Part shown: positions 1-64,000 of the stretch, piece by piece | How positions within the stretch are numbered: the stretch's first letter is position 1 | Layout of the letters: the number at the start of each line of letters is the position of its first letter | Assembly (NCBI GenBank): GCA_965228895.1 | Contig: OZ245842.1 | Location: forward strand, 5,088,001-5,152,000 | Direction of reading: 5' to 3' | Length of the DNA stretch: 64,000 bases | Origin: Alphaproteobacteria bacterium | Lineage (GTDB): Bacteria > Pseudomonadota > Alphaproteobacteria > SP197 | Notes under the pieces: model-generated | Database searches by the model: none | What the model was told of the DNA's origin: nothing | The model's input: the letters and a program-made list of their open reading frames with translations, nothing else | Translations under genes and position numbers: made by a program

Positions 1-80
1 AGAAGTCGGGAGGTTGTCGGCGGTGCCTGAATCACCGTCGAAGACTACTGCTTCATCGCGCTACGAAAAGCGCTATCTCA

Positions 81-722
81 CTACTCCGACGTCGTGCTCG
101 GCCGGATGAGTTCCAGGTGGTCGATCTCGAAGAGATCGGTCGACAGCGGCACGCCGAACTCCGCGGAGACCAGCGTGACGCGCGTGATGTAACCCTGGGC
201 GTCGCGCACGTACCATTGGGTCAGTTCAAGCGGCGTTTCGGCCTCGTCGTCCTGGGGGTCGTGGAACACCAGCGTCAGAACGCCGGAGCCCGGCTCGTCG
301 GACGGCTCGACGGTCATGTAGACGGAAGGGCCATCGCGGCGAACGCCGCGCACCTTGATGGCGTTCTCCAAGTCGATATCGGACTGCAGCAGGATCGACG
401 CCGGCGAGGACGCGACCGGACCCTCGTAGAACTGGCCGATCTCGGCATCCCAGAACTGATACTTCTGACCGCGCGCGACCATGATGGTCGGTGGGTCGTC
501 ATAGGCGATGCGGGCCAGGTTGGGCCTTTTCAGCTGAAACTCACCCTTCGAGGTCGTGCCGTCATAGTTCAACTGCACGAAGCGCGCATCGAGCGTCGTG
601 ATGCTGTTGAGGTAGTCCTGAACCCGCTGCAGCAGTTCGGCCTCGGTCTCGGCCTGGGCCGCCCCTGAGGCAACGGTCATTATCAGCAGCAGGGCGCCAA
701 GCGCCGTTCGGATACGGTTCAT
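81..722 (-). CDS. lolA: Outer membrane lipoprotein carrier protein LolA (copy 1)
   Basis: Signal peptide, then YLNSITTLDARFVQ...GEFQLKRPNLARIAYD and QWYVRDAQG motifs typical of alphaproteobacterial LolA; lies downstream of ftsK as usual. Confidence 0.85.
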   Translation of the reverse strand: MNRIRTALGALLLIMTVASGAAQAETEAELLQRVQDYLNSITTLDARFVQLNYDGTTSKGEFQLKRPNLARIAYDDPPTIMVARGQKYQFWDAEIGQFYEGPVASSPASILLQSDIDLENAIKVRGVRRDGPSVYMTVEPSDEPGSGVLTLVFHDPQDDEAETPLELTQWYVRDAQGYITRVTLVSAEFGVPLSTDLFEIDHLELIRPSTTSE

Positions 723-817
723 GCGTGCTTATGGTGCTGTGGGGTGGGCTGCGTCAAGAGTCCGGTCAGATTGAGGCCGAAGCACGGCAACCTGTCCCAA
801 TCTCAACTCCAGGACGT

Positions 818-1459
818 CTAGCGGGTGCTGGTGCCCGGCCGAATCTTTGCCCGGTGATCGATGGCGAACAGATCGTCCGCCAACGGCACGCCCAACGCGA
901 CGTCCTCCAGACTGACATGGGTCATGTAGCCTTGGGCGTCGCGCACATACCACTGCACCAGTGCCATCCCGTCCCCGGTTTCACCGGCCGGATCGTCGAA
1001 AACCAGCGTCAACACGCCGGCGCCCGGGTCGTCGGAGGACTGGATCGTCAAGAAGACGCGGTCGCCATCGCGGCGCAAGGCGCGAACATTGAAAGAGTCC
1101 TCGAGATCGACATCGGGCCGCAGCAGGACCCACATGGGCGACGCCGTCACCGGTCCTTCGAAAAACTGGCCGGTTTCCGCATCCCAGAACTGGTACTTCT
1201 GGCCGCGCGCGACAACTTCGGTTGCCGGATCGTCATAAGCGATTCGCGCCAGCATGGGGCGCTTCAACTGGAAATCGCCGGCTGACGTGCTGCCGTCGTA
1301 ATTGTCCTGGGTGAAGCGTGCTTCGAGCGTCGTGATGCCGTTCAGGTAGGTCTCGACCCGTTGCAGCAGTTCACCGTCGGACTCCGCGCGCGCCAGGCCG
1401 GCCAGCCCGGCGGTTGCCAGGACGAGCACGACAATCAGGATCGTCGTAAAACGTTTCAT
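818..1459 (-). CDS. lolA: Outer membrane lipoprotein carrier protein LolA (copy 2, tandem paralog)
   Basis: Colinear with copy 1 (FQLKRPMLARIAYDDP, QWYVRDAQGY). Start placed at MKRFTT (ATG 1459), which gives a clean signal peptide and 213 aa. Confidence 0.82.
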   Translation of the reverse strand: MKRFTTILIVVLVLATAGLAGLARAESDGELLQRVETYLNGITTLEARFTQDNYDGSTSAGDFQLKRPMLARIAYDDPATEVVARGQKYQFWDAETGQFFEGPVTASPMWVLLRPDVDLEDSFNVRALRRDGDRVFLTIQSSDDPGAGVLTLVFDDPAGETGDGMALVQWYVRDAQGYMTHVSLEDVALGVPLADDLFAIDHRAKIRPGTSTR

Positions 1460-1720
1460 GGGTGCCCATGTCGTGTGGCCGATCATCGCGATCAACCCTG
1501 ACTCGACATTGCGGCCAAAGCGCGGTGAAATCGTATTTTGGGCCATTTGGCCAATCGGCAGAACGGTGAACGTCGACCCAAACGATCATTAGGCCTGATC
1601 TGTGACTCATCACCTGCCAAAACCACAGTCGATCGGCCTTGATTGACGCCCAAGTCCGACCGGGACGGTTGACGACAAAAGTATTAATAAACTTGGCGAC
1701 TGCAACAGGGAGCCTGAAGG

Positions 1721-2263
1721 ATGAGATCGTTTGTGTTCCTGGTTCTACTCTTTGCAACCTACCAACTGTTGAGCGTCAACGCACATGGCGATCCTTACAT
1801 AGGGTGCAATTCGAGCTCCGAGGTTTCCGGCGAATCGATTGGAACCGCCGGGACTCGTGGAACGTGGAAATGGGTCTCGTATGAAAACGGCGAGTGGACG
1901 AGCGGCGGGTACATAAATGTATGCGGTTATGACTTCCAGATATCTACGAATTCCGGCACGACATACTTTGGAGAATGGCGCGGAAACGAGTTCAATGGTC
2001 ACTGGTACAAGGCACCTCATCTGAGCTGCCGTAGGGGCAATCACAATTTTGCTTGTGAGAATGAAAAAAGCGTTCCGGTAGCGGACGGCGCGTTCGTAAA
2101 CACGAAGTGCTGGGGAAGCTTCTCTTTCGAAATCTTGAGCGGTACGGAAAAGACTGAAGCCGAAGGCTCATGGGACTATTGCGGAGGAACTGGCGGCACA
2201 TCGAACGAAGATCTTGACGCTGGTCCGCGGCCCAACCACGCAACGTTGTATGAACGGTGGTGA
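1721..2263 (+). CDS. Secreted hypothetical protein, Cys/Trp/Gly-rich, predicted beta-rich
   Basis: 180-aa ORF with signal peptide (…VNAHG), 6 Cys, 8 Trp, purine-rich RBS-like sequence upstream; visibly more AT-rich than flanks. Confidence 0.6.
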   Translation: MRSFVFLVLLFATYQLLSVNAHGDPYIGCNSSSEVSGESIGTAGTRGTWKWVSYENGEWTSGGYINVCGYDFQISTNSGTTYFGEWRGNEFNGHWYKAPHLSCRRGNHNFACENEKSVPVADGAFVNTKCWGSFSFEILSGTEKTEAEGSWDYCGGTGGTSNEDLDAGPRPNHATLYERW

Positions 2264-2497
2264 TCCAGAATCCTCGACGATGACGATCTCTTCATGACGT
2301 ACTAGAGACAATCTAAGAACGGTCCGTTGGCGTCAAAAACGATCCGTTCTCCGATGTTCGTTCTGCTCCCGAAACCGGGCATGCCTGAGGATTACACGGA
2401 CTCCCTAGCCGGTTCATTCCCCTACCCGACGATCGCAGGAACGCTGCCGTGCCTGAAACTGGCGGGAAGTATGTTTGTATCGTAGCTCCTCGACCAG

Positions 2498-4933
2498 TCA
2501 GAGCTCCGGCGGCGGGGCGGCCAGGACCTCGCGTTTGCCGACGTGGTTGGCGGCACTGACGACGCCGTCGGCCTCCATACGTTCGATGATGGTGGCGGCG
2601 CGGTTATAGCCGATCTTGAGATGCCGTTGGATGAAGCTGGTCGAGGCCTTCTGCTCCTTGGTGACCAGGAAGACGGCCTGATCGTAGAGCGCCTTGTCCT
2701 TGTCGTTGCCGGCATCGCCGCCGAACCCGCCGCCGCCCATGTCGGACGGCATCTCGAAGGCTTCCTCGGTGACATCGTCCAGATAGTCCGGTTTGCCCTG
2801 GCGGCGCAGGAAGTCAGCGACCTGCTGCACCTCGTCGTCGCCGACAAAGGGACCGTGGATACGCGTCACACGACCGCCGCCGCGCATGAACAGCATGTCG
2901 CCCTTGCCCAGCAACTGCTCGGCGCCCTGCTCACCCAGGATGGTGCGGCTGTCGATCTTGCTGGTGACGTGGAAGCTGACCCGGCACGGGAAGTTGGCCT
3001 TGATGGTGCCGGTGATGACGTCGACCGACGGGCGCTGGGTCGCCATGATCAGGTGAATGCCGGCGGCGCGCGCCATCTGCGCCAGGCGCTGGATCGCGCC
3101 TTCGATATCGCGCCCGGCGACCAACATCAGGTCGGCCATCTCGTCGACCACGACGACGATATAGGGCAGCGGCTTGTCGGCGATGACCTCTTCCTCGAAC
3201 ACCGGCTCGCCTGAATCGGTGTTGAAGCCGGTCTGCACCGTGCGGGTCAGTTCCAGGCCCTTGGCCTGGGCCTCGGCGACGCGCTTGTTGAAACCGTCGA
3301 TGTTGCGGACGCCGATCTTCTGCATGGCGCGGTAACGGTTTTCCATCTCGCGCACGGTCCACTTGAGCGCGACAACCGCCTTGCCCGGCTCGGTCACGAC
3401 CGGCGCCAGAAGGTGCGGGATGTCGTCATAGACCGACAGCTCCAGCATCTTCGGATCGATCAGGATCAGGCGGCATTCGTCCGGCGTCATCTTATAGAGC
3501 AGCGACAGGATCATCGCGTTGATCGCCACCGACTTGCCTGAGCCCGTGGTGCCGGCGACCAGCAGATGCGGCATGTGGGCGAGGTCTTCGACCACCGGCG
3601 CGCCGGAGATATCCTTGCCCAGCGCGATCGGCAGTTTGGAGCCGGCCTTCTTATAGATCTGGGCTTCCAGCAGTTCGCGCAGCGCCACGGTCTCGCGGTC
3701 GGCGTTGGGCAGTTCGATGCCCAGCACCGTGCGCCCCGGCACGACGGAGACGCGCGCCGAAATGGCGCTCATGTTGCGTGCGATATCGTCGGCCAAGCCG
3801 ATCACGCGACTGGCGCGGATGCCGGCTTCCGGTTCCAGCTCATAAAGTGTCACGACGGGACCCGGGCGGACCTCGTCGATCTCGCCGCGAATGCCAAAGT
3901 CCTGCAGCACGCCTTCCAGCAGACGGGCGTTCTGCTCCAACCCTTCGTCATCGACGGCGTTGCGCGACTTGGGATCGACATCGGTCAACAGCTCGAGCGG
4001 CGGCACGGTGACGACACCATTGCCGTCAAGCGCCAGACTGGTCTGCGTCGGCTTCCGGCGCTTCGGTTTCTTGGCGGTGTCCTTGCGCGGGCGCACGCGG
4101 CGTTTGCGCGGCGGTGCTTCGACCGCGACTTCCTCTTCGATCTCCTCCTCGTCGTCGTAAACGTTGGCTTCCGGTTCGTCCTCGAACTCTTCCTCGTCCT
4201 CCAGGTAGGACTCGTCGTCCTCTTCCTCGTCTTCTTCCCGGTTTCGCTCGGGCAGCCGGTCGTAAAGGCCGCGCAGGAAAACGACGGTGATGACCGAGCC
4301 GCGCCACAGACCGTGTGCTGCGGTGGTCGACAGCAGCCAGATGCCGCTGACCGCCCGGCGCACATCGTCGCGCGGCAGACCGGCGGCAACAACAAACAAG
4401 CCGATGCCGAGCAGACCGAAACCGAGGGCAAGCCAGGTCAGGCCAAGAAACGAGACGGCACCGATCGTGACCAGAACACCGTAGAGTGTCGCGCCGAGAA
4501 TGCCGCCGGGACCGACGCTGAACGGCCAGTCGGCGGGCCAGCCGGTCATCTGAAAAGCGAGCGCCAGGATCGCCGTCGCCAGTGGCAGGGCGAACAATCC
4601 AAGCCACGGGCGCGCCAGATGCTGATGGGCCATCAAGCGCCATGCCCAGGCGGCGAGCACCAGGACCGGCACGACGACGGCAAAGCCGATCCACGAAAAC
4701 AGAATGTCCGCGCCATAGGCGCCGGGCCGTCCCATCAGATTGGCGACGCCGCCTGAGGTCGCATGGTTGAACGACGGATCGTTGGCGTCATAGCTCAACA
4801 ACGCCAGGGCGAGCGCGAGCGCCAGGATGCCGATGATCAAACCGGCGCCCTGAACGGCGCGCCGCTTGAGATAAGCGGCGACCTGTTCGGGCATCAAACG
4901 AAAGCGAGGTGCGGCGGCGCTGCGGCTTGCCAT
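2498..4933 (-). CDS. ftsK: DNA translocase FtsK
   Basis: N-terminal TM domain, Walker A GTTGSGKS, VVVDEMADLM, RAAGIHLIMATQRP, C-terminal gamma domain (STSFIQRHLKIGYNRAA). Confidence 0.97.
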   Translation of the reverse strand: MASRSAAAPRFRLMPEQVAAYLKRRAVQGAGLIIGILALALALALLSYDANDPSFNHATSGGVANLMGRPGAYGADILFSWIGFAVVVPVLVLAAWAWRLMAHQHLARPWLGLFALPLATAILALAFQMTGWPADWPFSVGPGGILGATLYGVLVTIGAVSFLGLTWLALGFGLLGIGLFVVAAGLPRDDVRRAVSGIWLLSTTAAHGLWRGSVITVVFLRGLYDRLPERNREEDEEEDDESYLEDEEEFEDEPEANVYDDEEEIEEEVAVEAPPRKRRVRPRKDTAKKPKRRKPTQTSLALDGNGVVTVPPLELLTDVDPKSRNAVDDEGLEQNARLLEGVLQDFGIRGEIDEVRPGPVVTLYELEPEAGIRASRVIGLADDIARNMSAISARVSVVPGRTVLGIELPNADRETVALRELLEAQIYKKAGSKLPIALGKDISGAPVVEDLAHMPHLLVAGTTGSGKSVAINAMILSLLYKMTPDECRLILIDPKMLELSVYDDIPHLLAPVVTEPGKAVVALKWTVREMENRYRAMQKIGVRNIDGFNKRVAEAQAKGLELTRTVQTGFNTDSGEPVFEEEVIADKPLPYIVVVVDEMADLMLVAGRDIEGAIQRLAQMARAAGIHLIMATQRPSVDVITGTIKANFPCRVSFHVTSKIDSRTILGEQGAEQLLGKGDMLFMRGGGRVTRIHGPFVGDDEVQQVADFLRRQGKPDYLDDVTEEAFEMPSDMGGGGFGGDAGNDKDKALYDQAVFLVTKEQKASTSFIQRHLKIGYNRAATIIERMEADGVVSAANHVGKREVLAAPPPEL

Positions 4934-4974
4934 GGGTGACCTCCTCTAGAGCACTGCTTTGTAAGCTGGCATCT

Positions 4975-5043
4975 CCGGCCCACTCCCCCGCCCGACCACC
5001 CATGGCAGCATCCTCAGGGTGGTCGGGCGGGGGAGTGGGCCGG
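4975..5043. repeat. Palindromic repeat family B, copy 1 (perfect 27-bp stem, 15-nt loop)
   Basis: ccggcccactcccccgcccgaccaccc-atggcagcatcctca-gggtggtcgggcgggggagtgggccgg; related copy at 58458. Confidence 0.85.
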
Positions 5044-5073
5044 CACCGGCTTTCTGCATGCAGGCATGCATGC

Positions 5074-6261
5074 CTAAAGAACCTCTGCGAGGCGGGTCAG
5101 CGCCTCGTGCGTGGTCTCGATATCGTTGACCAAGGCGACCCTGATATAGGACTGGGCCGGGTTCGGTTCGCCGGGTGTGGTTGCCGCCAGATAGGCGCCG
5201 GGCAATACCTTGACGGCGGCCTTCGACCAGAGCGTGCGCGCGGCTTCCTCACCGTCGCCGACATCAAGCCACAGAAAGAAGCCGCCGGGTGGGCGGAAAA
5301 ACCCAAAGCGGTTGCCCAGGATCCTCTCGGCGATGTCGATCTTCTCGCGGTAGAGCGCGCGGTTGGCCTCGACATGGTCTTCCTCGCGCCACAGCAGCTC
5401 GGCGGTGTCATAGGCGGCGAACGAACTGGAGGCCGCCGCGTACTTTCTCAAGCGGACAAACGCCTTGATGAAGTCGGGATCGCCGGCGACGAAACCGGAG
5501 CGAAGCCCGGGCACGCTGGACCGCTTGGAGAGGGAATGGAAGGCGATGACGTTCGTGAGATCATTGTCTTCGGCACAGATCTCCAGCGCGCTCGGCGGCG
5601 GCGTCTGGTCGTAGATCTCGGCGTAACACTCGTCGCTCGCCAGAATGAAGTCGTGGCGGCGTGCCAGATCGACGGCCCGGCGCAGATAGTCGCGGTCGGC
5701 GATCGCCCCTTGCGGGTTCGCGGGCGAGCACAGATAGAAAAGTGCCGTGCGGTCGAGCAGATCCGAGGACAGGCTGTTGAGATCGGGCAGGAAACCGCTG
5801 TCGGGCCCGCACTCCAGATAGATCGGCTCGGCGCCCGCGCTCAACGCGCCGCCCTTGTAGGGCTGGTAGAACGGGTTGGGCATCAAGACGGCGGGTTTCT
5901 TGCCGGCCTTTGCCGTCGGCACGGCGGCCAGCGCGATCATGAACAGCGCCTCGCGGGTGCCGGCGACCGGCATCACGTGGCGGCCGGGATCGATGAACCC
6001 ATCGGGCAGCGAAAAGCGCCGGGTGAGCCAGGCGGTGATGGCCTCGCGCAGGCCCGGTGTGCCCTCGATCGGGGGATAGCGCCCGTAATCGTCGAACCGG
6101 CTGGCGAGCGCATCCCGTGCGATCTCCGGCACGCCATGTTTTGGTTCGCCCATCCACATCGGGATCGCCGTCTCGCCGTCCGGCAGCGGCAGATCGGCGA
6201 TCAACGCGTCGAGCCGCGGGAACGGGTAGTCGGTCAGCTCGTCCAGGCGATCACTGATCAT
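5074..6261 (-). CDS. dapC: PLP-dependent class I/II aminotransferase (succinyldiaminopimelate transaminase DapC-like)
   Basis: YPFPRL, GTREALF, PNPFYQ, LCSPANPQG, SDECYAEIY, SLSKRSSVPGLRSG (PLP lysine). Confidence 0.8.
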   Translation of the reverse strand: MISDRLDELTDYPFPRLDALIADLPLPDGETAIPMWMGEPKHGVPEIARDALASRFDDYGRYPPIEGTPGLREAITAWLTRRFSLPDGFIDPGRHVMPVAGTREALFMIALAAVPTAKAGKKPAVLMPNPFYQPYKGGALSAGAEPIYLECGPDSGFLPDLNSLSSDLLDRTALFYLCSPANPQGAIADRDYLRRAVDLARRHDFILASDECYAEIYDQTPPPSALEICAEDNDLTNVIAFHSLSKRSSVPGLRSGFVAGDPDFIKAFVRLRKYAAASSSFAAYDTAELLWREEDHVEANRALYREKIDIAERILGNRFGFFRPPGGFFLWLDVGDGEEAARTLWSKAAVKVLPGAYLAATTPGEPNPAQSYIRVALVNDIETTHEALTRLAEVL

Positions 6262-6486
6262 CAAGGTTTCCGCTGTGTTGAACGGCCGGGAACACTAACA
6301 CGTCGCGGACTTCTGATGCAAAAGACCGTTTGGAGTCCGTTGCTTACGGGCGAATCTTCGACTCAGTGTTGACAAATGGGCACAGATGGGCGCAATAGGG
6401 TATAGATTGTGGTTCGACGCCATCAAACCGCCATATCTTGTATTAAACTGCGGCCTGCAGGGCGCTATCGGGGGTACGGGGAAGCG

Positions 6487-6891
6487 ATGAAGGGTTTCCG
6501 AAGAGTCGTAAGTTTTCTGGCGGCGCCGCTCGCTGTCGTCTTTTTTGTCACTTCATCCGGTCTGACCGGCGCCTATGCGGGCCTGGTTACGACCGAAGAA
6601 GCCACCCAGCAGCATGATACGTCGCTCGACCGCGACGCGCTTCTAAGCCTCATAGAGCGCGAGGATGTCCGCCAGGAGCTGATCGCCAACGGCGTTGATC
6701 CGGCCGAAGCCGCGGCTCGCATTGCCGCACTGAGCGACGACGAGCTCAGCCAGATCATGGACAAGATCGACGAACTCCCGGCCGGCGAGAGCGCGCTCGG
6801 CGTTATCGTTGGTGCTGCGTTGATCGTCTTTCTGGTGCTGCTGCTGACCGACATCCTGGGGTTCACCGATGTCTTTCCGTTCACCAAGTAG
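6487..6891 (+). CDS. PA2779-family exported/membrane protein
   Basis: Signal peptide, GVDPAEAAARIAALSDDEL helical core, hydrophobic C-terminus ending LLLTDILGFTDVFPF; paired with a PA2778-like peptidase. Confidence 0.8.
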   Translation: MKGFRRVVSFLAAPLAVVFFVTSSGLTGAYAGLVTTEEATQQHDTSLDRDALLSLIEREDVRQELIANGVDPAEAAARIAALSDDELSQIMDKIDELPAGESALGVIVGAALIVFLVLLLTDILGFTDVFPFTK

Positions 6892-6897
6892 GGGCCG

Positions 6898-7887
6898 TTG
6901 CCGCATCGCGGCATAGGGGGTCAGGGCGTGAAGCCGGTCGCTGGGTTGAGTGGCCGGCTTCTTGCTGTGTGGCCGCTTGTCCTGTTTTTGCTGGCCGCCT
7001 GTGCCGGCACGCCACAAAGCGACCGGCTGCTGGCCGGCGGATCGACGGCCGATGCTCTGCCTGTTCGTGCCGAGGTGGCGGACGTGCCGTTCTTCCCGCA
7101 GGAAGAGCGTTATTGCGGGCCGGCGTCGCTCGCCATGGTGCTGGCCTGGGGCGGCATCGCGACCGATCAGGTAACGGTCGGCGAGGAGATCTATACGCCG
7201 GGACGCGAGGGCACGCTGGTCAGCGACGTCTTGGGCGGTGCGCGGCGTCACGGACGGCTTGCCGTGCCGGTCAACAACCTCGACGCCTTGCTGGCCGAGA
7301 TCGCCGCCGGACACCCGGTCATCGTCTTTCAGAACCTCGGCTTGGACTGGTACCAGCAGTGGCACTTCGCGGTGGCCATCGGCTACGACCTGGAGGCCGG
7401 CACGCTGACGCTGCACTCTGGCCTCGACGAGCGGCGGGTGACACCGCTCGGCACGTTCGAGCACACCTGGCGGCGCGGCGACTACTGGGCGCTTGTCGTG
7501 TTGCCGCCCGATGCGTTGCCGGCGTCGGCGAACGAGGAACAGGTCGTCGACGCGGCGCTCGCGATCGAGCGCCTGGGCCTGACCGGTGATGCGGCGCAAG
7601 CGTACGCTGCCCTTGTCGAGCGCTGGCCCGCGAACGGCACGGCCTGGCTCGGTCTCGGCAACACCGCCTATGCGATGGGTGATCTCTCCGGCGCGGCCGA
7701 TGCCTTCGGTCGCGCAACCGTAGCCGATCCCGGTTTCGGCGCGGCCTGGAACAATCTGGCCGTGGTCCTGTCAGAGCAAGGGCATCGCGATGCCGCCATC
7801 GAGGCGGCCGAAACGGCAATCGCCACGGGCAGCGGCGATCTCGACGAATATCGCCGCACGCTCAGCGAGGTCAGTGCGGGAACCTAG
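6898..7887 (+). CDS. PA2778-family C39-like cysteine peptidase lipoprotein with C-terminal TPRs
   Basis: Lipobox LLAAC, VPFFPQEERYCGPASLA (catalytic Cys), WHFAVAIGYD (His), TPR-like AWLGLGNTAY/AWNNLA; start could be GTG 6928. Confidence 0.82.
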   Translation: MPHRGIGGQGVKPVAGLSGRLLAVWPLVLFLLAACAGTPQSDRLLAGGSTADALPVRAEVADVPFFPQEERYCGPASLAMVLAWGGIATDQVTVGEEIYTPGREGTLVSDVLGGARRHGRLAVPVNNLDALLAEIAAGHPVIVFQNLGLDWYQQWHFAVAIGYDLEAGTLTLHSGLDERRVTPLGTFEHTWRRGDYWALVVLPPDALPASANEEQVVDAALAIERLGLTGDAAQAYAALVERWPANGTAWLGLGNTAYAMGDLSGAADAFGRATVADPGFGAAWNNLAVVLSEQGHRDAAIEAAETAIATGSGDLDEYRRTLSEVSAGT

Positions 7888-7920
7888 GCGAGGTGAATCC
7901 ACGTTCAAATCTGGCGCGAG

Positions 7921-8056
7921 CCCCCTCACCCTGCTCCGGCTAAGGCTCTGACGAGCCCAACCCTTCGCTGCCCTCTCCCTCGCCGGGGAGAGGGATAAAG
8001 AGACGACGATCCGTTTCTCCCTCTCCCCGGCGAGGGAGAGGGTTGGGGCGAGGGGG
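7921..8056. repeat. REP-like inverted doublet (CCCTCTCCC-N6-GGGAGAGGG family)
   Basis: 7971-7994 and 8019-8042 are exact reverse complements and each is a hairpin; outer ccccctcaccc / ggggcgaggggg arms; lies between convergent genes. Confidence 0.8.
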
Positions 8057-8123
8057 TTAGCGCGGCAGCGCAAAAAATTGGCAGCGGCGCGCGTGTTCGT
8101 TCAGGCGCGGCGGTGATTGCCGG

Positions 8124-9035
8124 TTAGTCACCCGGTTTCAGGTTCTCTGTGTCCAGCGCTTGGCGCAATGCGTCGTAATCGGCCAGCCCCAGCGCCTCGC
8201 CGATGCGTTCCCGCCATGCGTCGTCGAACGCCGCCGCCAGTTCGGCGCTCAACATCGCGCGATGACCGCCGACCTCGCCGGTGCGCACCTTGTTCGACTC
8301 GCCGTCCGGCGGCAGGCCGGCGATGGCGTCACGCGCCTCGCGCAGCAGGTGATCGTCAAACTGCCCGGCGTGGGTTTGCATGAAGGCAAGGCTGGAATGC
8401 TCGATGGCGATGTCGATGGCGGGCGACGCCGGGTCGATACCCATGAAGGCCGCGACATCGCGCACGGCGCCGGCGGGATCGTCCTTCATGTCCTCATAGG
8501 TCAGGAACAGCGTGTCGTCGTCTTGCCGCTTGGGCCACCACGACGCGAAGTGGGACCATATGCCGCGATCGACCTCGCTGCCGAGGATCTCGCGGCGCAC
8601 GAAGTCGTCGATCGAAATGGCGCCGGCTTCAAAGAACCAGCCTTCGGAGAAGCGGAAGAGCGAGACCGCAATGTCCTTGGGTTCGCGGGTGATATAGATG
8701 TAGCGGCAGCCCTTCGGCACGTCGTCCCAGTTGAGATGGCTCTTATAGGCGCGCGGCGGCGCGGCCTGCTCGGCCTCGATGTCGAGACCAGTATCGTGCG
8801 CGATCTCGATCCACGGCACGACAGCGGTGATTTCCGAAAAACCCATATCGCCGCCGGTGCGCAGCTGATGCACGATCTGCTGCATCCACGTGGTACCGGC
8901 TTTGGCATAGGTCGAAATGATGATGTCGTCGGGCCGCGGTTTGAAGGCGAGACCGCGCTCGTGGCTCTCCCGCGAAAAGTAAAGCGCGGCAACCGCGTCC
9001 ATCTCCTCGAACGTCGTGGGTCGTCGTACCGCCAT
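8124..9035 (-). CDS. PAPS-dependent sulfotransferase domain protein
   Basis: 5'-PSB motif TYAKAGTTW, 3'-PB motif REPKDIAVSL, LTYEDMKDD, KVRTGEVG; start MAVRR after a GGAGAGG RBS. Confidence 0.88.
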   Translation of the reverse strand: MAVRRPTTFEEMDAVAALYFSRESHERGLAFKPRPDDIIISTYAKAGTTWMQQIVHQLRTGGDMGFSEITAVVPWIEIAHDTGLDIEAEQAAPPRAYKSHLNWDDVPKGCRYIYITREPKDIAVSLFRFSEGWFFEAGAISIDDFVRREILGSEVDRGIWSHFASWWPKRQDDDTLFLTYEDMKDDPAGAVRDVAAFMGIDPASPAIDIAIEHSSLAFMQTHAGQFDDHLLREARDAIAGLPPDGESNKVRTGEVGGHRAMLSAELAAAFDDAWRERIGEALGLADYDALRQALDTENLKPGD

Positions 9036-9153
9036 ACCCTCTCCCGGTTCCCTGATGCGGCGCAAGAAGACACCGGCCGGCGGCGTGATGGCAAGCGGCA
9101 ATGGTCTTGGTTGGGTGGCGTCCCGCCGGCCAGCGACGGGACGCCACGCTGGC

Positions 9154-9292
9154 TTGAGCGGATCGTGGTCAGGTGGAACCGGGTGACGGTTCAACCTGAC
9201 CACGTGAATCCGTTCTAACTGTTATGTATAGAGCAGATTCACCTGCCTTGACGGAATCACGAAGCGATTCCGTCAAGGCAGGATCTGCTCTA
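9154..9292. repeat. 139-bp bipartite hairpin element, family A, copy 1 (RIME/MITE-like)
   Basis: ttgagcggat-[41-nt hairpin]-tgaatccgttcta-N11-tagagcagattca-[41-nt hairpin]-atctgctcta; right end supplies the amtB TAG stop. Confidence 0.88.
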
Positions 9293-10609
9293 AGCCGTCA
9301 CCGAGTCCCGGCCGAACTCCGGATAGGCGGCCATGCCGAGCTCGACCTGATCGAGGCCCGCGACCTCATCGTCGGCGCTGACCCGCAGCCCCACCGTCAC
9401 CTTCAAGGCGAACCAGACGAGCGCGCTGGCGGCGGCGACAAACGCGCCGATGGCGACAACGCCGATTGCCTGGACGGCAAAGCTTGCCTCGGCATTGGTC
9501 AGCGGCACCGCCATGGTGCCCCAGATGCCGGCGAAGAGATGGACCGGAATGGCGCCGACCACATCGTCGATCTTCAATCGGTCGAGCAAGGGGACGCCGG
9601 CGGCGACGATCAGCGCGCCGATGCCGCCGATGACGATGGCCTCGCCGATGGTCGGTGTGTCCGGGCCGGCGGTGATGCTGACCAGGCCGGCGAGCGCGCC
9701 GTTCAGCACCATGGTCAGATCGACCTTGCGGTAGACCAGTTGGGTGGCGACCGCTGCGGCGACAACGCCACCGGCCGCCGCCATGCCGGTATTGGCGAAG
9801 ATGTTCGCCATGGCCGCCGCGTCGGCTGCTGAGCCCAGTGCCAGCTGCGAGCCGCCGTTAAAGCCGAACCAACCGAGCCACAGGATAAAGGTGCCGAGCG
9901 TCGCCAGCGGCAGCGACGAGGGCGGCAGCAGGCGGATCTCACGCTTTGGCCCATACTTGCCGGCGCGCGCGCCCAGGATGATGGCGCCGGTCAGCGCCGC
10001 CCAGCCGCCGACCGAGTGGACGATCGTCGAGCCGGCGAAATCGGCGAAACCTTCTTGCGCCAGCCAGCCGCCGCCCCATTGCCACGCGCCCTGGATCGGA
10101 TAGATGACCGCGGTCAGGACAACGACGAAAGCCAGGAACGGCCACAGCTTGATGCGTTCGGCCAGCGTCCCCGACACGATCGACGCGGCGGTCGCGACAA
10201 ATACCATCTGGAAGAACCAGTCCGACGCCGCGGCATAGCCGCCCTCGAAGTTGCCATCGGCGATCGCGCTGTCATCGCCGACCCATGGCGCGAAGCTGCC
10301 GATCAGCCCGCCATCGACGCCGGCATACATCAGGTTGTAGCCGACCAGGTAATAGGCGATGCCGGCGATCGAGAAGAGCATGATGTTCTTGACGCAGATG
10401 GTCGCCACCGACTTGGTGCGCACCATGCCGGCTTCCAGCATGGTGAAACCGGCCGCCATCCACATGACGAGCGCGCCGTTGACCAGAAACGAAAAGGTGT
10501 TGAGCACGTAGGCCGTTTCCGCCTCGACGCCGGCATGGGCCAGGCCGGGCAGCAGGATCGCGCCGCCGAACAGAATGGCGAATGCCCTTCGCCCTAATTT
10601 GGTTGTCAT
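9290..10609 (-). CDS. amtB: Ammonium transporter (Amt family)
   Basis: GFTMLEAGMVR, FFQMVF, DFAGSTIVHSVGG, WFGFNGGS, DDVVGAIPVH (twin-His pore). Confidence 0.95.
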   Translation of the reverse strand: MTTKLGRRAFAILFGGAILLPGLAHAGVEAETAYVLNTFSFLVNGALVMWMAAGFTMLEAGMVRTKSVATICVKNIMLFSIAGIAYYLVGYNLMYAGVDGGLIGSFAPWVGDDSAIADGNFEGGYAAASDWFFQMVFVATAASIVSGTLAERIKLWPFLAFVVVLTAVIYPIQGAWQWGGGWLAQEGFADFAGSTIVHSVGGWAALTGAIILGARAGKYGPKREIRLLPPSSLPLATLGTFILWLGWFGFNGGSQLALGSAADAAAMANIFANTGMAAAGGVVAAAVATQLVYRKVDLTMVLNGALAGLVSITAGPDTPTIGEAIVIGGIGALIVAAGVPLLDRLKIDDVVGAIPVHLFAGIWGTMAVPLTNAEASFAVQAIGVVAIGAFVAAASALVWFALKVTVGLRVSADDEVAGLDQVELGMAAYPEFGRDSVTA

Positions 10610-10670
10610 CGAAAACCTCCCAGGTTTGCCGTGTACCCGCGTACGGGCACGTTCCCGGAAGACTCCCTTT

Positions 10671-10797
10671 TCAAACGGCGTGCCATTCTGCTGCGCCGCA
10701 ACAAATAGAGCTATATCAATGCGTTAGGATTCAGCATGTCACCGTCCCTGACGCATTTGCCCGCCGATTAGGCAACCGTCTGCCTATCCAGGCAGCA
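10671..10797 (-). promoter_or_regulatory. Putative sigma54 promoter with IHF site and two NtrC-like enhancer sites upstream of amtB
   Basis: Minus strand TGGCACGccgtTTGA (10685-10671; GA instead of GC at -12); TATCAA-N4-TTA at 10714-10726; TGC-N11-GCA boxes at 10758-10774 and 10781-10797. Confidence 0.65.
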
Positions 10798-10801
10798 CCG
10801 C

Positions 10802-11734
10802 TCAGCCCGTCTCGCCGGCCAGGCGCCGCTCGCGGTGCCAGACGTAAAGGCCGCTGCCAACGATGATGGCGATGCCCAGCCAGGTGATGGCGTCAGGGAA
10901 GTCGCGCCAGATCAGATATCCCAGGATCGTGCCGCCGATAATCTCGACATAGGCGAACGGCGCCAGCAAGGAGGCGGGCGCATGGGCATAGGCGCGGATG
11001 GTGAAGCCGTTGCTGCTTGCCGACAGCACCGCGACGACGACGAGGCCGAGCCAGATCACCGGCGTCGGTCCCTGCCAGTAGAACGGCGAACTCACGACAA
11101 GCACGACGAAACCGACGATGGCGCCCCAGAACATCATCGTGCCGGTACCCTCGTGGGGCGCCAGCAGCCGCGTGATCACGGCATAGACGGAAAAGAAGCA
11201 GACCGCGCCCAGCGGCAGCAGCGCGGGCCAGCCCATGCCGCCGTCGAAGGTCGGCCGGATCATGATGAGCGCGCCGGCCAGTCCGAAGGCGCATGCCAAC
11301 CAGCGGCGCGGGCCGACCTTCTCCTTCAAGACAAGAGCAGCGAGCGCGGTGACCACCAGGGGCCCAAGCATGATGATGGCGATGACATCAACGAGCGGCA
11401 GCAGACCGAGGCCTGAGAAGAAACAGATGGCGCTCGCGAACTGGCAACAGGAACGCACGAGCTGCAGGCCGGGCCGTCGGGTCTTGACCAGGCGCGCCAG
11501 ATTGGTCGTGCGTGAGATGAACGGCACGGCACCGATCATCGCGGCGGCTTGAAACAGCGCGACCTGAAACACCGGGACCTGTTCGATGGTGAGTTTGGCG
11601 ACCGCGTCGGAACAATTGATCAGGATCAGCGCCGTCAGCATCAGCAGGATGCCGATCATGTGCGGGTGGCGTCCGGCGCCGGTCACGATGTCGCCGTGCA
11701 CGGTCTCCGGCGGCGGAAGATCAGGGTGAGTCAT
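10802..11734 (-). CDS. DMT/EamA family transporter
   Basis: About 10 TM segments, LKEKVGPRRW, IMIRP, APASLLAPFAY motifs. Confidence 0.9.
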   Translation of the reverse strand: MTHPDLPPPETVHGDIVTGAGRHPHMIGILLMLTALILINCSDAVAKLTIEQVPVFQVALFQAAAMIGAVPFISRTTNLARLVKTRRPGLQLVRSCCQFASAICFFSGLGLLPLVDVIAIIMLGPLVVTALAALVLKEKVGPRRWLACAFGLAGALIMIRPTFDGGMGWPALLPLGAVCFFSVYAVITRLLAPHEGTGTMMFWGAIVGFVVLVVSSPFYWQGPTPVIWLGLVVVAVLSASSNGFTIRAYAHAPASLLAPFAYVEIIGGTILGYLIWRDFPDAITWLGIAIIVGSGLYVWHRERRLAGETG

Positions 11735-11746
11735 GATGTCACGTTG

Positions 11747-12739
11747 TCAGTCGAACGCGCGAAGCGTGTCATAACGGCCACGTCGATACAGGAGAATCTC
11801 ACGTAGAAGCACGCCTCCTGGGATCACAAAAAGTAGAAAGAACGATGTGTGCTGCGAGAGGACGCTCCAAGTTGGAAAGCCCAACATTGGAAAATGTATG
11901 TAGTAGAGATCTCGCACATTGATGGCCGCCAGCATTGCAAATTCAACTAGGGCAACTTTCGGCAACGTCGTCATAACAAGCGCCCGAAACCATAGCGAAC
12001 GGACGACTGCAAGTATTACGGCAGCGGCAACGATCAACGTCGTGTCGATTTCAAAGGGGCCGACGGTGTCGAGTGTCATGATGATTAGAAGCGCAACACC
12101 GGTCGCCAACGCATCCCAAAAAAGCAGCGGTGCCACCGACCGTGTGCGTGCCAAACCTCGACCGAGTACGAGGTATACGATGAACGCCACAATGGCGAAC
12201 CAGACATAGGGAGATGTTGCCGTTGCGCGAGCGTACAGGCAGAACACCGACGGCGCGTTCTGAACCCCGTAGAGCCAAACAGCCGGTGTCACAAACACTG
12301 TCAGCGCAAGCAAAGCGATCAGCGCTGCCCCAAGTGTCACACCCGACGGTCGTTCGTCCAAAAAACGGCGTGACACACACATGGCAACAAGGGGCACGAG
12401 ACCGATAAAGAGCCACGCAAAGCCGGACCTGATCACCGCTTCATAGAGACATACAAGGAAGACGATGCGAGACGCCATCCAGGATGTCATGGCCAGTGGC
12501 GCACCTGGCCAAACCATGTCTTGAAACCCGGTCCTCAATGCGAGCACCATCGCCAGAATGACTGAGCCAGCCATTCCGCCCGCAATCCAATTCAGGCCAT
12601 CGATTTGCACATTCGCCAATGCGAGCGACGTATGACCACCGCAAAACAAGAGGGTGGCAAGCAATGCGATTGCTAGACCGCCAATAGGTGGGTAGCGCCA
12701 CCAAGGTATCCGGCTGGACTCTGTTTGCTCGCCCGACAC
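11747..12739 (-). CDS. Divergent DMT/EamA-like membrane protein
   Basis: 330-aa hydrophobic ORF, RRFLDERPS resembles the EamA LxE loop; AT-richer than flanks; GTG start. Confidence 0.55.
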   Translation of the reverse strand: MSGEQTESSRIPWWRYPPIGGLAIALLATLLFCGGHTSLALANVQIDGLNWIAGGMAGSVILAMVLALRTGFQDMVWPGAPLAMTSWMASRIVFLVCLYEAVIRSGFAWLFIGLVPLVAMCVSRRFLDERPSGVTLGAALIALLALTVFVTPAVWLYGVQNAPSVFCLYARATATSPYVWFAIVAFIVYLVLGRGLARTRSVAPLLFWDALATGVALLIIMTLDTVGPFEIDTTLIVAAAVILAVVRSLWFRALVMTTLPKVALVEFAMLAAINVRDLYYIHFPMLGFPTWSVLSQHTSFFLLFVIPGGVLLREILLYRRGRYDTLRAFD

Positions 12740-12759
12740 AAGCTAACCGAAAGCTGTCG

Positions 12760-14130
12760 TCACGGCTGTTGACCAGCGAGCGCGACTTCGATCGCCTTGC
12801 CCAGGCGCAGAAGAGAGGCTTCTTGGTTGGCGCGCTGCATGACCATCAGGCCGGCTGGCAGGCCCAGGTCGTCGCGGCCACAGGGCAGTGTCAGCGCGCA
12901 GAGCTTCAAGAGATTGCCGGGCGTCGTGTTGCGCAGGGTGCCGCGGTTGGCGTGGCGGTAGGCCCGCTCATCGTCGATCAGATCGGCAATCGGCGGCGGG
13001 CTGATCGGCACGGTCGGGGCGATCATCGCATCCCACCCGGCAAGCCGCCGGTACATGACATCCTGCACGGCCTTCAATTCATTCTGCATGCGCACGAGAT
13101 CGTAGCCGGCGAGCTTGGTGCCGTCGCGGAAGCGCGGCAGCATGTTGGCGTAGATCAGGTCGGGTTTTTCTTCGACCAGATCGCCCCAGCAGGCATAGGC
13201 CTCGACGGTGACGACGCCACCACCCTTGCCCATGATCTGGACGGCCTGGTCGATCTCGTCGACCTGCTCCCAGGTCACCGTGGCGCCGGCGCGCTCCAGG
13301 GCTTCGACACCGGCGCGCACGGCGCGCTCGATGCCCGGATCTATATCGACCCAAAGTCCGTTCGTGGGCGCCAGGAACCGTTTGCCTTTCAGCGAGGCGC
13401 CGGCCAGATCGGCGGCCTTGCGGCCGCTCAGAACCGACCACACCGCGTTGGCATCGGCGACGTCGCGGGTCAGCGGGCCGATCGTATCCAGGCTGGGCGA
13501 CAGCGGCAGGATGCCGTCCAGGGTGAGATCGCCGGCGGTTGTCTTGAGCCCGACCACACCGTTGAGCGACGCCGGGATGCGGACCGACCCGCCGGTGTCC
13601 GACCCGATGCCCGCGGGCGCCAGGCCGCGCGCGACGGAGACCGCGGCGCCGGACGACGATCCGCCGGGGATGCGCGCGACCGTGTCGTCATGGGCGTTGG
13701 GCGGGGTGCCATAGGTCGTGTTGATGCCGAGACCGGAAAACGCGAACTCCGTCAGGTTCGTCTTGCCCAGGCACACCGTGCCGGCCCGTGTGGCGCGCGC
13801 CAGGAGCGTCGCGTCATGCTCGGGCACGCGGCCCTGCAGCGCGCGCGCGGCGCCGTTGGTCTCGACGCCCGCCGTGTCGACCAGGTCCTTCCACGACAGC
13901 GGCACGCCATCGAGCGGCCCGCGCCGCTGGCCCGCCTGGGCGCGCGACCGCGCCGCGATGGCTTCAGCGCGCGCGCGCTCCGGCGTCAGGCGCAGGTAAA
14001 CCAGATGATCGGGATCGTCGGCGGCAATGCGATCGAGAAAGTGGTCGGCCAGCGCCACCGGGTCGATGGCGCCGCTTCCGACGCCCTCGCCCAGTTCCAA
14101 TGCCGTCATGTCGTGCCAGGCCTCGGCCAT
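12760..14130 (-). CDS. Amidase signature family protein (GatA-like amidase)
   Basis: GPLDGVPLSWKD, GKTNLTEFA, PGGSSSG, GSDTGGSVRIPAS (Ser-cisSer-Lys triad). Confidence 0.92.
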   Translation of the reverse strand: MAEAWHDMTALELGEGVGSGAIDPVALADHFLDRIAADDPDHLVYLRLTPERARAEAIAARSRAQAGQRRGPLDGVPLSWKDLVDTAGVETNGAARALQGRVPEHDATLLARATRAGTVCLGKTNLTEFAFSGLGINTTYGTPPNAHDDTVARIPGGSSSGAAVSVARGLAPAGIGSDTGGSVRIPASLNGVVGLKTTAGDLTLDGILPLSPSLDTIGPLTRDVADANAVWSVLSGRKAADLAGASLKGKRFLAPTNGLWVDIDPGIERAVRAGVEALERAGATVTWEQVDEIDQAVQIMGKGGGVVTVEAYACWGDLVEEKPDLIYANMLPRFRDGTKLAGYDLVRMQNELKAVQDVMYRRLAGWDAMIAPTVPISPPPIADLIDDERAYRHANRGTLRNTTPGNLLKLCALTLPCGRDDLGLPAGLMVMQRANQEASLLRLGKAIEVALAGQQP

Positions 14131-14150
14131 CGGCGCCCCTCTCGTTTTGC

Positions 14151-14214
14151 TTGTGCGGATTCACCTGCCTTGATGTCACCGCGAAGCGATTCCATCAAAA
14201 CAGGATCTGCTCTA
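14151..14214. repeat. Family A element, single half copy
   Basis: ttgtgcggat-tca-[41 nt]-atctgctcta; core nearly identical to the second core of the 58298 copy. Confidence 0.8.
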
Positions 14215-14279
14215 GGTCGCCAATCTAGTCTGCCCCGGTTGTTCTGGACAATGCGTCGTGGCGTGACGATGTTTCCCTT

Positions 14280-15503
14280 ATGGATGTTTCGAACCGACCT
14301 GACACCGATATCGCCATCGTTGGCGGTGGCCTGAACGGTCTGACGGCGGCCGTGGCGCTGGCCGGCGCCGGCTTCGACATCACGCTGATCGACCGGCTTG
14401 ATCCCCGCGAGACGCTGGACGCCGGGTTTGACGGGCGCGTCTCGTCGATCGCCTGGAGCTCCAAGGTCATGCTGGAGACCATGGGTGTCTGGCAGGGGGT
14501 CGCCAGGGAGGCCGAGCCGATCCTGGAAATCCGGGTTTCCGACGGCAACGCGCCGCTTTTCCTGCACTACGACCACCGGGATGTCGGCGATCACCCGCTT
14601 GGTTTTATCGCCGAGAACCGCACCCTGCGCCGCGCGCTGATCGACCGGGTGGCAAGCCTCGACAACATTCAGATCAAGGCGCCACACAGCGTGGCGGCGA
14701 TGGAGCGGGGGCCTGAAACCGCCACCGTGAGCCTTGCCGATGGCAGCGCTATCAGCGCGCGTCTGGTGATCGCCTGCGACGGCGCGTTATCGCCGGTGCG
14801 CGCCATGGCGGGCATTCGCCATATCCGTCACGCCTATGGCCAGACCGGGATTGTCACGACCGTGCTGCACGAACGGCCCCATCGCAGCATCGCCCATGAG
14901 CGTTTCTTGCCGGCCGGCCCGTTCGCCATCCTACCCCTGCCCGGCAACCGCTCGTCGCTCGTGTGGACCGAAGCCGACGACATCGCCGAACGGATCGTGG
15001 CGCTCGATGACGACGCGTTTCTTGAGGAGCTCATGTGGCGCTTCGGCGATTTTATGGGGACCCTTCAGCCGACCGGGCCACGCTGGTCCTATCCGCTCAC
15101 CCTGGTCCATGCGGAACGTTATGCCGATCACCGGCTGGCGCTGGTGGGCGATGCCGCCCATCTGATCCATCCGATCGCCGGCCAAGGCTATAACCTCGGC
15201 CTGCGCGATACCGCTGCCCTGGCCGAGGTCCTGGCCGATCGGCGCCGGCTCGGTCTGGAGCCCGGCCATATGGACGGCCTCGAGCGTTACGCCCGCTGGC
15301 GCCGGGTCGACAACCTCATGTTGATCGCCGTCACAGACAGTCTTAACCGTTTGTTCTCGAACGATCTGGCGCCGATCAGGCTGGCGCGGGACCTCGGGCT
15401 GGCCGCTGTTAACCAATTGCCGCCTCTCAAAAAACTTTTCATGCGCCATGCGATGGGAACCGTCGGCCATCTTCCGCGGCTGCTGCGCGGCGAGGTGCTC
15501 TGA
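14280..15503 (+). CDS. ubiL: Ubiquinone biosynthesis FAD-dependent hydroxylase (UbiH/UbiL family)
   Basis: GGGLNG Rossmann motif, FDGRVSSI, ERFLPAGPFAILP, LVGDAAHLIHPIAGQGYNLGLRD, LFSND. Confidence 0.85.
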   Translation: MDVSNRPDTDIAIVGGGLNGLTAAVALAGAGFDITLIDRLDPRETLDAGFDGRVSSIAWSSKVMLETMGVWQGVAREAEPILEIRVSDGNAPLFLHYDHRDVGDHPLGFIAENRTLRRALIDRVASLDNIQIKAPHSVAAMERGPETATVSLADGSAISARLVIACDGALSPVRAMAGIRHIRHAYGQTGIVTTVLHERPHRSIAHERFLPAGPFAILPLPGNRSSLVWTEADDIAERIVALDDDAFLEELMWRFGDFMGTLQPTGPRWSYPLTLVHAERYADHRLALVGDAAHLIHPIAGQGYNLGLRDTAALAEVLADRRRLGLEPGHMDGLERYARWRRVDNLMLIAVTDSLNRLFSNDLAPIRLARDLGLAAVNQLPPLKKLFMRHAMGTVGHLPRLLRGEVL

Positions 15504-15648
15504 CGGCCTGCCGCTAACCGGTTGATTACCAACGCTTATGACGAATTGACCAGTCGTCACCAATCGAAATGAGCAGCCTCATTACCGATTAGGGCGCGTG
15601 CGTTCGCCGATGAGCGGCGCGGGCGGCCGGATAAATGTATCCAAAGTG

Positions 15649-15859
15649 TTATCGCGACACGGCCGACCCCCTCGAAACCTCCGCGCCGCGATAAAGGTTA
15701 AGCATCATCGACCTCCTTGATGCGTCCAGCGGCCCACCCAGCCAACCGGCGCATCGCAGATCAGAACCGGACCCGAGCCTCCCCCGACCCCAAACCCCAC
15801 CGGTCCTGGTCTTTCTTCAGACGCCGCTCCCTGCCCCAAGGGAGCGGCGTCATTTTTTT
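15649..15859 (+). ncRNA. Candidate sRNA with multiple hairpins bearing C-rich loops
   Basis: Stems 15649-15662/15681-15694, 15719-15726/15748-15755 and 15758-15770/15800-15812 with C-rich loops, followed by an intrinsic terminator; no credible ORF in the region. Confidence 0.5.
15820..15859 (+). terminator. Rho-independent terminator
   Basis: gacgccgctccct-gcccca-agggagcggcgtc followed by attttttt. Confidence 0.85.
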
Positions 15860-15870
15860 GGTCACTGGGT

Positions 15871-15901
15871 TTGACCTTCCAGCAACGGGAGGCCTTAGCG
15901 T
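15871..15901 (+). promoter_or_regulatory. CueR (MerR-type) promoter for the cytochrome c gene
   Basis: TTGACC -35, 19-bp spacer carrying ACCTTCC-N7-GGAGGC dyad, TAGCGT -10. Confidence 0.75.
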
Positions 15902-15936
15902 GCTGGTCTTGTTGCGACTGCAAGGGTCAGAAAGTC

Positions 15937-16326
15937 ATGTTTTTTCGTCTTGGCGCAGCCGCGCTTGCGTTGGTCGGCGCCGCTTTCAGTGCCGTCGTCG
16001 CGCTTTCGGGCGAACACGAAGTCGACGTGGTCGTGCCGTCCTTGTCGGGGCCGGCGCTTGAGGGCCAAGCCGTGTTCGAGCAATTCTGCGCCGAATGCCA
16101 CGGGGCAACCGCCGGCGGCACCGAAAAGGGTCCGCCCCTGGTCCATCCGCTCTACAATCCCGGCCACCACGGTGACATGGCGTTCGTACGGGCTGCGCAA
16201 CAGGGTGCGCGCGCCCACCACTGGGGTTTCGGCGACATGGATCCGGTGCCTGATGTCACCGATCAGGATCTGTTCCTCATCATTCGTTATGTCCGCGCCC
16301 TACAGGAGGCCAACGGCATCCACTGA
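15937..16326 (+). CDS. Monoheme cytochrome c, His-rich, copper-cluster associated
   Basis: Signal peptide, CAECH heme motif, GPPL, GHHGD and AHHWGFGDM. Confidence 0.85.
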   Translation: MFFRLGAAALALVGAAFSAVVALSGEHEVDVVVPSLSGPALEGQAVFEQFCAECHGATAGGTEKGPPLVHPLYNPGHHGDMAFVRAAQQGARAHHWGFGDMDPVPDVTDQDLFLIIRYVRALQEANGIH

Positions 16327-16349
16327 ATGGACTTTTTTGCCGTAGAGCC

Positions 16350-16372
16350 TTGACCTTCCAGTTACTGGAAGT
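16350..16372 (+). promoter_or_regulatory. CueR box upstream of the SHOCT-cueR-copA operon
   Basis: TTGACC overlapping the perfect dyad CTTCCAGT-T-ACTGGAAG; -10 element not clear. Confidence 0.72.
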
Positions 16373-16425
16373 CCCACTTACACTGGGTTCATCGGGACCA
16401 CAGAACGACAGCGGAGGGTCCGGTC

Positions 16426-16746
16426 ATGATACCCAGCATTCGATTTTCAGGATGGTTGGCGGCGACGGCGGTTTTGGCCGCGCCCGCCTTGGCCTGGGCC
16501 GATTACGGTGATGGCCAACATATGATGTGGGGCGGCGGCATGGGTGGCCTGTTCGGTATCGTCATGATGCTGATCATGGTGGCCCTCATCGCGGCGGTGG
16601 TCGCCTTGATCTGGCGCGCGATCAATCCGGGCAAGTCGCAGACAACGAGCGACGATTCGGCGCTTGGGATTTTGAAGGAGCGCTACGCAAGGGGCGAGAT
16701 CGACAAGCAGGAATACGAGGAACGGCGTCGGATTCTCAAGGCATGA
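16426..16746 (+). CDS. SHOCT-domain membrane protein
   Basis: Signal peptide, Met/Gly-rich HMMWGGGMGG, TM helix, ALGILKERYARGEIDKQEYEERRRIL. Confidence 0.85.
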   Translation: MIPSIRFSGWLAATAVLAAPALAWADYGDGQHMMWGGGMGGLFGIVMMLIMVALIAAVVALIWRAINPGKSQTTSDDSALGILKERYARGEIDKQEYEERRRILKA

Positions 16747-17153
16747 GTGGCCTGACCATCGGACAGGCGGCCGAATATTCGGGTCTGCCGGCCAAGACGA
16801 TTCGTTTCTACGAGGAGATTGGCCTTGTCGAACCCGCGCACCGGACCGACAACGGTTATCGCGTCTATTCCGATGCGGATCTCCACGTCCTGCGTTTTGT
16901 CGAGCGCGCGCGGCGCCATGGATTTACTGTCGATGACTGTCGCCAGCTCCTGGCGCTCTATCGCGACCGTGATCGCTCGAGCGGCGAGGTCAAGTCGCTG
17001 ACGCAAAAACGTATTGCTGAGATCGACGGTAAGATTGAGGAGCTCATGTCGATGCGCCGCGCCCTCGCGGACCTGGCCACGCGCTGCCATGGTGACAGCC
17101 GACCAGATTGTCCGATTCTGGACGATCTGGCTGAGGGCGATGACGGTGTATGA
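16743..17153 (+). CDS. cueR: Cu(I)-responsive transcriptional regulator CueR
   Basis: MerR HTH (TIGQAA...[17 protein letters not shown]) and C-terminal [12 protein letters not shown] metal loop; ATGA overlap with the SHOCT gene. Confidence 0.93.
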
Positions 17154-19536
17154 TGTCCGGCACGATGCCTGTAGTGGGCACGCAGCTGGAAAGCAGACGC
17201 ACCATGTATGCCACATGCATCCTGACATCGTTCAAGACGGACCGGGAACTTGTCCGGAATGCGGAATGGCGTTGAAGAGTTCGGTTGCACCGCCACCACC
17301 GCCAGCGGCAGCCATTTACACCTGTCCCATGCATCCCGACGTGCGCCAAGAAGGTCCCGGCACCTGTCCTGATTGCGGCATGGCGCTGGAGCCGGAGGCA
17401 CCGGTCACCGCGACGGTGACCCGTTACACCTGTCCGATGCATCCAGAGATCATCCGCGATGGGCCCGGCGACTGTCCGATCTGCGGCATGGCGCTGGAAC
17501 CGATGGCGGTCACCGCCGAACAGCCGCCCAATCCGGAGCTGATCGACTTCACCCGCCGTTTCTGGATCGGCCTGGTGCTTGGCCTGCCTGTGCTCCTGCT
17601 GGAGATGGCGGCCCATGTCGGCATGCCGGTCCACGACGTGATTGACGCGCGCACGTCCCAGTGGGTCCAGGGCGTGTTGGCGACACCGGTCGTCCTGTGG
17701 TGCGGCCTGCCGTTCTTCCAGCGCGGCTGGCGGTCGATCGTGACCCGGCGTCTCAACATGTTCACGCTGATCGCGATCGGCACCGGCGCGGCCTATGCCT
17801 ACAGCGTCTTCGCGCTGCTTTTCCCGAATGCCTTTCCGTCGGAATTTCAGACATCGGGCGGCACCGTGCCCGTCTATTTCGAAGCCGCCGCCGTCATCAT
17901 CGTGCTGATCCTGTTGGGTCAGGTGCTGGAGCTGAGGGCGCGCGAGCGGACCGGCAACGCGTTGCGCAGTCTGCTTGATCTCGCGCCGCGCACGGCACGG
18001 CGTCTGGTCGATGGCGGTGATGATGAAGAAGTGCCGCTGGACCAGGTCGTGGCCGGCGACCTGTTGCGTGTTCGGCCGGGCGAGAAGGTGCCGGTCGACG
18101 GCGAAGTCACCGATGGCCGCAGCAACGTCGATGAGTCCATGGTGACCGGCGAGCCTGTGCCGGTGACGAAGCAGGCCGGCGACCTTGTCATCGGCGGTAC
18201 GGTCAACGGCGAAGGCGGGTTTGTCATGCGCGCTACCGGCGTCGGATCCGACACCATGCTGGCGCAGATCGTCACCATGGTTGCCAAGGCGCAACGCAGC
18301 CGTGCGCCGATCCAGGGTGCTGCCGACAAGGTCGCCGGCATCTTTGTGCCGGGCGTCGTCGCCATCGCGGCGATCGCATTCGTTGCCTGGATGATCTGGG
18401 GTCCGGCACCCCGTTTCGACTATGCCCTGGTTGCCGCCGTCTCTGTCTTGATTATCGCGTGCCCCTGTGCGCTCGGCTTGGCGACGCCCGTCTCGATCAT
18501 GGTCGGTACGGGACGCGGCGCCCATATGGGTGTCTTGATTCGCGATGCCGAGTCCCTCGAGCGCTTCGAGAAGGTCGACACCCTGGTGGTCGACAAGACC
18601 GGTACGGTGACGGAGGGACGGCCGCAGCTGGTCTCTGTCGTCGCAGTCGGCGCGGCCGATGAGAACGAGTTGCTGCGGCTTGCCGCGAGTTTGGAGCGTG
18701 CCAGCGAACATCCTCTGGCCGCGTCGATCGTCGCGGGCGCACGCGAACGCAATCTCGCCTTGGCCGAGGCAACGAACTTCGAGTCCGTGACCGGGCAGGG
18801 TGTCACCGGCCAGGTCGATGGCCACCGCGTCGCGCTCGGTAATGTCAAGCTGCTGGACGGCCTGGGCATTGCATCGGACGCGCTGGCGACACGGGCGGCC
18901 GATGACCGCGCGCGCGGCGAGACCGTCATGCTTGTCGCCATCGACGGCGAGGCGGCCGGGCTGATCGGTGTTGCCGACCCCATCAAACAGACCAGCGCCG
19001 CCGCGCTCGATCAACTGTCAGCCATGGGAATTCGCATCGTCATGCTGACCGGCGATACGGAAGCGACCGCCAAGGCGGTCGCGGCCAAGCTGCCGATCGA
19101 CGAGGTGATCGCCGACGTGCTGCCGACCGAGAAAGGCGCGGTGATCGAACGGTTGCGCGGCGAAGGCCGGGTGGTCGCCATGGCCGGCGACGGCGTCAAC
19201 GACGCGCCGGCGCTGGCCGAGGCCGCTGTCGGTATCGCCATGGGTACCGGCGCCGATGTCGCCAAGGAAAGCGCCGGCATCACCCTGGTCAAGGGCAACC
19301 TGGATGGCATCGTACGTGCCCGCCACCTGAGCCACGCGGTGATGGCGAACATCCGTCAGAACCTGTTCTTCGCCTTTATCTATAACGGCCTGGGCGTGCC
19401 GATCGCCGCCGGTCTGCTCTATCCCTTCTTCGGCATTCTGCTGAGCCCGATGATCGCCGCGGCCGCCATGAGTCTGAGCTCGGTATCGGTCATCTCGAAC
19501 GCGTTGCGGTTGAAGACGGTCAAGCTCGACGGTTGA
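17140..19536 (+). CDS. copA: Copper-translocating P1B-type ATPase with three N-terminal CPMHP metal-binding repeats
   Basis: [30 protein letters not shown]...MSLSS copper ligands; start approximate. Confidence 0.93.
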
Positions 19537-19754
19537 AGGCGGCAACCGCCATGCTGAAGGATGTGATTCGGCAAGGCGGCTCAACCTTGCCCCGCCCCGT
19601 CCCATCGGCGCATAATCAGGCGTCCCAGAGCCGAACCATCCAGATGGCGTCGCCAAGCGATGGTATCTTGGCTGTTGATTTGCTCTAACCCATTGACGTC
19701 GTTGAGATTTGCACGGCTTGGCACGAGCCGTGATCCGATCAAGCGGAGAACATC

Positions 19755-20795
19755 ATGACCGATATCGACATTCGTCCGATCGACCACGCTTCGGCTTGGA
19801 AAGGCAGTGATTTCAAGGGCCCGGACGATTTTGCGTTCGACCTTCAGCCGCGCCACCTGGATGCCTTCAAGGCTGTGATCGCGCGGGCCAATCACGCTGG
19901 CGTTGGCCTCCAGGAGCTCGGGCCTGAGCATGTCGCCATGCCGGAAATTGAAGATGACCTTCTCTCTATCCGCGACGAACTGATGGAGGGACGCGGTCTG
20001 ATCGTTCTGCGCGGCTTCCCGGTCGAGACCATGAGCGAGGCTGATCTGGGCATTGTCTACTGGGCGATCGGCACCTATTTCGGCCGCGGCGTCGCGCAAA
20101 GCCCGATGGGTGACCGGCTGGGTTATGTCACCGATGTTTCGGAGCCGGGCAAGCGCGAGCGCGGCTATCGAAGCGCCATGGAGCTTCGCCTGCATACGGA
20201 TTCCGACGACATCGTCGGCCTGATGTGCATTCGCCAGGCCAAGAGCGGCGGCATGAGCCGGTTGACCAGCTCGGTCGCCATCCACAACGAAATCGCCGCG
20301 ACAAGGCCCGATCTGTTGCCACCCCTCTACGAAGGTTTTCACTATCACTGGTTCGGCGAACAGCCGCCCGGCGAAGGTGTCGTCACCGACTACAAGATCC
20401 CGGTGTTCTGTCGTGAAGGCGGAAAGCTGTCGTGCTGTTTCCTGCGCGAGTTCATCGACATGGGCGCCGAAGAGCTGGGCGAGCCGCTGAGCGAGCAACA
20501 GGTCGAAGCGCTCGACTACTTCGAGACCGTCGCCAATCGTGACGACATCGTCTTGACCTATCGGCTTGAGCCCGGCTGGACGTCGTTCATCAACAACTAC
20601 ACCGTCTTGCATTCGCGAACCGGTTTCGAAGACTGGCCCGAGCAGGAACGTCGCCGGCTGCTGTTCCGCTTGTGGCTGAAAGCAGACCCGCCGCGGCCGG
20701 TGCATCAGAACCTGCGCCGCTATTACGGTGACGACGGCATGCATGTCGACGGACGCGATCACACGTATTTCGAACCCGATCGCGCCAGCGCCTGA
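19755..20795 (+). CDS. TauD/TfdA family 2OG-Fe(II) dioxygenase
   Basis: LRLHTDS (HxD), VGLMCIRQAKSGG, NNYTVLHSRTGFED, RLLFRLW. Confidence 0.88.
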   Translation: MTDIDIRPIDHASAWKGSDFKGPDDFAFDLQPRHLDAFKAVIARANHAGVGLQELGPEHVAMPEIEDDLLSIRDELMEGRGLIVLRGFPVETMSEADLGIVYWAIGTYFGRGVAQSPMGDRLGYVTDVSEPGKRERGYRSAMELRLHTDSDDIVGLMCIRQAKSGGMSRLTSSVAIHNEIAATRPDLLPPLYEGFHYHWFGEQPPGEGVVTDYKIPVFCREGGKLSCCFLREFIDMGAEELGEPLSEQQVEALDYFETVANRDDIVLTYRLEPGWTSFINNYTVLHSRTGFEDWPEQERRRLLFRLWLKADPPRPVHQNLRRYYGDDGMHVDGRDHTYFEPDRASA

Positions 20796-20871
20796 TCCCC
20801 TGACCCGGTTTGCGGCATCCCCCCTCGCCGCGTCGCGTTTCACTTTTCCTATCCGCCAGCGAGGTGTGGTC

Positions 20872-22236
20872 ATGGCGATCAAGAGTATCAATCCAACGAC
20901 CGGTGAAACGCTTCAAAGTTTCAAGGAGCTGACGGCCGCCGAACTCGACGCCAAGCTGGCAAGCGCGGCCGAGGCGCAGGCCGCCTGGCGTCAAACCGAT
21001 TTCGGTGCGCGCAGCAAGCTGATGCACGATGTCGCGAGAGCACTCGAAGCGCGGCGCGACGAGTGGGCGGCCATGATGACGGCCGAGATGGGCAAGACGT
21101 TTGTTTCTGCCAAGGCCGAAGTCGACAAGTGCGCATGGGTCTGCCGCTACTACGCGGAGAACGCCAGCGGCTTTTTGGCTGATCAGGTCATCGCGTCGGA
21201 TGCCAGCCGCAGCTACGTGCGCTTTCTGCCGTTGGGTGTCGTGCTGGCGGTCATGCCGTGGAACTTTCCGTTCTGGCAACTCTTCCGGTTTGCCGCGCCC
21301 GCGATCATGGCGGGCAATGCCGGCGTCCTGAAGCACGCGTCCAACGTACCGCAGAGCGCGCTCGCCATCGAGCAGGTGTTCGCCGACGCCAAGGCGCCGG
21401 AGGGTCTTTTTCAGACTCTGCTGATCGGCTCATCCAAGGTCGCGCGCGTCATCGATGACGACCGGATCGCCGCCGCGACGCTGACCGGCAGCACCGAGGC
21501 CGGTATCGCGGTCGCCGGGCGCGCCGGCGCCAACATCAAGAAGACCGTGTTGGAGCTGGGCGGCAGCGACCCCTTCATCGTCATGCCCTCGGCCAGGCTC
21601 GAAGAAGCGGTGACGACGGCGGTCAAGGCGCGCACCATCAACAACGGCCAGTCCTGTATCGCGGCTAAACGTTTCATCGTGCACAAGGACGTCTACACGA
21701 AGTTCAAGAACGAGTTCGTCAAGGCGATGAAGGCACTGAAGGTCGGCGATCCCATGGATGCGGCCACGGATATCGGCCCGCTCGCGACGCAACAGGGCGT
21801 GGACGATGTCGACAGCCAAGTGAAGGCCTCGGTGAAAGCCGGCGCCAAGGCGCTGTGCGGCGGCGCGCCGATCAAGGGCGACGGGTTTTTCTATCCGCCG
21901 ACCGTGCTCGCCGACATCCCGGAGGACGCGCCGGCGTTCGATCAGGAGGTCTTCGGCCCGGTAGCGCTGCTGCACAAGGTCAAGGATATCGACGCGGCGA
22001 TCGCACTCGCCAACGCCAGCGAGTTCGGCTTGGCATCCAGCGTCTGGACCAATGACGTGTCGGAACAGCGGCGCTTCATCGACGAACTGGAAGCCGGCTC
22101 GACCTTCGTCAACGCCATGGTCGCGTCCGATCCGCGCCTGCCCTTTGGCGGTGTCAAGAAGTCCGGCTATGGCCGCGAGCTCAGCCCCTACGGCATCCGC
22201 GAGTTCGTCAACGTCAAAACGATCTATATCGGCTGA
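20872..22236 (+). CDS. gabD: NAD(P)-dependent succinate-semialdehyde dehydrogenase (GabD1/Sad type)
   Basis: MPWNFPFWQ, LKHASNVP, LELGGSDPF, NNGQSCIAAKRF, EVFGPV, PFGGVKKSGYGREL. Confidence 0.85.
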   Translation: MAIKSINPTTGETLQSFKELTAAELDAKLASAAEAQAAWRQTDFGARSKLMHDVARALEARRDEWAAMMTAEMGKTFVSAKAEVDKCAWVCRYYAENASGFLADQVIASDASRSYVRFLPLGVVLAVMPWNFPFWQLFRFAAPAIMAGNAGVLKHASNVPQSALAIEQVFADAKAPEGLFQTLLIGSSKVARVIDDDRIAAATLTGSTEAGIAVAGRAGANIKKTVLELGGSDPFIVMPSARLEEAVTTAVKARTINNGQSCIAAKRFIVHKDVYTKFKNEFVKAMKALKVGDPMDAATDIGPLATQQGVDDVDSQVKASVKAGAKALCGGAPIKGDGFFYPPTVLADIPEDAPAFDQEVFGPVALLHKVKDIDAAIALANASEFGLASSVWTNDVSEQRRFIDELEAGSTFVNAMVASDPRLPFGGVKKSGYGRELSPYGIREFVNVKTIYIG

Positions 22237-22303
22237 CCGTCTTGCGGCCCACGGGTCCGCAGCTTAGGTTCCCCGCCCCCACCATGGCGGAGTTCCCAAA
22301 CCC

Positions 22304-22828
22304 ATGGACGACCTCCCGGTGTTCGACACCGAGCGTCTTTATCTGAGACCGCGTTCACACGACGACGTTGATGCCCTGGTCGCCATGCATGGCGATCCCG
22401 AGGTCATGCGCTATGTCGGCGACGGCAGCGTACCGAATGCTGCGGACCGACGAACGTCGGTCATCGATGGGCTGGCGGTACCGTTGCCAGCCGGGCTCGG
22501 CATCTGGAGCGTGTTTCCGCGTGACGCAAGAGACGACCTTCTGGGATCGACCTTTCTTGTGCCGTTGCCCGACACCGACCTGGTCGAAATCGGCTGGCGC
22601 TTTCACCGCGCTGCCTGGGGCCAGGGCTTTGCGACGGAAGCAGCATCGGCGGTTTTGGACTACGGGTTCGCGACACTGGGTCTCGATGAGATCGTGGCCG
22701 TTGTCTATCTGGAGAACGTGCGTTCCATCCGTGTCATGGAGAGGCTTGGGCTCAAGCCCGCCGGGACCTGCTTCGCCTATGGCAAAGACCTGCCGATCTG
22801 GCGCATGAAGCGACCTACTTGTTCTTGA
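22304..22828 (+). CDS. GNAT family N-acetyltransferase (RimJ/RimL type)
   Basis: TERLYLR, EIGWRF, WGQGFATEA, NVRSIRVMERLG. Confidence 0.88.
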   Translation: MDDLPVFDTERLYLRPRSHDDVDALVAMHGDPEVMRYVGDGSVPNAADRRTSVIDGLAVPLPAGLGIWSVFPRDARDDLLGSTFLVPLPDTDLVEIGWRFHRAAWGQGFATEAASAVLDYGFATLGLDEIVAVVYLENVRSIRVMERLGLKPAGTCFAYGKDLPIWRMKRPTCS

Positions 22829-23552
22829 AGTCCGGCTTGCGTTTGTCGTTGAAGGCGGCAAGTCCTTCTTTCAGGTCTTCGCTGGCAAAGGTGCGCTCGG
22901 TCATGTGGCGGGCGTAACCGGCCAGTTCGGTCGGGCCTTTGGGCAGGGTGCGTCCGGCAAACGCCTTCAAGGTCTCCATGACCATCGGTGCGTTGGCGGC
23001 AAGACGCGTGGCGTAATCCATGGCGGCATCCATCAGCTGATCGCCCGGCACGACGCGGTTGACGAAGCCGACCTCATAGGCGCGTTGCGCTGTCATCTTT
23101 TCGCCGACCAGCAGGAACTCCATGGCGATCTTGTGCGGGATGCGCGCCACCATGGAGGTGATGAGCCCGCCGGTGAAACCGATCTTGGCTTCGGGATAGC
23201 TGAACCACGCGTCTTCGGCGGCGACCGCGAGGTCGGCGAACTGCACGAGAACGACGCCACCGCCGACCGCAAGCCCGTTGACCGCGGCGATGATCGGCTT
23301 GTTGACCTCAATGCCGACGCCCGGCGTGTAGGGCCAGATCTCGCCGCCGTCTTTGAGATCCGCGCCGGCGGTAAAGGCGCGGCCCGCGCCGGTCAGGATA
23401 GCGACCCGGTCGTCACCGTCGTTGAAGCGATGCCAGTTCTCGACCATGGCGTCGCACACGTCCTGGTTCAGGGCGTTCAGCTTGTCCGGCCGGTTCAGCG
23501 TGATGACGGCGACCTTGTCGATGGACTCATAGAGAACGGGTTCGTCCGACAT
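22815..23552 (-). CDS. Enoyl-CoA hydratase/isomerase family protein
   Basis: ITLNRPDKLNAL, AFTAGADL, KPIIAAVNGLAVGGG, YPEAKIG. Confidence 0.9.
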   Translation of the reverse strand: MSDEPVLYESIDKVAVITLNRPDKLNALNQDVCDAMVENWHRFNDGDDRVAILTGAGRAFTAGADLKDGGEIWPYTPGVGIEVNKPIIAAVNGLAVGGGVVLVQFADLAVAAEDAWFSYPEAKIGFTGGLITSMVARIPHKIAMEFLLVGEKMTAQRAYEVGFVNRVVPGDQLMDAAMDYATRLAANAPMVMETLKAFAGRTLPKGPTELAGYARHMTERTFASEDLKEGLAAFNDKRKPDFKNK

Positions 23553-23627
23553 CACGGGCTCCGTTGTTGTGCGGTCTTGATGATAGGCCGCGGTGTCTTA
23601 GTCCGCGACCCCGCATCGTCGCGCTGC

Positions 23628-24851
23628 TCAGTGCGATCGTCTTTCGTGGAGCTTCAGGAGACCGGCGCCGGTTGCGGCTATTATCGCCAGGACGATCATC
23701 GGCAGCGGGATGAAGACGGCGGCCAGGAAACCGGCGACCAGGCCGGACAGCGATTCTGCGCCGACCTGAAGCGACTGGTTGTTGCCCAGCACCTGGCCTT
23801 GTTCGTCCTCGCCGACGGCAAAGGACAGCACCGCCGTGCAAGTCGGCAGGCAGACGGCCAGAAACAAACCGGCGAAAAACAGCGTGATCCACAATGCGCT
23901 CTGGGACGACGGCACGATGATCGCGATCATCGCAGCGGCGAACAGGATCGCCGACCAGAACATCAGCGCTTGCGTGGCGAAACGTTTCATCAGCCAGGCG
24001 ATGGCGAACAGGTTGATGGCCATGACCGGGACCGCGACCCAGGCAATGAACTCCGCCAGCACCGTGACGTCCATGCCGAACTCGTCGACCAAATACATGG
24101 GGTAGCTGCGGAAGAACCCGAAGATTGCCAGATAGATGCAGAAGTTGATCAGATAGAGCATGCGCAGCCGCCGGTCCGTGACGACATTGAGCAGGTTCGT
24201 GAAGGCGCTGAACAGGCGAACGCGATCGGCCGGTTGCGCGGTCCTCGTCTCGCCAAGGCCGAAGACCGCCCACACTGTCGTCAAGGCCAGCAAAGCCAGA
24301 ACCAGCCAGAAGGGCGTCGCGTCGTTGAACCAGGAGACCAGACTGGCGTCTGCCAAATAGCCGCCGAACAGCGGTCCGATGATGTAGGCGAAGCTGATGG
24401 TGAAGAAGACGTAGCCGAAGTACTGCCCGCGTTGCTCGGGTTCCGTCACGTCGGCGATCGCGCTTTGGCTGATGGTGACATTGCCTTCGCACAGCCCGCC
24501 CAGCAGGCACGCGACCATCAAGAGCACGAGATTGTGGTTCTCCAGCGCCATCGCCAGCATGAAGTAGACGGCGACCGCCAGAACAAGCGACGTCAGCAGA
24601 ACCGGTTTGCGCCCATAGCGGTCGGAGAGGCTGCCGAGGATCGGGGCGCTGACGAACTGACCGAAGGGGTAAAGCGCCAGGAGAACGCCCAGGATGATCG
24701 TGCGTGTGCCGGTCGGCGTGCCCTTGGCGATGACGCCGCCTTCGGCCTGCATGATCATCGGCGTAAAAACCGTGATCATCAGGCTGTAGCCCAAGAAACC
24801 GATGAAAACGATGACGTAGAGCGGCAGTAGCCGCACGAGCGTGGCGCTCAT
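23628..24851 (-). CDS. MFS transporter (TetA/DHA1-like)
   Basis: 12 TM pattern, motif A GSLSDRYGRKPVL, AIADVT..EQRG. Confidence 0.9.
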   Translation of the reverse strand: MSATLVRLLPLYVIVFIGFLGYSLMITVFTPMIMQAEGGVIAKGTPTGTRTIILGVLLALYPFGQFVSAPILGSLSDRYGRKPVLLTSLVLAVAVYFMLAMALENHNLVLLMVACLLGGLCEGNVTISQSAIADVTEPEQRGQYFGYVFFTISFAYIIGPLFGGYLADASLVSWFNDATPFWLVLALLALTTVWAVFGLGETRTAQPADRVRLFSAFTNLLNVVTDRRLRMLYLINFCIYLAIFGFFRSYPMYLVDEFGMDVTVLAEFIAWVAVPVMAINLFAIAWLMKRFATQALMFWSAILFAAAMIAIIVPSSQSALWITLFFAGLFLAVCLPTCTAVLSFAVGEDEQGQVLGNNQSLQVGAESLSGLVAGFLAAVFIPLPMIVLAIIAATGAGLLKLHERRSH

Positions 24852-24967
24852 TCAATCAGCCCGGAAAAACTAACCATCTGCGCGATTCAGTGTTGTCGGG
24901 CGGTGATGGTAGTCTGCACCGCCCAAGACGGCGAGCCCGCATTGCCACGCGACAGTGGAGAACTGGA

Positions 24968-25882
24968 ATGGCTGATCTCGAACGTCTCGACGCCCGAACC
25001 GCCACGCGCAACGCCATCGCCCGCGCGCTCGATGATGCCGGCTACGTGGTCATCGAGAACATGATGACGCCAAATGATCTCGCCAACCTGCGCGGCGAAC
25101 TTGAACCCCATTTCGCGGCGACCAAAACCGGCGAGACGGGCTTTCTGGGCGGGCACACCAAACGGTTCAACAATCTCTTCATGCGCGCGCCGACGACGCG
25201 GCGGATGGTGTTGCATCCGCTGCTTCTTGCCGCCGCCGATCATCTGTTGCTGCCGTGGTGCGCGCGTTATCACGTGACGTATACAGGCGTCATGCATCTC
25301 ATGCCGGACGAGAGTGCACAGGCGCTCCACCGCGATGCCTTTTTCTATCCCTTCCGCAATCCCGGGCCCGTCACACAGCAAGGTTCGCTGTGGGCGGTGA
25401 CCGACTTCACCGCCGAGAATGGCGCGACGCGGGTCGTGCCGGGCAGCCACCGGTGGGAGGAAGAGCGCCAGCCCGAGCCGGACGAGATTATCGCTGCTGA
25501 GATGCCGGCGGGCTCGGCCTTGATCTATGCACACAACATCATTCATGGCGGCGGCGCCAACCGCACGGAACTGCCGCGCACGGCCGTCGCCCTCAACTTC
25601 TCGCTCGGCTGGCTGCGTCAGCAGGAAAACCAGTTCCTGACCCTACCGCCGGACAAGGCGAAGGACCTGCCCGAGCAGCTCCAGCGCCTGATCGGCTACG
25701 ATTTCGGTGCGCCGTTCATGGGTGCGGTCAACGGCCAGAACCCTCATGCGCTGTTGGAGGAACCGGGCGGTGAACCGGGTCTGCGCAACGATCCCGAGCT
25801 CGACCGCGCCTATCGCGAGCGCATCAACTGGCTGAAGGCCGAAGCGGTCCCGCCGCCGCCAGGCGTGTTGCCGACAGACTAA
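24968..25882 (+). CDS. Phytanoyl-CoA dioxygenase (PhyH) family protein 1
   Basis: AQALHRD (HxD), WAVTDFTAENGATRVVPGSH, HGGGAN, LGWLRQQEN. Confidence 0.9.
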   Translation: MADLERLDARTATRNAIARALDDAGYVVIENMMTPNDLANLRGELEPHFAATKTGETGFLGGHTKRFNNLFMRAPTTRRMVLHPLLLAAADHLLLPWCARYHVTYTGVMHLMPDESAQALHRDAFFYPFRNPGPVTQQGSLWAVTDFTAENGATRVVPGSHRWEEERQPEPDEIIAAEMPAGSALIYAHNIIHGGGANRTELPRTAVALNFSLGWLRQQENQFLTLPPDKAKDLPEQLQRLIGYDFGAPFMGAVNGQNPHALLEEPGGEPGLRNDPELDRAYRERINWLKAEAVPPPPGVLPTD

Positions 25883-25956
25883 GACGACGTCACATTGAGA
25901 CGGCTGGTCGACCCAGCAATGCCGTCTTAAGCTTCCAGACCTTAAGGAGGTGGCTC

Positions 25957-26880
25957 ATGGCAAAGCTCAACCGATATGATGCGGCCGCGACTTCCGCGCA
26001 GGAGGTCGCGCAAGCCATTGCTGACGACGGCTACGCGATCATATCGGGTGCGTTGGACGCGACCGGTTTGGCAGCGTTCAAGGGCGAGCTCGATCCTTTG
26101 ATCGAGGCGACGCCGTGCGGCCACGAAGACTTCATGGGCAAACACACCAAACGCTTCGGTTGCCTGATGGCGCGCTGCCCGAAATCGCACGACATGGCCC
26201 TCGACCCGCTGGTCCTGGGCGTCGTCGAGGCGGTGCTCGGCCCCTACTGTGCGAACGTTCAGATCAACTACACCGGCGTCATGCATCTGGAGCCCGGCGA
26301 AAAGGCGCAGGTTCTGCACCGCGACGCCTCGCTCTACCCGTTCCAGAACCCGGCGCCGCCGACGATCTGTGCGACCATGTGGGCGGTCAGCGACTTCACC
26401 AAAGAGAACGGCGCGACCTGTCTGGTGCCGGGCAGCCACTTATGGGAGGACGCGCGCGATCCCACACCCGACGAGATCGTCATGGCGGAAATGCCGGCGG
26501 GTTCGGTGCTGATCTATAACGGCAGCACCATCCATGCCGGTGGCGCCAACCGCTCGAATGGCGCGCGCACCGGGGCCGCCATCCAGTTCGCGCTGGGCTG
26601 GTTACGCCAGGAAGAAAACCAGTATCTCGCCATGCCGATCGAGCAGGCGCGCACGCTGCCCAAAAGACTTCAGGAACTGATGGGCTACGACCTCGGCACG
26701 GTCAACCTGGGCTTCGTCGACCACAAACATCCCAACGACATCCTGAACGGCACCGCCGGCGAGGGCCCCGGTGATCTCGGTCCGCAGGCGCTGATGGACA
26801 AGGACAACGCCATCCTGCGCATGAAAGTCAGCGACTATCGCGCGGTCGGCCGCCGCCGCTTTTCGGTCGAGGCGGAATAG
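25957..26880 (+). CDS. Phytanoyl-CoA dioxygenase (PhyH) family protein 2
   Basis: AQVLHRD, DFTKENGATCLVPGSH, HAGGAN, LGWLRQEEN; AGGAGG RBS. Confidence 0.9.
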   Translation: MAKLNRYDAAATSAQEVAQAIADDGYAIISGALDATGLAAFKGELDPLIEATPCGHEDFMGKHTKRFGCLMARCPKSHDMALDPLVLGVVEAVLGPYCANVQINYTGVMHLEPGEKAQVLHRDASLYPFQNPAPPTICATMWAVSDFTKENGATCLVPGSHLWEDARDPTPDEIVMAEMPAGSVLIYNGSTIHAGGANRSNGARTGAAIQFALGWLRQEENQYLAMPIEQARTLPKRLQELMGYDLGTVNLGFVDHKHPNDILNGTAGEGPGDLGPQALMDKDNAILRMKVSDYRAVGRRRFSVEAE

Positions 26881-26883
26881 ACG

Positions 26884-27870
26884 TCAGGCGGCGCGGCGCG
26901 GTCCGACGGCGGGCGGCAAGCGGTCGACCATGGCGCGGATGTGTTCGATGGTCGTGCCGCAGCAGCCGCCGATGATCTGCACGCCGTTCTCGACCCAGCC
27001 GCGGCAGGCCTCGGCAAAGCCTTCTTCCGACACGGTTGCGTCACGACGGTCGTCGGCGGCTTCGTAGATGATCGTCTCCGGATAGGCCATCAGGGGACCA
27101 TCCCAACGCTCGGCTAGAACATCGAGGCCGGGCTGTGTGGATTCGATGACGCTGTGCATGATGCCGTAGGCATCGCCGCCGATCGCCATAAGCGCGTCGA
27201 TGATGTTGCCGAGCGGCAGCGGATCGGGCCGCTCCATGCCTTCGATCATCTTGGTCCGTTCCTCGGTGTTCACATCCCAACCGACAACGGCGCCGTCATT
27301 GCGCACGGAGCAACTGAGGCCAACCCAGACCGGCAGGCCCGTCGCGACGGCCGCCTCCATCAGAGGACTGGCCCTCTCGATATCCATCAACATTTCCAGC
27401 AGCAGCAGATCGGCGCCGGCGTCCGCCAAGGCGCCGGCCATCTCGCGATAGTTCGCCGCCGCCTGTTCGGCTGTCGGCAGATAGCGCGGATCGGGTGTGA
27501 GCTTGCCCTCCTGCCACGCCACCATGGTGGACAGGCTGCCGGCCACCGCAACCGGCCGGTCGGCGGCGACGTTGTCGCGCGCCTCGCGCGCCAGTTCGAC
27601 GGCGCGCCGGTTTATGGCGACGGTCTCGTCACCCAGGCCCGCGGCTTCCAGCACATGGCGGCAGGTGGCGAAGGTGTTGGCGGTGATGACATCGGCGCCG
27701 GCCAGGAGGTATTCCTCATGCACCTTCCGCACGATGTCGGGGTGAGTCTTGTTGGCGACGGCGCACCAGGCCGCACCGCTCATCTCACCGCCCAGACGCG
27801 CGATTTCGGTGCCCGTCGCGCCATCCAGCACAATGATGGCACCGGATGCGATTTTGTCATCAAGGATCAT
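26884..27870 (-). CDS. Homocysteine S-methyltransferase family protein 1
   Basis: VLDGATGTE, AGADVITANTF, IIGGCCGTT; GIMH where canonical enzymes have GxNC. Confidence 0.88.
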   Translation of the reverse strand: MILDDKIASGAIIVLDGATGTEIARLGGEMSGAAWCAVANKTHPDIVRKVHEEYLLAGADVITANTFATCRHVLEAAGLGDETVAINRRAVELAREARDNVAADRPVAVAGSLSTMVAWQEGKLTPDPRYLPTAEQAAANYREMAGALADAGADLLLLEMLMDIERASPLMEAAVATGLPVWVGLSCSVRNDGAVVGWDVNTEERTKMIEGMERPDPLPLGNIIDALMAIGGDAYGIMHSVIESTQPGLDVLAERWDGPLMAYPETIIYEAADDRRDATVSEEGFAEACRGWVENGVQIIGGCCGTTIEHIRAMVDRLPPAVGPRRAA

Positions 27871-27919
27871 GGCTTGGCCTCCTTAGACTCCTGGTGTCGA
27901 CGATATGCTCGTGCCCGTG

Positions 27920-28906
27920 TCAGGCCGCCCGGCGGGGTCCGACACCGGGCGGCAGGTGATCGACCATGGCGCGAATGTGCTCGATGGTCGTGCCGCAGCA
28001 CCCGCCGATGATCTGCACGCCGCCCTCGACCCAGCCCCGGCATGCGTCGGCAAATGCCTGCTCCGAGACGGTCACTTTGGCGCGATGGCTTTTGGCATCG
28101 AAATTTTGCGTTTCGGGATAGGCCATCACCGGTCCCGGCCAGCTGTCGAACAGAACGTCGAGCGCGGGCGTCGTGGACTGGATGGCGCTGTGCATAATGC
28201 CGTAGACATCGCCGCCGATCGCCGTCAAGGCGTCGATCACCTCGACCAGCGGCGGCGGAACCGGCTCAAGATCGCCGTTCGCCATGACTTGCGGCTCCTC
28301 GATATTGACGTCCCAGCCGGTCATCGCGCCGTCGTCGTGCCGTGACGCGCTGATCCCGACCCAGACCGGGAGCCCGGTCGCGACGGCCGCTTCCATCAAA
28401 CGGGACGCGTGGTCGACATCGCCCATCATTTCCAGGATCAGCAGGTCGACGCCGGCCTCGGCCAGGGTGTCGGCCATCTCAGCGTAGTCCGCGCCTTCCT
28501 GTTCGGGCGAGGGATAGTGGCTGGGGTCCGACGAGATTGATCCCGCGATCCACGCCTTCATGTTGGAGAGACTGCCGGCGACCGCCACCGGGCGGTCTGC
28601 CGCGACGTTGTCGCGCGCCTCTCGCGCCAGCTGGGCGGCGCGCCGGTTGATCGCCACGGTCTCATCAGCCAGGCCGGCGCCTTCCAAGACGTGCCGGCAG
28701 GTCGCGAAGGTGTTGGTGGTGATGATGTCGGCGCCGGCGCGTAAATACGCTTCGTGCACCCGGCGCACGATGTCGGGATGAGTCTTGTTGGCGACGGCGC
28801 ACCAGGCCGCGCTGTCCATCGCGCCGCCCAGGCGCGCGATCTCGGTACCGGTGGCGCCGTCCAGCACGATGATGTCGCCGGACGCGATCTTGTCGTCGAG
28901 GATCAT
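27920..28906 (-). CDS. Homocysteine S-methyltransferase family protein 2 (tandem paralog)
   Basis: Same motifs and same length (328 aa) as the adjacent copy. Confidence 0.88.
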   Translation of the reverse strand: MILDDKIASGDIIVLDGATGTEIARLGGAMDSAAWCAVANKTHPDIVRRVHEAYLRAGADIITTNTFATCRHVLEGAGLADETVAINRRAAQLAREARDNVAADRPVAVAGSLSNMKAWIAGSISSDPSHYPSPEQEGADYAEMADTLAEAGVDLLILEMMGDVDHASRLMEAAVATGLPVWVGISASRHDDGAMTGWDVNIEEPQVMANGDLEPVPPPLVEVIDALTAIGGDVYGIMHSAIQSTTPALDVLFDSWPGPVMAYPETQNFDAKSHRAKVTVSEQAFADACRGWVEGGVQIIGGCCGTTIEHIRAMVDHLPPGVGPRRAA

Positions 28907-29031
28907 GGCAGTGCCCCCTCATAACGTCGGAGATAATGGTAGGGCGGCCCGATGCGGCAAGAAAGCTGTACCGTGGTGCCGGCTGCACAACTTGTCTTAG
29001 GATATGACGGACTTGTAGCGGAGGTGCCTAT

Positions 29032-29928
29032 ATGGGGTTGAAACGCGTCGCGGCGGATACGTCGATCGACAGTCTGGAAGAGATCGTCAGACAAGACGGC
29101 TGTGTTGTCATCGAACGCCTGGCGCCTGATCGGGTCGCGAGCGCGAAGGCTGAGCTCGATCACTGGGTCGAGGCCACGCCCTACGGTCCCGGCAACTTCG
29201 CCGGGCCCAACGGCAAGAACGTCGAGGGCCTGGTCGGCAAGTCCGACGCCGCCCATGCGCTGATGATCCACGACACGGTGCTGGCGCTCTGCGACCGCAT
29301 TCTGTTGCCCAGCTGTGTGCGTTATCAGCTCAACTACACGGGCATCATGCATCTGGAGCCCGGCAACGCAGCGCAGGAGCTGCACCGCGACGGTGGAATC
29401 TATCCGCTTCGTCATCCCCATCCGCCAACCATCCTGGCGAGCATGTGGGCGGCCAGCGACTTCACGGCTGAAAACGGCGGGACACGGCTGGTACCCGGCA
29501 GCCATCTGTGGGAGCACGAGCGCAAGGCGCGTGATGACGAGGTCGTTTCGGCGGCCATGCCGGCGGGATCCGTGCTGTTGTATATCGGCGGCGTCATCCA
29601 CGCCGGCGGTGCCAACACGGGCAACACCAAACGCACAGGCATCGCGGTGCAGTACAGCCTGGGCTGGTTACGCCAAGAGGAGAACCTGCATCTGGCGGTG
29701 CCGCCGGATCTCGCGCGGACCCTGCCAGACCGGCTTGCGCGGTTGGTCGGCTATGACTTCGGCGGGCCGTTCCTGGGTTTTGTCAACGGCGATGATCCCC
29801 ACCGGCTGGTCGAGGAAACCGCACTCAGCGAACGGTGCCACAGCCGACCGGAGCTGGATGCCGCGTCGGAGAAACTCACGCGATTTTCGTGGGGCGATGT
29901 CAAACCAGTGACGACGCCGGAGCGCTGA
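29032..29928 (+). CDS. Phytanoyl-CoA dioxygenase (PhyH) family protein 3
   Basis: AQELHRD, DFTAENGGTRLVPGSH, HAGGAN, LGWLRQEEN. Confidence 0.9.
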   Translation: MGLKRVAADTSIDSLEEIVRQDGCVVIERLAPDRVASAKAELDHWVEATPYGPGNFAGPNGKNVEGLVGKSDAAHALMIHDTVLALCDRILLPSCVRYQLNYTGIMHLEPGNAAQELHRDGGIYPLRHPHPPTILASMWAASDFTAENGGTRLVPGSHLWEHERKARDDEVVSAAMPAGSVLLYIGGVIHAGGANTGNTKRTGIAVQYSLGWLRQEENLHLAVPPDLARTLPDRLARLVGYDFGGPFLGFVNGDDPHRLVEETALSERCHSRPELDAASEKLTRFSWGDVKPVTTPER

Positions 29929-29973
29929 CATGCCGGTAAGGTGCGGACGTTGTCCGCCACCGTGGCAGTGATC

Positions 29974-30645
29974 TTAGCGGTTGCCGCGCGCGGCCTTGGC
30001 GGCGGCCTCCAGGCCAACCGGATACTCCGCGACCTTGAAGCCAGCCGTGGCCAGCACCTCGATCAGGAGGCGGTCGCGCAGTTCGTCCATGCGGTCTTCG
30101 ACCAGGCCTGAGAGCCTCAAGTCGGCGAAACCATGCAGGCGCGACCAAATCATCAGCGCCATACGCTCGGCGTCGAAGCGGCCAACGCTCGGCCGGTTCA
30201 ACTCGCGTTCCTCGGCGGCGCGCTGAATGATGACCGCCGGGCGGCGCAGCAGCGCTTCGTCGGCCAATTGCATCCGACCGACCGTGTGTTGGGTCTCGTT
30301 CAACGCGAAGAGCGAGCGGTAGATTTCCGGACGACGGTTGGCGAAGTCCAGATAGGCGGCGCAGCGGCGCGCCAAGCGCGCGGCCCAACTCCTGGCGGTC
30401 AGACTGGGCAGGCCTTCGGCGCTCAGATCTTCCTCGACGTCGCTCAAGAGATGGCCCAGCTCAGCGACGTGGCGGCCGCGGATTTCGGCGCCGATGGCAT
30501 CGACTCCGCCGGGGAAATAGCGGTAGATCGCGCCGGGGGCGCACTCCAGTTGCTTGCACAGGGTTCTAACGGTCCAGTCGGTCGATCCGGTATCACGGAT
30601 CAACTGCTCTGCCGTCGCGACTATGCGTTCGGTTGAAAGTCCCAT
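29974..30645 (-). CDS. TetR/AcrR family regulator (WHG-type C-terminus)
   Basis: N-terminal HTH TVRTLCKQLECAPGAIYRYF, AYLDFA..RPEIY, WSRLHG; dyad GTGAA-N5-TTCAC at 30718-30732 upstream. Confidence 0.8.
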   Translation of the reverse strand: MGLSTERIVATAEQLIRDTGSTDWTVRTLCKQLECAPGAIYRYFPGGVDAIGAEIRGRHVAELGHLLSDVEEDLSAEGLPSLTARSWAARLARRCAAYLDFANRRPEIYRSLFALNETQHTVGRMQLADEALLRRPAVIIQRAAEERELNRPSVGRFDAERMALMIWSRLHGFADLRLSGLVEDRMDELRDRLLIEVLATAGFKVAEYPVGLEAAAKAARGNR

Positions 30646-30827
30646 ACGCGACACGTCCTGGTGCTCCCTCGTGGATCGGATGGCTTGAAACCCGCCATTT
30701 GTTTGGCAAAATTGTGGGTGAATCGTGTTCACGTTGCAAGCGGGCTCACATCCCGCAGCGACGATTTCGTATAAGTGTTTGAAACTAAAGTATAAGATTC
30801 TGCTACCACTTTAGAGGTACTCCAAAC

Positions 30828-31631
30828 GTGTTCATCCACAGAGGTGTTGGGGTCGCCAAACAGTCATTTAGACGATTCGTTTTGGTGCTCGTTGTCCTTG
30901 TTTTGTTCATAAGTGTTAACGGCGCCGCGCGGTCTGAATCGTTACTTGTTTTTGCCGCCGCCAGCATGAGCGATGCCATGCAGGACTTGGCCGATAGCTT
31001 CGAGGCACAGACCGGTACTCAGGTTGTTCTTTCCCTGGCCGCCAGTTCGGTTCTGGCCAAGCAGATCGAACACGGCGCCCCGGCCGGCATATACATCTCC
31101 GCCAACCCGGACTGGATGGATTATTTGGCCGCGCAAGACCTGATCGTTGCCGAAAGTCGGCGCGACATCGCGGCGAATCGCCTGGCGCTGATTGAACCGG
31201 AAGGAAGCGATGTTGCCGTTGATCTGGATACGCCGAACACGCTTGTCGCCGCGCTCGGACCAGACGGCCGATTAGCAGTCGGCGACCCCACGCATGTTCC
31301 CGCCGGTGTCTATGCGCGCCAAGCGCTGGAGACGCTCGGTCTTTGGACCACGCTGGAATCGCGTCTGGCCCGGGCGGCGAACGTCCGCGGCGCGTTGGCC
31401 CTGGTCGAGCGTGGCGAAAGCCCGCTGGGCATCGCTTACGCGACGGATACAGAGGCCAGCGACCGCGTAAAGATCGTGGCGATCTTTCCGGACTCAAGCC
31501 ACGCACCGATCCTTTACCCCGGCGCGCGTGTCGCCGCCGGTGACGGACCGGCGGCAGAAGCCTTCCTCGCTTTTATCGAGTCGCCGGCGGGCCTTGCAGT
31601 CCTCGCCGAACACGGCTTCCTGCCGCCTTGA
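30828..31631 (+). CDS. modA: Molybdate ABC transporter substrate-binding protein
   Basis: VFAAASM, AASSVLAKQIEHGAPA, GDPTHVPAGVYA, NVRGAL, AYATD. Confidence 0.92.
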   Translation: MFIHRGVGVAKQSFRRFVLVLVVLVLFISVNGAARSESLLVFAAASMSDAMQDLADSFEAQTGTQVVLSLAASSVLAKQIEHGAPAGIYISANPDWMDYLAAQDLIVAESRRDIAANRLALIEPEGSDVAVDLDTPNTLVAALGPDGRLAVGDPTHVPAGVYARQALETLGLWTTLESRLARAANVRGALALVERGESPLGIAYATDTEASDRVKIVAIFPDSSHAPILYPGARVAAGDGPAAEAFLAFIESPAGLAVLAEHGFLPP

Positions 31632-31641
31632 CCGTCTTTGA

Positions 31642-32553
31642 CTAGATCGGCGTCGCGGGCGCGACGTCATCGAGGTGTGCATCGATCGCGTCGCTTCGCG
31701 GCAATGCCGGCATCGCGCCCGGCTCAAGACAGGTCAGGGCGCCGGCAACGCTCGCGCGGCGCAGCGCCGCCGGCAGGTCGGCGCCGCTATCCAACGTCGC
31801 GGCCAAAACACCGCAGAACGCATCGCCTGCGCCCGTCGTGTCGCGCGGCGTGATGGTCGGCGCGCCGATACGCCAACCGCCATCCGATGTAATCGCCACC
31901 GCACCGTCACCGCCCAGGGTGACAACCGTGGTGAGCCCTTGGGATGCGGCGAGCTGGCGCGCCACCTCCATTGGATTGTTGGCGGCCAGGCCCAGGTGGT
32001 CGGCGATCTGCATCGCCTCAACCTGATTGGCGATCAGGATGTCGAGTGTTTCCGGCATGATCGGACCAGCCGGCGCGGCGTTCAGAATGACCTGCTTGCC
32101 GGCCTGGCGCGCGCGCGCGGCCAGCGTGAAGACTTCCTTTAGCGGCACTTCCATGCTGAGCAGCACCCGGGAGCATGCGCCGATCAAGTCGTCACTCACC
32201 GCTGCTGCATTGGCCGCCCCGTTGGCGCCGTAGCAGGCGATGATCTGGTTCTCACCGTCATCGGCGACGGCGACGACAGCGACACCACTCGGCATGTTGA
32301 CCGCCGTGATGAACCGGCTGTCGACTCCTTCGGCCGAGACGATCTCCAGGAGATCGTCACCATAGGCGTCGCGTCCGACGCAACCGACCAGCGTCACGTC
32401 GCCGCCGGCTCGCGCCGCGGCGACCGCCTGGTTCGCGCTTTTGCCGCCCGGCGCCGTCGTGTAGCTCGGCGTCAACACGGTCTCACCCGGCTTCGGCAGG
32501 GTGGGTACCGGGATCACCAGATCCATGTTGAGAGAACCGAAGGCGATGATCAT
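31642..32553 (-). CDS. rbsK: Ribokinase (PfkB family)
   Basis: GSLNMDL, PGGKSANQAVAAARAG, GENQI, DTTGAGDAF. Confidence 0.88.
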   Translation of the reverse strand: MIIAFGSLNMDLVIPVPTLPKPGETVLTPSYTTAPGGKSANQAVAAARAGGDVTLVGCVGRDAYGDDLLEIVSAEGVDSRFITAVNMPSGVAVVAVADDGENQIIACYGANGAANAAAVSDDLIGACSRVLLSMEVPLKEVFTLAARARQAGKQVILNAAPAGPIMPETLDILIANQVEAMQIADHLGLAANNPMEVARQLAASQGLTTVVTLGGDGAVAITSDGGWRIGAPTITPRDTTGAGDAFCGVLAATLDSGADLPAALRRASVAGALTCLEPGAMPALPRSDAIDAHLDDVAPATPI

Positions 32554-32566
32554 GACGCATGCTCCG

Positions 32567-32600
32567 AAACGAAAACGGCGGACCTCTGTGAGATCCGCCG
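32567..32600 (-). terminator. Putative intrinsic terminator after the mgs-gmaS operon
   Basis: cggcgga...tccgccg stem followed on the minus strand by ttttcgttt. Confidence 0.5.
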
Positions 32601-32649
32601 CTTAACTTACGTTAGCCGCGGACCCGTTGGCACGCGGTGAAAAATCCGA

Positions 32650-33996
32650 TCAGCAGTCCAGTGTCGTGTCGCGCTCCCACTGGGTCAGGTGGTGGGTGTA
32701 GTGATTCCAGTCGTTCATCTTGAGCTTGACATAGGCGTCGATCGTCTCGTCACCCAAGGCGCCGCGCAGCATCTTCGACTTATCGGTCAGGCGCAGTGCA
32801 TCGAGCAAGTTCAAGGGCAGCTGTTTGACCTTCAGCTTGCGCAACTCTTCGGCGCGCCGGGTCTGGTACATGTTGTTGTCGAGGCGTTTGCCCGGATCGG
32901 TCTTGTTGGCGATGCCGTCCAGACCCGCTGCCAACAGCGCGGCCTGACACAGATAGGGATTGGTCGAGCCGTCCATGATGCGGAACTCGAACCGGCCGGG
33001 ATCGGGAATGCGCACCATGTGCGTGCGGTTGTTGCCGGTATAGCTGATCGTGTTCGGCGCCCATGTCGCGCCCGATGTGGTGACCGGCGCGTTGATGCGT
33101 TTGTAACTGTTGACGGTCGGGTTGAAGATCGAGCACAGCTGATCGGCGTGTGCGAGAACACCGCCCAGGAAGTTATAGCCAAGCGCGGAAATGCCGAGTT
33201 CGCCACGCTGCGCGTGGAACAGGTTCTTCTTGCCCGTCTTGTCCCACAGGCTGGCATGGGTGTGGCAGCCATTGCCGGTCAGATGCACGAAAGGTTTCGG
33301 CATGAAGGTCGCGCGCAGGCCGTGGTTCTCGGCGATCGACTTCACCATGAACTTGAAGAAGACATGGCGGTCGGCGGTGACCATGACGTCGTCGTAGTCC
33401 CAGTTCATTTCGAACTGGCCATTGGCGTCTTCGTGGTCGTTCTGGTAGGGGCCCCAGCCGAGCTCCAGCATGGCGTCGCAGATTTCGCTGACGACGTCAT
33501 AGCGACGCATCAACGCTTGCTGGTCGTAACAAGGCTTTGCCATCGTGTCGGCGGGATCGGAAATGTCGGAGCCGTCGGCGCTGATCAAATGGTACTCGCA
33601 TTCGACGCCGGTCTTCAGCCGATAACCTTTCTTGGCGGCGGCATCGATCTGGCGCTGCAACACATTGCGCGGACCGTGATCGACCGACTTGCCGTCCATC
33701 TGGATGTTCGCGGCCAGCCAGCCGACTTCCGGCTTCCAAGGCAACTGGATCAAGCTCGACACGTCAGGCACAGCGAACATGTCGCTGTCGGCCGGCGACA
33801 TATCGAGGTTGGTGGCGAAACCGGCAAAGCCAGCGCCATCGGCGACCATGCCGTCGATCGCGGCGGCCGGCACCAGCTTGGACCGGGAGACACCGAACAG
33901 GTCGGTGAAGCTGATCAGGAAGTACTTGATGCCTTTCGACCTGGCGACTTGCGAAAGTTTTTTCTGTGCTGCGATTCTCTGTGCGGCGGATGCCAT
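32650..33996 (-). CDS. glnT: Type III glutamate-ammonia ligase / gamma-glutamylmethylamide synthetase (GmaS)
   Basis: KYFLISFTDLFG, GAGFAGFA, CYDQQALMR, DHEDANGQFEMN, ATFMPKPF, SGATWAP, GNNRTHM; in an operon with mgsABC. Confidence 0.93.
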   Translation of the reverse strand: MASAAQRIAAQKKLSQVARSKGIKYFLISFTDLFGVSRSKLVPAAAIDGMVADGAGFAGFATNLDMSPADSDMFAVPDVSSLIQLPWKPEVGWLAANIQMDGKSVDHGPRNVLQRQIDAAAKKGYRLKTGVECEYHLISADGSDISDPADTMAKPCYDQQALMRRYDVVSEICDAMLELGWGPYQNDHEDANGQFEMNWDYDDVMVTADRHVFFKFMVKSIAENHGLRATFMPKPFVHLTGNGCHTHASLWDKTGKKNLFHAQRGELGISALGYNFLGGVLAHADQLCSIFNPTVNSYKRINAPVTTSGATWAPNTISYTGNNRTHMVRIPDPGRFEFRIMDGSTNPYLCQAALLAAGLDGIANKTDPGKRLDNNMYQTRRAEELRKLKVKQLPLNLLDALRLTDKSKMLRGALGDETIDAYVKLKMNDWNHYTHHLTQWERDTTLDC

Positions 33997-34069
33997 GGTT
34001 GCCCCCTTCGTTAAACGTCGTTGTTTGTTGCGCCGAAACTTAGCGCGCGGCGGCGGTTGCCCGCCAGTG

Positions 34070-35386
34070 TCAGGTACGTCCGGGAATCCAGTTCGTGCCG
34101 GCCAGCGGAATGCCCGCCATGGCGGCTGCCTCGACGGTCAGCGCGACCATGTCTTCGGGTTCCAGGTTGTTGACGTGATCCTTGCCGCAGGCACGCGCCA
34201 GGGTCTGCACCTCCATCACCATGGTGGTCAGGTAATTCTGCAGCCAGCGTGCGCCCTGTTCGGGAACCAGGCGACTTTCCAGCTCCGGATCCTGGGTCGT
34301 CACGCCGACGGGACAGCGGCCGGTATGGCAGTGATGGCAGAAGCCGGGCTGGGTGCCGAGCGCGTGATAGTCGTCGCGGTAGACCGGCTTGTTGCAGCCC
34401 AGCGCCATCAGCGCGGCCATGCCGATCGAGACGGCGTCCGCACCCATCGCCAGAGCCTTCGCCGCATCGGCGCCGGTGCGGATACCGCCGGAGACGATCA
34501 GCTGCACCTTTCTGTGCATGTCCAGTTCCTGCAGCGCTTCGACGGCGGCACGCACCGCCGGCAAGGTCGGGATGCCGACATGCTCGATAAAGACATCCTG
34601 GGTCGCTGCCGTGCCGCCCTGCATGCCGTCCAAGACAATAGCGTCGGCGCCAGCCTTGACGCAGAGTGCGATATCGAAGGCGACGCGGGTTGCGCCGATT
34701 TTGATATAGATCGGCTTTTCCCAATCGGTGATCTCGCGCAGCTCCTGGATCTTGATCGTCAAGTCGTCGGGGCCGGTCCAGTCGGGATGGCGGCAGGCGC
34801 TCCTCTGGTCGATGCCTTCGGGCAGGGTGCGCATGCCAGCGACCCGCTCGTTGATCTTTTGGCCCAGCAGCATGCCGCCGCCGCCGGGCTTGGCACCCTG
34901 ACCGACGACAACTTCGATGGCGTCCGCCTTCCTGAGATCATCGGGGTTCATGCCATAACGCGACGGCAGGAGCTGATAGACGAGCGTCTTCGACGAACCG
35001 CGTTCTTCCTGCGTCATGCCGCCGTCACCGGTGGTCGTCGACGTGCCCATGGCGGTGGCCGCCGTGCCCAGCGCCTCTTTGGCGTGGGCGCCGAGCGCGC
35101 CGAAACTCATGCCGGCGATGGTGATCGGGATCTTCAGTTCGATCGGATTTTTGGCGAAGCGGGTGCCGATGGTGACGTTCGTCGCGCAAGCCTCGCGGTA
35201 ACCTTCCAAGGGATAGCGGCTTGTCGAGGCGCCGAGGAAGACCAGATCATCGAATGTCGGCAGCGCGCGTTTGGCGCCGCTGCCGCGAATCGAGTAGAGG
35301 CCCTGGTCGGCTTGGCGCTGGATCTCTGCGATGACTTCCGGCGGGAAGGTCGCGGACGGAATCTGTTGGCGCGGATCGACGGACAT
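34070..35386 (-). CDS. glxD: N-methylglutamate synthase subunit C (MgsC), FMN-binding glutamate synthase-like
   Basis: SRYPLEGYRE, GMSFGAL, GQGAKPGGGG, RHPDWTGPDDL, CHHCHTGRCPVG. Confidence 0.92.
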   Translation of the reverse strand: MSVDPRQQIPSATFPPEVIAEIQRQADQGLYSIRGSGAKRALPTFDDLVFLGASTSRYPLEGYREACATNVTIGTRFAKNPIELKIPITIAGMSFGALGAHAKEALGTAATAMGTSTTTGDGGMTQEERGSSKTLVYQLLPSRYGMNPDDLRKADAIEVVVGQGAKPGGGGMLLGQKINERVAGMRTLPEGIDQRSACRHPDWTGPDDLTIKIQELREITDWEKPIYIKIGATRVAFDIALCVKAGADAIVLDGMQGGTAATQDVFIEHVGIPTLPAVRAAVEALQELDMHRKVQLIVSGGIRTGADAAKALAMGADAVSIGMAALMALGCNKPVYRDDYHALGTQPGFCHHCHTGRCPVGVTTQDPELESRLVPEQGARWLQNYLTTMVMEVQTLARACGKDHVNNLEPEDMVALTVEAAAMAGIPLAGTNWIPGRT

Positions 35387-35400
35387 GACGATGGCCTTTC

Positions 35401-36084
35401 TTAGTAAGCGTCGGCGTGGTCGACGTTGAAGTTGTAAAGCTTGCGGGCTGAGCCATAGCGCCGGAAGTCGGCGGGGTCGGCGTCGACGCCGGCTTGGTCA
35501 AGCAGGTCTTTCAGTGCGGCCCGGTGCTCGTCGGTCATTTCCTTTTCGATGCAGTCGGCGCCCAGGCTCGCGACCTCGCCCTTTACGAAGAGACGGGCCT
35601 CATAGATCGAGTCGCCAAGATTCTCACCGACATCGCCGCACACGACGAGGTTGCCGGCCTGGGCCATGAAGGCGCCGAAATGGCCGATCGACCCGGCGAC
35701 GACGATATCGATGCCTTTCATCGAAATGCCGCAGCGGTGTCCGGCATCGCCTTCGATGACCAGGAGTCCGCCATGGCCGGTCGCGCCGGCCGCCTGGCTC
35801 GCATTGCCGGTGACGCGCACGGTGCCCGACATCATGTTTTCAGCGATGCCCCAGCCTGTGTGGCCATTGACGGTGACGTTCGCGGTCTTGTTCATGCCGG
35901 CGCAGTAATAGCCGACATGGCCGTTGATGGTGACGTCGAGCTCGCCGTCGAGGCCCGCGGCGATCGCATGTGCGCCATCCGGGTTGTCGATGGTCCAGCT
36001 CGTATCGTTGGTGTCGGCGGGCAGCGCGTGCAGCGCCTGATTCAGGTCCCGCACGCTGGAGGCCGCGAGGTCGACCCCGCTCAT
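35401..36084 (-). CDS. glxC: N-methylglutamate synthase subunit B (MgsB), GXGXG domain
   Basis: GYYCAGMN, AENMMSG, RCGISMKG, GDSIYEA, GSARKLYNF. Confidence 0.92.
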   Translation of the reverse strand: MSGVDLAASSVRDLNQALHALPADTNDTSWTIDNPDGAHAIAAGLDGELDVTINGHVGYYCAGMNKTANVTVNGHTGWGIAENMMSGTVRVTGNASQAAGATGHGGLLVIEGDAGHRCGISMKGIDIVVAGSIGHFGAFMAQAGNLVVCGDVGENLGDSIYEARLFVKGEVASLGADCIEKEMTDEHRAALKDLLDQAGVDADPADFRRYGSARKLYNFNVDHADAY

Positions 36085-36992
36085 GCCTGGCCCTCCAGGC
36101 TCCAGGTATAGAGCGTCGCCGGCGCGGGCTCCCAGATCGAGGCGTCCTTGACGCCGGGCAGATGCGCGATGGAACGGAACTCCGACGCCATCGCGACCCA
36201 GTCGTCGGTCTCGGCGAGCACCGCCGGCTTGCAGCTGATGGGGTCGCGCAAGACCGCGAAACCGTCGCGGGTGCCCAGGCAGAACGTATAGAAACCATCG
36301 AGGTCCTTCAGCCCGGCCTCGAGCGCCTCGTCCAGCGTGGCGCCTTCACCCATGCGAAACGCAAAGTAGCGCGCGGCGACTTCGGTATCGTTGTCGGTTT
36401 CGAACTCCATGCCGCGACGCTCAAGCCATTCGCGCATGCGGTTGGGGCTCGCCAGCGAGCCGTTGTGCACCAGGCAGATATCCGACGCCGCGGTGAAGGG
36501 GTGGCTGTGCTCCGTGGTGACGGCACTCTCGGTCGCCATGCGGGTATGGCCGATGCCGTGGGTGCCGGTCATCTCGCGCACGCCGAACTTGTCCGCGACA
36601 TCGGACGGCAAGCCCATGTCCTTGTAGACCTCCATGGTGTGGCCATAACCCATGACGCGCACCTCCGGGTGCGCCTGCTTGAGCCAGGCACGCGCCGCCG
36701 TCTCGTCGCCGCCGGAAATGACGACGACGGCGTGGTTGTTCTTGATCACCACGTCTGTCTCGGCTTCCAGCGCCTGGGCCAGATCGCCGCCCAGCTCGCG
36801 CCAGGCATAGTCCATGTCGGGATGGAACAAGGTGAGCTTCGCTGAGTCGTCGTCGCGACCGTGGTGATAGACGGCGATACCCGCGCTATCGGGGCCGCGT
36901 TCGGTCATGCCGATCAGCATGGTGGTCAAATGGTCGCCCAATTTTGGCGACAACTCAGGATTTTTGATGAAAAGACCGACAATTCCGCACAT
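36081..36992 (-). CDS. glxB: N-methylglutamate synthase subunit A (MgsA), class II glutamine amidotransferase
   Basis: N-terminal MCGIVG, RGPDSAG, GHTRMATES, VHNGSL. Confidence 0.92.
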   Translation of the reverse strand: MCGIVGLFIKNPELSPKLGDHLTTMLIGMTERGPDSAGIAVYHHGRDDDSAKLTLFHPDMDYAWRELGGDLAQALEAETDVVIKNNHAVVVISGGDETAARAWLKQAHPEVRVMGYGHTMEVYKDMGLPSDVADKFGVREMTGTHGIGHTRMATESAVTTEHSHPFTAASDICLVHNGSLASPNRMREWLERRGMEFETDNDTEVAARYFAFRMGEGATLDEALEAGLKDLDGFYTFCLGTRDGFAVLRDPISCKPAVLAETDDWVAMASEFRSIAHLPGVKDASIWEPAPATLYTWSLEGQA

Positions 36993-37071
36993 AACGGGGG
37001 TCTCCGGCTGAATTTATGGAGTCGCCGGAACGTAGGCAGTTTCCCATCCAAAATCAATGGGGGTTAACGCA

Positions 37072-37088
37072 GTTTCCCCTGGGGAAAC
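37072..37088. promoter_or_regulatory. Candidate operator upstream of mgsA
   Basis: Perfect dyad GTTTCCCC-T-GGGGAAAC; the TTTCC-N5-GGAAA core recurs at 40162-40176 upstream of the XRE regulator. Confidence 0.55.
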
Positions 37089-37114
37089 AAGCTGTTGGCT
37101 GTCTCCCGCGTGAT

Positions 37115-38041
37115 CTACACCGGCCGTTCGCCTTCGATGATGACCCGGCGCATGACGCGGCGCTGGCCGGGATAGTCGTTGTGGGCGTAATGCATGGCGC
37201 AGCGGTTGTCCCACATGGTGAGCGTGCCCGGCTGCCAGTGAACCCGGCAGGTGAACTCCGGCAGAATGGCTTGGGCCCACAGGTAACGCAGCAGCGGCAG
37301 GCTTTCTTCCTGGGTCATGCCGGCAAAGCGCGCGGCATAGGAATCGCAGACATAGAGCGCCTTGCGCCCGGTATCCGGATGGGTACGGGCAACCGGATGC
37401 TCGAACTCGTCGTCGTGCTTGGCGTTGCCACCAATGCCGGTGGGCGTCGACGTCTGGCCCTTAAATTCGGTCTGGCCCACGGGCGAATCGGCGCCATAGG
37501 AAAGCGCCGTCGAATGCATCGCCGACATCGGCTCCAGCAGGCGGCGCATGCCATCGGATAGCATCTCCCAGGCGAGATACTGGTTGGCGAACGACGTATC
37601 GCCACCGGTCTCGGGCGCCACCGCGCAATAGGTCATCGTGATCTTGGGCGGCCGTTCGAAGTTCGGCGAGTCGGAATGCCAGGAACCGCCGAAGTTGAAG
37701 ACGTCGGTGGGTTCGGAGATGAGCTCGGTCACCTCCGGATGATCGGCCATCGTCTTGGCGAACGGGTAGTCCATGAGCGGCCCGAAACGCCGGGCAAAGG
37801 CAACCTGCGCATTCGGCTCCAGGTTCTGATCGGGGAAGGTCAGCACCAGGTGATCGATCAGCGCGCGGTGAATCTCGGCAAAGCCGGCTTCATCCAGATC
37901 AGTCAGGTCGATACCCTCGACACGTGCGCCAAGCGCGCCGGAAAGTGGCGTCACCGCGATCCGATCGTAGTCGCCGGGATGTTGTTGCGGGTGATGGAGC
38001 GCGGCGCGCTGCATCTCATAGGTCTGTTGGTAACCGGGCAT
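37115..38041 (-). CDS. TauD/TfdA family dioxygenase (taurine/alkylsulfonate dioxygenase-like)
   Basis: PLSGALGARVEG, WHSD, GGDTSFAN, HPVARTHPDTGRKAL, WDNRCAMH; GGAGG RBS before MPGY. Confidence 0.9.
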   Translation of the reverse strand: MPGYQQTYEMQRAALHHPQQHPGDYDRIAVTPLSGALGARVEGIDLTDLDEAGFAEIHRALIDHLVLTFPDQNLEPNAQVAFARRFGPLMDYPFAKTMADHPEVTELISEPTDVFNFGGSWHSDSPNFERPPKITMTYCAVAPETGGDTSFANQYLAWEMLSDGMRRLLEPMSAMHSTALSYGADSPVGQTEFKGQTSTPTGIGGNAKHDDEFEHPVARTHPDTGRKALYVCDSYAARFAGMTQEESLPLLRYLWAQAILPEFTCRVHWQPGTLTMWDNRCAMHYAHNDYPGQRRVMRRVIIEGERPV

Positions 38042-38181
38042 GGTGCACCTCCCGAAAACCTCGTCCGACGAATGCTGATCCGGCAGGGCCGGCTTGTCAT
38101 GCGGATTCGTTCGAGACCATCTTGACAAAAGTTGAACGATTGTCCAGCTTTTGTTGTGTTGTTCGATCCGGAGGCTCCACC

Positions 38182-39012
38182 ATGACCATCGATGCCGCGA
38201 CCCTGATACGCCGCGATCTCTATCCCCTGGACGAGGCGGGAAATCCGAGGTGCGGCGCGATTGCCGCGCGCGCCAAGGCAGATCTGGATCGTGATCAGGT
38301 CTGCGTGCTCGAAGACTTCATTACCGATGCCGCGCGCCAGCAGATGATCGCCGATGTCATGGCGATCTTGCCTGAGGCCTTCACTAACCGGTCGCACCGC
38401 ACCTGTTTCTTGAACCAGCAGCCGGATCCCGAGTTACCGGCGGACCATCCGAAAAACATCTTCTTCGACGCCAGCTATCGCATGATGGCCTATGACCTGT
38501 TCGATCCCGATGGCGCACTGCCGGCCTTCTACCGGTGGGAGCCCTTGCGCCGCTTCGTCGCCGCTGTACTGGGCGAAGACAAACTCTATCTCAACGCCGA
38601 TCCCTACCAGCCCGCCAACGTGCTGTGCTACGGCGACGGCGACCGCTCGACCTGGCATTTCGACCGGGGCAACGAGTTCACGGTGACGTTGATGCTGCAG
38701 GAGCCGGTCGCCGGCGGCATCTTCGAGATCGCGCCGGAGATCCTGGAACGCCAAGACGATGACATCGTCGACATGGCACCGTTGGCGGCGGTCTTGAACG
38801 GTGACAAGACCAACGTCATCTCCGTGCCGCGCGCGCCGGGCTCGCTTGTCATCTTCCGCGGCGACCGCTCCTTGCATCGGGTCTCGCCGATCGAGGGCGA
38901 CCGTCTGCGGCTGATGGCCGTGCTGGTCTACGAGAAAGAGCCAGGCGTCATGGGCCGTCCCGAGGTGAACGCCACCGTCTACGGCCCCCGTGTGGTCGCC
39001 GGCGCGGCTTAA
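38182..39012 (+). CDS. 2OG-Fe(II) oxygenase, BesD/HalD-like fold, hydroxylase-type HxD motif
   Basis: DLYPLD N-terminus, WHFD, FTVTLMLQ..GGIFE, GSLVIFRG..LHRVSP, R..AVL; GGAGG RBS. Confidence 0.75.
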   Translation: MTIDAATLIRRDLYPLDEAGNPRCGAIAARAKADLDRDQVCVLEDFITDAARQQMIADVMAILPEAFTNRSHRTCFLNQQPDPELPADHPKNIFFDASYRMMAYDLFDPDGALPAFYRWEPLRRFVAAVLGEDKLYLNADPYQPANVLCYGDGDRSTWHFDRGNEFTVTLMLQEPVAGGIFEIAPEILERQDDDIVDMAPLAAVLNGDKTNVISVPRAPGSLVIFRGDRSLHRVSPIEGDRLRLMAVLVYEKEPGVMGRPEVNATVYGPRVVAGAA

Positions 39013-39102
39013 CCAGGTCAGGGCGTTCTAACGCATCGACGCCGGCGCGCCGGTCTGACAAAGTGTCGTTCGGCTTCGCTCAAGGCGTGCAGGAGGCATG
39101 GC

Positions 39103-39477
39103 GTGAGACGGTCTCGTATGAGGATTGGCGCGACGTGGTTGGCGGCCCTGACGTTGTCTCTTGCCGCTACGGCCTGTGATGCCGAGTCCGATGAGGCATC
39201 CTATCTGGGAACGTGGGATCCCGTCATGCTGACGCCACAGGGCGAGTTGACCGTCATACCGAATGGCGGCATCAGCTTCCGCGAAAACCAAGTCTGTTTC
39301 GTCCGATTTAGCGAGGAGTGCTACGACGCGAGCTATGCGCCGTACGCCGACACCATCGCTGTCGAAATGAACGCCGATCCCACGTACTACCTGCTCTACA
39401 TTCCCTTCGACGGCTACCTCGTCGTGCGGGAGATGAGCGACCGGCCAATCCTCTATGTCCGGCGCGACTCCGACTAG
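39103..39477 (+). CDS. Small hypothetical lipoprotein
   Basis: AGGAGG RBS, hydrophobic leader ending ATAC, YLGTW start of a beta-rich domain. Confidence 0.6.
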   Translation: MRRSRMRIGATWLAALTLSLAATACDAESDEASYLGTWDPVMLTPQGELTVIPNGGISFRENQVCFVRFSEECYDASYAPYADTIAVEMNADPTYYLLYIPFDGYLVVREMSDRPILYVRRDSD

Positions 39478-39490
39478 GGCTCAGGGCGCG

Positions 39491-40126
39491 CTACGCGCCT
39501 TCGCGCGAATAGACGATTATGGAGAGGAAACGGATGGGCAGGTCGTGCAGGTTCTCCGGTCCGTGGGGCGCGTCGGCATCGAAGAACAGGCTGTCGCCGG
39601 GCTCCATGGCGAAGGTCTGGCCGCCGTGGTGATAGTCCATGCGGCCTTCGACCAGGAACAGGAACTCCTGGCCGTCGTGCTGGAACAGCGGGAACACCTC
39701 GGAATGGTGACTTAGCGTGATCATGTAGGGCTCGACGGCCACCGCCTTGTTAACCGAATGCCCCAGCAGGGAATACTGGTGGCCTGCGCGGGTGCCGCGC
39801 CGCTCGATCTTCAGGCCGTCGCCGGCTTTGACGAAGGTCGCGTCGCGCTGTTCGTCAAAGCGTTGGAAGAGCGCCGTAAACGGAACATTCAGCGCGCGCG
39901 ATAGCGATTTGAGCGTGGTCAACGATGGCGAGGTCAGGCCGTTTTCGATTTTCGACAACATGCCGGTGCTCAAGCCCGCGAGCGACGCCAACTCGTTGAC
40001 GGTCATGCCCAGCTTCTTGCGAAGCGAGCGCACCTGATGGCCGATCGCGGCCTCCAGATTACGTTCGTCGGGCAGGGATCCGTGGGGATCCTGGACCAGT
40101 TGATTGCTTACCTTGTTCATGACCAT
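39491..40126 (-). CDS. XRE-family HTH regulator with cupin sensor domain (probable methylamine-cluster regulator)
   Basis: LSTGMLSKIENGLTSPSLTTL HTH, RRGTRAGHQY, FQHDGQEF, GDSLFFDADAPHGP. Confidence 0.9.
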   Translation of the reverse strand: MVMNKVSNQLVQDPHGSLPDERNLEAAIGHQVRSLRKKLGMTVNELASLAGLSTGMLSKIENGLTSPSLTTLKSLSRALNVPFTALFQRFDEQRDATFVKAGDGLKIERRGTRAGHQYSLLGHSVNKAVAVEPYMITLSHHSEVFPLFQHDGQEFLFLVEGRMDYHHGGQTFAMEPGDSLFFDADAPHGPENLHDLPIRFLSIIVYSREGA

Positions 40127-40235
40127 CTCCGGCGGCGCAGGAAGAATTTTGCTTCCCCGACTTTCCTACGCGGAAATTGGGCATTGGATCAATTGAGGTC
40201 ATGAATTTGATTGGGATGGCGCTTCGGCGCGGCGA

Positions 40236-40943
40236 TCAGGCCGACTGGGCAAGGCCGCGCAAGGCGGATAGACCAACGGGGCGACCCTCGAACTCAGCCA
40301 TGGCGTCGGTCAGACATTCCCACATGTAAACGCCCGATGCCGAATCGGCGACCATCAGGAGGCTATAGGTGGCGCCGAGGTCATGGCGGACCAGGATCGC
40401 GTTCATGCGCGCAACGCTTGTTTGGGCGATGGTGCCGTCGACAAAACGATGCGGCCTCAAATCGATACCGCACATCTTGGCCATCATCTCGGGGATGTGG
40501 CGGCCGGTGAGCGCCAGGCAGAAATTCGTATCGGCGCGTGGCACCGGGAAACACACGGCGTCCGGCATGGACCAGACGCCGGCCAGGCGATCGATGGTGT
40601 CGCTGGCGCCGTCGAGACCGGCCAGCATCAGCAGTTCGCCGGCGGACAGACGGCACGCGATCGACCCGTCGGCCTGAACCGTCGCCGTGTTCGGTTCACC
40701 CAGGCTGACGCCCTGGGCCATAGCCCAGCTCGCCATGTCCCAGCCCTTGTATCCGGCGCGCGGCAGGGCGGTGAGGTCGGTGATGCCAAGATTGGCCGCC
40801 GCACTCACCTCGCCGTCACCGCCGAAGGACATGGGGCACGCGAAACCGTTGACCTCCTCGTACTGGGCACCGAGCGAATCGAGCACGCGGTAGAGGTTGG
40901 AGCGGCGGACCAGGTCGGTCGGTTTGAGCGCGGCATCGGCCAT
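40236..40943 (-). CDS. soxG: N-methylglutamate dehydrogenase subunit D (MgdD) / sarcosine oxidase gamma-like
   Basis: Aminomethyltransferase-like fragment (KMCGIDLRP, AQTSVAR, YMWECLTDAM); last gene of the beta-delta-alpha-gamma operon. Confidence 0.8.
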   Translation of the reverse strand: MADAALKPTDLVRRSNLYRVLDSLGAQYEEVNGFACPMSFGGDGEVSAAANLGITDLTALPRAGYKGWDMASWAMAQGVSLGEPNTATVQADGSIACRLSAGELLMLAGLDGASDTIDRLAGVWSMPDAVCFPVPRADTNFCLALTGRHIPEMMAKMCGIDLRPHRFVDGTIAQTSVARMNAILVRHDLGATYSLLMVADSASGVYMWECLTDAMAEFEGRPVGLSALRGLAQSA

Positions 40944-40946
40944 GAT

Positions 40947-43859
40947 CTAGAGCTCCTGGCGCTGGTTGTCGGGATCATAGAAGGGCAGCGGCACGACCGT
41001 GCAGTCGACCATGCGTCCGCCCTCGACGCGGACCTGGAAACCGCTGCCGGGCTCGGCCTTCGCCAGCGGCACATAGGCAAGACCGATCGGTTTATCCAGG
41101 CTGGGCGACCAGCTGCACGACGTCACGCGCCCGGCAATGTCGCCGTCCTGGATCACCAGGTGGCATTCCTTCGGCAAGGGCGCGTCGTGATCGGGGATCT
41201 CGAAACCGACCAGCTTGCGGTCGAGATGCTTGCGCTGGATGTCGATCGAACGTTTGCCGACATAGAACGGACGTTTCTTGGCGAGCACCCATTCCATATC
41301 CGCTTCCAGCGGGTTGGTCAGACCGTCGGTGTCTTGGCTCACGATGATGTGGCCCTTCTCCAGGCGCAGCAGACGCTGGCATTCGACGCCGAAGGGTTTG
41401 ATGCCGTGCTCGGCGCCAGCCTCCATCAACGCATCCCACAGGGCTTCGCCGGAATGGGCGGGGGCGTGGATCTCGTAGCCGAGCTCGCCGACGAAACCGA
41501 CGCGCAACAGGCGCACGGGAATGCCGGCGACGACCGTCTGGCGCACGCCCATATAGGGGAAACCTTCAGCCGAGAGATCCTCGTCGGTCAGTTTCTGCAG
41601 GACGTCGCGTGACTTGGGTCCGGCGATGTTGACGCCGCAAAAAGCGCCGGTGACGTTGGTGACGTCGACCTTCAACCGCCACTGGGCATTCCAGAACAGC
41701 ATCTCGCGATAGACGCCGTCGACGCCGGACGTGGTCGCCGTGACGTAGAAGTGGTTGTCGTCGAAACGGCAGGCGACACCGTCATCGGTGATCACGCCGG
41801 TCATGTCGGTCATCAAAAGATACCGCGCCCGGCCTAGCTGCTGCTTCTTGTAGGCCCAGGTGTACATGCGCTCCAGCATCTCGGCGGCGTCGGGGCCGCG
41901 GATCTCCAGGCCGCCCAATGTCGAGACGTCGATCAGGCCGACATTTTCGCGCACGTTTTTCGCTTCGGCGCGGATCGCCATCTGCCGGTCGCTGCCGGCG
42001 TTGTAGACTTCCGGGCGATACCACAGACCGGCCAGCATCATGCTTGCGCCGGCTTCGCCGTGACGGTGGTGCATGGCGGTGAGCCGCGCGGGTTCGAAAC
42101 TGCGGCCGGCCAGCACGCCAATCTTCTCGGCGGTATAGGGCGGGCGCTGGGTTGTCATGCCGGCTTCGTTGACGCTGACCTCGTTGGCTTTCGCGTTCAG
42201 CCGGATCGCATTGAGCCAGGAGTGGCGGCCTTGGCTCGGCCCCATGCCGCAGGTCGAGAAGCGTTTCATCAGCTCGATATGGGCGTAACCCTCGGCGACC
42301 GCGTTGTTGAGGTCGTGGATCTGAAGGTCCTCGTCAAAGTCGACGAAGTCCTTGCCCTTGGGATGTTCGAACATCGGCCAGACGTGGTTCTGGCCGGTCT
42401 CGCCGCGATCGTTCCTGACCGTCGGGCGCGTGCCGCCGACAAAACCGGCGTCCTGCACCGCCGCCCAACCGGCCGCGCGTCCTTCCTCGATGACGGTGTC
42501 GAGCAGGAAGCATGCGTTGACCGAACCCGCCGCGTGCATCGTCGCCGGCAGTTCGGTGACGTGAAACATCGCGGTCTTGTCGTCATAGGGCGTCTTGCCG
42601 CCGGCATGCCAGATCAAGTTGGCGGCGGGCTGCCAGCCGATCGAGGTGATGATGGTGTCGCAATCGAAGATGTCGCGCCGTTCGGCGACCGTGCCTTGAC
42701 CGGTGATGCGTGCGATGCGCGCCGCCTCGATCCCGTTTAGATGCGGTTTGGCCTCGGCTTCGTAGATGGTCGCGCCGCCGATGATCGGCACACCGTGATC
42801 GGCGACCGCGTTGGCCAAGTCCGAGTCGTTGCGCGTCTCGTTCAAATCGGCAATGCAGGCGACCTCGACGCCGGCATCCATCAAATCCAGCGCGGTGGCG
42901 TAACCGTCGTTGTTGGCGGTCGCGATCACGGCGCGTTCGCCGGGTTTGACGCCATAGCGGTTCAACAGCCGCTGGGCGGCCGAGCCATACATGACGCCGG
43001 GCAGATCGTTGTTGCGGAACACCAGCGGCTGCTCATAGCTGCCGGTCGCGACGACGACAGATTTGGCGCGCAGCTTGTAGAGCCGGTTGCCCTGCATCAC
43101 CGGAATGAAGTTGTCGGTGTACCAGCCGTTGGCGATGGCACCTTCCAGGACGCGAATGTTGGCCTGGCCGCGCACCGCGTTGATCAGTTCGTCGCGGTGC
43201 TGTCCGGCAAGTTTGCCGTCGGCGTCAAACCTGGCATAGGTCAGCGCGCCGCCAAGCTGCGGGTTCTCGTCGATCAGGATGACCTCGACCTCACTGTTGG
43301 CGCGCGCCGCTTCCAGTGCCGCGGCAAGACCCGCCGGTCCGGCACCGACGACGCAGACATCGCAGAACAGATACTGCTTGTCGTAATAGCCGTGCGGTGT
43401 GTCGGGGTTCACCTTGCCCAGGCCCGCCATACGCCGGATCAGCTTTTCCCAGTACTTCCAACTGCCCTTCGGCTTGTAGAACGCCTTGTAATAGAAACCG
43501 ACGGGCATGAACTTGCCCATCTTGTCGAGCATCTGGGCGCGGTCGTTATCCAGGCTGCCGAAGACGTTTTGCGGCGTCACTGCCATGCCGGTTTTGATCG
43601 GCGCGATATCGGCATTGACGTTCGGCTCATCACCGACCTGCACCAGACCGTTGGCGTCGTGTCCGGCGGCTGAGAGTGTCGCGCGCGGGCGGTGATACTT
43701 GAACGAACGCGAGATCGTCTTGATGCCGTTGGCGTAGAGCGCCGAGGTGATGGTATCGCCCTCGAAGCCCATGTAGCGCTTGCCGTCGAAGCTGAAGTCG
43801 ATCCGGTCGTCGCGATTGATGAAGAGACCCTTGGGTGCGTCGAGACGGTTGCTGCTCAT
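40947..43859 (-). CDS. soxA: N-methylglutamate dehydrogenase subunit C (MgdC) / sarcosine oxidase alpha
   Basis: GDTITSAL, SRSFKYHRPR, GAGPAGL, GMGPSQG, DVSTLG, RVGFVGELGYE, LRLEKGH. Confidence 0.92.
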   Translation of the reverse strand: MSSNRLDAPKGLFINRDDRIDFSFDGKRYMGFEGDTITSALYANGIKTISRSFKYHRPRATLSAAGHDANGLVQVGDEPNVNADIAPIKTGMAVTPQNVFGSLDNDRAQMLDKMGKFMPVGFYYKAFYKPKGSWKYWEKLIRRMAGLGKVNPDTPHGYYDKQYLFCDVCVVGAGPAGLAAALEAARANSEVEVILIDENPQLGGALTYARFDADGKLAGQHRDELINAVRGQANIRVLEGAIANGWYTDNFIPVMQGNRLYKLRAKSVVVATGSYEQPLVFRNNDLPGVMYGSAAQRLLNRYGVKPGERAVIATANNDGYATALDLMDAGVEVACIADLNETRNDSDLANAVADHGVPIIGGATIYEAEAKPHLNGIEAARIARITGQGTVAERRDIFDCDTIITSIGWQPAANLIWHAGGKTPYDDKTAMFHVTELPATMHAAGSVNACFLLDTVIEEGRAAGWAAVQDAGFVGGTRPTVRNDRGETGQNHVWPMFEHPKGKDFVDFDEDLQIHDLNNAVAEGYAHIELMKRFSTCGMGPSQGRHSWLNAIRLNAKANEVSVNEAGMTTQRPPYTAEKIGVLAGRSFEPARLTAMHHRHGEAGASMMLAGLWYRPEVYNAGSDRQMAIRAEAKNVRENVGLIDVSTLGGLEIRGPDAAEMLERMYTWAYKKQQLGRARYLLMTDMTGVITDDGVACRFDDNHFYVTATTSGVDGVYREMLFWNAQWRLKVDVTNVTGAFCGVNIAGPKSRDVLQKLTDEDLSAEGFPYMGVRQTVVAGIPVRLLRVGFVGELGYEIHAPAHSGEALWDALMEAGAEHGIKPFGVECQRLLRLEKGHIIVSQDTDGLTNPLEADMEWVLAKKRPFYVGKRSIDIQRKHLDRKLVGFEIPDHDAPLPKECHLVIQDGDIAGRVTSCSWSPSLDKPIGLAYVPLAKAEPGSGFQVRVEGGRMVDCTVVPLPFYDPDNQRQEL

Positions 43860-44167
43860 GACGTCTCTCCCGGCGTCTGATCAGGTGGGGGCGCGTTAAA
43901 GTCGACGCGGTCTTTGTAAATGTCGCTCGCCGGATAGGTCTTCAGAATGTCATCGGTGCGCGTGTCGCGCTCGGCGATGAACCAATAGGCGGTCGGTGTG
44001 TGATACCACCACTCGCGCACGATGCCGGCCGTGTTGTTTTCCAGATAGACATAGTCGATCCACGTGTCTTCGTCGCAATCCGGCGCAGGCAACTCTTCCA
44101 CTTCGCCGCCATAGGCGAACTCGGAGATGTTGCGTGGCCCGTTGAGCGGGCAAGGCATGACTTTCAT
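43856..44167 (-). CDS. soxD: N-methylglutamate dehydrogenase subunit B (MgdB) / sarcosine oxidase delta
   Basis: CPLNGPRNISEFAYGGE, EWWYH, WFIAERDT. Confidence 0.9.
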   Translation of the reverse strand: MKVMPCPLNGPRNISEFAYGGEVEELPAPDCDEDTWIDYVYLENNTAGIVREWWYHTPTAYWFIAERDTRTDDILKTYPASDIYKDRVDFNAPPPDQTPGETS

Positions 44168-44179
44168 GGTCTTGTTCTC

Positions 44180-45436
44180 TCAGTGGCCGACGCTGGCGGC
44201 GCCCTTTTCGCCGACCAGCTTGAAGTCGTGATAACGCTGCAGGGCGAAGGGCGCGATCAGGTCAGGGACGTTACCGGTCGCCAGCATCTCGGCGTTGCGT
44301 TTGCCGCACACCGGTGTCGCCTTGAAACCCCAGGTGCCCCAGCCGGCGTCGATGTAATAGTTGTCGACCGGCGTCTCGCCCATGATCGGCGCGAAGTCCG
44401 GCGTCATGTCGGTCATGCCGGCCCATTGGCGCAACAGTTTGACCTCGCCGATATAGGGCAGGAGCTCGAGCATGTGCATCATCAGCCCCTCCTTGAAGTC
44501 GAGCGTGCTGCGGGTCTGGTAGACACCGTAGGGATCGGTCGATCCGCCCATGACCAGTTCGCCGCGCGCCGACTGCGAGACGTAAACGTGCAGGCTGCCC
44601 GAAACAACGATCGCGTCGAGGAAGGGTTTGAGCGGCTGGCTCACGCAAGCCTGGAGCGGCACGGTTTTGATCGGCAGCTTGAAACCCGCCATCTTGGCGA
44701 CCTCGCCCGACATGCCGGCGACCGCCTGCAGCACCTTGCCCGCCTTGATTGTGCCGCGCGTCGTCTTGACGCCGGTGATCTTCGGCGGTGCGCCGTTGGC
44801 CGGCGTGATGTCGAAGCCGGTGACTTCGGTGTTCTGATGGATCTCGACGCCGCGCTTGGCCGCGCCGACGCCGTAGCCCCAGGCGACGGCGTCGTGGCGC
44901 GCGATAGCGCCGGGCTCGTGGTAGAGCGCACCCATGATCGGATAACGCACGTCTTCGGAATAGTTGAGCTGCGGCACCATCTTCTGCAGCTCGTCGCGCA
45001 GCACGAGTTCGGAATTGATGCCGAAGTGTTTGTTAACCTCGGCGCGCCAACGCATGGTCCTGAGCGCCGAATCTGTATGGGCAAGCGTGTAATGGCCGCG
45101 CTTCGAATACATGAGGTTCATGTCGAAGTCGTTGGCCAGGTCCTGATAGAGCGTGACCGATTCGTCGTAGAACTTGACGCCTTCGGGCGTCAGATAATTC
45201 GAGCGGATGATCGTCGTGTTGCGGCCGGTGTTGCCGCCGCCGATATAGCCCTTGTCCAGCACCGCGACATTGGTGATGCCGTGGTCGCGGGCCAGATAAT
45301 AGGCGGTGGCCAAACCATGGCCGCCGCCCCCGACAATGACGATATCGTAGCTGTCTTTCAGATCGGTCGCCGGCGGCAACACGCGCGGCACCGGATGACC
45401 TTTGCTAAGCCCGAATTTGAGCAGTCCGAACGGCAT
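44180..45436 (-). CDS. soxB: N-methylglutamate dehydrogenase subunit A (MgdA) / sarcosine oxidase beta
   Basis: GGGGHGLATAYYLA, GNTGRNTTIIRSNY, ARHDAVAWGY, DMTPD, GWGTWGFKATP, GAASVGH. Confidence 0.92.
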   Translation of the reverse strand: MPFGLLKFGLSKGHPVPRVLPPATDLKDSYDIVIVGGGGHGLATAYYLARDHGITNVAVLDKGYIGGGNTGRNTTIIRSNYLTPEGVKFYDESVTLYQDLANDFDMNLMYSKRGHYTLAHTDSALRTMRWRAEVNKHFGINSELVLRDELQKMVPQLNYSEDVRYPIMGALYHEPGAIARHDAVAWGYGVGAAKRGVEIHQNTEVTGFDITPANGAPPKITGVKTTRGTIKAGKVLQAVAGMSGEVAKMAGFKLPIKTVPLQACVSQPLKPFLDAIVVSGSLHVYVSQSARGELVMGGSTDPYGVYQTRSTLDFKEGLMMHMLELLPYIGEVKLLRQWAGMTDMTPDFAPIMGETPVDNYYIDAGWGTWGFKATPVCGKRNAEMLATGNVPDLIAPFALQRYHDFKLVGEKGAASVGH

Positions 45437-45571
45437 GAACGTCCCCTCGCCTGACCTTGGCGCAAGCTAGATCAGCCCTGCGCACGAGTCCACGTCTTCT
45501 ATACCGCTTTACACCGATTCCGGACCATTTCAAGCCAATTCAGACCAGTCGTAGCGCATTGCAGGATTGTT

Positions 45572-46123
45572 TTACGACGCGACCTGTTGCGCCAGGAGAT
45601 CCTTGGCGGCGGCATCGAAGATGCCATGGTCACCCAGCGTCGAGGCCAACAGCATGGCGCCTTGCAGCGCCGCCACGATGTGAATTGCCCGGCTGCGGCG
45701 CTCGGCTGGCGGCAGGGACTCGGGCAGGGACTCGGTCAACCATTGAATGTTGGCCTCGAAGAAGGCGGCGACCGCATCGGCGAGCGCCGGCGGCAGGCCA
45801 CGGCTTTCCACGCCCAGCATGACGCACAGGCAAATGCGGTCGGACCCGACCAGGGCCTGGCGGTAGAGGCCGCAGAAGGTGCGCAGCCGATCCTCGGGCG
45901 TTTGCGCGCGTTTGGTCAGCGTCTCCAGCGCGGCAAAGAAGCGCTCGCGATAACGCGCGACAAGCGCCAGGCCGAGGTCCTCCTTCTGACGGAAGTAATA
46001 GTGGACGCTTGAACTCTTGATGCCGATCTCTTCGGCGAGATCGCGAAAACTGACAGCGTGATAGCCGCGCAGGCGCACATCGCTCTCGGCGGCATCCAGA
46101 AGGGTTTCCAGGGTTTCGCTCAT
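45572..46123 (-). CDS. TetR/AcrR family regulator (NemR-like)
   Basis: GYHAVSFRDLA..IGIKSSSVHYYF..KEDL, RICLC; divergent from a GST gene. Confidence 0.9.
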   Translation of the reverse strand: MSETLETLLDAAESDVRLRGYHAVSFRDLAEEIGIKSSSVHYYFRQKEDLGLALVARYRERFFAALETLTKRAQTPEDRLRTFCGLYRQALVGSDRICLCVMLGVESRGLPPALADAVAAFFEANIQWLTESLPESLPPAERRSRAIHIVAALQGAMLLASTLGDHGIFDAAAKDLLAQQVAS

Positions 46124-46144
46124 CGTCGTCTCACATTTTTCCGC

Positions 46145-46214
46145 ATCTATCGATAGATAGGCTTGACAGGTTTGTGGGTCCATGACAAATCTATCTACCT
46201 ATTGATAGATAGAT
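46145..46214 (+). promoter_or_regulatory. Divergent promoter with TetR-type operators
   Basis: Dyads ATCTATCGATAGAT (46145-46158) and ATCTATCTA-N8-TAGATAGAT (46189-46214) flank TTGACA at 46163. Confidence 0.7.
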
Positions 46215-46224
46215 GGAGGCGATC

Positions 46225-46845
46225 ATGAAGATTTACGACTACGAAGGTTTCCCGAACCCCGCCCGGGTGCGCATGGCCATCGCCGAAAAGGGGCTTGCCG
46301 ACCAGATCGAGTTCATCACCGTCGACGTGCCGAACGGTGAACACAAGAAACCGGCGTTTCTGGCCAAGAACCCGTCCGGCGCGGTACCGGTGCTGGAGCT
46401 TGATGACGGCGTCACGATTGCCGAATGCACGGCGATCACGGAATACCTGGATCACGCCGTCGGCGAACCGACGTTGACCGGGCGCACGCCCAGGGAACGC
46501 GCGGTCATTCACATGATGCAGCGGCGCGCTGAGGCCGGTTTGATGGACGCGGTCGGCGCCTATTTCCACCTCGCCACGCCGGGCCTTGGCCCCGACATCG
46601 AGACCTACCAGTGCGAGGTCTGGGGCAACCATCAACGCGAGCGTGCGGTGGCGGGCATGCGTTATCTCGACGGCGTGCTGGCCGACCGGCCCTATCTCGC
46701 CGGCGACGACTTCTCGGTTGCCGATATCACGGCCTTCGCCGGCCTGGCCTTTGCGGATTTCGCCAAGGTCGACGTGCCTGCGGCATGCACGAACCTCAAG
46801 GCATGGCGCGAACGTGTCGCGCAGCGCCCGAGCGCCGGCGGCTAA
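46225..46845 (+). CDS. Glutathione S-transferase family protein
   Basis: FPNPARVR, KNPSGAVPVLELDDG, AECTAI, YLAGDDFSVADI; GGAGG RBS. Confidence 0.9.
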   Translation: MKIYDYEGFPNPARVRMAIAEKGLADQIEFITVDVPNGEHKKPAFLAKNPSGAVPVLELDDGVTIAECTAITEYLDHAVGEPTLTGRTPRERAVIHMMQRRAEAGLMDAVGAYFHLATPGLGPDIETYQCEVWGNHQRERAVAGMRYLDGVLADRPYLAGDDFSVADITAFAGLAFADFAKVDVPAACTNLKAWRERVAQRPSAGG

Positions 46846-46854
46846 GCCTGTACC

Positions 46855-47535
46855 ATGCAGGTCAACGCGAACTTTCGCGAACGGGTCGCCGTCCATGCCG
46901 CCGAATTGCCATGGACGGCCTCACCCATGCCCGGCGTCGAACGGCGCATGCTCGACCGGCTGGGCGGTGAGGTCGCCCGCGCCACGACAATCGTGCGCTA
47001 TGCGCCGCAAAGCGCGTTCTCGCGCCATGTGCACACGGGCGGCGAGGAGTTCCTGGTGCTGGACGGCGTCTTCCAGGACGAACACGGCGACTTCCGTGCG
47101 GGCAGTTATGTCCGCAATCCCCCACAATCCCGGCACACGCCGGGGTCGGCGCCCGGTTGCACGATCTTCGTCAAACTCTGGCAGTTCGATCCGGCCGACC
47201 GCCATCACGTCACCATCGACACCAATAGCGGGACCTACGCGCCCGCCGACGGGCGATCTGGGGTCGACGTGCTGCCGCTGTATCGCGACGATCGCGAAGT
47301 CGTGACGATGGAACGCTGGCAGGCTGGCGCCTTGATCGATCTCGACGCGCCGGAGGGTCTCGAAGTTCTCGTGCTCGACGGATCGTTCGCCGAAGACGGC
47401 GAGACGTTCCAACGGATGTCGTGGCTTCGCTTGCCGCGACAAGGCTCGGCAAGCGTGCTCGCAGGACCCGACGGCGCAAAGGTCTGGATCAAGCGGGATC
47501 ATCTCGCGGTGCCGCCTGAGGCCCCTGCCGTCTAG
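46855..47535 (+). CDS. ChrR-like cupin domain protein
   Basis: SPMPGVERRMLDR, EVARATTIVRY, HVHTGGEEFLVLDG, IFVKLWQF. Confidence 0.88.
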   Translation: MQVNANFRERVAVHAAELPWTASPMPGVERRMLDRLGGEVARATTIVRYAPQSAFSRHVHTGGEEFLVLDGVFQDEHGDFRAGSYVRNPPQSRHTPGSAPGCTIFVKLWQFDPADRHHVTIDTNSGTYAPADGRSGVDVLPLYRDDREVVTMERWQAGALIDLDAPEGLEVLVLDGSFAEDGETFQRMSWLRLPRQGSASVLAGPDGAKVWIKRDHLAVPPEAPAV

Positions 47536-47663
47536 CGCGGCGACGTCGGCGCCCGCGCTCGTCTCTGGACCAGCGCGCCCGATCCCAGTAACAGTCTGAC
47601 CGAAGCAGGGCTGCGCGGGACATTGTGCCGCGTGGCACAGGCGTCGATTGAAGGGGGTGCGCC

Positions 47664-48527
47664 ATGGAGATCGTACCGGTCAGCCATCACCGCTGTAAGC
47701 TGGGTGAAGGCCCGCTGTGGGATGCGGCCGATCAGGTCCTGTTCTGGGTCGACAGCCTGGCGCCCGCGCTGTTCCGCCATGATCCCGCCAGTGGCACGAC
47801 CGATCGCTGGGCATTGCCGGAACGAACTGTCGGCAGCCTTGCCGTGCGCGAAAGCGGCGGATTGATCCTGGCCATGGAACAGGGTTTTCACGGCTTTGAC
47901 CTGGAAACCTGGACGGCGACGCCACTGAGCGAGCCCATGGCCGGCCGTGACGACGTCAGGCTGAACGATGGCAAGGTCGACCGCGCCGGACGGTTCCTGG
48001 CCGGCGGCATGAACCGGGATTACATCAACGACACCGATCCCAAGGGTGTGCTTTACCGGCTGGATGGCGATCTCGGTGTCGCCGAGTTGCTCGATGGCTT
48101 CATCTGTTTCAACGGGCCCTGCTTCAGCCCCGACGGCGGAACGCTCTACGTCACCGGCCGGGATACGTCCGCCATCGAAGCGTTCAACTACGACCAAACG
48201 TCAGGCGCGCTGAGCAAGGGCCGGGTTCTTATCGCCGACATCAATCCCGACGGCGCAACGGTGGACACCGACGGCTGTTTGTGGAGCGCGCAATGGGACG
48301 ACGCGTGTCTGCTGCGCATCACGCCGGACGGCACGATCGATGCGCGGATCGACGTGCCCGGCCAGACCGTCACGTCGGTCATGTTCGGGGGGCCCGACCT
48401 CGACATCATCTTTGTGACGACAGCACTGGGCGACGATGCCGACACCGCGACGCCCGAAGCAGGGCGTACCCTGGCGATCCATGGGTCCGGTTACCGCGGT
48501 CTCGCCGAAGCCCGGTTCGATGGTTAG
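47664..48527 (+). CDS. SMP-30/gluconolactonase/LRE family protein
   Basis: LGEGPLWD, RLNDGKVD, NGPCFSPDG, PDGATVDTDG, FGGPDLD. Confidence 0.9.
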   Translation: MEIVPVSHHRCKLGEGPLWDAADQVLFWVDSLAPALFRHDPASGTTDRWALPERTVGSLAVRESGGLILAMEQGFHGFDLETWTATPLSEPMAGRDDVRLNDGKVDRAGRFLAGGMNRDYINDTDPKGVLYRLDGDLGVAELLDGFICFNGPCFSPDGGTLYVTGRDTSAIEAFNYDQTSGALSKGRVLIADINPDGATVDTDGCLWSAQWDDACLLRITPDGTIDARIDVPGQTVTSVMFGGPDLDIIFVTTALGDDADTATPEAGRTLAIHGSGYRGLAEARFDG

Positions 48528-48542
48528 GGACGGGATCGCGGT

Positions 48543-49724
48543 ATGAGCGAACGACATGACAAGTTCGACGTCGTTGTGGTCGGCGGCGGCATCGTCGGCT
48601 CAACGGCGGCGTTTTATCTGGCGCGCCGCGGCGCAACGGTTGCGCTCGTCGAGCGTGACGCGATCGGCGGCGGCACGACCAGCCGCTCCTTCACCTGGAT
48701 CAACGCGACATCGAAGGTCGCCGACGAAGCCTATCACCGGCTCAACGCCACGGGCTGCGTCCTCTACGAGACGCTCGCTGAGGAGTTTGGCGCGGCGACC
48801 ATAGGATGGCATCGCACCGGTATGCTGCAGGGTGTGCGTCGCAGTAACGACAGCGGTTATGCCGCTATGCGCGAGCAGGCCGCTTCTCTCGAGCAATACG
48901 GTTACCCGCATCGTCTTGTCGGCGCGGCGGAGTTGGCCACGCTCGAACCGGGTATCCGGTTCGACGACGACATCGAAGCGATCTACGCGACATCCGATGC
49001 TTGGCTCGACGCGCCGCTGTTCGCAGGTTTCCTGGTCAAGAGGTTGCGCGCCATGGGATCGGCGGTCGTCGAAGACTGTGCGGCGAAGACCCTGGTCGTG
49101 GACGACGACGGCACCATCACCGGCGTGACCACCGACGCCGGCCACTTTAACGCGCCCAACGTGTTGCTGGCCGCCGGTCCCGATACGCCGGAGGTCCTTG
49201 CGGGCCTGACCGGTTACGACGCCTTTGCCGCGCGCTTCCCGATGAAACAGGTGCCCGGTCTGCTGCTGACGACACCGGCCAATGCCGAATCGCGGTGCCT
49301 GCGCCACGTCATCTACGTCGACGATCCGGCCGATGCGATGCATCTGCGTCCCGATGCCACGGGCGGTCTGCGAATCGGCGCTGACGATGCCGACGGCATG
49401 GTGGCCGAGGACGCCTCGCCCGAACGGGTCCGCGCAGCCGCCGCCAAGATCCTGGCACGCGCCATGTCCCGGTTTCCGGGCGTCGTCGGTAAGGTCGCGT
49501 TAGACGATTGCCACGCCGCCATCGGCATTCGGCCTTATCCGCTGGACGGCAAGACCTTGGCCGGCCCGCTGCCGGGGTCCGAGGGGCTCTATGTGATCGC
49601 CACCCACAGCGGCATCACGCTCGCCCCGGCGCTCGGTCAGTTGATGGCCGACCTCATCATCGATGGTGACCTGCCCGACGCACTCAAGCCGTTTTCCCTG
49701 GAGCGCTTCCCGGGGTTTGCCTGA
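48543..49724 (+). CDS. FAD-dependent oxidoreductase (DAO/glycine oxidase family)
   Basis: VVGGGIVG, TTSRSFTWINA, GIRPYPLDG, HSGITLAP. Confidence 0.88.
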   Translation: MSERHDKFDVVVVGGGIVGSTAAFYLARRGATVALVERDAIGGGTTSRSFTWINATSKVADEAYHRLNATGCVLYETLAEEFGAATIGWHRTGMLQGVRRSNDSGYAAMREQAASLEQYGYPHRLVGAAELATLEPGIRFDDDIEAIYATSDAWLDAPLFAGFLVKRLRAMGSAVVEDCAAKTLVVDDDGTITGVTTDAGHFNAPNVLLAAGPDTPEVLAGLTGYDAFAARFPMKQVPGLLLTTPANAESRCLRHVIYVDDPADAMHLRPDATGGLRIGADDADGMVAEDASPERVRAAAAKILARAMSRFPGVVGKVALDDCHAAIGIRPYPLDGKTLAGPLPGSEGLYVIATHSGITLAPALGQLMADLIIDGDLPDALKPFSLERFPGFA

Positions 49725-49727
49725 GCC

Positions 49728-50984
49728 TCAGTGGCTGGCGGCGGTCGCCGCCTTGTCGTCGAGCAAGCCGAAGGTGGAGAACCGTTCCAGCGAAAACGCG
49801 GTGATCAGGTCCGGCGTCTTGTCGCGGGCGATCAGTTCCGCGTTGGTCTTGCCGCACACCGGCGTTGCCTTGAACCCCCACGTGCCCCAGCCGGCGTCAA
49901 TGTAGTAGTTGTCGATGACGGTCTTGCCCATGATCGGTGAATAGTCCGGGGTCATGTCGGTCATGCCGGCCCATTGGCGCAGGATCTTTGTCTCGGCCAG
50001 GAACGGAAAGAGTTCGAGCGTCGCCGACATCCAGGCTTCCTTCATCTCGAGCGTCGAACGCGTGCTGTAGAGCGTATAGGGATCGGAGCCGCCGCCGATG
50101 ACCACCTCGCCGCGCGCGGTCTGCGACAGATAGACGTGCAATTGCGCCGAACTGATCAGGGGATCCAGGAACGGCTTCAAGGGCTGTGTGACGCCGGCCT
50201 GCAGGGGAAAGGTTTTGATCGGCAGCTTGATGCCGACCATGGCGGCAATCACGCTCGACATGCCGGCGACACATTGGATGACCTGACCGGCCTTGATCGT
50301 GCCGCGGTTCGTGTGCACCTCGCTGACCCGCCCGCCGCCGCCATTGGGTTTGTCGACCGAGATGCCGGTGACTTCGGTCTTCTGGTGCAGCTCGACGCCA
50401 CGCTGCCAGGCGCCGCCGCCATAACCCCAGGCGACCGCATCGTGACGCGCGATGGAGCCGGGATGGTGATGCAGTGCGCCCTGGATCGGGTGGCGCGTCT
50501 CCGCCGATACGTCCAGGAACGGCACCAGGCGGGCCAGCTCGTCGCGGTCGACGAGGTCGCTGGCGATGTTGAAGTGACGGCTGACCTCGTCACGCCAACG
50601 CATGGTGCGCATTTGGGCGTCGGTGTGGGCGATGGTGATCTGGCTGCGCTCCGACATCATGAGGTTGAGGTCGAAGTCGTGGGCCAGATCCCGGTAGAGC
50701 CTGACCGAGGTGTCGTAGAATTTGACGCCCTCCGGCGTCAGGTAGTTCGACCGGATGACCATGGTGTTGCGACCGGTGTTGCCGCTGCCCAGGTAATTTT
50801 TCTCCAGCACCGCGACATTGGTGATGCCGTGGTCGCGGGCTAGGTAGTACGCGGTCGCCAGGCCATGGCCGCCACCGCCGATGATGACGACATCGTAGGC
50901 CGGCTTCAGATCCGACGGCGTCGGCAAGACGCGGGGCGGCTGGCCGTCACGCTTCAGAGCGTGTCGAAGAAGCGAGAAGGGCAT
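49728..50984 (-). CDS. soxB: Second MgdA / sarcosine oxidase beta subunit paralog (stand-alone)
   Basis: Colinear with 44180-45436 (GGGGHGLATAYYLARDHGITNVAV, ARHDAVAWGY, GWGTWGFKATPVCG); 418 aa from MPFSLL. Confidence 0.85.
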   Translation of the reverse strand: MPFSLLRHALKRDGQPPRVLPTPSDLKPAYDVVIIGGGGHGLATAYYLARDHGITNVAVLEKNYLGSGNTGRNTMVIRSNYLTPEGVKFYDTSVRLYRDLAHDFDLNLMMSERSQITIAHTDAQMRTMRWRDEVSRHFNIASDLVDRDELARLVPFLDVSAETRHPIQGALHHHPGSIARHDAVAWGYGGGAWQRGVELHQKTEVTGISVDKPNGGGGRVSEVHTNRGTIKAGQVIQCVAGMSSVIAAMVGIKLPIKTFPLQAGVTQPLKPFLDPLISSAQLHVYLSQTARGEVVIGGGSDPYTLYSTRSTLEMKEAWMSATLELFPFLAETKILRQWAGMTDMTPDYSPIMGKTVIDNYYIDAGWGTWGFKATPVCGKTNAELIARDKTPDLITAFSLERFSTFGLLDDKAATAASH

Positions 50985-51186
50985 CGGCAGGAAATCCGTT
51001 AGTCGCACACAAGCAGGTGTCGCGGCGCACGGGCATGATGACGTGACGCCGTCCCGCGATCCTAGATCGGCGCACGCCCGGCGCCGACCAGAATCTTGAT
51101 ACCGCGGTGAGATCGCGCTGGATCAACAACATCGCGCAGCCATAATATCAAAAGAGAAATCTTTCTAATTTGGGGATGTCAGACCC

Positions 51187-51891
51187 ATGACCAAGATCTG
51201 TCACGGCACGATTGTGATCGCCGGCGCCAGCAGCGGCATCGGCGGCGAGGTCGCCAAGGCGCTGGCGCCGCGAACTAGGCGTTTGATCGGCGTTGCGCGT
51301 CGCCCGGCTCTGGCAGGTGAGGCGATCGAAGCGGACCTGACCAGCGCACAAGGCATTGCGCATGTCACCGAGGCGGTGGGCGAAAGCGCCCTCGATGCCT
51401 TGCTCTATCTGGGCGGCACCTGGGAACAGGATGCCTTCACCGATGCTTACGATTTTGCCACCTGCGCGGACGAAGAGATGACGCGTGTTCTCAACGTCAA
51501 CCTGCTGGCGCCGATCCGGCTGACCCAGGCGTTGCTGCCGGCCTTGCGCCGGTCCGACAACCCCAAGATCGTCTTCATGGGCGCGCTGTCGGGCCTCGAC
51601 AACTTCCCGGGCCGGGAAGTGGCAAATTCAGCCTCCAAATTCGGCCTGCGCGGCGCCGTCCACGCCTTGCGCGAAAGCCTGCGCACCGAGCGCATCGGCG
51701 TCACCGTTATCAATCCCGGCTATGTCGGCACGCCCCATGTGCTGGCGGAACTGGAACGCGACGGCACGTCGCCGGGCGAAGCGATACCGATGACCGACAT
51801 GATGGCGATCATCGAATGTGTCCTCAGTGTCTCGCGCTCCACCTGTATCAAGGAGATCCAGGTTCCGGCCATGGCCGATCACGGGGCGTGA
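51187..51891 (+). CDS. SDR family oxidoreductase with atypical catalytic motif
   Basis: AGASSGIG, NVNL, ANSASKFGLRG (N in place of the Y of YxxxK), INPG. Confidence 0.85.
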   Translation: MTKICHGTIVIAGASSGIGGEVAKALAPRTRRLIGVARRPALAGEAIEADLTSAQGIAHVTEAVGESALDALLYLGGTWEQDAFTDAYDFATCADEEMTRVLNVNLLAPIRLTQALLPALRRSDNPKIVFMGALSGLDNFPGREVANSASKFGLRGAVHALRESLRTERIGVTVINPGYVGTPHVLAELERDGTSPGEAIPMTDMMAIIECVLSVSRSTCIKEIQVPAMADHGA

Positions 51892-51964
51892 AGACGTCGG
51901 TTCCGGTAAAGACTTGTCACAGGCGCGTGGTTACTGCTGCATGGAAGTAGGACCGTCACCATCC

Positions 51965-52103
51965 TAGAGCAGATCCCACTTGGGTTGAATCGCTAGGCGA
52001 TCCAAACCAAGTGGGTGAATCTGCTCTAACTATTTGATGTAGAGCGGATTCACGCGCCCAGATAGAACCGCTTGGCGTTTTTATCTGGGCGCGATCCGCT
52101 CTA
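51965..52103. repeat. 139-bp bipartite hairpin element, family A, copy 2
   Basis: tagagcagat-[41]-tgaatctgctcta-actatttgatg-tagagcggattca-[41]-atccgctcta; cores differ in sequence from the other copies but are still palindromic. Confidence 0.88.
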
Positions 52104-52178
52104 AGATGAAGGCGGGAGGCAGCCGACAGCACAAGTTGGCCCTGCCGCAGGATAAGGGCGCACAGGAAGGGGCACACC

Positions 52179-55100
52179 ATGCGCAGACCTGGACAGCAAT
52201 TTGTCGATGAGGCCGTCGACGCGATCATCGCGTTGATCAAGGAACGGTTTCCCGAGGGCGATGCGGCGCAACTGATCAGCCTGGCGCGCGGCTACTTCAA
52301 GGACGCGGTCCTGGAGGATATCGAGGGGCAGTCGGTCGAGAACCTGTTCGGCGCCGTCGCGTCGCTGTGGCAGTTCAGCCGCTCGCGCAAGCCCAGCGAG
52401 CCGAAGATCCGGGCCTACAACCCCAGACTTGAGGAACACGGCTGGCAGACAACCCACACGGCGATCGAAATCGTCAACGACGATATGCCGTTCCTGGTCG
52501 ATTCGGTGGTCTCGGCGCTCAACGTGATGGAACTGACCGTCCACATGATGATTCATCCGATCATCCGGGTCAGTCGCGACGCCAAGGGCATGAGCCAGGC
52601 GATGTGCCCCATCTATGAAGTGCTTGATGATTCGTCGCCGGAGTCGTTCCTGCATGTCGAGGTGACGCAGCAGCCGACCCAGGAAGCACTCGACGCCATC
52701 GAACGACGCATCGCCGAGGTGTTGGCAAGTGTCCGTGCGGCGGTCGAGGACTGGCGCCCCATGATTGCCCGGCTGGACGATGCGCTGGCAGAACTGTCGT
52801 CGTCACCGCCGCCGATTCCCGCCGATCAGTTGGAGGAAGGCAAGGCGTTTCTGGAGTGGCTGCGCGACAACCAATTCACGTTCCTGGGCTATCGCGAATA
52901 CACCTATGAACATCGCGGCGGCAAGACCTATGCCCGCGCCGGCGAGGATGCGGGACTCGGCATTCTGCGCGAGATCTCAGCGGAGAGCCGTGCGCGCTAC
53001 GAAGAGTCATTGCCGGAGAACTATGCCGCCTACCTCGAGCGCAAGGAGCTCTTTATCATCTCCAAAGCGTGGACCCGTTCCGACGTGCATCGGCCGGTCT
53101 ACATGGATTACATCGGCGTGCGCCGGTTCGACGATAAGGGTGAGGTCGTTGGCGAGCGGCGTTATCTCGGTCTCCTGACCTCAGCCGCCTACAACACCAG
53201 CCCGCGCGACATTCCGCTCCTGCGCCGCAAGGTCAACGCGGTCATCGAACGTTCGGGCTATGGCAGCAACAGCCATAACGGCAAGGCGCTGTTGAACATC
53301 CTGGAGACGTTTCCGCGCGACGAGCTGTTCCAGATCGATGACGAGACGCTGGAGGTGTTCGCCCACAGCATTCTGCAGTTGGAACACCGCCAGCGCATCC
53401 GTCTGTTCATGCGCCAGGACAGCTACGCCGAGTTCTATTCGTGCCTGATCTATATCCCGCGCGACCGTTATGACACCGATCTGCGTCATCGCATGGAGGC
53501 GATCCTGCTGGAGACGCTGGGCGGCACGTCGGTCGAGGTCAGCACCCAGTTTTCCGAAGCGCCGATGGCGCGCGCGCATCTGATTGTGCACACGCCCGGC
53601 GGTGGCGAACCAACGGAAACGGTCGAGGAAATCGAGCGCCGGTTGGTTCTGGCGTCACGCAGCTGGGATGACGATCTTCACGACGCGCTGATCGAAGTGT
53701 TCGGCGAGGCCAAAGGCGCGGTCCTGTTCCACCAGTACGCCGCTGGTATTCCGTCGGGTTACAAGAGCGCGTTCAGCGCCCGTCTGGCGGTCGCCGATAT
53801 CGAGCGCATGGAAGGCATGGGCGATGCCGGCATTGCCATGAACCTCTATCGCCGCGTCGATGCGCCCGACGGCATGTTGAACTTCAAGGTCTATCGCCAC
53901 GGCGATCCGGTGCCGCTCTCCGACATCCTGCCGATGCTCGAACACATGGGACTGATCGTGAACGAGGAATCGCCGTTCGAGATCCATCCCAAGAACACCG
54001 ACGACTCAATCTGGATCCACGACTTCCACGTCCGGCCCGAATACGACTGGGACATCGATGTCTCGGAAGTGCGCAGCCGGTTTCACGAGACGTTCGCGCG
54101 GGTTTGGTCGGGCGAGGTGGAGAACGACAACTTCAACGACCTCGTTCTGGCCGGTTTCTCATGGCGCGAGGTCGTCGTGCTGCGCGCCTATGCCAAGTAC
54201 ATGAACCAGGCCAACGTGCCGTTCAGCCAGTCCTATATCGAACAAACGCTGTCGGCCAACCCTGAGCTGGCGCGCAAGCTGGTCAGCCTGTTCCTGCTGA
54301 AGTTCGATCCGGACGACCGAGCGGACGTCGAGGCACGCATGGCGGACCTGATCGCCGAGATCGAGCACGGCCTTGAAGCCGTCGCGGTACTCGATCAGGA
54401 CCGCATTATCCGCAAGTTCCTGAACCTTATTCAGGCGAGCTTGCGGACAAACTATTTCCAGGTCACCGAAACGGGCAATCCGAAGGCCTACGTCTCGTTC
54501 AAGCTTGATTCCGGCATGATCGAAGACCTGCCCGAGCCCAGACCGTGGCGCGAGATCTTCGTCTATTCGTCGCGTGTCGAGGCCGTCCACTTGCGTGGCG
54601 GACCGGTTGCGCGCGGCGGTATACGCTGGTCGGACCGGCGCGAAGATTTCCGCACCGAGATCCTGGGATTGGTCAAAGCCCAGCAGGTCAAGAACGCGGT
54701 GATCGTGCCGGTCGGCGCCAAGGGCGGCTTTGTCGTCAAGAAACCGCCGACCGAGGGTGGCCGCGACGCCCAGCTTGCCGAGGGTATCGCCTGCTACAAG
54801 ACGTTGATGACGGGCATGCTGGACATCACCGACAACTATGCTGGCGGTGACGTCGTGCAACGTGATCGTGTCGTCCGCTACGATGGCGACGATCCCTATC
54901 TTGTCGTCGCCGCCGACAAGGGCACGGCAACCTTCTCCGACATCGCCAACGAAATCGCCGTCGACTATGGCCACTGGCTGGGCGACGCGTTTGCCAGTGG
55001 CGGCTCCGCCGGCTACGACCACAAGGGTATGGGCATCACCGCGCGCGGCGCCTGGGTCGCCGTACAGCGCCATTTCCGCGAGCTCGGCAAGGACATCCAG

Positions 55101-57005
55101 AACGAGGACTTCACGGTGGTCGGTGTCGGCGACATGGGCGGCGACGTGTTCGGCAACGGCATGCTGCTGTCCAAACACATCAAACTGGTCGGCGCCTTCA
55201 ACCATCTGCACATCTTCGTCGATCCCGACCCCGACCCGGCCAAGAGTTTCAAGGAGCGCGAACGCATGTTCGCCCTGCCGCGGTCGTCGTGGACCGACTA
55301 TGACAGCAAGGTGTTGTCAAAGGGCGCGGGCATCTTCGAGCGCAGTGCGAAGTCGATCGAGCTGACACCGGAGATTCAAGAACGGTTTGCCATCAAGGAA
55401 AAGAAAGTCACGCCGAACGCGTTAATCCGCGCCATGTTGGGCGCCGGTATCGACCTGTTCTATCACGGCGGTATCGGCACTTACGTCAAATCGTCCGATG
55501 AGACCAACGCCGAAGTAGGTGACCGGGCCAACGACGCTCTCAGGCTCGATGGCCGCGATCTCAAGTGCAAGGTGATCGGTGAAGGCGGCAATCTCGGTGT
55601 CACTCAGCTTGGCCGTATCGAGTACGCCTTGGCCGGCGGTAAGATCAACACAGACGCGATCGATAACTCGGCCGGCGTCGACTGTTCCGACCACGAGGTC
55701 AACATCAAGATCCTGCTGGGTGACGTCGTCAGCTCCGGCGACATGACCGTCAAGCAGCGCGATTCCCTGTTGGCCGACATGACAGACGAAGTCGCGGATC
55801 TGGTGCTGCGCGACAATTACCTTCAGACACAGGCCTTAACGGTGATTGAGCATGTGTCGCAGTCATTCATGGACGAACAGGTGCGCTTCATGCAGGTCTT
55901 GAGCAACAAAGGTCTGCTTGATCGGCATATCGAGTTCCTGCCCGATGACGAAGAGCTTGCAGACTGGAAGACCCAGCGACGCCAGTTCACGCGGCCCGAA
56001 CTTTCGGTGCTGTTTGCGTACGCCAAGATGGATCTCTACGACTCATTGCTTGAGTCCGATCTGCCGGACGACGATTACCTGATCGACGATCTCGTCCGCT
56101 ATTTCCCCAGTCCGCTTCAGAAACAATTCCGTGAGCGTATCCTGGCGCACAGGTTGCGGCGTGAGATCATCGCCACATCGGTCACCAACAGCATTGTCAA
56201 TCGTGTCGGGATGAGTTTCGTCGACCGTCTTGCCGACGAGACCGGCCTCACGCCGACCGACGTGGCGCGTGCTTATGCGGTGGTGCGCGAGGCGTTCAGT
56301 CTGCGTGATATCTGGACCGCCATCGAAGCGCTTGACAACAAGGTGCCGACGGCAACCCAAACCGACATGCTGATGGAAACCGGTCTTCTAATCGACCGCG
56401 TGACCTCGTGGTTCCTGCGCAACACCAAATCACCCTTGGCTATCGAGGATACGATCCGCGCTTTCAAACCGGCGATCGCGGCGCTGAGCGACAAGCTCAT
56501 GGTGCTGGTCGGTAAGGCGCGAAAGGGTTCGATCGATCGCGCCGCACAGCGGTTTGTCAAACAAGGCGTACCGAAGAACCTCGCCCTCACGGTCGCCCGG
56601 CTCAGAACGTTGGGCGCCGGGTGCGACATCGTTGAAACAGCGCGCGTTTTGAATCTGGATGTGATCGATGTCGGCACGGTCTTCTTCGATGTCGGCGAAC
56701 AGTTCGGCACGCACTGGCTGCGCGACAACGTGACGCGCTTGACCATTGAAGACCGGTGGGACCGGCTGGCATCACAAGCCCTGGTCGAAGACAGCTTCTT
56801 GCAGCAGCGCGCCTTGACCGCGCGGATCCTGCAGTCGGCGAACGGTGTTAAGGCAAACAAGGCTGTCGATGCCTGGATCGCTGACAACCAGCCGTTGGTG
56901 ACACGGTCGAGTTCGGTGATCAACGATCTCAAGATGGCCGGAACGATCGACCTCGCCATGCTGACGGTAGCAAGCCGTTCGCTGAAGGTGCTGACCGGCG
57001 GGTGA
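52179..57005 (+). CDS. gdhB: Large NAD-specific glutamate dehydrogenase (GdhB/GdhZ type)
   Basis: 1608 aa; DMPFLVDS, ARGGIRWSDRREDFRTE, KNAVIVPVGAKGGF, DPYLVVAADKGTATFSD, GYDHKGMGITARGAW, NSAGVDCSDHEVNIKI. Confidence 0.96.
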   Translation: MRRPGQQFVDEAVDAIIALIKERFPEGDAAQLISLARGYFKDAVLEDIEGQSVENLFGAVASLWQFSRSRKPSEPKIRAYNPRLEEHGWQTTHTAIEIVNDDMPFLVDSVVSALNVMELTVHMMIHPIIRVSRDAKGMSQAMCPIYEVLDDSSPESFLHVEVTQQPTQEALDAIERRIAEVLASVRAAVEDWRPMIARLDDALAELSSSPPPIPADQLEEGKAFLEWLRDNQFTFLGYREYTYEHRGGKTYARAGEDAGLGILREISAESRARYEESLPENYAAYLERKELFIISKAWTRSDVHRPVYMDYIGVRRFDDKGEVVGERRYLGLLTSAAYNTSPRDIPLLRRKVNAVIERSGYGSNSHNGKALLNILETFPRDELFQIDDETLEVFAHSILQLEHRQRIRLFMRQDSYAEFYSCLIYIPRDRYDTDLRHRMEAILLETLGGTSVEVSTQFSEAPMARAHLIVHTPGGGEPTETVEEIERRLVLASRSWDDDLHDALIEVFGEAKGAVLFHQYAAGIPSGYKSAFSARLAVADIERMEGMGDAGIAMNLYRRVDAPDGMLNFKVYRHGDPVPLSDILPMLEHMGLIVNEESPFEIHPKNTDDSIWIHDFHVRPEYDWDIDVSEVRSRFHETFARVWSGEVENDNFNDLVLAGFSWREVVVLRAYAKYMNQANVPFSQSYIEQTLSANPELARKLVSLFLLKFDPDDRADVEARMADLIAEIEHGLEAVAVLDQDRIIRKFLNLIQASLRTNYFQVTETGNPKAYVSFKLDSGMIEDLPEPRPWREIFVYSSRVEAVHLRGGPVARGGIRWSDRREDFRTEILGLVKAQQVKNAVIVPVGAKGGFVVKKPPTEGGRDAQLAEGIACYKTLMTGMLDITDNYAGGDVVQRDRVVRYDGDDPYLVVAADKGTATFSDIANEIAVDYGHWLGDAFASGGSAGYDHKGMGITARGAWVAVQRHFRELGKDIQNEDFTVVGVGDMGGDVFGNGMLLSKHIKLVGAFNHLHIFVDPDPDPAKSFKERERMFALPRSSWTDYDSKVLSKGAGIFERSAKSIELTPEIQERFAIKEKKVTPNALIRAMLGAGIDLFYHGGIGTYVKSSDETNAEVGDRANDALRLDGRDLKCKVIGEGGNLGVTQLGRIEYALAGGKINTDAIDNSAGVDCSDHEVNIKILLGDVVSSGDMTVKQRDSLLADMTDEVADLVLRDNYLQTQALTVIEHVSQSFMDEQVRFMQVLSNKGLLDRHIEFLPDDEELADWKTQRRQFTRPELSVLFAYAKMDLYDSLLESDLPDDDYLIDDLVRYFPSPLQKQFRERILAHRLRREIIATSVTNSIVNRVGMSFVDRLADETGLTPTDVARAYAVVREAFSLRDIWTAIEALDNKVPTATQTDMLMETGLLIDRVTSWFLRNTKSPLAIEDTIRAFKPAIAALSDKLMVLVGKARKGSIDRAAQRFVKQGVPKNLALTVARLRTLGAGCDIVETARVLNLDVIDVGTVFFDVGEQFGTHWLRDNVTRLTIEDRWDRLASQALVEDSFLQQRALTARILQSANGVKANKAVDAWIADNQPLVTRSSSVINDLKMAGTIDLAMLTVASRSLKVLTGG

Positions 57006-58300
57006 GCGACACAAGCGAAACGCCACCCGACCGGCCGCGAGGCGGCAGGCTTAGTCTCTATTCATGGTGCCTGTTCGACTGGGCGAACTCACCGGTTCCC
57101 ACGGTCGTCATCACGTTCGTCTTCGCGGCCTATTTCGCGCGCGGTATCGTCGGCGATGAGGTCGAAGGCACGGCCCTGTGGAGCTGGGGTCTGGCCGCCA
57201 GCGCCATCATTGTCGCGCTGTTGTCGCCGATTGTCGGCGCTATCGCCGATGCCGGCGGGCGGCGCAAACCGTGGATCTTTTTCTTCACCCTCATCACCCT
57301 GGTTTCGACCACCTTGCTGTGGTTTGCCGAGCCGGATCCAAGCTGGACCTTCTACGCCCTGGTCATGGTCGCCCTGGTCAACATCGGGTTCGAGGTCGGC
57401 ACGGTCTTCTATAACGCCATGCTGCCGGATTTGGCGAAACCCGAACGTATCGGGCGGATCTCAGGCTGGGCCTGGGCGATGGGGTATGCGGGTGGTTTGG
57501 CCTGTCTGATCCTGGTGCTGTTCGGCTTGATCGAAGCCAATCCGCCGCCGTTCGGTCTGGATGAATCGAATGCCGAAGATGTTCGCGCCGCCATGCCGCT
57601 CCTGGCGATTTGGCTCGTCGCCTTCGGCTGGCCGCTGTTTGCGTTTACCCAAGACCGGCCGACCGCGGGCCTGGGCCGCATCGAAGCGGTGCGCGCTGGC
57701 CTGAAAAGGCTCATCACCACGATCAAGGAACTCAAGCGTCACCGCACGATCGTTCATTTTCTGATCGCGCGCCTGTTCTATATCGACGGGCTCAACACCT
57801 TGTTCGCATTGGGCGGCGTTTACGCGGCGACCGCCTTCGCCATGAACGAGAAAGAGGTCATCCAGTTCGCCATCGCGCTCAACGTAACCGCCGGTCTTGG
57901 CGCGTTCGGCTTTGCCTGGATCGACGACCTGTTGGGTGCGAAGAAAACGCTGATCATCTCCATCGTCGCGCTCGCCATTCTGGGAACTGCCATTCTCTTG
58001 GTCCACGACGTCATGTGGTTCTGGATTCTCGGCATCATGCTCGGCACTTTTGTCGGCCCGACCCAGTCGGCCAGCCGCTCGATGATGGCGCGCCTCGCGC
58101 CGCCGGAACTGACCGGCGAGATGTTTGGCCTGTTCGCGCTGTCGGGCCGTATCACGTCGTTTCTCGGCCCGCTTCTGGTCGGCATCGTCGCCGTCGTGAC
58201 AGACAGCCAGCGCATCGGCATGGCCGTCATCGTCGTCTTCCTGGTCGTTGGCCTGGTGATCTTGCTACCGCTGAAAGATTCCGGCCGGTCCATGCGCTAG
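57002..58300 (+). CDS. MFS transporter (UMF1/Atg22-like)
   Basis: SWCLFDWANS, FYNAMLPDL, GRISGWAWAMGY, QSASRSMMARL, FGLFALSGR; GTGA overlap with gdhB. Confidence 0.9.
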   Translation: MSDTSETPPDRPRGGRLSLYSWCLFDWANSPVPTVVITFVFAAYFARGIVGDEVEGTALWSWGLAASAIIVALLSPIVGAIADAGGRRKPWIFFFTLITLVSTTLLWFAEPDPSWTFYALVMVALVNIGFEVGTVFYNAMLPDLAKPERIGRISGWAWAMGYAGGLACLILVLFGLIEANPPPFGLDESNAEDVRAAMPLLAIWLVAFGWPLFAFTQDRPTAGLGRIEAVRAGLKRLITTIKELKRHRTIVHFLIARLFYIDGLNTLFALGGVYAATAFAMNEKEVIQFAIALNVTAGLGAFGFAWIDDLLGAKKTLIISIVALAILGTAILLVHDVMWFWILGIMLGTFVGPTQSASRSMMARLAPPELTGEMFGLFALSGRITSFLGPLLVGIVAVVTDSQRIGMAVIVVFLVVGLVILLPLKDSGRSMR

Positions 58301-58435
58301 AGCGGATCATGGTGAGATGGGATCGCTTGACGGTCCCATCTCACCATGTGAATCCGCTCTTTATCGATGAGTAGAGCAGATTCACCTGTCTTGATGTCAT
58401 CGCGAAGCGATTCCATCAAAACAGGATCTGCTCTA
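58298..58435. repeat. Family A bipartite hairpin element, copy 3 (138 bp)
   Basis: Same scaffold with two 41-nt cores; the left TAG is the MFS stop codon; CTAG at both ends. Confidence 0.88.
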
Positions 58436-58457
58436 GTGGCTTATCTTGACGTCTGCG

Positions 58458-58566
58458 CCGGCCCACTCCCCCGCCCGGCCACCCATGGCAGCATCCTCGG
58501 GGTGGCTTCGGCGAAAACGCCTCTCGGCGTTTTGCCCCGGGGGAGGGGGAGAGGGCTGGCACCGGC
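58458..58566. repeat. Palindromic repeat family B, copy 2, right arm interrupted by a small hairpin
   Basis: Left arm and loop match 4975-5016 with two substitutions; ggcgaaaacgcc-tctc-ggcgttttgcc inserted in the right arm. Confidence 0.8.
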
Positions 58567-58584
58567 AGCCAAACAAAATCGCCC

Positions 58585-59250
58585 CTAATCGTCATCAACC
58601 TCGGGCACGGCGACGGCGGGCGCGACCGTGGCGTCGTTCAGAGGCAGTTTGCCCGGATGATGCCAGCCGGGCAGCATCGCCATGCGGCCCGACCATTCGA
58701 GAACATTGCGCCAGGACTTCAGGTCAATCTCGGCTTCGTCCGCCAGATAGATGTACCCGCACGCCGACATGTCGGCGATGGTCGGCTGATCGCCGGCCAG
58801 CCACGGACTGACCGCCAGATGGTTGTCGACGAGATCGAGCGCGCTTCGTGCGCGCGTTTGATAGAAGTCGATGACATCCGGCTTGAACCCGGCAAAGCGG
58901 ATGCCGAAGCGAGCGAGCGCCAGGCCGTTGGTCAGCTTGTTCGATGACCACACCATCCAGGCCTGGGCGCGGTGCTTTTCCTCCTCATCGCGGCCGCCGA
59001 ACTGACCGATATCATCGGCCAGGTAACGCAGGATGGCGTCGGACTGGGTGAACACACGGTCACCATGGACGAGAACCGGTACTTCCTGAAACGGGTTGAG
59101 CGCCGTGAAGTCCTCTGATTTGGTTTCACCGGCGAAGATGTCGACATGTTTGTAACGGTAGGCGTGGCCGGTCAGCGCAAAGTAGAGCGCGACCTTATAG
59201 ACATTGCCGGAAGCGTGGTGGCCATAGAGCGTGTAGTCGGATGCTGTCAT
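58585..59250 (-). CDS. Glutathione S-transferase family protein
   Basis: SGNVYKVAL, LNPFQEVPVL, TQSDAILRYLA, WLAGDQPTIADM. Confidence 0.9.
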   Translation of the reverse strand: MTASDYTLYGHHASGNVYKVALYFALTGHAYRYKHVDIFAGETKSEDFTALNPFQEVPVLVHGDRVFTQSDAILRYLADDIGQFGGRDEEEKHRAQAWMVWSSNKLTNGLALARFGIRFAGFKPDVIDFYQTRARSALDLVDNHLAVSPWLAGDQPTIADMSACGYIYLADEAEIDLKSWRNVLEWSGRMAMLPGWHHPGKLPLNDATVAPAVAVPEVDDD

Positions 59251-59261
59251 GGCAAGCTTCT

Positions 59262-60818
59262 CTAGTGTCGAAAATGGCGCATGCCTGTCAGGACCATCGC
59301 CATGCCGCGCGCATCGCCGGCAGCGATAACCTCGTCGTCGCGCATCGACCCGCCGGGTTGAATGGCGGCTGTCGCGCCACCGTCGGCGGCCGCCAGCAGG
59401 CCGTCGGCGAACGGAAAGAAAGCGTCGGACGCGACCACGCTGCCTTCGATCGACAGACCGGCGTCGTCGGCCTTGCGCCGGGCGATGCGCGCGCTGTCGA
59501 CGCGGCTCATCTGGCCGGCGCCGATGCCAACCGTGGCGCCATCCTTGGCGTAGACAATGGCGTTCGACTTGACGTGTTTGGCGACGCGAAACGCAAACAG
59601 CATGTCGGTCAGCTCATCGGCGCTGGGCGCCCGTTGGCTGACCGTCTTCAAGTCGTCGGCGGATAGGCAGCCGTTGTCGCGCGTCTGGACCAGAAGGCCG
59701 CCGGCCAGCGAGCGCACGGTCAGACCGGTCTCACTGGGATCGGGCAGGTCGTCGGTCAGCAAAAGGCGCAGGTTTTTCTTGGCGGCGAAAACGTCAAGCG
59801 CGTTGTCGTCGGCGCCTGGCGCAATCACGACTTCCGTGAAGACCTCGGTGATCGCCTCCGCTGTCGCCCGGTCGAGCACGCGGTTCACCGCGACGATGCC
59901 GCCAAAAGCGCTGACGGGATCGCAGGCGAGCGCTTTCTTATGAGCCTCCGCGAGCGAGGCCGCGATGGCGACACCGCAAGGATTGGCGTGCTTGATGATG
60001 GCGACGGCAGGATCGGAAAACTCGGCGACCAGTTCATAGGCCGCGTCGGTATCGTTCAGATTGTTGAAACTAAGCGCCTTGCCCTGGACCTGGCGCGCCG
60101 TCGCGATGCCGGGCCGCGCGGAGCCGTCCGTATAAAACGCGGCGGCCTGATGCGGGTTTTCGCCATAGCGCAAGGTCTCTTCCAGCGCGCCGGCAAAGCC
60201 GATCCGGCGGGGGAAACCCTCACCCTCTTCGCGCTCGAACCAACGCGCAATGGCGGTGTCGTAAGCGCCGGTCCGGGCATAGGCGATCGCCGCCAAACGC
60301 CGGCGCAGCGCCAGCGACGTCGCGCCGTTGTTTGACGTGAGCTCGGCCAAGACGGCGGCATAATCGGCGGTGTCGACGACCACCGTGACGAAGGCATGGT
60401 TTTTCGCAGCCGATCGGATCATGGCGGGGCCGCCGATGTCGATGTTCTCGATGGTCGTGTCCCAATCGGCGCCCGACGCCACGGTCGCCTCGAACGGATA
60501 GAGGTTGACCACCACCATGTCGATCGCCGCGATGTCATGTTCGGCCATCGCGGCGAGATGGTCGTCCAGATCGCGCCTGGCCAGGATGCCGCCATGGACG
60601 TTGGGATGCAGGGTCTTGACCCGGCCGTCCATCATCTCCGGGAAACCCGTCAGTGCGGCCACCTCGGTGACGGCCAACCCGGCGTCGGCAATGGCGCGCG
60701 CGGTGCCACCGGTCGACACCAACTCGACGCCCAACCCGGCGAGCGCGCGGGCGAAATCGACCAGACCGGTCTTGTCGGAAACGGAAAGCAGGGCGCGGGT
60801 GATTTTGACGTCGCTCAT
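59262..60818 (-). CDS. purH: Bifunctional AICAR transformylase / IMP cyclohydrolase
   Basis: [69 protein letters not shown]. Confidence 0.98.
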
Positions 60819-60966
60819 CCGGCGTGTGGTTCCTCTTGGTTCAAAGGCGGCGGTGTGCGCCTCTGATACCCGAGCCTACGCGCGATGCAACCCTTGGATC
60901 TTGCGATCTACTCCAAGCGGCAAACAAGTTGCGAGATGGATTGAAGCGTTTGTCGCCGGTTACGCC

Positions 60967-62874
60967 TTACTCAGCGGCCCTTGGCGCCGTCGTGCCGTCG
61001 TCGGGCGTGTGGTACTCGGGCACGAGGTCGTGGAGCATGGCGCGGGTCCGTTCGGCATCGCCGGCCATGGCTTGATCGACCAGCTTGTCGAGCCCGGCGT
61101 TAAGCCGTTCGGCGTCGACCTGCGTGCCGGTGGCGACGCGAATGCCTTCGCGCGCCGAACGCTCGAGTTTCTCGTGATCGTACGTAAGTTCCTCATACAT
61201 CTTCTCGCCGGCGCGCAGGCCGGTGAACTCGATCTTGATGTCTTCGTCCGGCGTCAGGCCGGCCAGGCGGATCATCTGGCGCGCCAGATCCTGGATCCTG
61301 ACGGATTCACCCATATCGAGCACAAAGAGCTCGCCGCCCTTGCCGCCCAAGGCGCTCGCCTGCAGCACCAGCTCGACGGCCTCGCGCACGGTCATCATGA
61401 ACCGTGTCATGTCTTCGTGCGTCACCGTCAGCGGGCCGCCCTCGGCCAGTTGCCGCTGAAACAGCGGCACCACCGAACCGGCGGAGCCCAGCACGTTGCC
61501 GAACCTGACCGTGGCAAAGCGTGTCCCACCGCCCGTTGCGCCCAGCGCCTGGATGTAGAGTTCGCCGAGCCGCTTGGTGACGCCCATGACGCTCGTGGGA
61601 TTGACCGCCTTGTCGGTCGAGATCTGGACCATGACGTCAACACCCGCATCCCGACAGGCGTTGGCCACGTTCATGGTGCCCGCGACATTGGTCAGCACGG
61701 CTTCGTTGACGTTTTCTTCCGACAGCGGCACGTGCTTCAGTGCGGCCGCGTGGAAGACCACATCCGGGCGCGCCTGTTCGAGCGCGCGGTCCAGCCGGGG
61801 CCGGTCGCGGATGTCGCGCAGCACGGCGCGACGTGTCAGGTCGGGAAAACGTCGCGCCATCTCCAGATCGATCTCGTAAAGCGCGTATTCGCTCTGATCG
61901 AGCAACGTCAGCTCGGCAGGCTCCAACGTGGCGATCTGGCGCGCCAGCTCACCACCGATTGTGCCGCCGGCGCCGGTGACGAGGACGCGACGTCCGCCGA
62001 TCAACCGGTGCAAGCTCGCCCGGTCGACCGCGGTCTGGGGACGGCCGAGCAGATCTTCCAACGCGACCGGCTTGAGCTGGATATTGCCGCCATCGTCGTG
62101 GCCGTCGGTGAAATCGGTCAGGCGCCCGATCCGGCTCAGCGTCATGCCGTACCGTTCGGTAGCGGCCAGTGCTTCGCGCGCGACCTCCGGCGGTACCCGG
62201 TCGCGGGTCAGAATCAGGCGTTGCGGACGCGGTCCCTTGCGGCTCAGGGCTGCGAGCGCCGGGTCCAGCCCGTCGCGGCCGTCAACGACCTCGACGCCAC
62301 GAATGCGCTGGCCAGAGCGGCGGCCGGTCGGGTCGACCATGGCGGTCACGGTGTAGGGCCCGCTGCGGTTGCGCGACATGGCGCGGGCGAACTGCTCGGC
62401 CTCGTCTTCGGCGCCGTAAAGTGCCACCGGGATGGCGCGGGGATTAGGGCGTTCCAGAACGTTGGACAACCCACCATCCTTGGTGATGCGATAGATCATC
62501 CGCGAGCCGCCGGTCAGCGCCAGCAGCACGAACCAGTTGATGACCAGTGCCGAGCGCGGATAGTCCTCGGCGCGGCTGAACAGGAAGAGCACCGGCAAAA
62601 AGATCAGGATCGTCAGCGTCACCGCCTTGGCGAGGGCGTAAAGGTCCGGCAGCGACGCATAGCGCCAGACGCCGCGATAAACACCGGTGCGCAGGAAGAC
62701 CAGGGCGGCGATGGCGGCGAACACGATGACGCCTTCCAAGAGATAAGGCCGGGTCTGGGCGAACATATCGTCGCCAAGGCGCAGGTAGAGCGCGATGACA
62801 AAGGAAAGCCCCGCCATCACCACGTCATGCACCATGGTGATGCGCGAACGCGATGGCCTATAGCGCCGTTTCAT
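60967..62874 (-). CDS. Polysaccharide biosynthesis UDP-sugar 4,6-dehydratase (CapD/WbpM/PglF type)
   Basis: Four N-terminal TMs, EDLLGRP, TGAGGTIGGEL, HAAALKHVP, STDKAVNP, VRFGNVLGSAGSVVP, GLRAGEKMYEEL; start MKRRY overlaps the upstream stop. Confidence 0.92.
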   Translation of the reverse strand: MKRRYRPSRSRITMVHDVVMAGLSFVIALYLRLGDDMFAQTRPYLLEGVIVFAAIAALVFLRTGVYRGVWRYASLPDLYALAKAVTLTILIFLPVLFLFSRAEDYPRSALVINWFVLLALTGGSRMIYRITKDGGLSNVLERPNPRAIPVALYGAEDEAEQFARAMSRNRSGPYTVTAMVDPTGRRSGQRIRGVEVVDGRDGLDPALAALSRKGPRPQRLILTRDRVPPEVAREALAATERYGMTLSRIGRLTDFTDGHDDGGNIQLKPVALEDLLGRPQTAVDRASLHRLIGGRRVLVTGAGGTIGGELARQIATLEPAELTLLDQSEYALYEIDLEMARRFPDLTRRAVLRDIRDRPRLDRALEQARPDVVFHAAALKHVPLSEENVNEAVLTNVAGTMNVANACRDAGVDVMVQISTDKAVNPTSVMGVTKRLGELYIQALGATGGGTRFATVRFGNVLGSAGSVVPLFQRQLAEGGPLTVTHEDMTRFMMTVREAVELVLQASALGGKGGELFVLDMGESVRIQDLARQMIRLAGLTPDEDIKIEFTGLRAGEKMYEELTYDHEKLERSAREGIRVATGTQVDAERLNAGLDKLVDQAMAGDAERTRAMLHDLVPEYHTPDDGTTAPRAAE

Positions 62875-63893
62875 GCGGTTCCCGCCCGGTTCTGGCTGCG
62901 AAGATACCACAGGAAACCGGCAACCGTGACCATGCCAACCGCAAGGGCCAGCCAGGCAAGCCAACCGCCCGACAGCGACCCGTAGGCGCAGGCAATCAAC
63001 AGAATGTTCAGCATGCTGACACGTTTGACCACCCAGGCGTGGTCGCGACCACCCTTGATCGCGGCCTGATAGGCGTGGTCGCGATGCGGGCGCCAGAACT
63101 TGCCGCCGCGCGCCATACGCATAACGAGTGTCGTGGTCGCATCGCCCCAGTAATAGAGCGGCAGCAGCAGCGCGGCCATCCAGTGGCCCATCGCGGCGGC
63201 CTGCCAGATCAGCAGGAATCCGAGGAGAAAACCCAGTGTCACGCTGCCGACATCGCCCAGAAAGATCTTCGCGGGGTGCCAATTCAAGACCAGGAATCCG
63301 GCCGCGCCGCCGGCCAGGACGGCAGCCAGGGCCGCCTGGCTCCAGTCGCCGCCGTTGTGTGACACATGGTCCAGCACGACGATGGCCAGGCCGCCGGCAA
63401 TTGCGATCGTCTCGGCGCCGGTCAACCCGTCGATACCGTCCATGAAATTGAAGAGGTTGATGAACCACAGCCAGGCGATCGCCAACAAAACCCGTTCCAG
63501 CCACAGCGGAACCACGCCATCAAGCAGCAAAACATGGCCGGGAAGCAGGCTGAGCCCGAAGGCAACCGCCACTATCTGCGCGCCAAAACGTGGCATTGCC
63601 GGCAGATCTTTGACGTCGTCCCACCAGGAGATGGCGGCCAGAACCAGCGCCGCGGCCAGAACCGGCCATGCAGCCGACAACGTGCCGGTGAACCAGCACA
63701 GAATCAGCCAGCTGGGCAACACGATCGCGACGATCGCAAGTCCACCGCCGCGTGGCACCGGTGCGGCGTGGCTCGACCGGTCGTTAGGCCGGTCCATAAT
63801 GTCGCGTTCGCGCAGCATCTCCAGTACCATGCGGGTCATGGCCCAGGTGGCAAACCCGGTCAGAGACGCGGCGAGCAGGGTTATCGTCCACAT
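62871..63893 (-). CDS. Glycosyltransferase family 4 (WbpL/WecA-like undecaprenyl-phosphate sugar-phosphate transferase)
   Basis: DRPNDRSSH..PVPRGGGL, WWDD, NLFNFMDGIDGL, NWHPAKIFLGDVGS, HRDHAYQ. Confidence 0.92.
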   Translation of the reverse strand: MWTITLLAASLTGFATWAMTRMVLEMLRERDIMDRPNDRSSHAAPVPRGGGLAIVAIVLPSWLILCWFTGTLSAAWPVLAAALVLAAISWWDDVKDLPAMPRFGAQIVAVAFGLSLLPGHVLLLDGVVPLWLERVLLAIAWLWFINLFNFMDGIDGLTGAETIAIAGGLAIVVLDHVSHNGGDWSQAALAAVLAGGAAGFLVLNWHPAKIFLGDVGSVTLGFLLGFLLIWQAAAMGHWMAALLLPLYYWGDATTTLVMRMARGGKFWRPHRDHAYQAAIKGGRDHAWVVKRVSMLNILLIACAYGSLSGGWLAWLALAVGMVTVAGFLWYLRSQNRAGTA

Positions 63894-64000
63894 GGCGGGG
63901 GTTTATAGAGCGATTTCCTGTCAGATGGCAGCATCAGCCCGCACCGGGTCTTTCGACCGCCGGCAAGGCTGGCCCGGGCGCGCAAACGGTTGCTCCTGCG

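Follow-up and report, generated by a model that had tools for sequence, protein, structure and literature searches.

The 64,000-nucleotide stretch of alphaproteobacterial DNA that we analysed (the window) carries on its plus strand a ubiquinone hydroxylase gene, followed on the same strand by the element described here and then by a copper module (Table 1). The match to TIGR01988 places the hydroxylase in the UbiH/UbiF/VisC/COQ6 family but does not establish the name ubiL, which had been given to it in an earlier reading of the sequence alone (the sequence-only reading), and we refer to the gene simply as ubi. The gap between its stop codon (15503) and the next start codon (15938), put at about 430 bp in that reading, measures 434 nt. 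The ubi start is not preceded by a visible G-rich Shine-Dalgarno (SD) sequence. No Pfam or NCBIfam family was found either for the 548-aa open reading frame upstream of ubi (12688-14334) or for the 129-aa CxxCH protein whose gene follows the element. A MerR/CueR-type promoter stands ahead of the CxxCH gene at 15871-15901, 12 bases past the U-tract of the element; it consists of TTGACC, a 19-bp spacer with the dyad CCTTCC-N6-GGGAGG, and TAGCGT, a configuration that we take to resemble the E. coli copA promoter. In G002a the same MerR-type box (CTTCCAGTAACTGGAAG) lies immediately before a merR-family gene.

A terminator scan of 15300-16100 identified one intrinsic terminator, at 15820-15851 and followed by T7, in agreement with the 13-bp terminator and U-tract described in the sequence-only reading. 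It belongs to the element itself and is the sole terminator downstream of ubi, there being none between the ubi gene and the element. The count alone is not significant, as one site was found against a shuffle mean of 1.0, and it is the strength of the hairpin and its conservation that carry the weight. The promoter scan of 15300-16100 returned no sigma-70-like site, and no promoter motif common to the element's genus and its sister genus was found.

Table 1. Features of the locus, in window coordinates.
Feature	Position	Strand	Basis or detail
UbiH/UbiF/VisC/COQ6-family ubiquinone hydroxylase gene (ubi)	14280..15503	+	TIGR01988, 441.8 bits against a cut-off of 224.65
Conserved 5' block	15561..15648	+	8/79 columns vary in 15561-15639, 4 genus copies
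Hairpin 1	15649..15694	+	stem 15649-15656 with 15687-15694 plus inner pairs
AU-rich linker ending ACCUCCU (15711-15717)	15695..15717	+	ACCTCCT invariant in 4/4 genus copies
Hairpin 2	15718..15756	+	stem 15718-15726 with 15748-15756; apex CAGCGGCCCACCCAGCCAACC
Hairpin 3	15758..15812	+	stem 15758-15770 with 15800-15812; 29-nt C-rich loop 15771-15799 with GCCUCCCCCGACCCCAAACCCC
U-rich spacer	15813..15819	+	most variable short stretch, 5/7 columns vary
Intrinsic terminator	15820..15859	+	13-bp stem, 10 G-C, CCCCAA loop, T7
Copper module, first gene (CxxCH protein)	15938-16326		followed by SHOCT, MerR-family and P-type ATPase genes
Single RNA-library contig	15663..15809	not given	162 nt, depth 3.6, 4 differing letters; seawater RNA library

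Parts and predicted fold of the element

The three hairpins with C-rich loops proposed from the sequence are all present. The loop of hairpin 1 comprises 18 nt (15663-15680) and reads CCGACCCCCTCGAAACCT, that is, CCGACCCCCUCGAAACCU; the first CCUCC (15679-15683) is CCCCC in the other three copies known from the genus. The stem of hairpin 3 has 13 pairs, one of which is an A-C mismatch in the window's genome, and its core GAUCAG/CUGAUC is common to the sister genus, whereas hairpin 2 is restricted to the element's own genus and is absent from the sister-genus form. The recurrence of one motif in loops 1 and 3 was likewise borne out, with CCGACCCC at 15663-15670 and again at 15784-15791 and AAACC after each.

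Between hairpins 1 and 2, the linker sequence GACCUCCUU is a 9-nt complement of AAGGAGGUC. The ACCTCCT stretch reported there, the loop-out that would enclose it and the two alternative partners of GATGC (15719-15723) are all as originally described: GCATCA (15702-15707) pairs with TGATGC (15718-15723) in the loop-out, and the same GATGC forms the 5' arm of hairpin 2. The linker is thus either unpaired or forms the loop when the alternative GCAUCA/UGAUGC hairpin is made, and it is this hairpin that the alignment fold picks. Four C-rich stretches are predicted to be unpaired, namely CCGACCCCCUCGAAACCUCC in loop 1, ACCUCCUU in the linker, the apex of hairpin 2 and the 29-nt loop 3. Runs of four to five C occur in loops 1 and 3 and in the terminator loop, and the hairpin 2 apex has only runs of three C. 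The linker stretch ACCUCCUU has the same sequence as the anti-SD core of 16S rRNA.

The plus strand of 15640-15865 has a minimum free energy of -83.6 kcal/mol against -60.9 +/- 3.9 for 200 shuffles (z -5.82), and not one of the 200 was as good. The minus strand also folds better than its shuffles (z -4.06), although without a U-tract after the terminal hairpin; the U-tract after the terminator is found on the plus strand only.

Upstream of hairpin 1, the 5' block contains an imperfect dyad or hairpin at about 15562-15594 (AATCG-AAATGAG-CAGC-CTCATT-A-CCGATT), the AU-rich sequence GGATAAATGTATCCAAAGTGTTAT and the dyad GGATA-N4-TATCC at 15629-15642, the last of which had been pointed out before and is unique in the genome. 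The block can be folded, but without covariation, and an RNA 5' domain, a processing site and a promoter or operator are all candidates for its role. Both dyads occur only once in the genome, which led us to reject the idea that they mark the operators of a regulon.

Conservation within the genus and in a sister genus

Of the 60 relatives compared, none but the other two genomes of the same genus has the element, which is present in a single copy in the window's genome by both BLAST and covariance model. In one of these two genomes (G002) the element occurs twice, after separate ubi genes whose proteins are 88% and 80% identical to that of the window, giving four genus copies in total. The elements at the two G002 loci (L004 on G002:C74 and L011 on G002:C2) share 89-94% identity with each other and with that of the window, and the second G002 copy ends at a contig edge; the two loci may be either true paralogues or the product of a mixed bin (5% contamination).

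Across these four copies, 34 of the 220 columns in 15640-15859 vary (15.5%), as do 8 of 79 (10%) in 15561-15639, compared with 19 of 57 in the preceding 15504-15560 and with 231 of 399 third codon positions of ubi in the same four sequences (57.9%; Fisher p 4e-26 for 15640-15859 against the third positions). Variability is 12/27 right after the ubi stop codon and then drops to 7.5-13%, and past the terminator it climbs to 41/78, a figure drawn from three sequences only. The low variability of 15561-15859 relative to its flanks defines a constrained unit of about 300 nt, so that the start at 15649 assigned in the sequence-only reading has to be moved some 90 nt further upstream, to near 15561. 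Within the unit, the C-rich cores at 15663-15671, 15711-15717, 15729-15748 (the hairpin 2 apex) and 15781-15798 do not differ between any of the four copies. Taken as a class, loops show no greater conservation than stems (17.5% and 12.2% of columns vary, respectively), and none of the 56 pairs shows a compensatory change on both sides within the genus.

The last 150 nt of ubi (15351-15500) also have a lowered third-position variability (17/50, against 52-76% further upstream), which could reflect an internal promoter, RNA structure extending into the gene, or the edge or tract of a recombination event.

The four copies also bear on the coding potential of the region. It is very improbable that what is conserved is a small basic protein of 36 aa, read from an ATG at 15610 to a TGA at 15720. 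Its frame is open from the ATG in all four copies, but no SD precedes the ATG, the stop is lost in G002a and the substitutions show no third-position bias. The other two overlapping small open reading frames were discarded, their frames being broken in relatives.

A covariance model built from the four genus copies only (R1) matched one place in G010, a genome of the sister genus, with 36 bits (E 8.6e-8 per genome). The homologue was found in all three sister-genus genomes by BLAST with the G010 sequence and by a second model (R2), and in none of the 27 genomes from the family's three remaining genera; this family by itself makes up the order (order-level and family-level searches covered the same 33 genomes). 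The sister form is shorter, at about 138 nt, and consists of a hairpin with the loop GCGACUCCCUUCAG, a hairpin with a GAUCAGG/CCUGAUC stem and the loop GGCGCCCCCCGGU, and a terminator in which the CCCCAA loop is kept. It begins 0-25 nt past the stop codon of a gene for a 118-aa acidic, signal-peptide-bearing protein of no known family that runs in the same direction, and its downstream neighbour is a Nudix gene. The 118-aa protein has no match in the window's genome, where the Nudix orthologue is not preceded by such an element. As the two genera share neither flanking gene, conservation concerns the unit itself and not its neighbours.

When the seven sequences of both genera were fitted to the model, 97.2% of cells paired, and sliding the partners by one to three columns reduced pairing to 33-43%. 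Both sides have changed in 13 of the 49 pairs, and 3 of 500 shuffles reached that number. These changes are spread over hairpin 1 (5 of 12 pairs, with pairing kept in 97.1% of cells), hairpin 3 (3 of 13 pairs; 97.6%) and the terminator (5 of 12 pairs between the genera; 98.8%), and in hairpin 2 one stem pair fails to form in both G002 copies (two cells). With only two clades and an alignment fitted to the model, the covariation amounts to few independent events. The expectation that homologues would lie downstream of ubi in relatives and show covariation was borne out in part: there are genus copies and a sister homologue with the 13 compensatory pairs, but the sister copy stands behind an unrelated gene and other ubi loci have none. 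At 75 loci with relatives of the ubi gene in other genomes, BLASTN and nhmmer found a homologue of the element only in a same-genus record, and the downstream regions of the 11 loci inspected by eye consisted of different genes.

These data make it quite improbable that the conservation belongs to a DNA-level regulatory region (ubi or copper operators) or to a recently exchanged tract and not to an RNA. Both the two dyads of the 5' block and the lowered third-position variability at the 3' end of ubi would fit such an origin. However, the variability peak just after the stop codon is unlike a uniform exchanged tract, the boundary of conservation coincides with the terminator, and the stems covary with a sister-genus copy at a different locus. 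Moreover, the MerR-type box of the downstream promoter lies outside the element, and the dyads are found nowhere else in the genome.

Beyond the two genera, R2 gave one weak full-length match in 150 other genomes of the class (G089, 28.1 bits). This locus, in another alphaproteobacterial family (L128:1540-1670, on G089:C12; R2 E 4.7e-6, a rough value), has a GAUC-stem hairpin and a terminator with a CCCCAA-containing loop (UUUCCCCAAGGG), again behind a gene, and could be distantly related to the element's 3' half. Weak R1 matches in G004, G007:C320, G009, G002:C35, G017, G018 and G030 were rejected as G+C-rich hairpins or coding sequence. A pattern scan of metagenomes returned six loci, three of them identical copies of the sister-genus type (one further variant on three contigs) and the other three chance matches. 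A looser pattern matched in 32 of 400 class genomes, mostly in coding sequence, and the reversed control also matched.

Taken together, the element is a conserved, structured, non-coding plus-strand element that exposes C-rich and anti-SD stretches, strongly conserved in one genus of marine-type alphaproteobacteria and with a shorter relative in the sister genus.

Transcription and possible action in trans

The stretch occurs in three public runs. X2 and X3 contain it in full, and X2 may be its source; X1, an rRNA-depleted seawater metatranscriptome, is available as contigs. A single contig of X1 covers much of the element (Table 1) and runs at one end into letters that we take to be the start of an Illumina adapter. 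The sequence of the element is therefore present in an RNA library; the contig gives neither strand, ends nor level, and DNA carry-over is possible. The rest of 15200-16100 has no cover in run X1, which is not readable as absence of the flanking mRNAs.

Since no terminator separates the element from the ubi gene, it is at least part of the ubi 3'UTR. The sequence-only reading had held that its proposal would fall if the element were only this 3'UTR; the element does belong to that 3'UTR, but 3'UTR-derived sRNAs such as CcsR also act in trans. The element has the arrangement of a 3'UTR-derived sRNA: it follows a coding gene in the same direction, no terminator stands between the two, and they share one, as is also true in the sister genus. 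It may be either an independent transcript or an RNA derived from the 3'UTR.

The arrangement invites a purely local explanation, in which the element is the structured 3'UTR and terminator of the ubi mRNA, protecting it from 3' exonucleases and insulating it from the copper-responsive promoter 12 nt past the U-tract, with no role in trans. That the element is co-directional with its upstream gene in both genera, that the sister form starts within a few bases of a stop codon, that ubi has no terminator downstream other than that of the element and that no promoter was found are all in keeping with this explanation. It nevertheless seems unlikely to be sufficient. Protection from exonucleases requires stems and not invariant loop sequences of 18-22 nt, 300 nt with four C-rich displays far exceeds the needs of a terminator, and the homologous unit stands behind unrelated genes in the two genera. 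Contact between the 3'UTR and the 5'UTR has no G-rich SD before the ubi start to work with, and pairing in cis with an ubi SD was rejected on this ground.

Instead, we favour a 3'UTR-borne RNA, released or separately started, that acts in trans. We prefer this form because there is no terminator after ubi, because the sister form abuts a stop codon and because the AU-rich stretch 15629-15654 precedes hairpin 1. The more explicit version, in which an anti-SD sRNA of the CcsR/sX13 kind arises from 15561-15859 and lowers translation at G-rich ribosome-binding sites, has in our estimate about an even chance of being correct. For the boundaries of the transcript, its processing, its action in trans and its targets we infer the following model. 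The region 15561-15859 would be transcribed on the plus strand as the long 3' end of the ubi mRNA, or from an unrecognised start just upstream, and the transcript would end at the element's own intrinsic terminator. The RNA would probably accumulate as a stable small RNA. Its likely route of release would be an endonucleolytic cut in the invariant AU-rich stretch 15629-15654, by analogy with the cutting of CcsR from the ccaF1 3'UTR by RNase E. The four C-rich displays could then pair with G-rich ribosome-binding sites of several mRNAs, resulting in reduced translation. The original proposal of a new multi-loop sRNA pairing with G-rich ribosome-binding sites is therefore upheld as regards a conserved, structured and uncatalogued plus-strand element with C-rich displays, but not as regards a discrete transcript of about 210 nt starting at 15649, as neither a sigma-70-like promoter nor a separating terminator was found.

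Complements of GGGGGAGG, AAGGAGGT and GAGGGGGT occur in start-site windows at 4-10 times the genome-density expectation, in a test that is partly circular since the start calls favoured SD motifs, and the enrichment is what SD sequences would be expected to give. Target prediction by duplex energy, as put forward in the sequence-only reading, scored start regions and gene interiors alike (means of -18.8 and -18.3 kcal/mol for loop 3), and therefore supports no specific target. Complements of 8-9 nt were found at 36 start sites. The 13 with matches of 9 nt or longer were scanned, 10 of them having a Pfam family; they include enolase, homocysteine S-methyltransferase, a Crp-type regulator, formaldehyde-activating enzyme and HypA, and no functional theme was found among the 13.

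Upstream of hfq (G000:C1:2264553-2264780, L159), GGGGGAGGAGG stands 6 nt from the ATG and is complementary over 8 nt to loop 3 (CCUCCCCC).

The top matches by duplex energy were rejected as targets, being arms of a near-perfect palindromic repeat of about 75-80 nt found throughout the genome. In this repeat, a C-rich and a G-rich arm flank a 15-nt loop that can have either orientation; the repeat's 11-mer seed occurs at 42 plus-strand and 43 minus-strand sites and its profile has 130 matches on both strands. The copies lie mostly beside genes, with one near 58,400-58,550 of the window, and are unrelated to the element. A relic of the repeat was considered as the origin of the element and rejected, as the repeat profile scores -1.7 bits on it (E 0.98) and the element is single-copy.

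C-rich loops might also serve something other than mRNA. Acting as a decoy, the RNA would use its loops, which include a copy of the 3' end of 16S rRNA, to titrate either an RNA-binding protein or the docking of mRNAs, and not specific mRNAs. Several similar loops on one scaffold (CCGACCCC occurring twice), the identity of the linker stretch to the anti-SD core and the presence of Hfq in the genome would suit this role, and CcsR RNAs are bound by CcaF1 according to PMC8034643. We nonetheless consider a decoy improbable, and the protein sponge suggested in the sequence-only reading gained no support, as no candidate C-binding protein is linked to the locus and there are no GGA-type CsrA sites.

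A more far-reaching variant of trans action, which we regard as distinctly unlikely, is that the unit is a portable 3'-end cassette of C-rich-loop hairpins with its own terminator that moved between unrelated genes of the sister genera, gained a hairpin and an exact anti-SD copy in the present genus, and became a broad competitor for strong G-rich ribosome-binding sites, including that of hfq (GGGGGAGGAGG). If so, it would govern how genes with a strong SD are translated as a class, and not the translation of a single target.

Relation to known C-rich RNAs

The favoured 3'UTR-borne RNA would belong to no catalogued family. As the sequence-only reading had surmised, a scan of Rfam 15 places the element in no known family: at permissive thresholds nothing came near any gathering score, and the best match, sX13 (RF02232), aligned over the full model with only 16.3 bits (E 0.75-7) against a gathering score of 50. 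The ar14/cuckoo model (RF02344, gathering score 58.8 bits) had no match in the region at E up to 10 and none genome-wide at E up to 1, a genome-wide search without a positive control, as the 14 control genomes contained no true positive. The cuckoo motif CCUCCUCCC, already said to be absent in its exact form, has no match within 15504-15860 at up to one mismatch; the closest sequence is CCUCCCCCG in loop 3, with two mismatches. A literature search for "C-rich loops" of sRNAs in Alphaproteobacteria found nothing under that phrase.

One locus of the sister genus deserves separate mention. At L124:1501-1645 (G007:C188:47819-47963), the 3' end of a gene has a terminator preceded by a hairpin whose apex is CCUCCUCCC without mismatch; the locus scores 23.7 bits with R2, and it is possible that this is a cuckoo-like module in this order.

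In architecture, the element is most readily compared with the cuckoo/alpha-r14/CcsR1-4/NfeR1 RNAs of Rhodobacterales and Rhizobiales, which are likewise alphaproteobacterial and have two to four adjacent hairpins with anti-SD-like C-rich loops, here three plus the terminator. PMC4615179 describes the cuckoo family as modular hairpins with anti-SD loops, each of which carries CCUCCUCCC. According to this source and PMC8034643, stems vary and loops are kept, and the Rhodobacter copies lie in the 3'UTR of a small gene, with CcsR1-4 and their anti-SD loops being cut from the ccaF1 3'UTR by RNase E beside U residues. In contrast, the loops of our element differ from one another, it is single-copy and not clustered, and its host lineage falls outside the families reported for cuckoo RNAs. 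Furthermore, the primary cuckoo locus lies beside a DUF1127 gene (OG1/ccaF1), whereas the neighbours here are the Ubi hydroxylase and the copper module, and the sister-genus copy adjoins a gene for an acidic secreted protein without a family.

The resemblance to sX13 of the Xanthomonadaceae lies in stable stems and apical loops with at least four C. As set out in PMC3771888, sX13 has three stems with 4C/5C loops and represses mRNAs with G-rich motifs near their start sites, hfq among them. Unlike the element, sX13 is a gammaproteobacterial RNA of 115 nt encoded by an independent gene at the polA locus, and no sequence homology between the two was found.

Further afield, the Gram-positive sRNAs with C-rich seeds (RsaE/RoxS and 6C) mask Shine-Dalgarno regions with unpaired C-rich loop stretches, in unrelated lineages and with unrelated sequences; none of these families had an Rfam match in the element. 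The 3'UTR of icaR in Staphylococcus aureus carries a C-rich anti-SD motif that acts in cis, unlike our element, which has no G-rich SD before the ubi start with which to pair.

The element opens no new mechanism. If it is confirmed, however, an uncatalogued family would join the few multi-loop C-rich anti-SD regulators (CcsR/cuckoo, sX13, RsaE and 6C), from a poorly studied order of Alphaproteobacteria that is without the cuckoo family by the tests run here. Its long and short forms, standing behind different genes, offer a pair for asking how 3'UTR-borne regulators arise, expand and relocate. In function, the element is closest to CcsR/cuckoo and sX13, and it is a member of neither.
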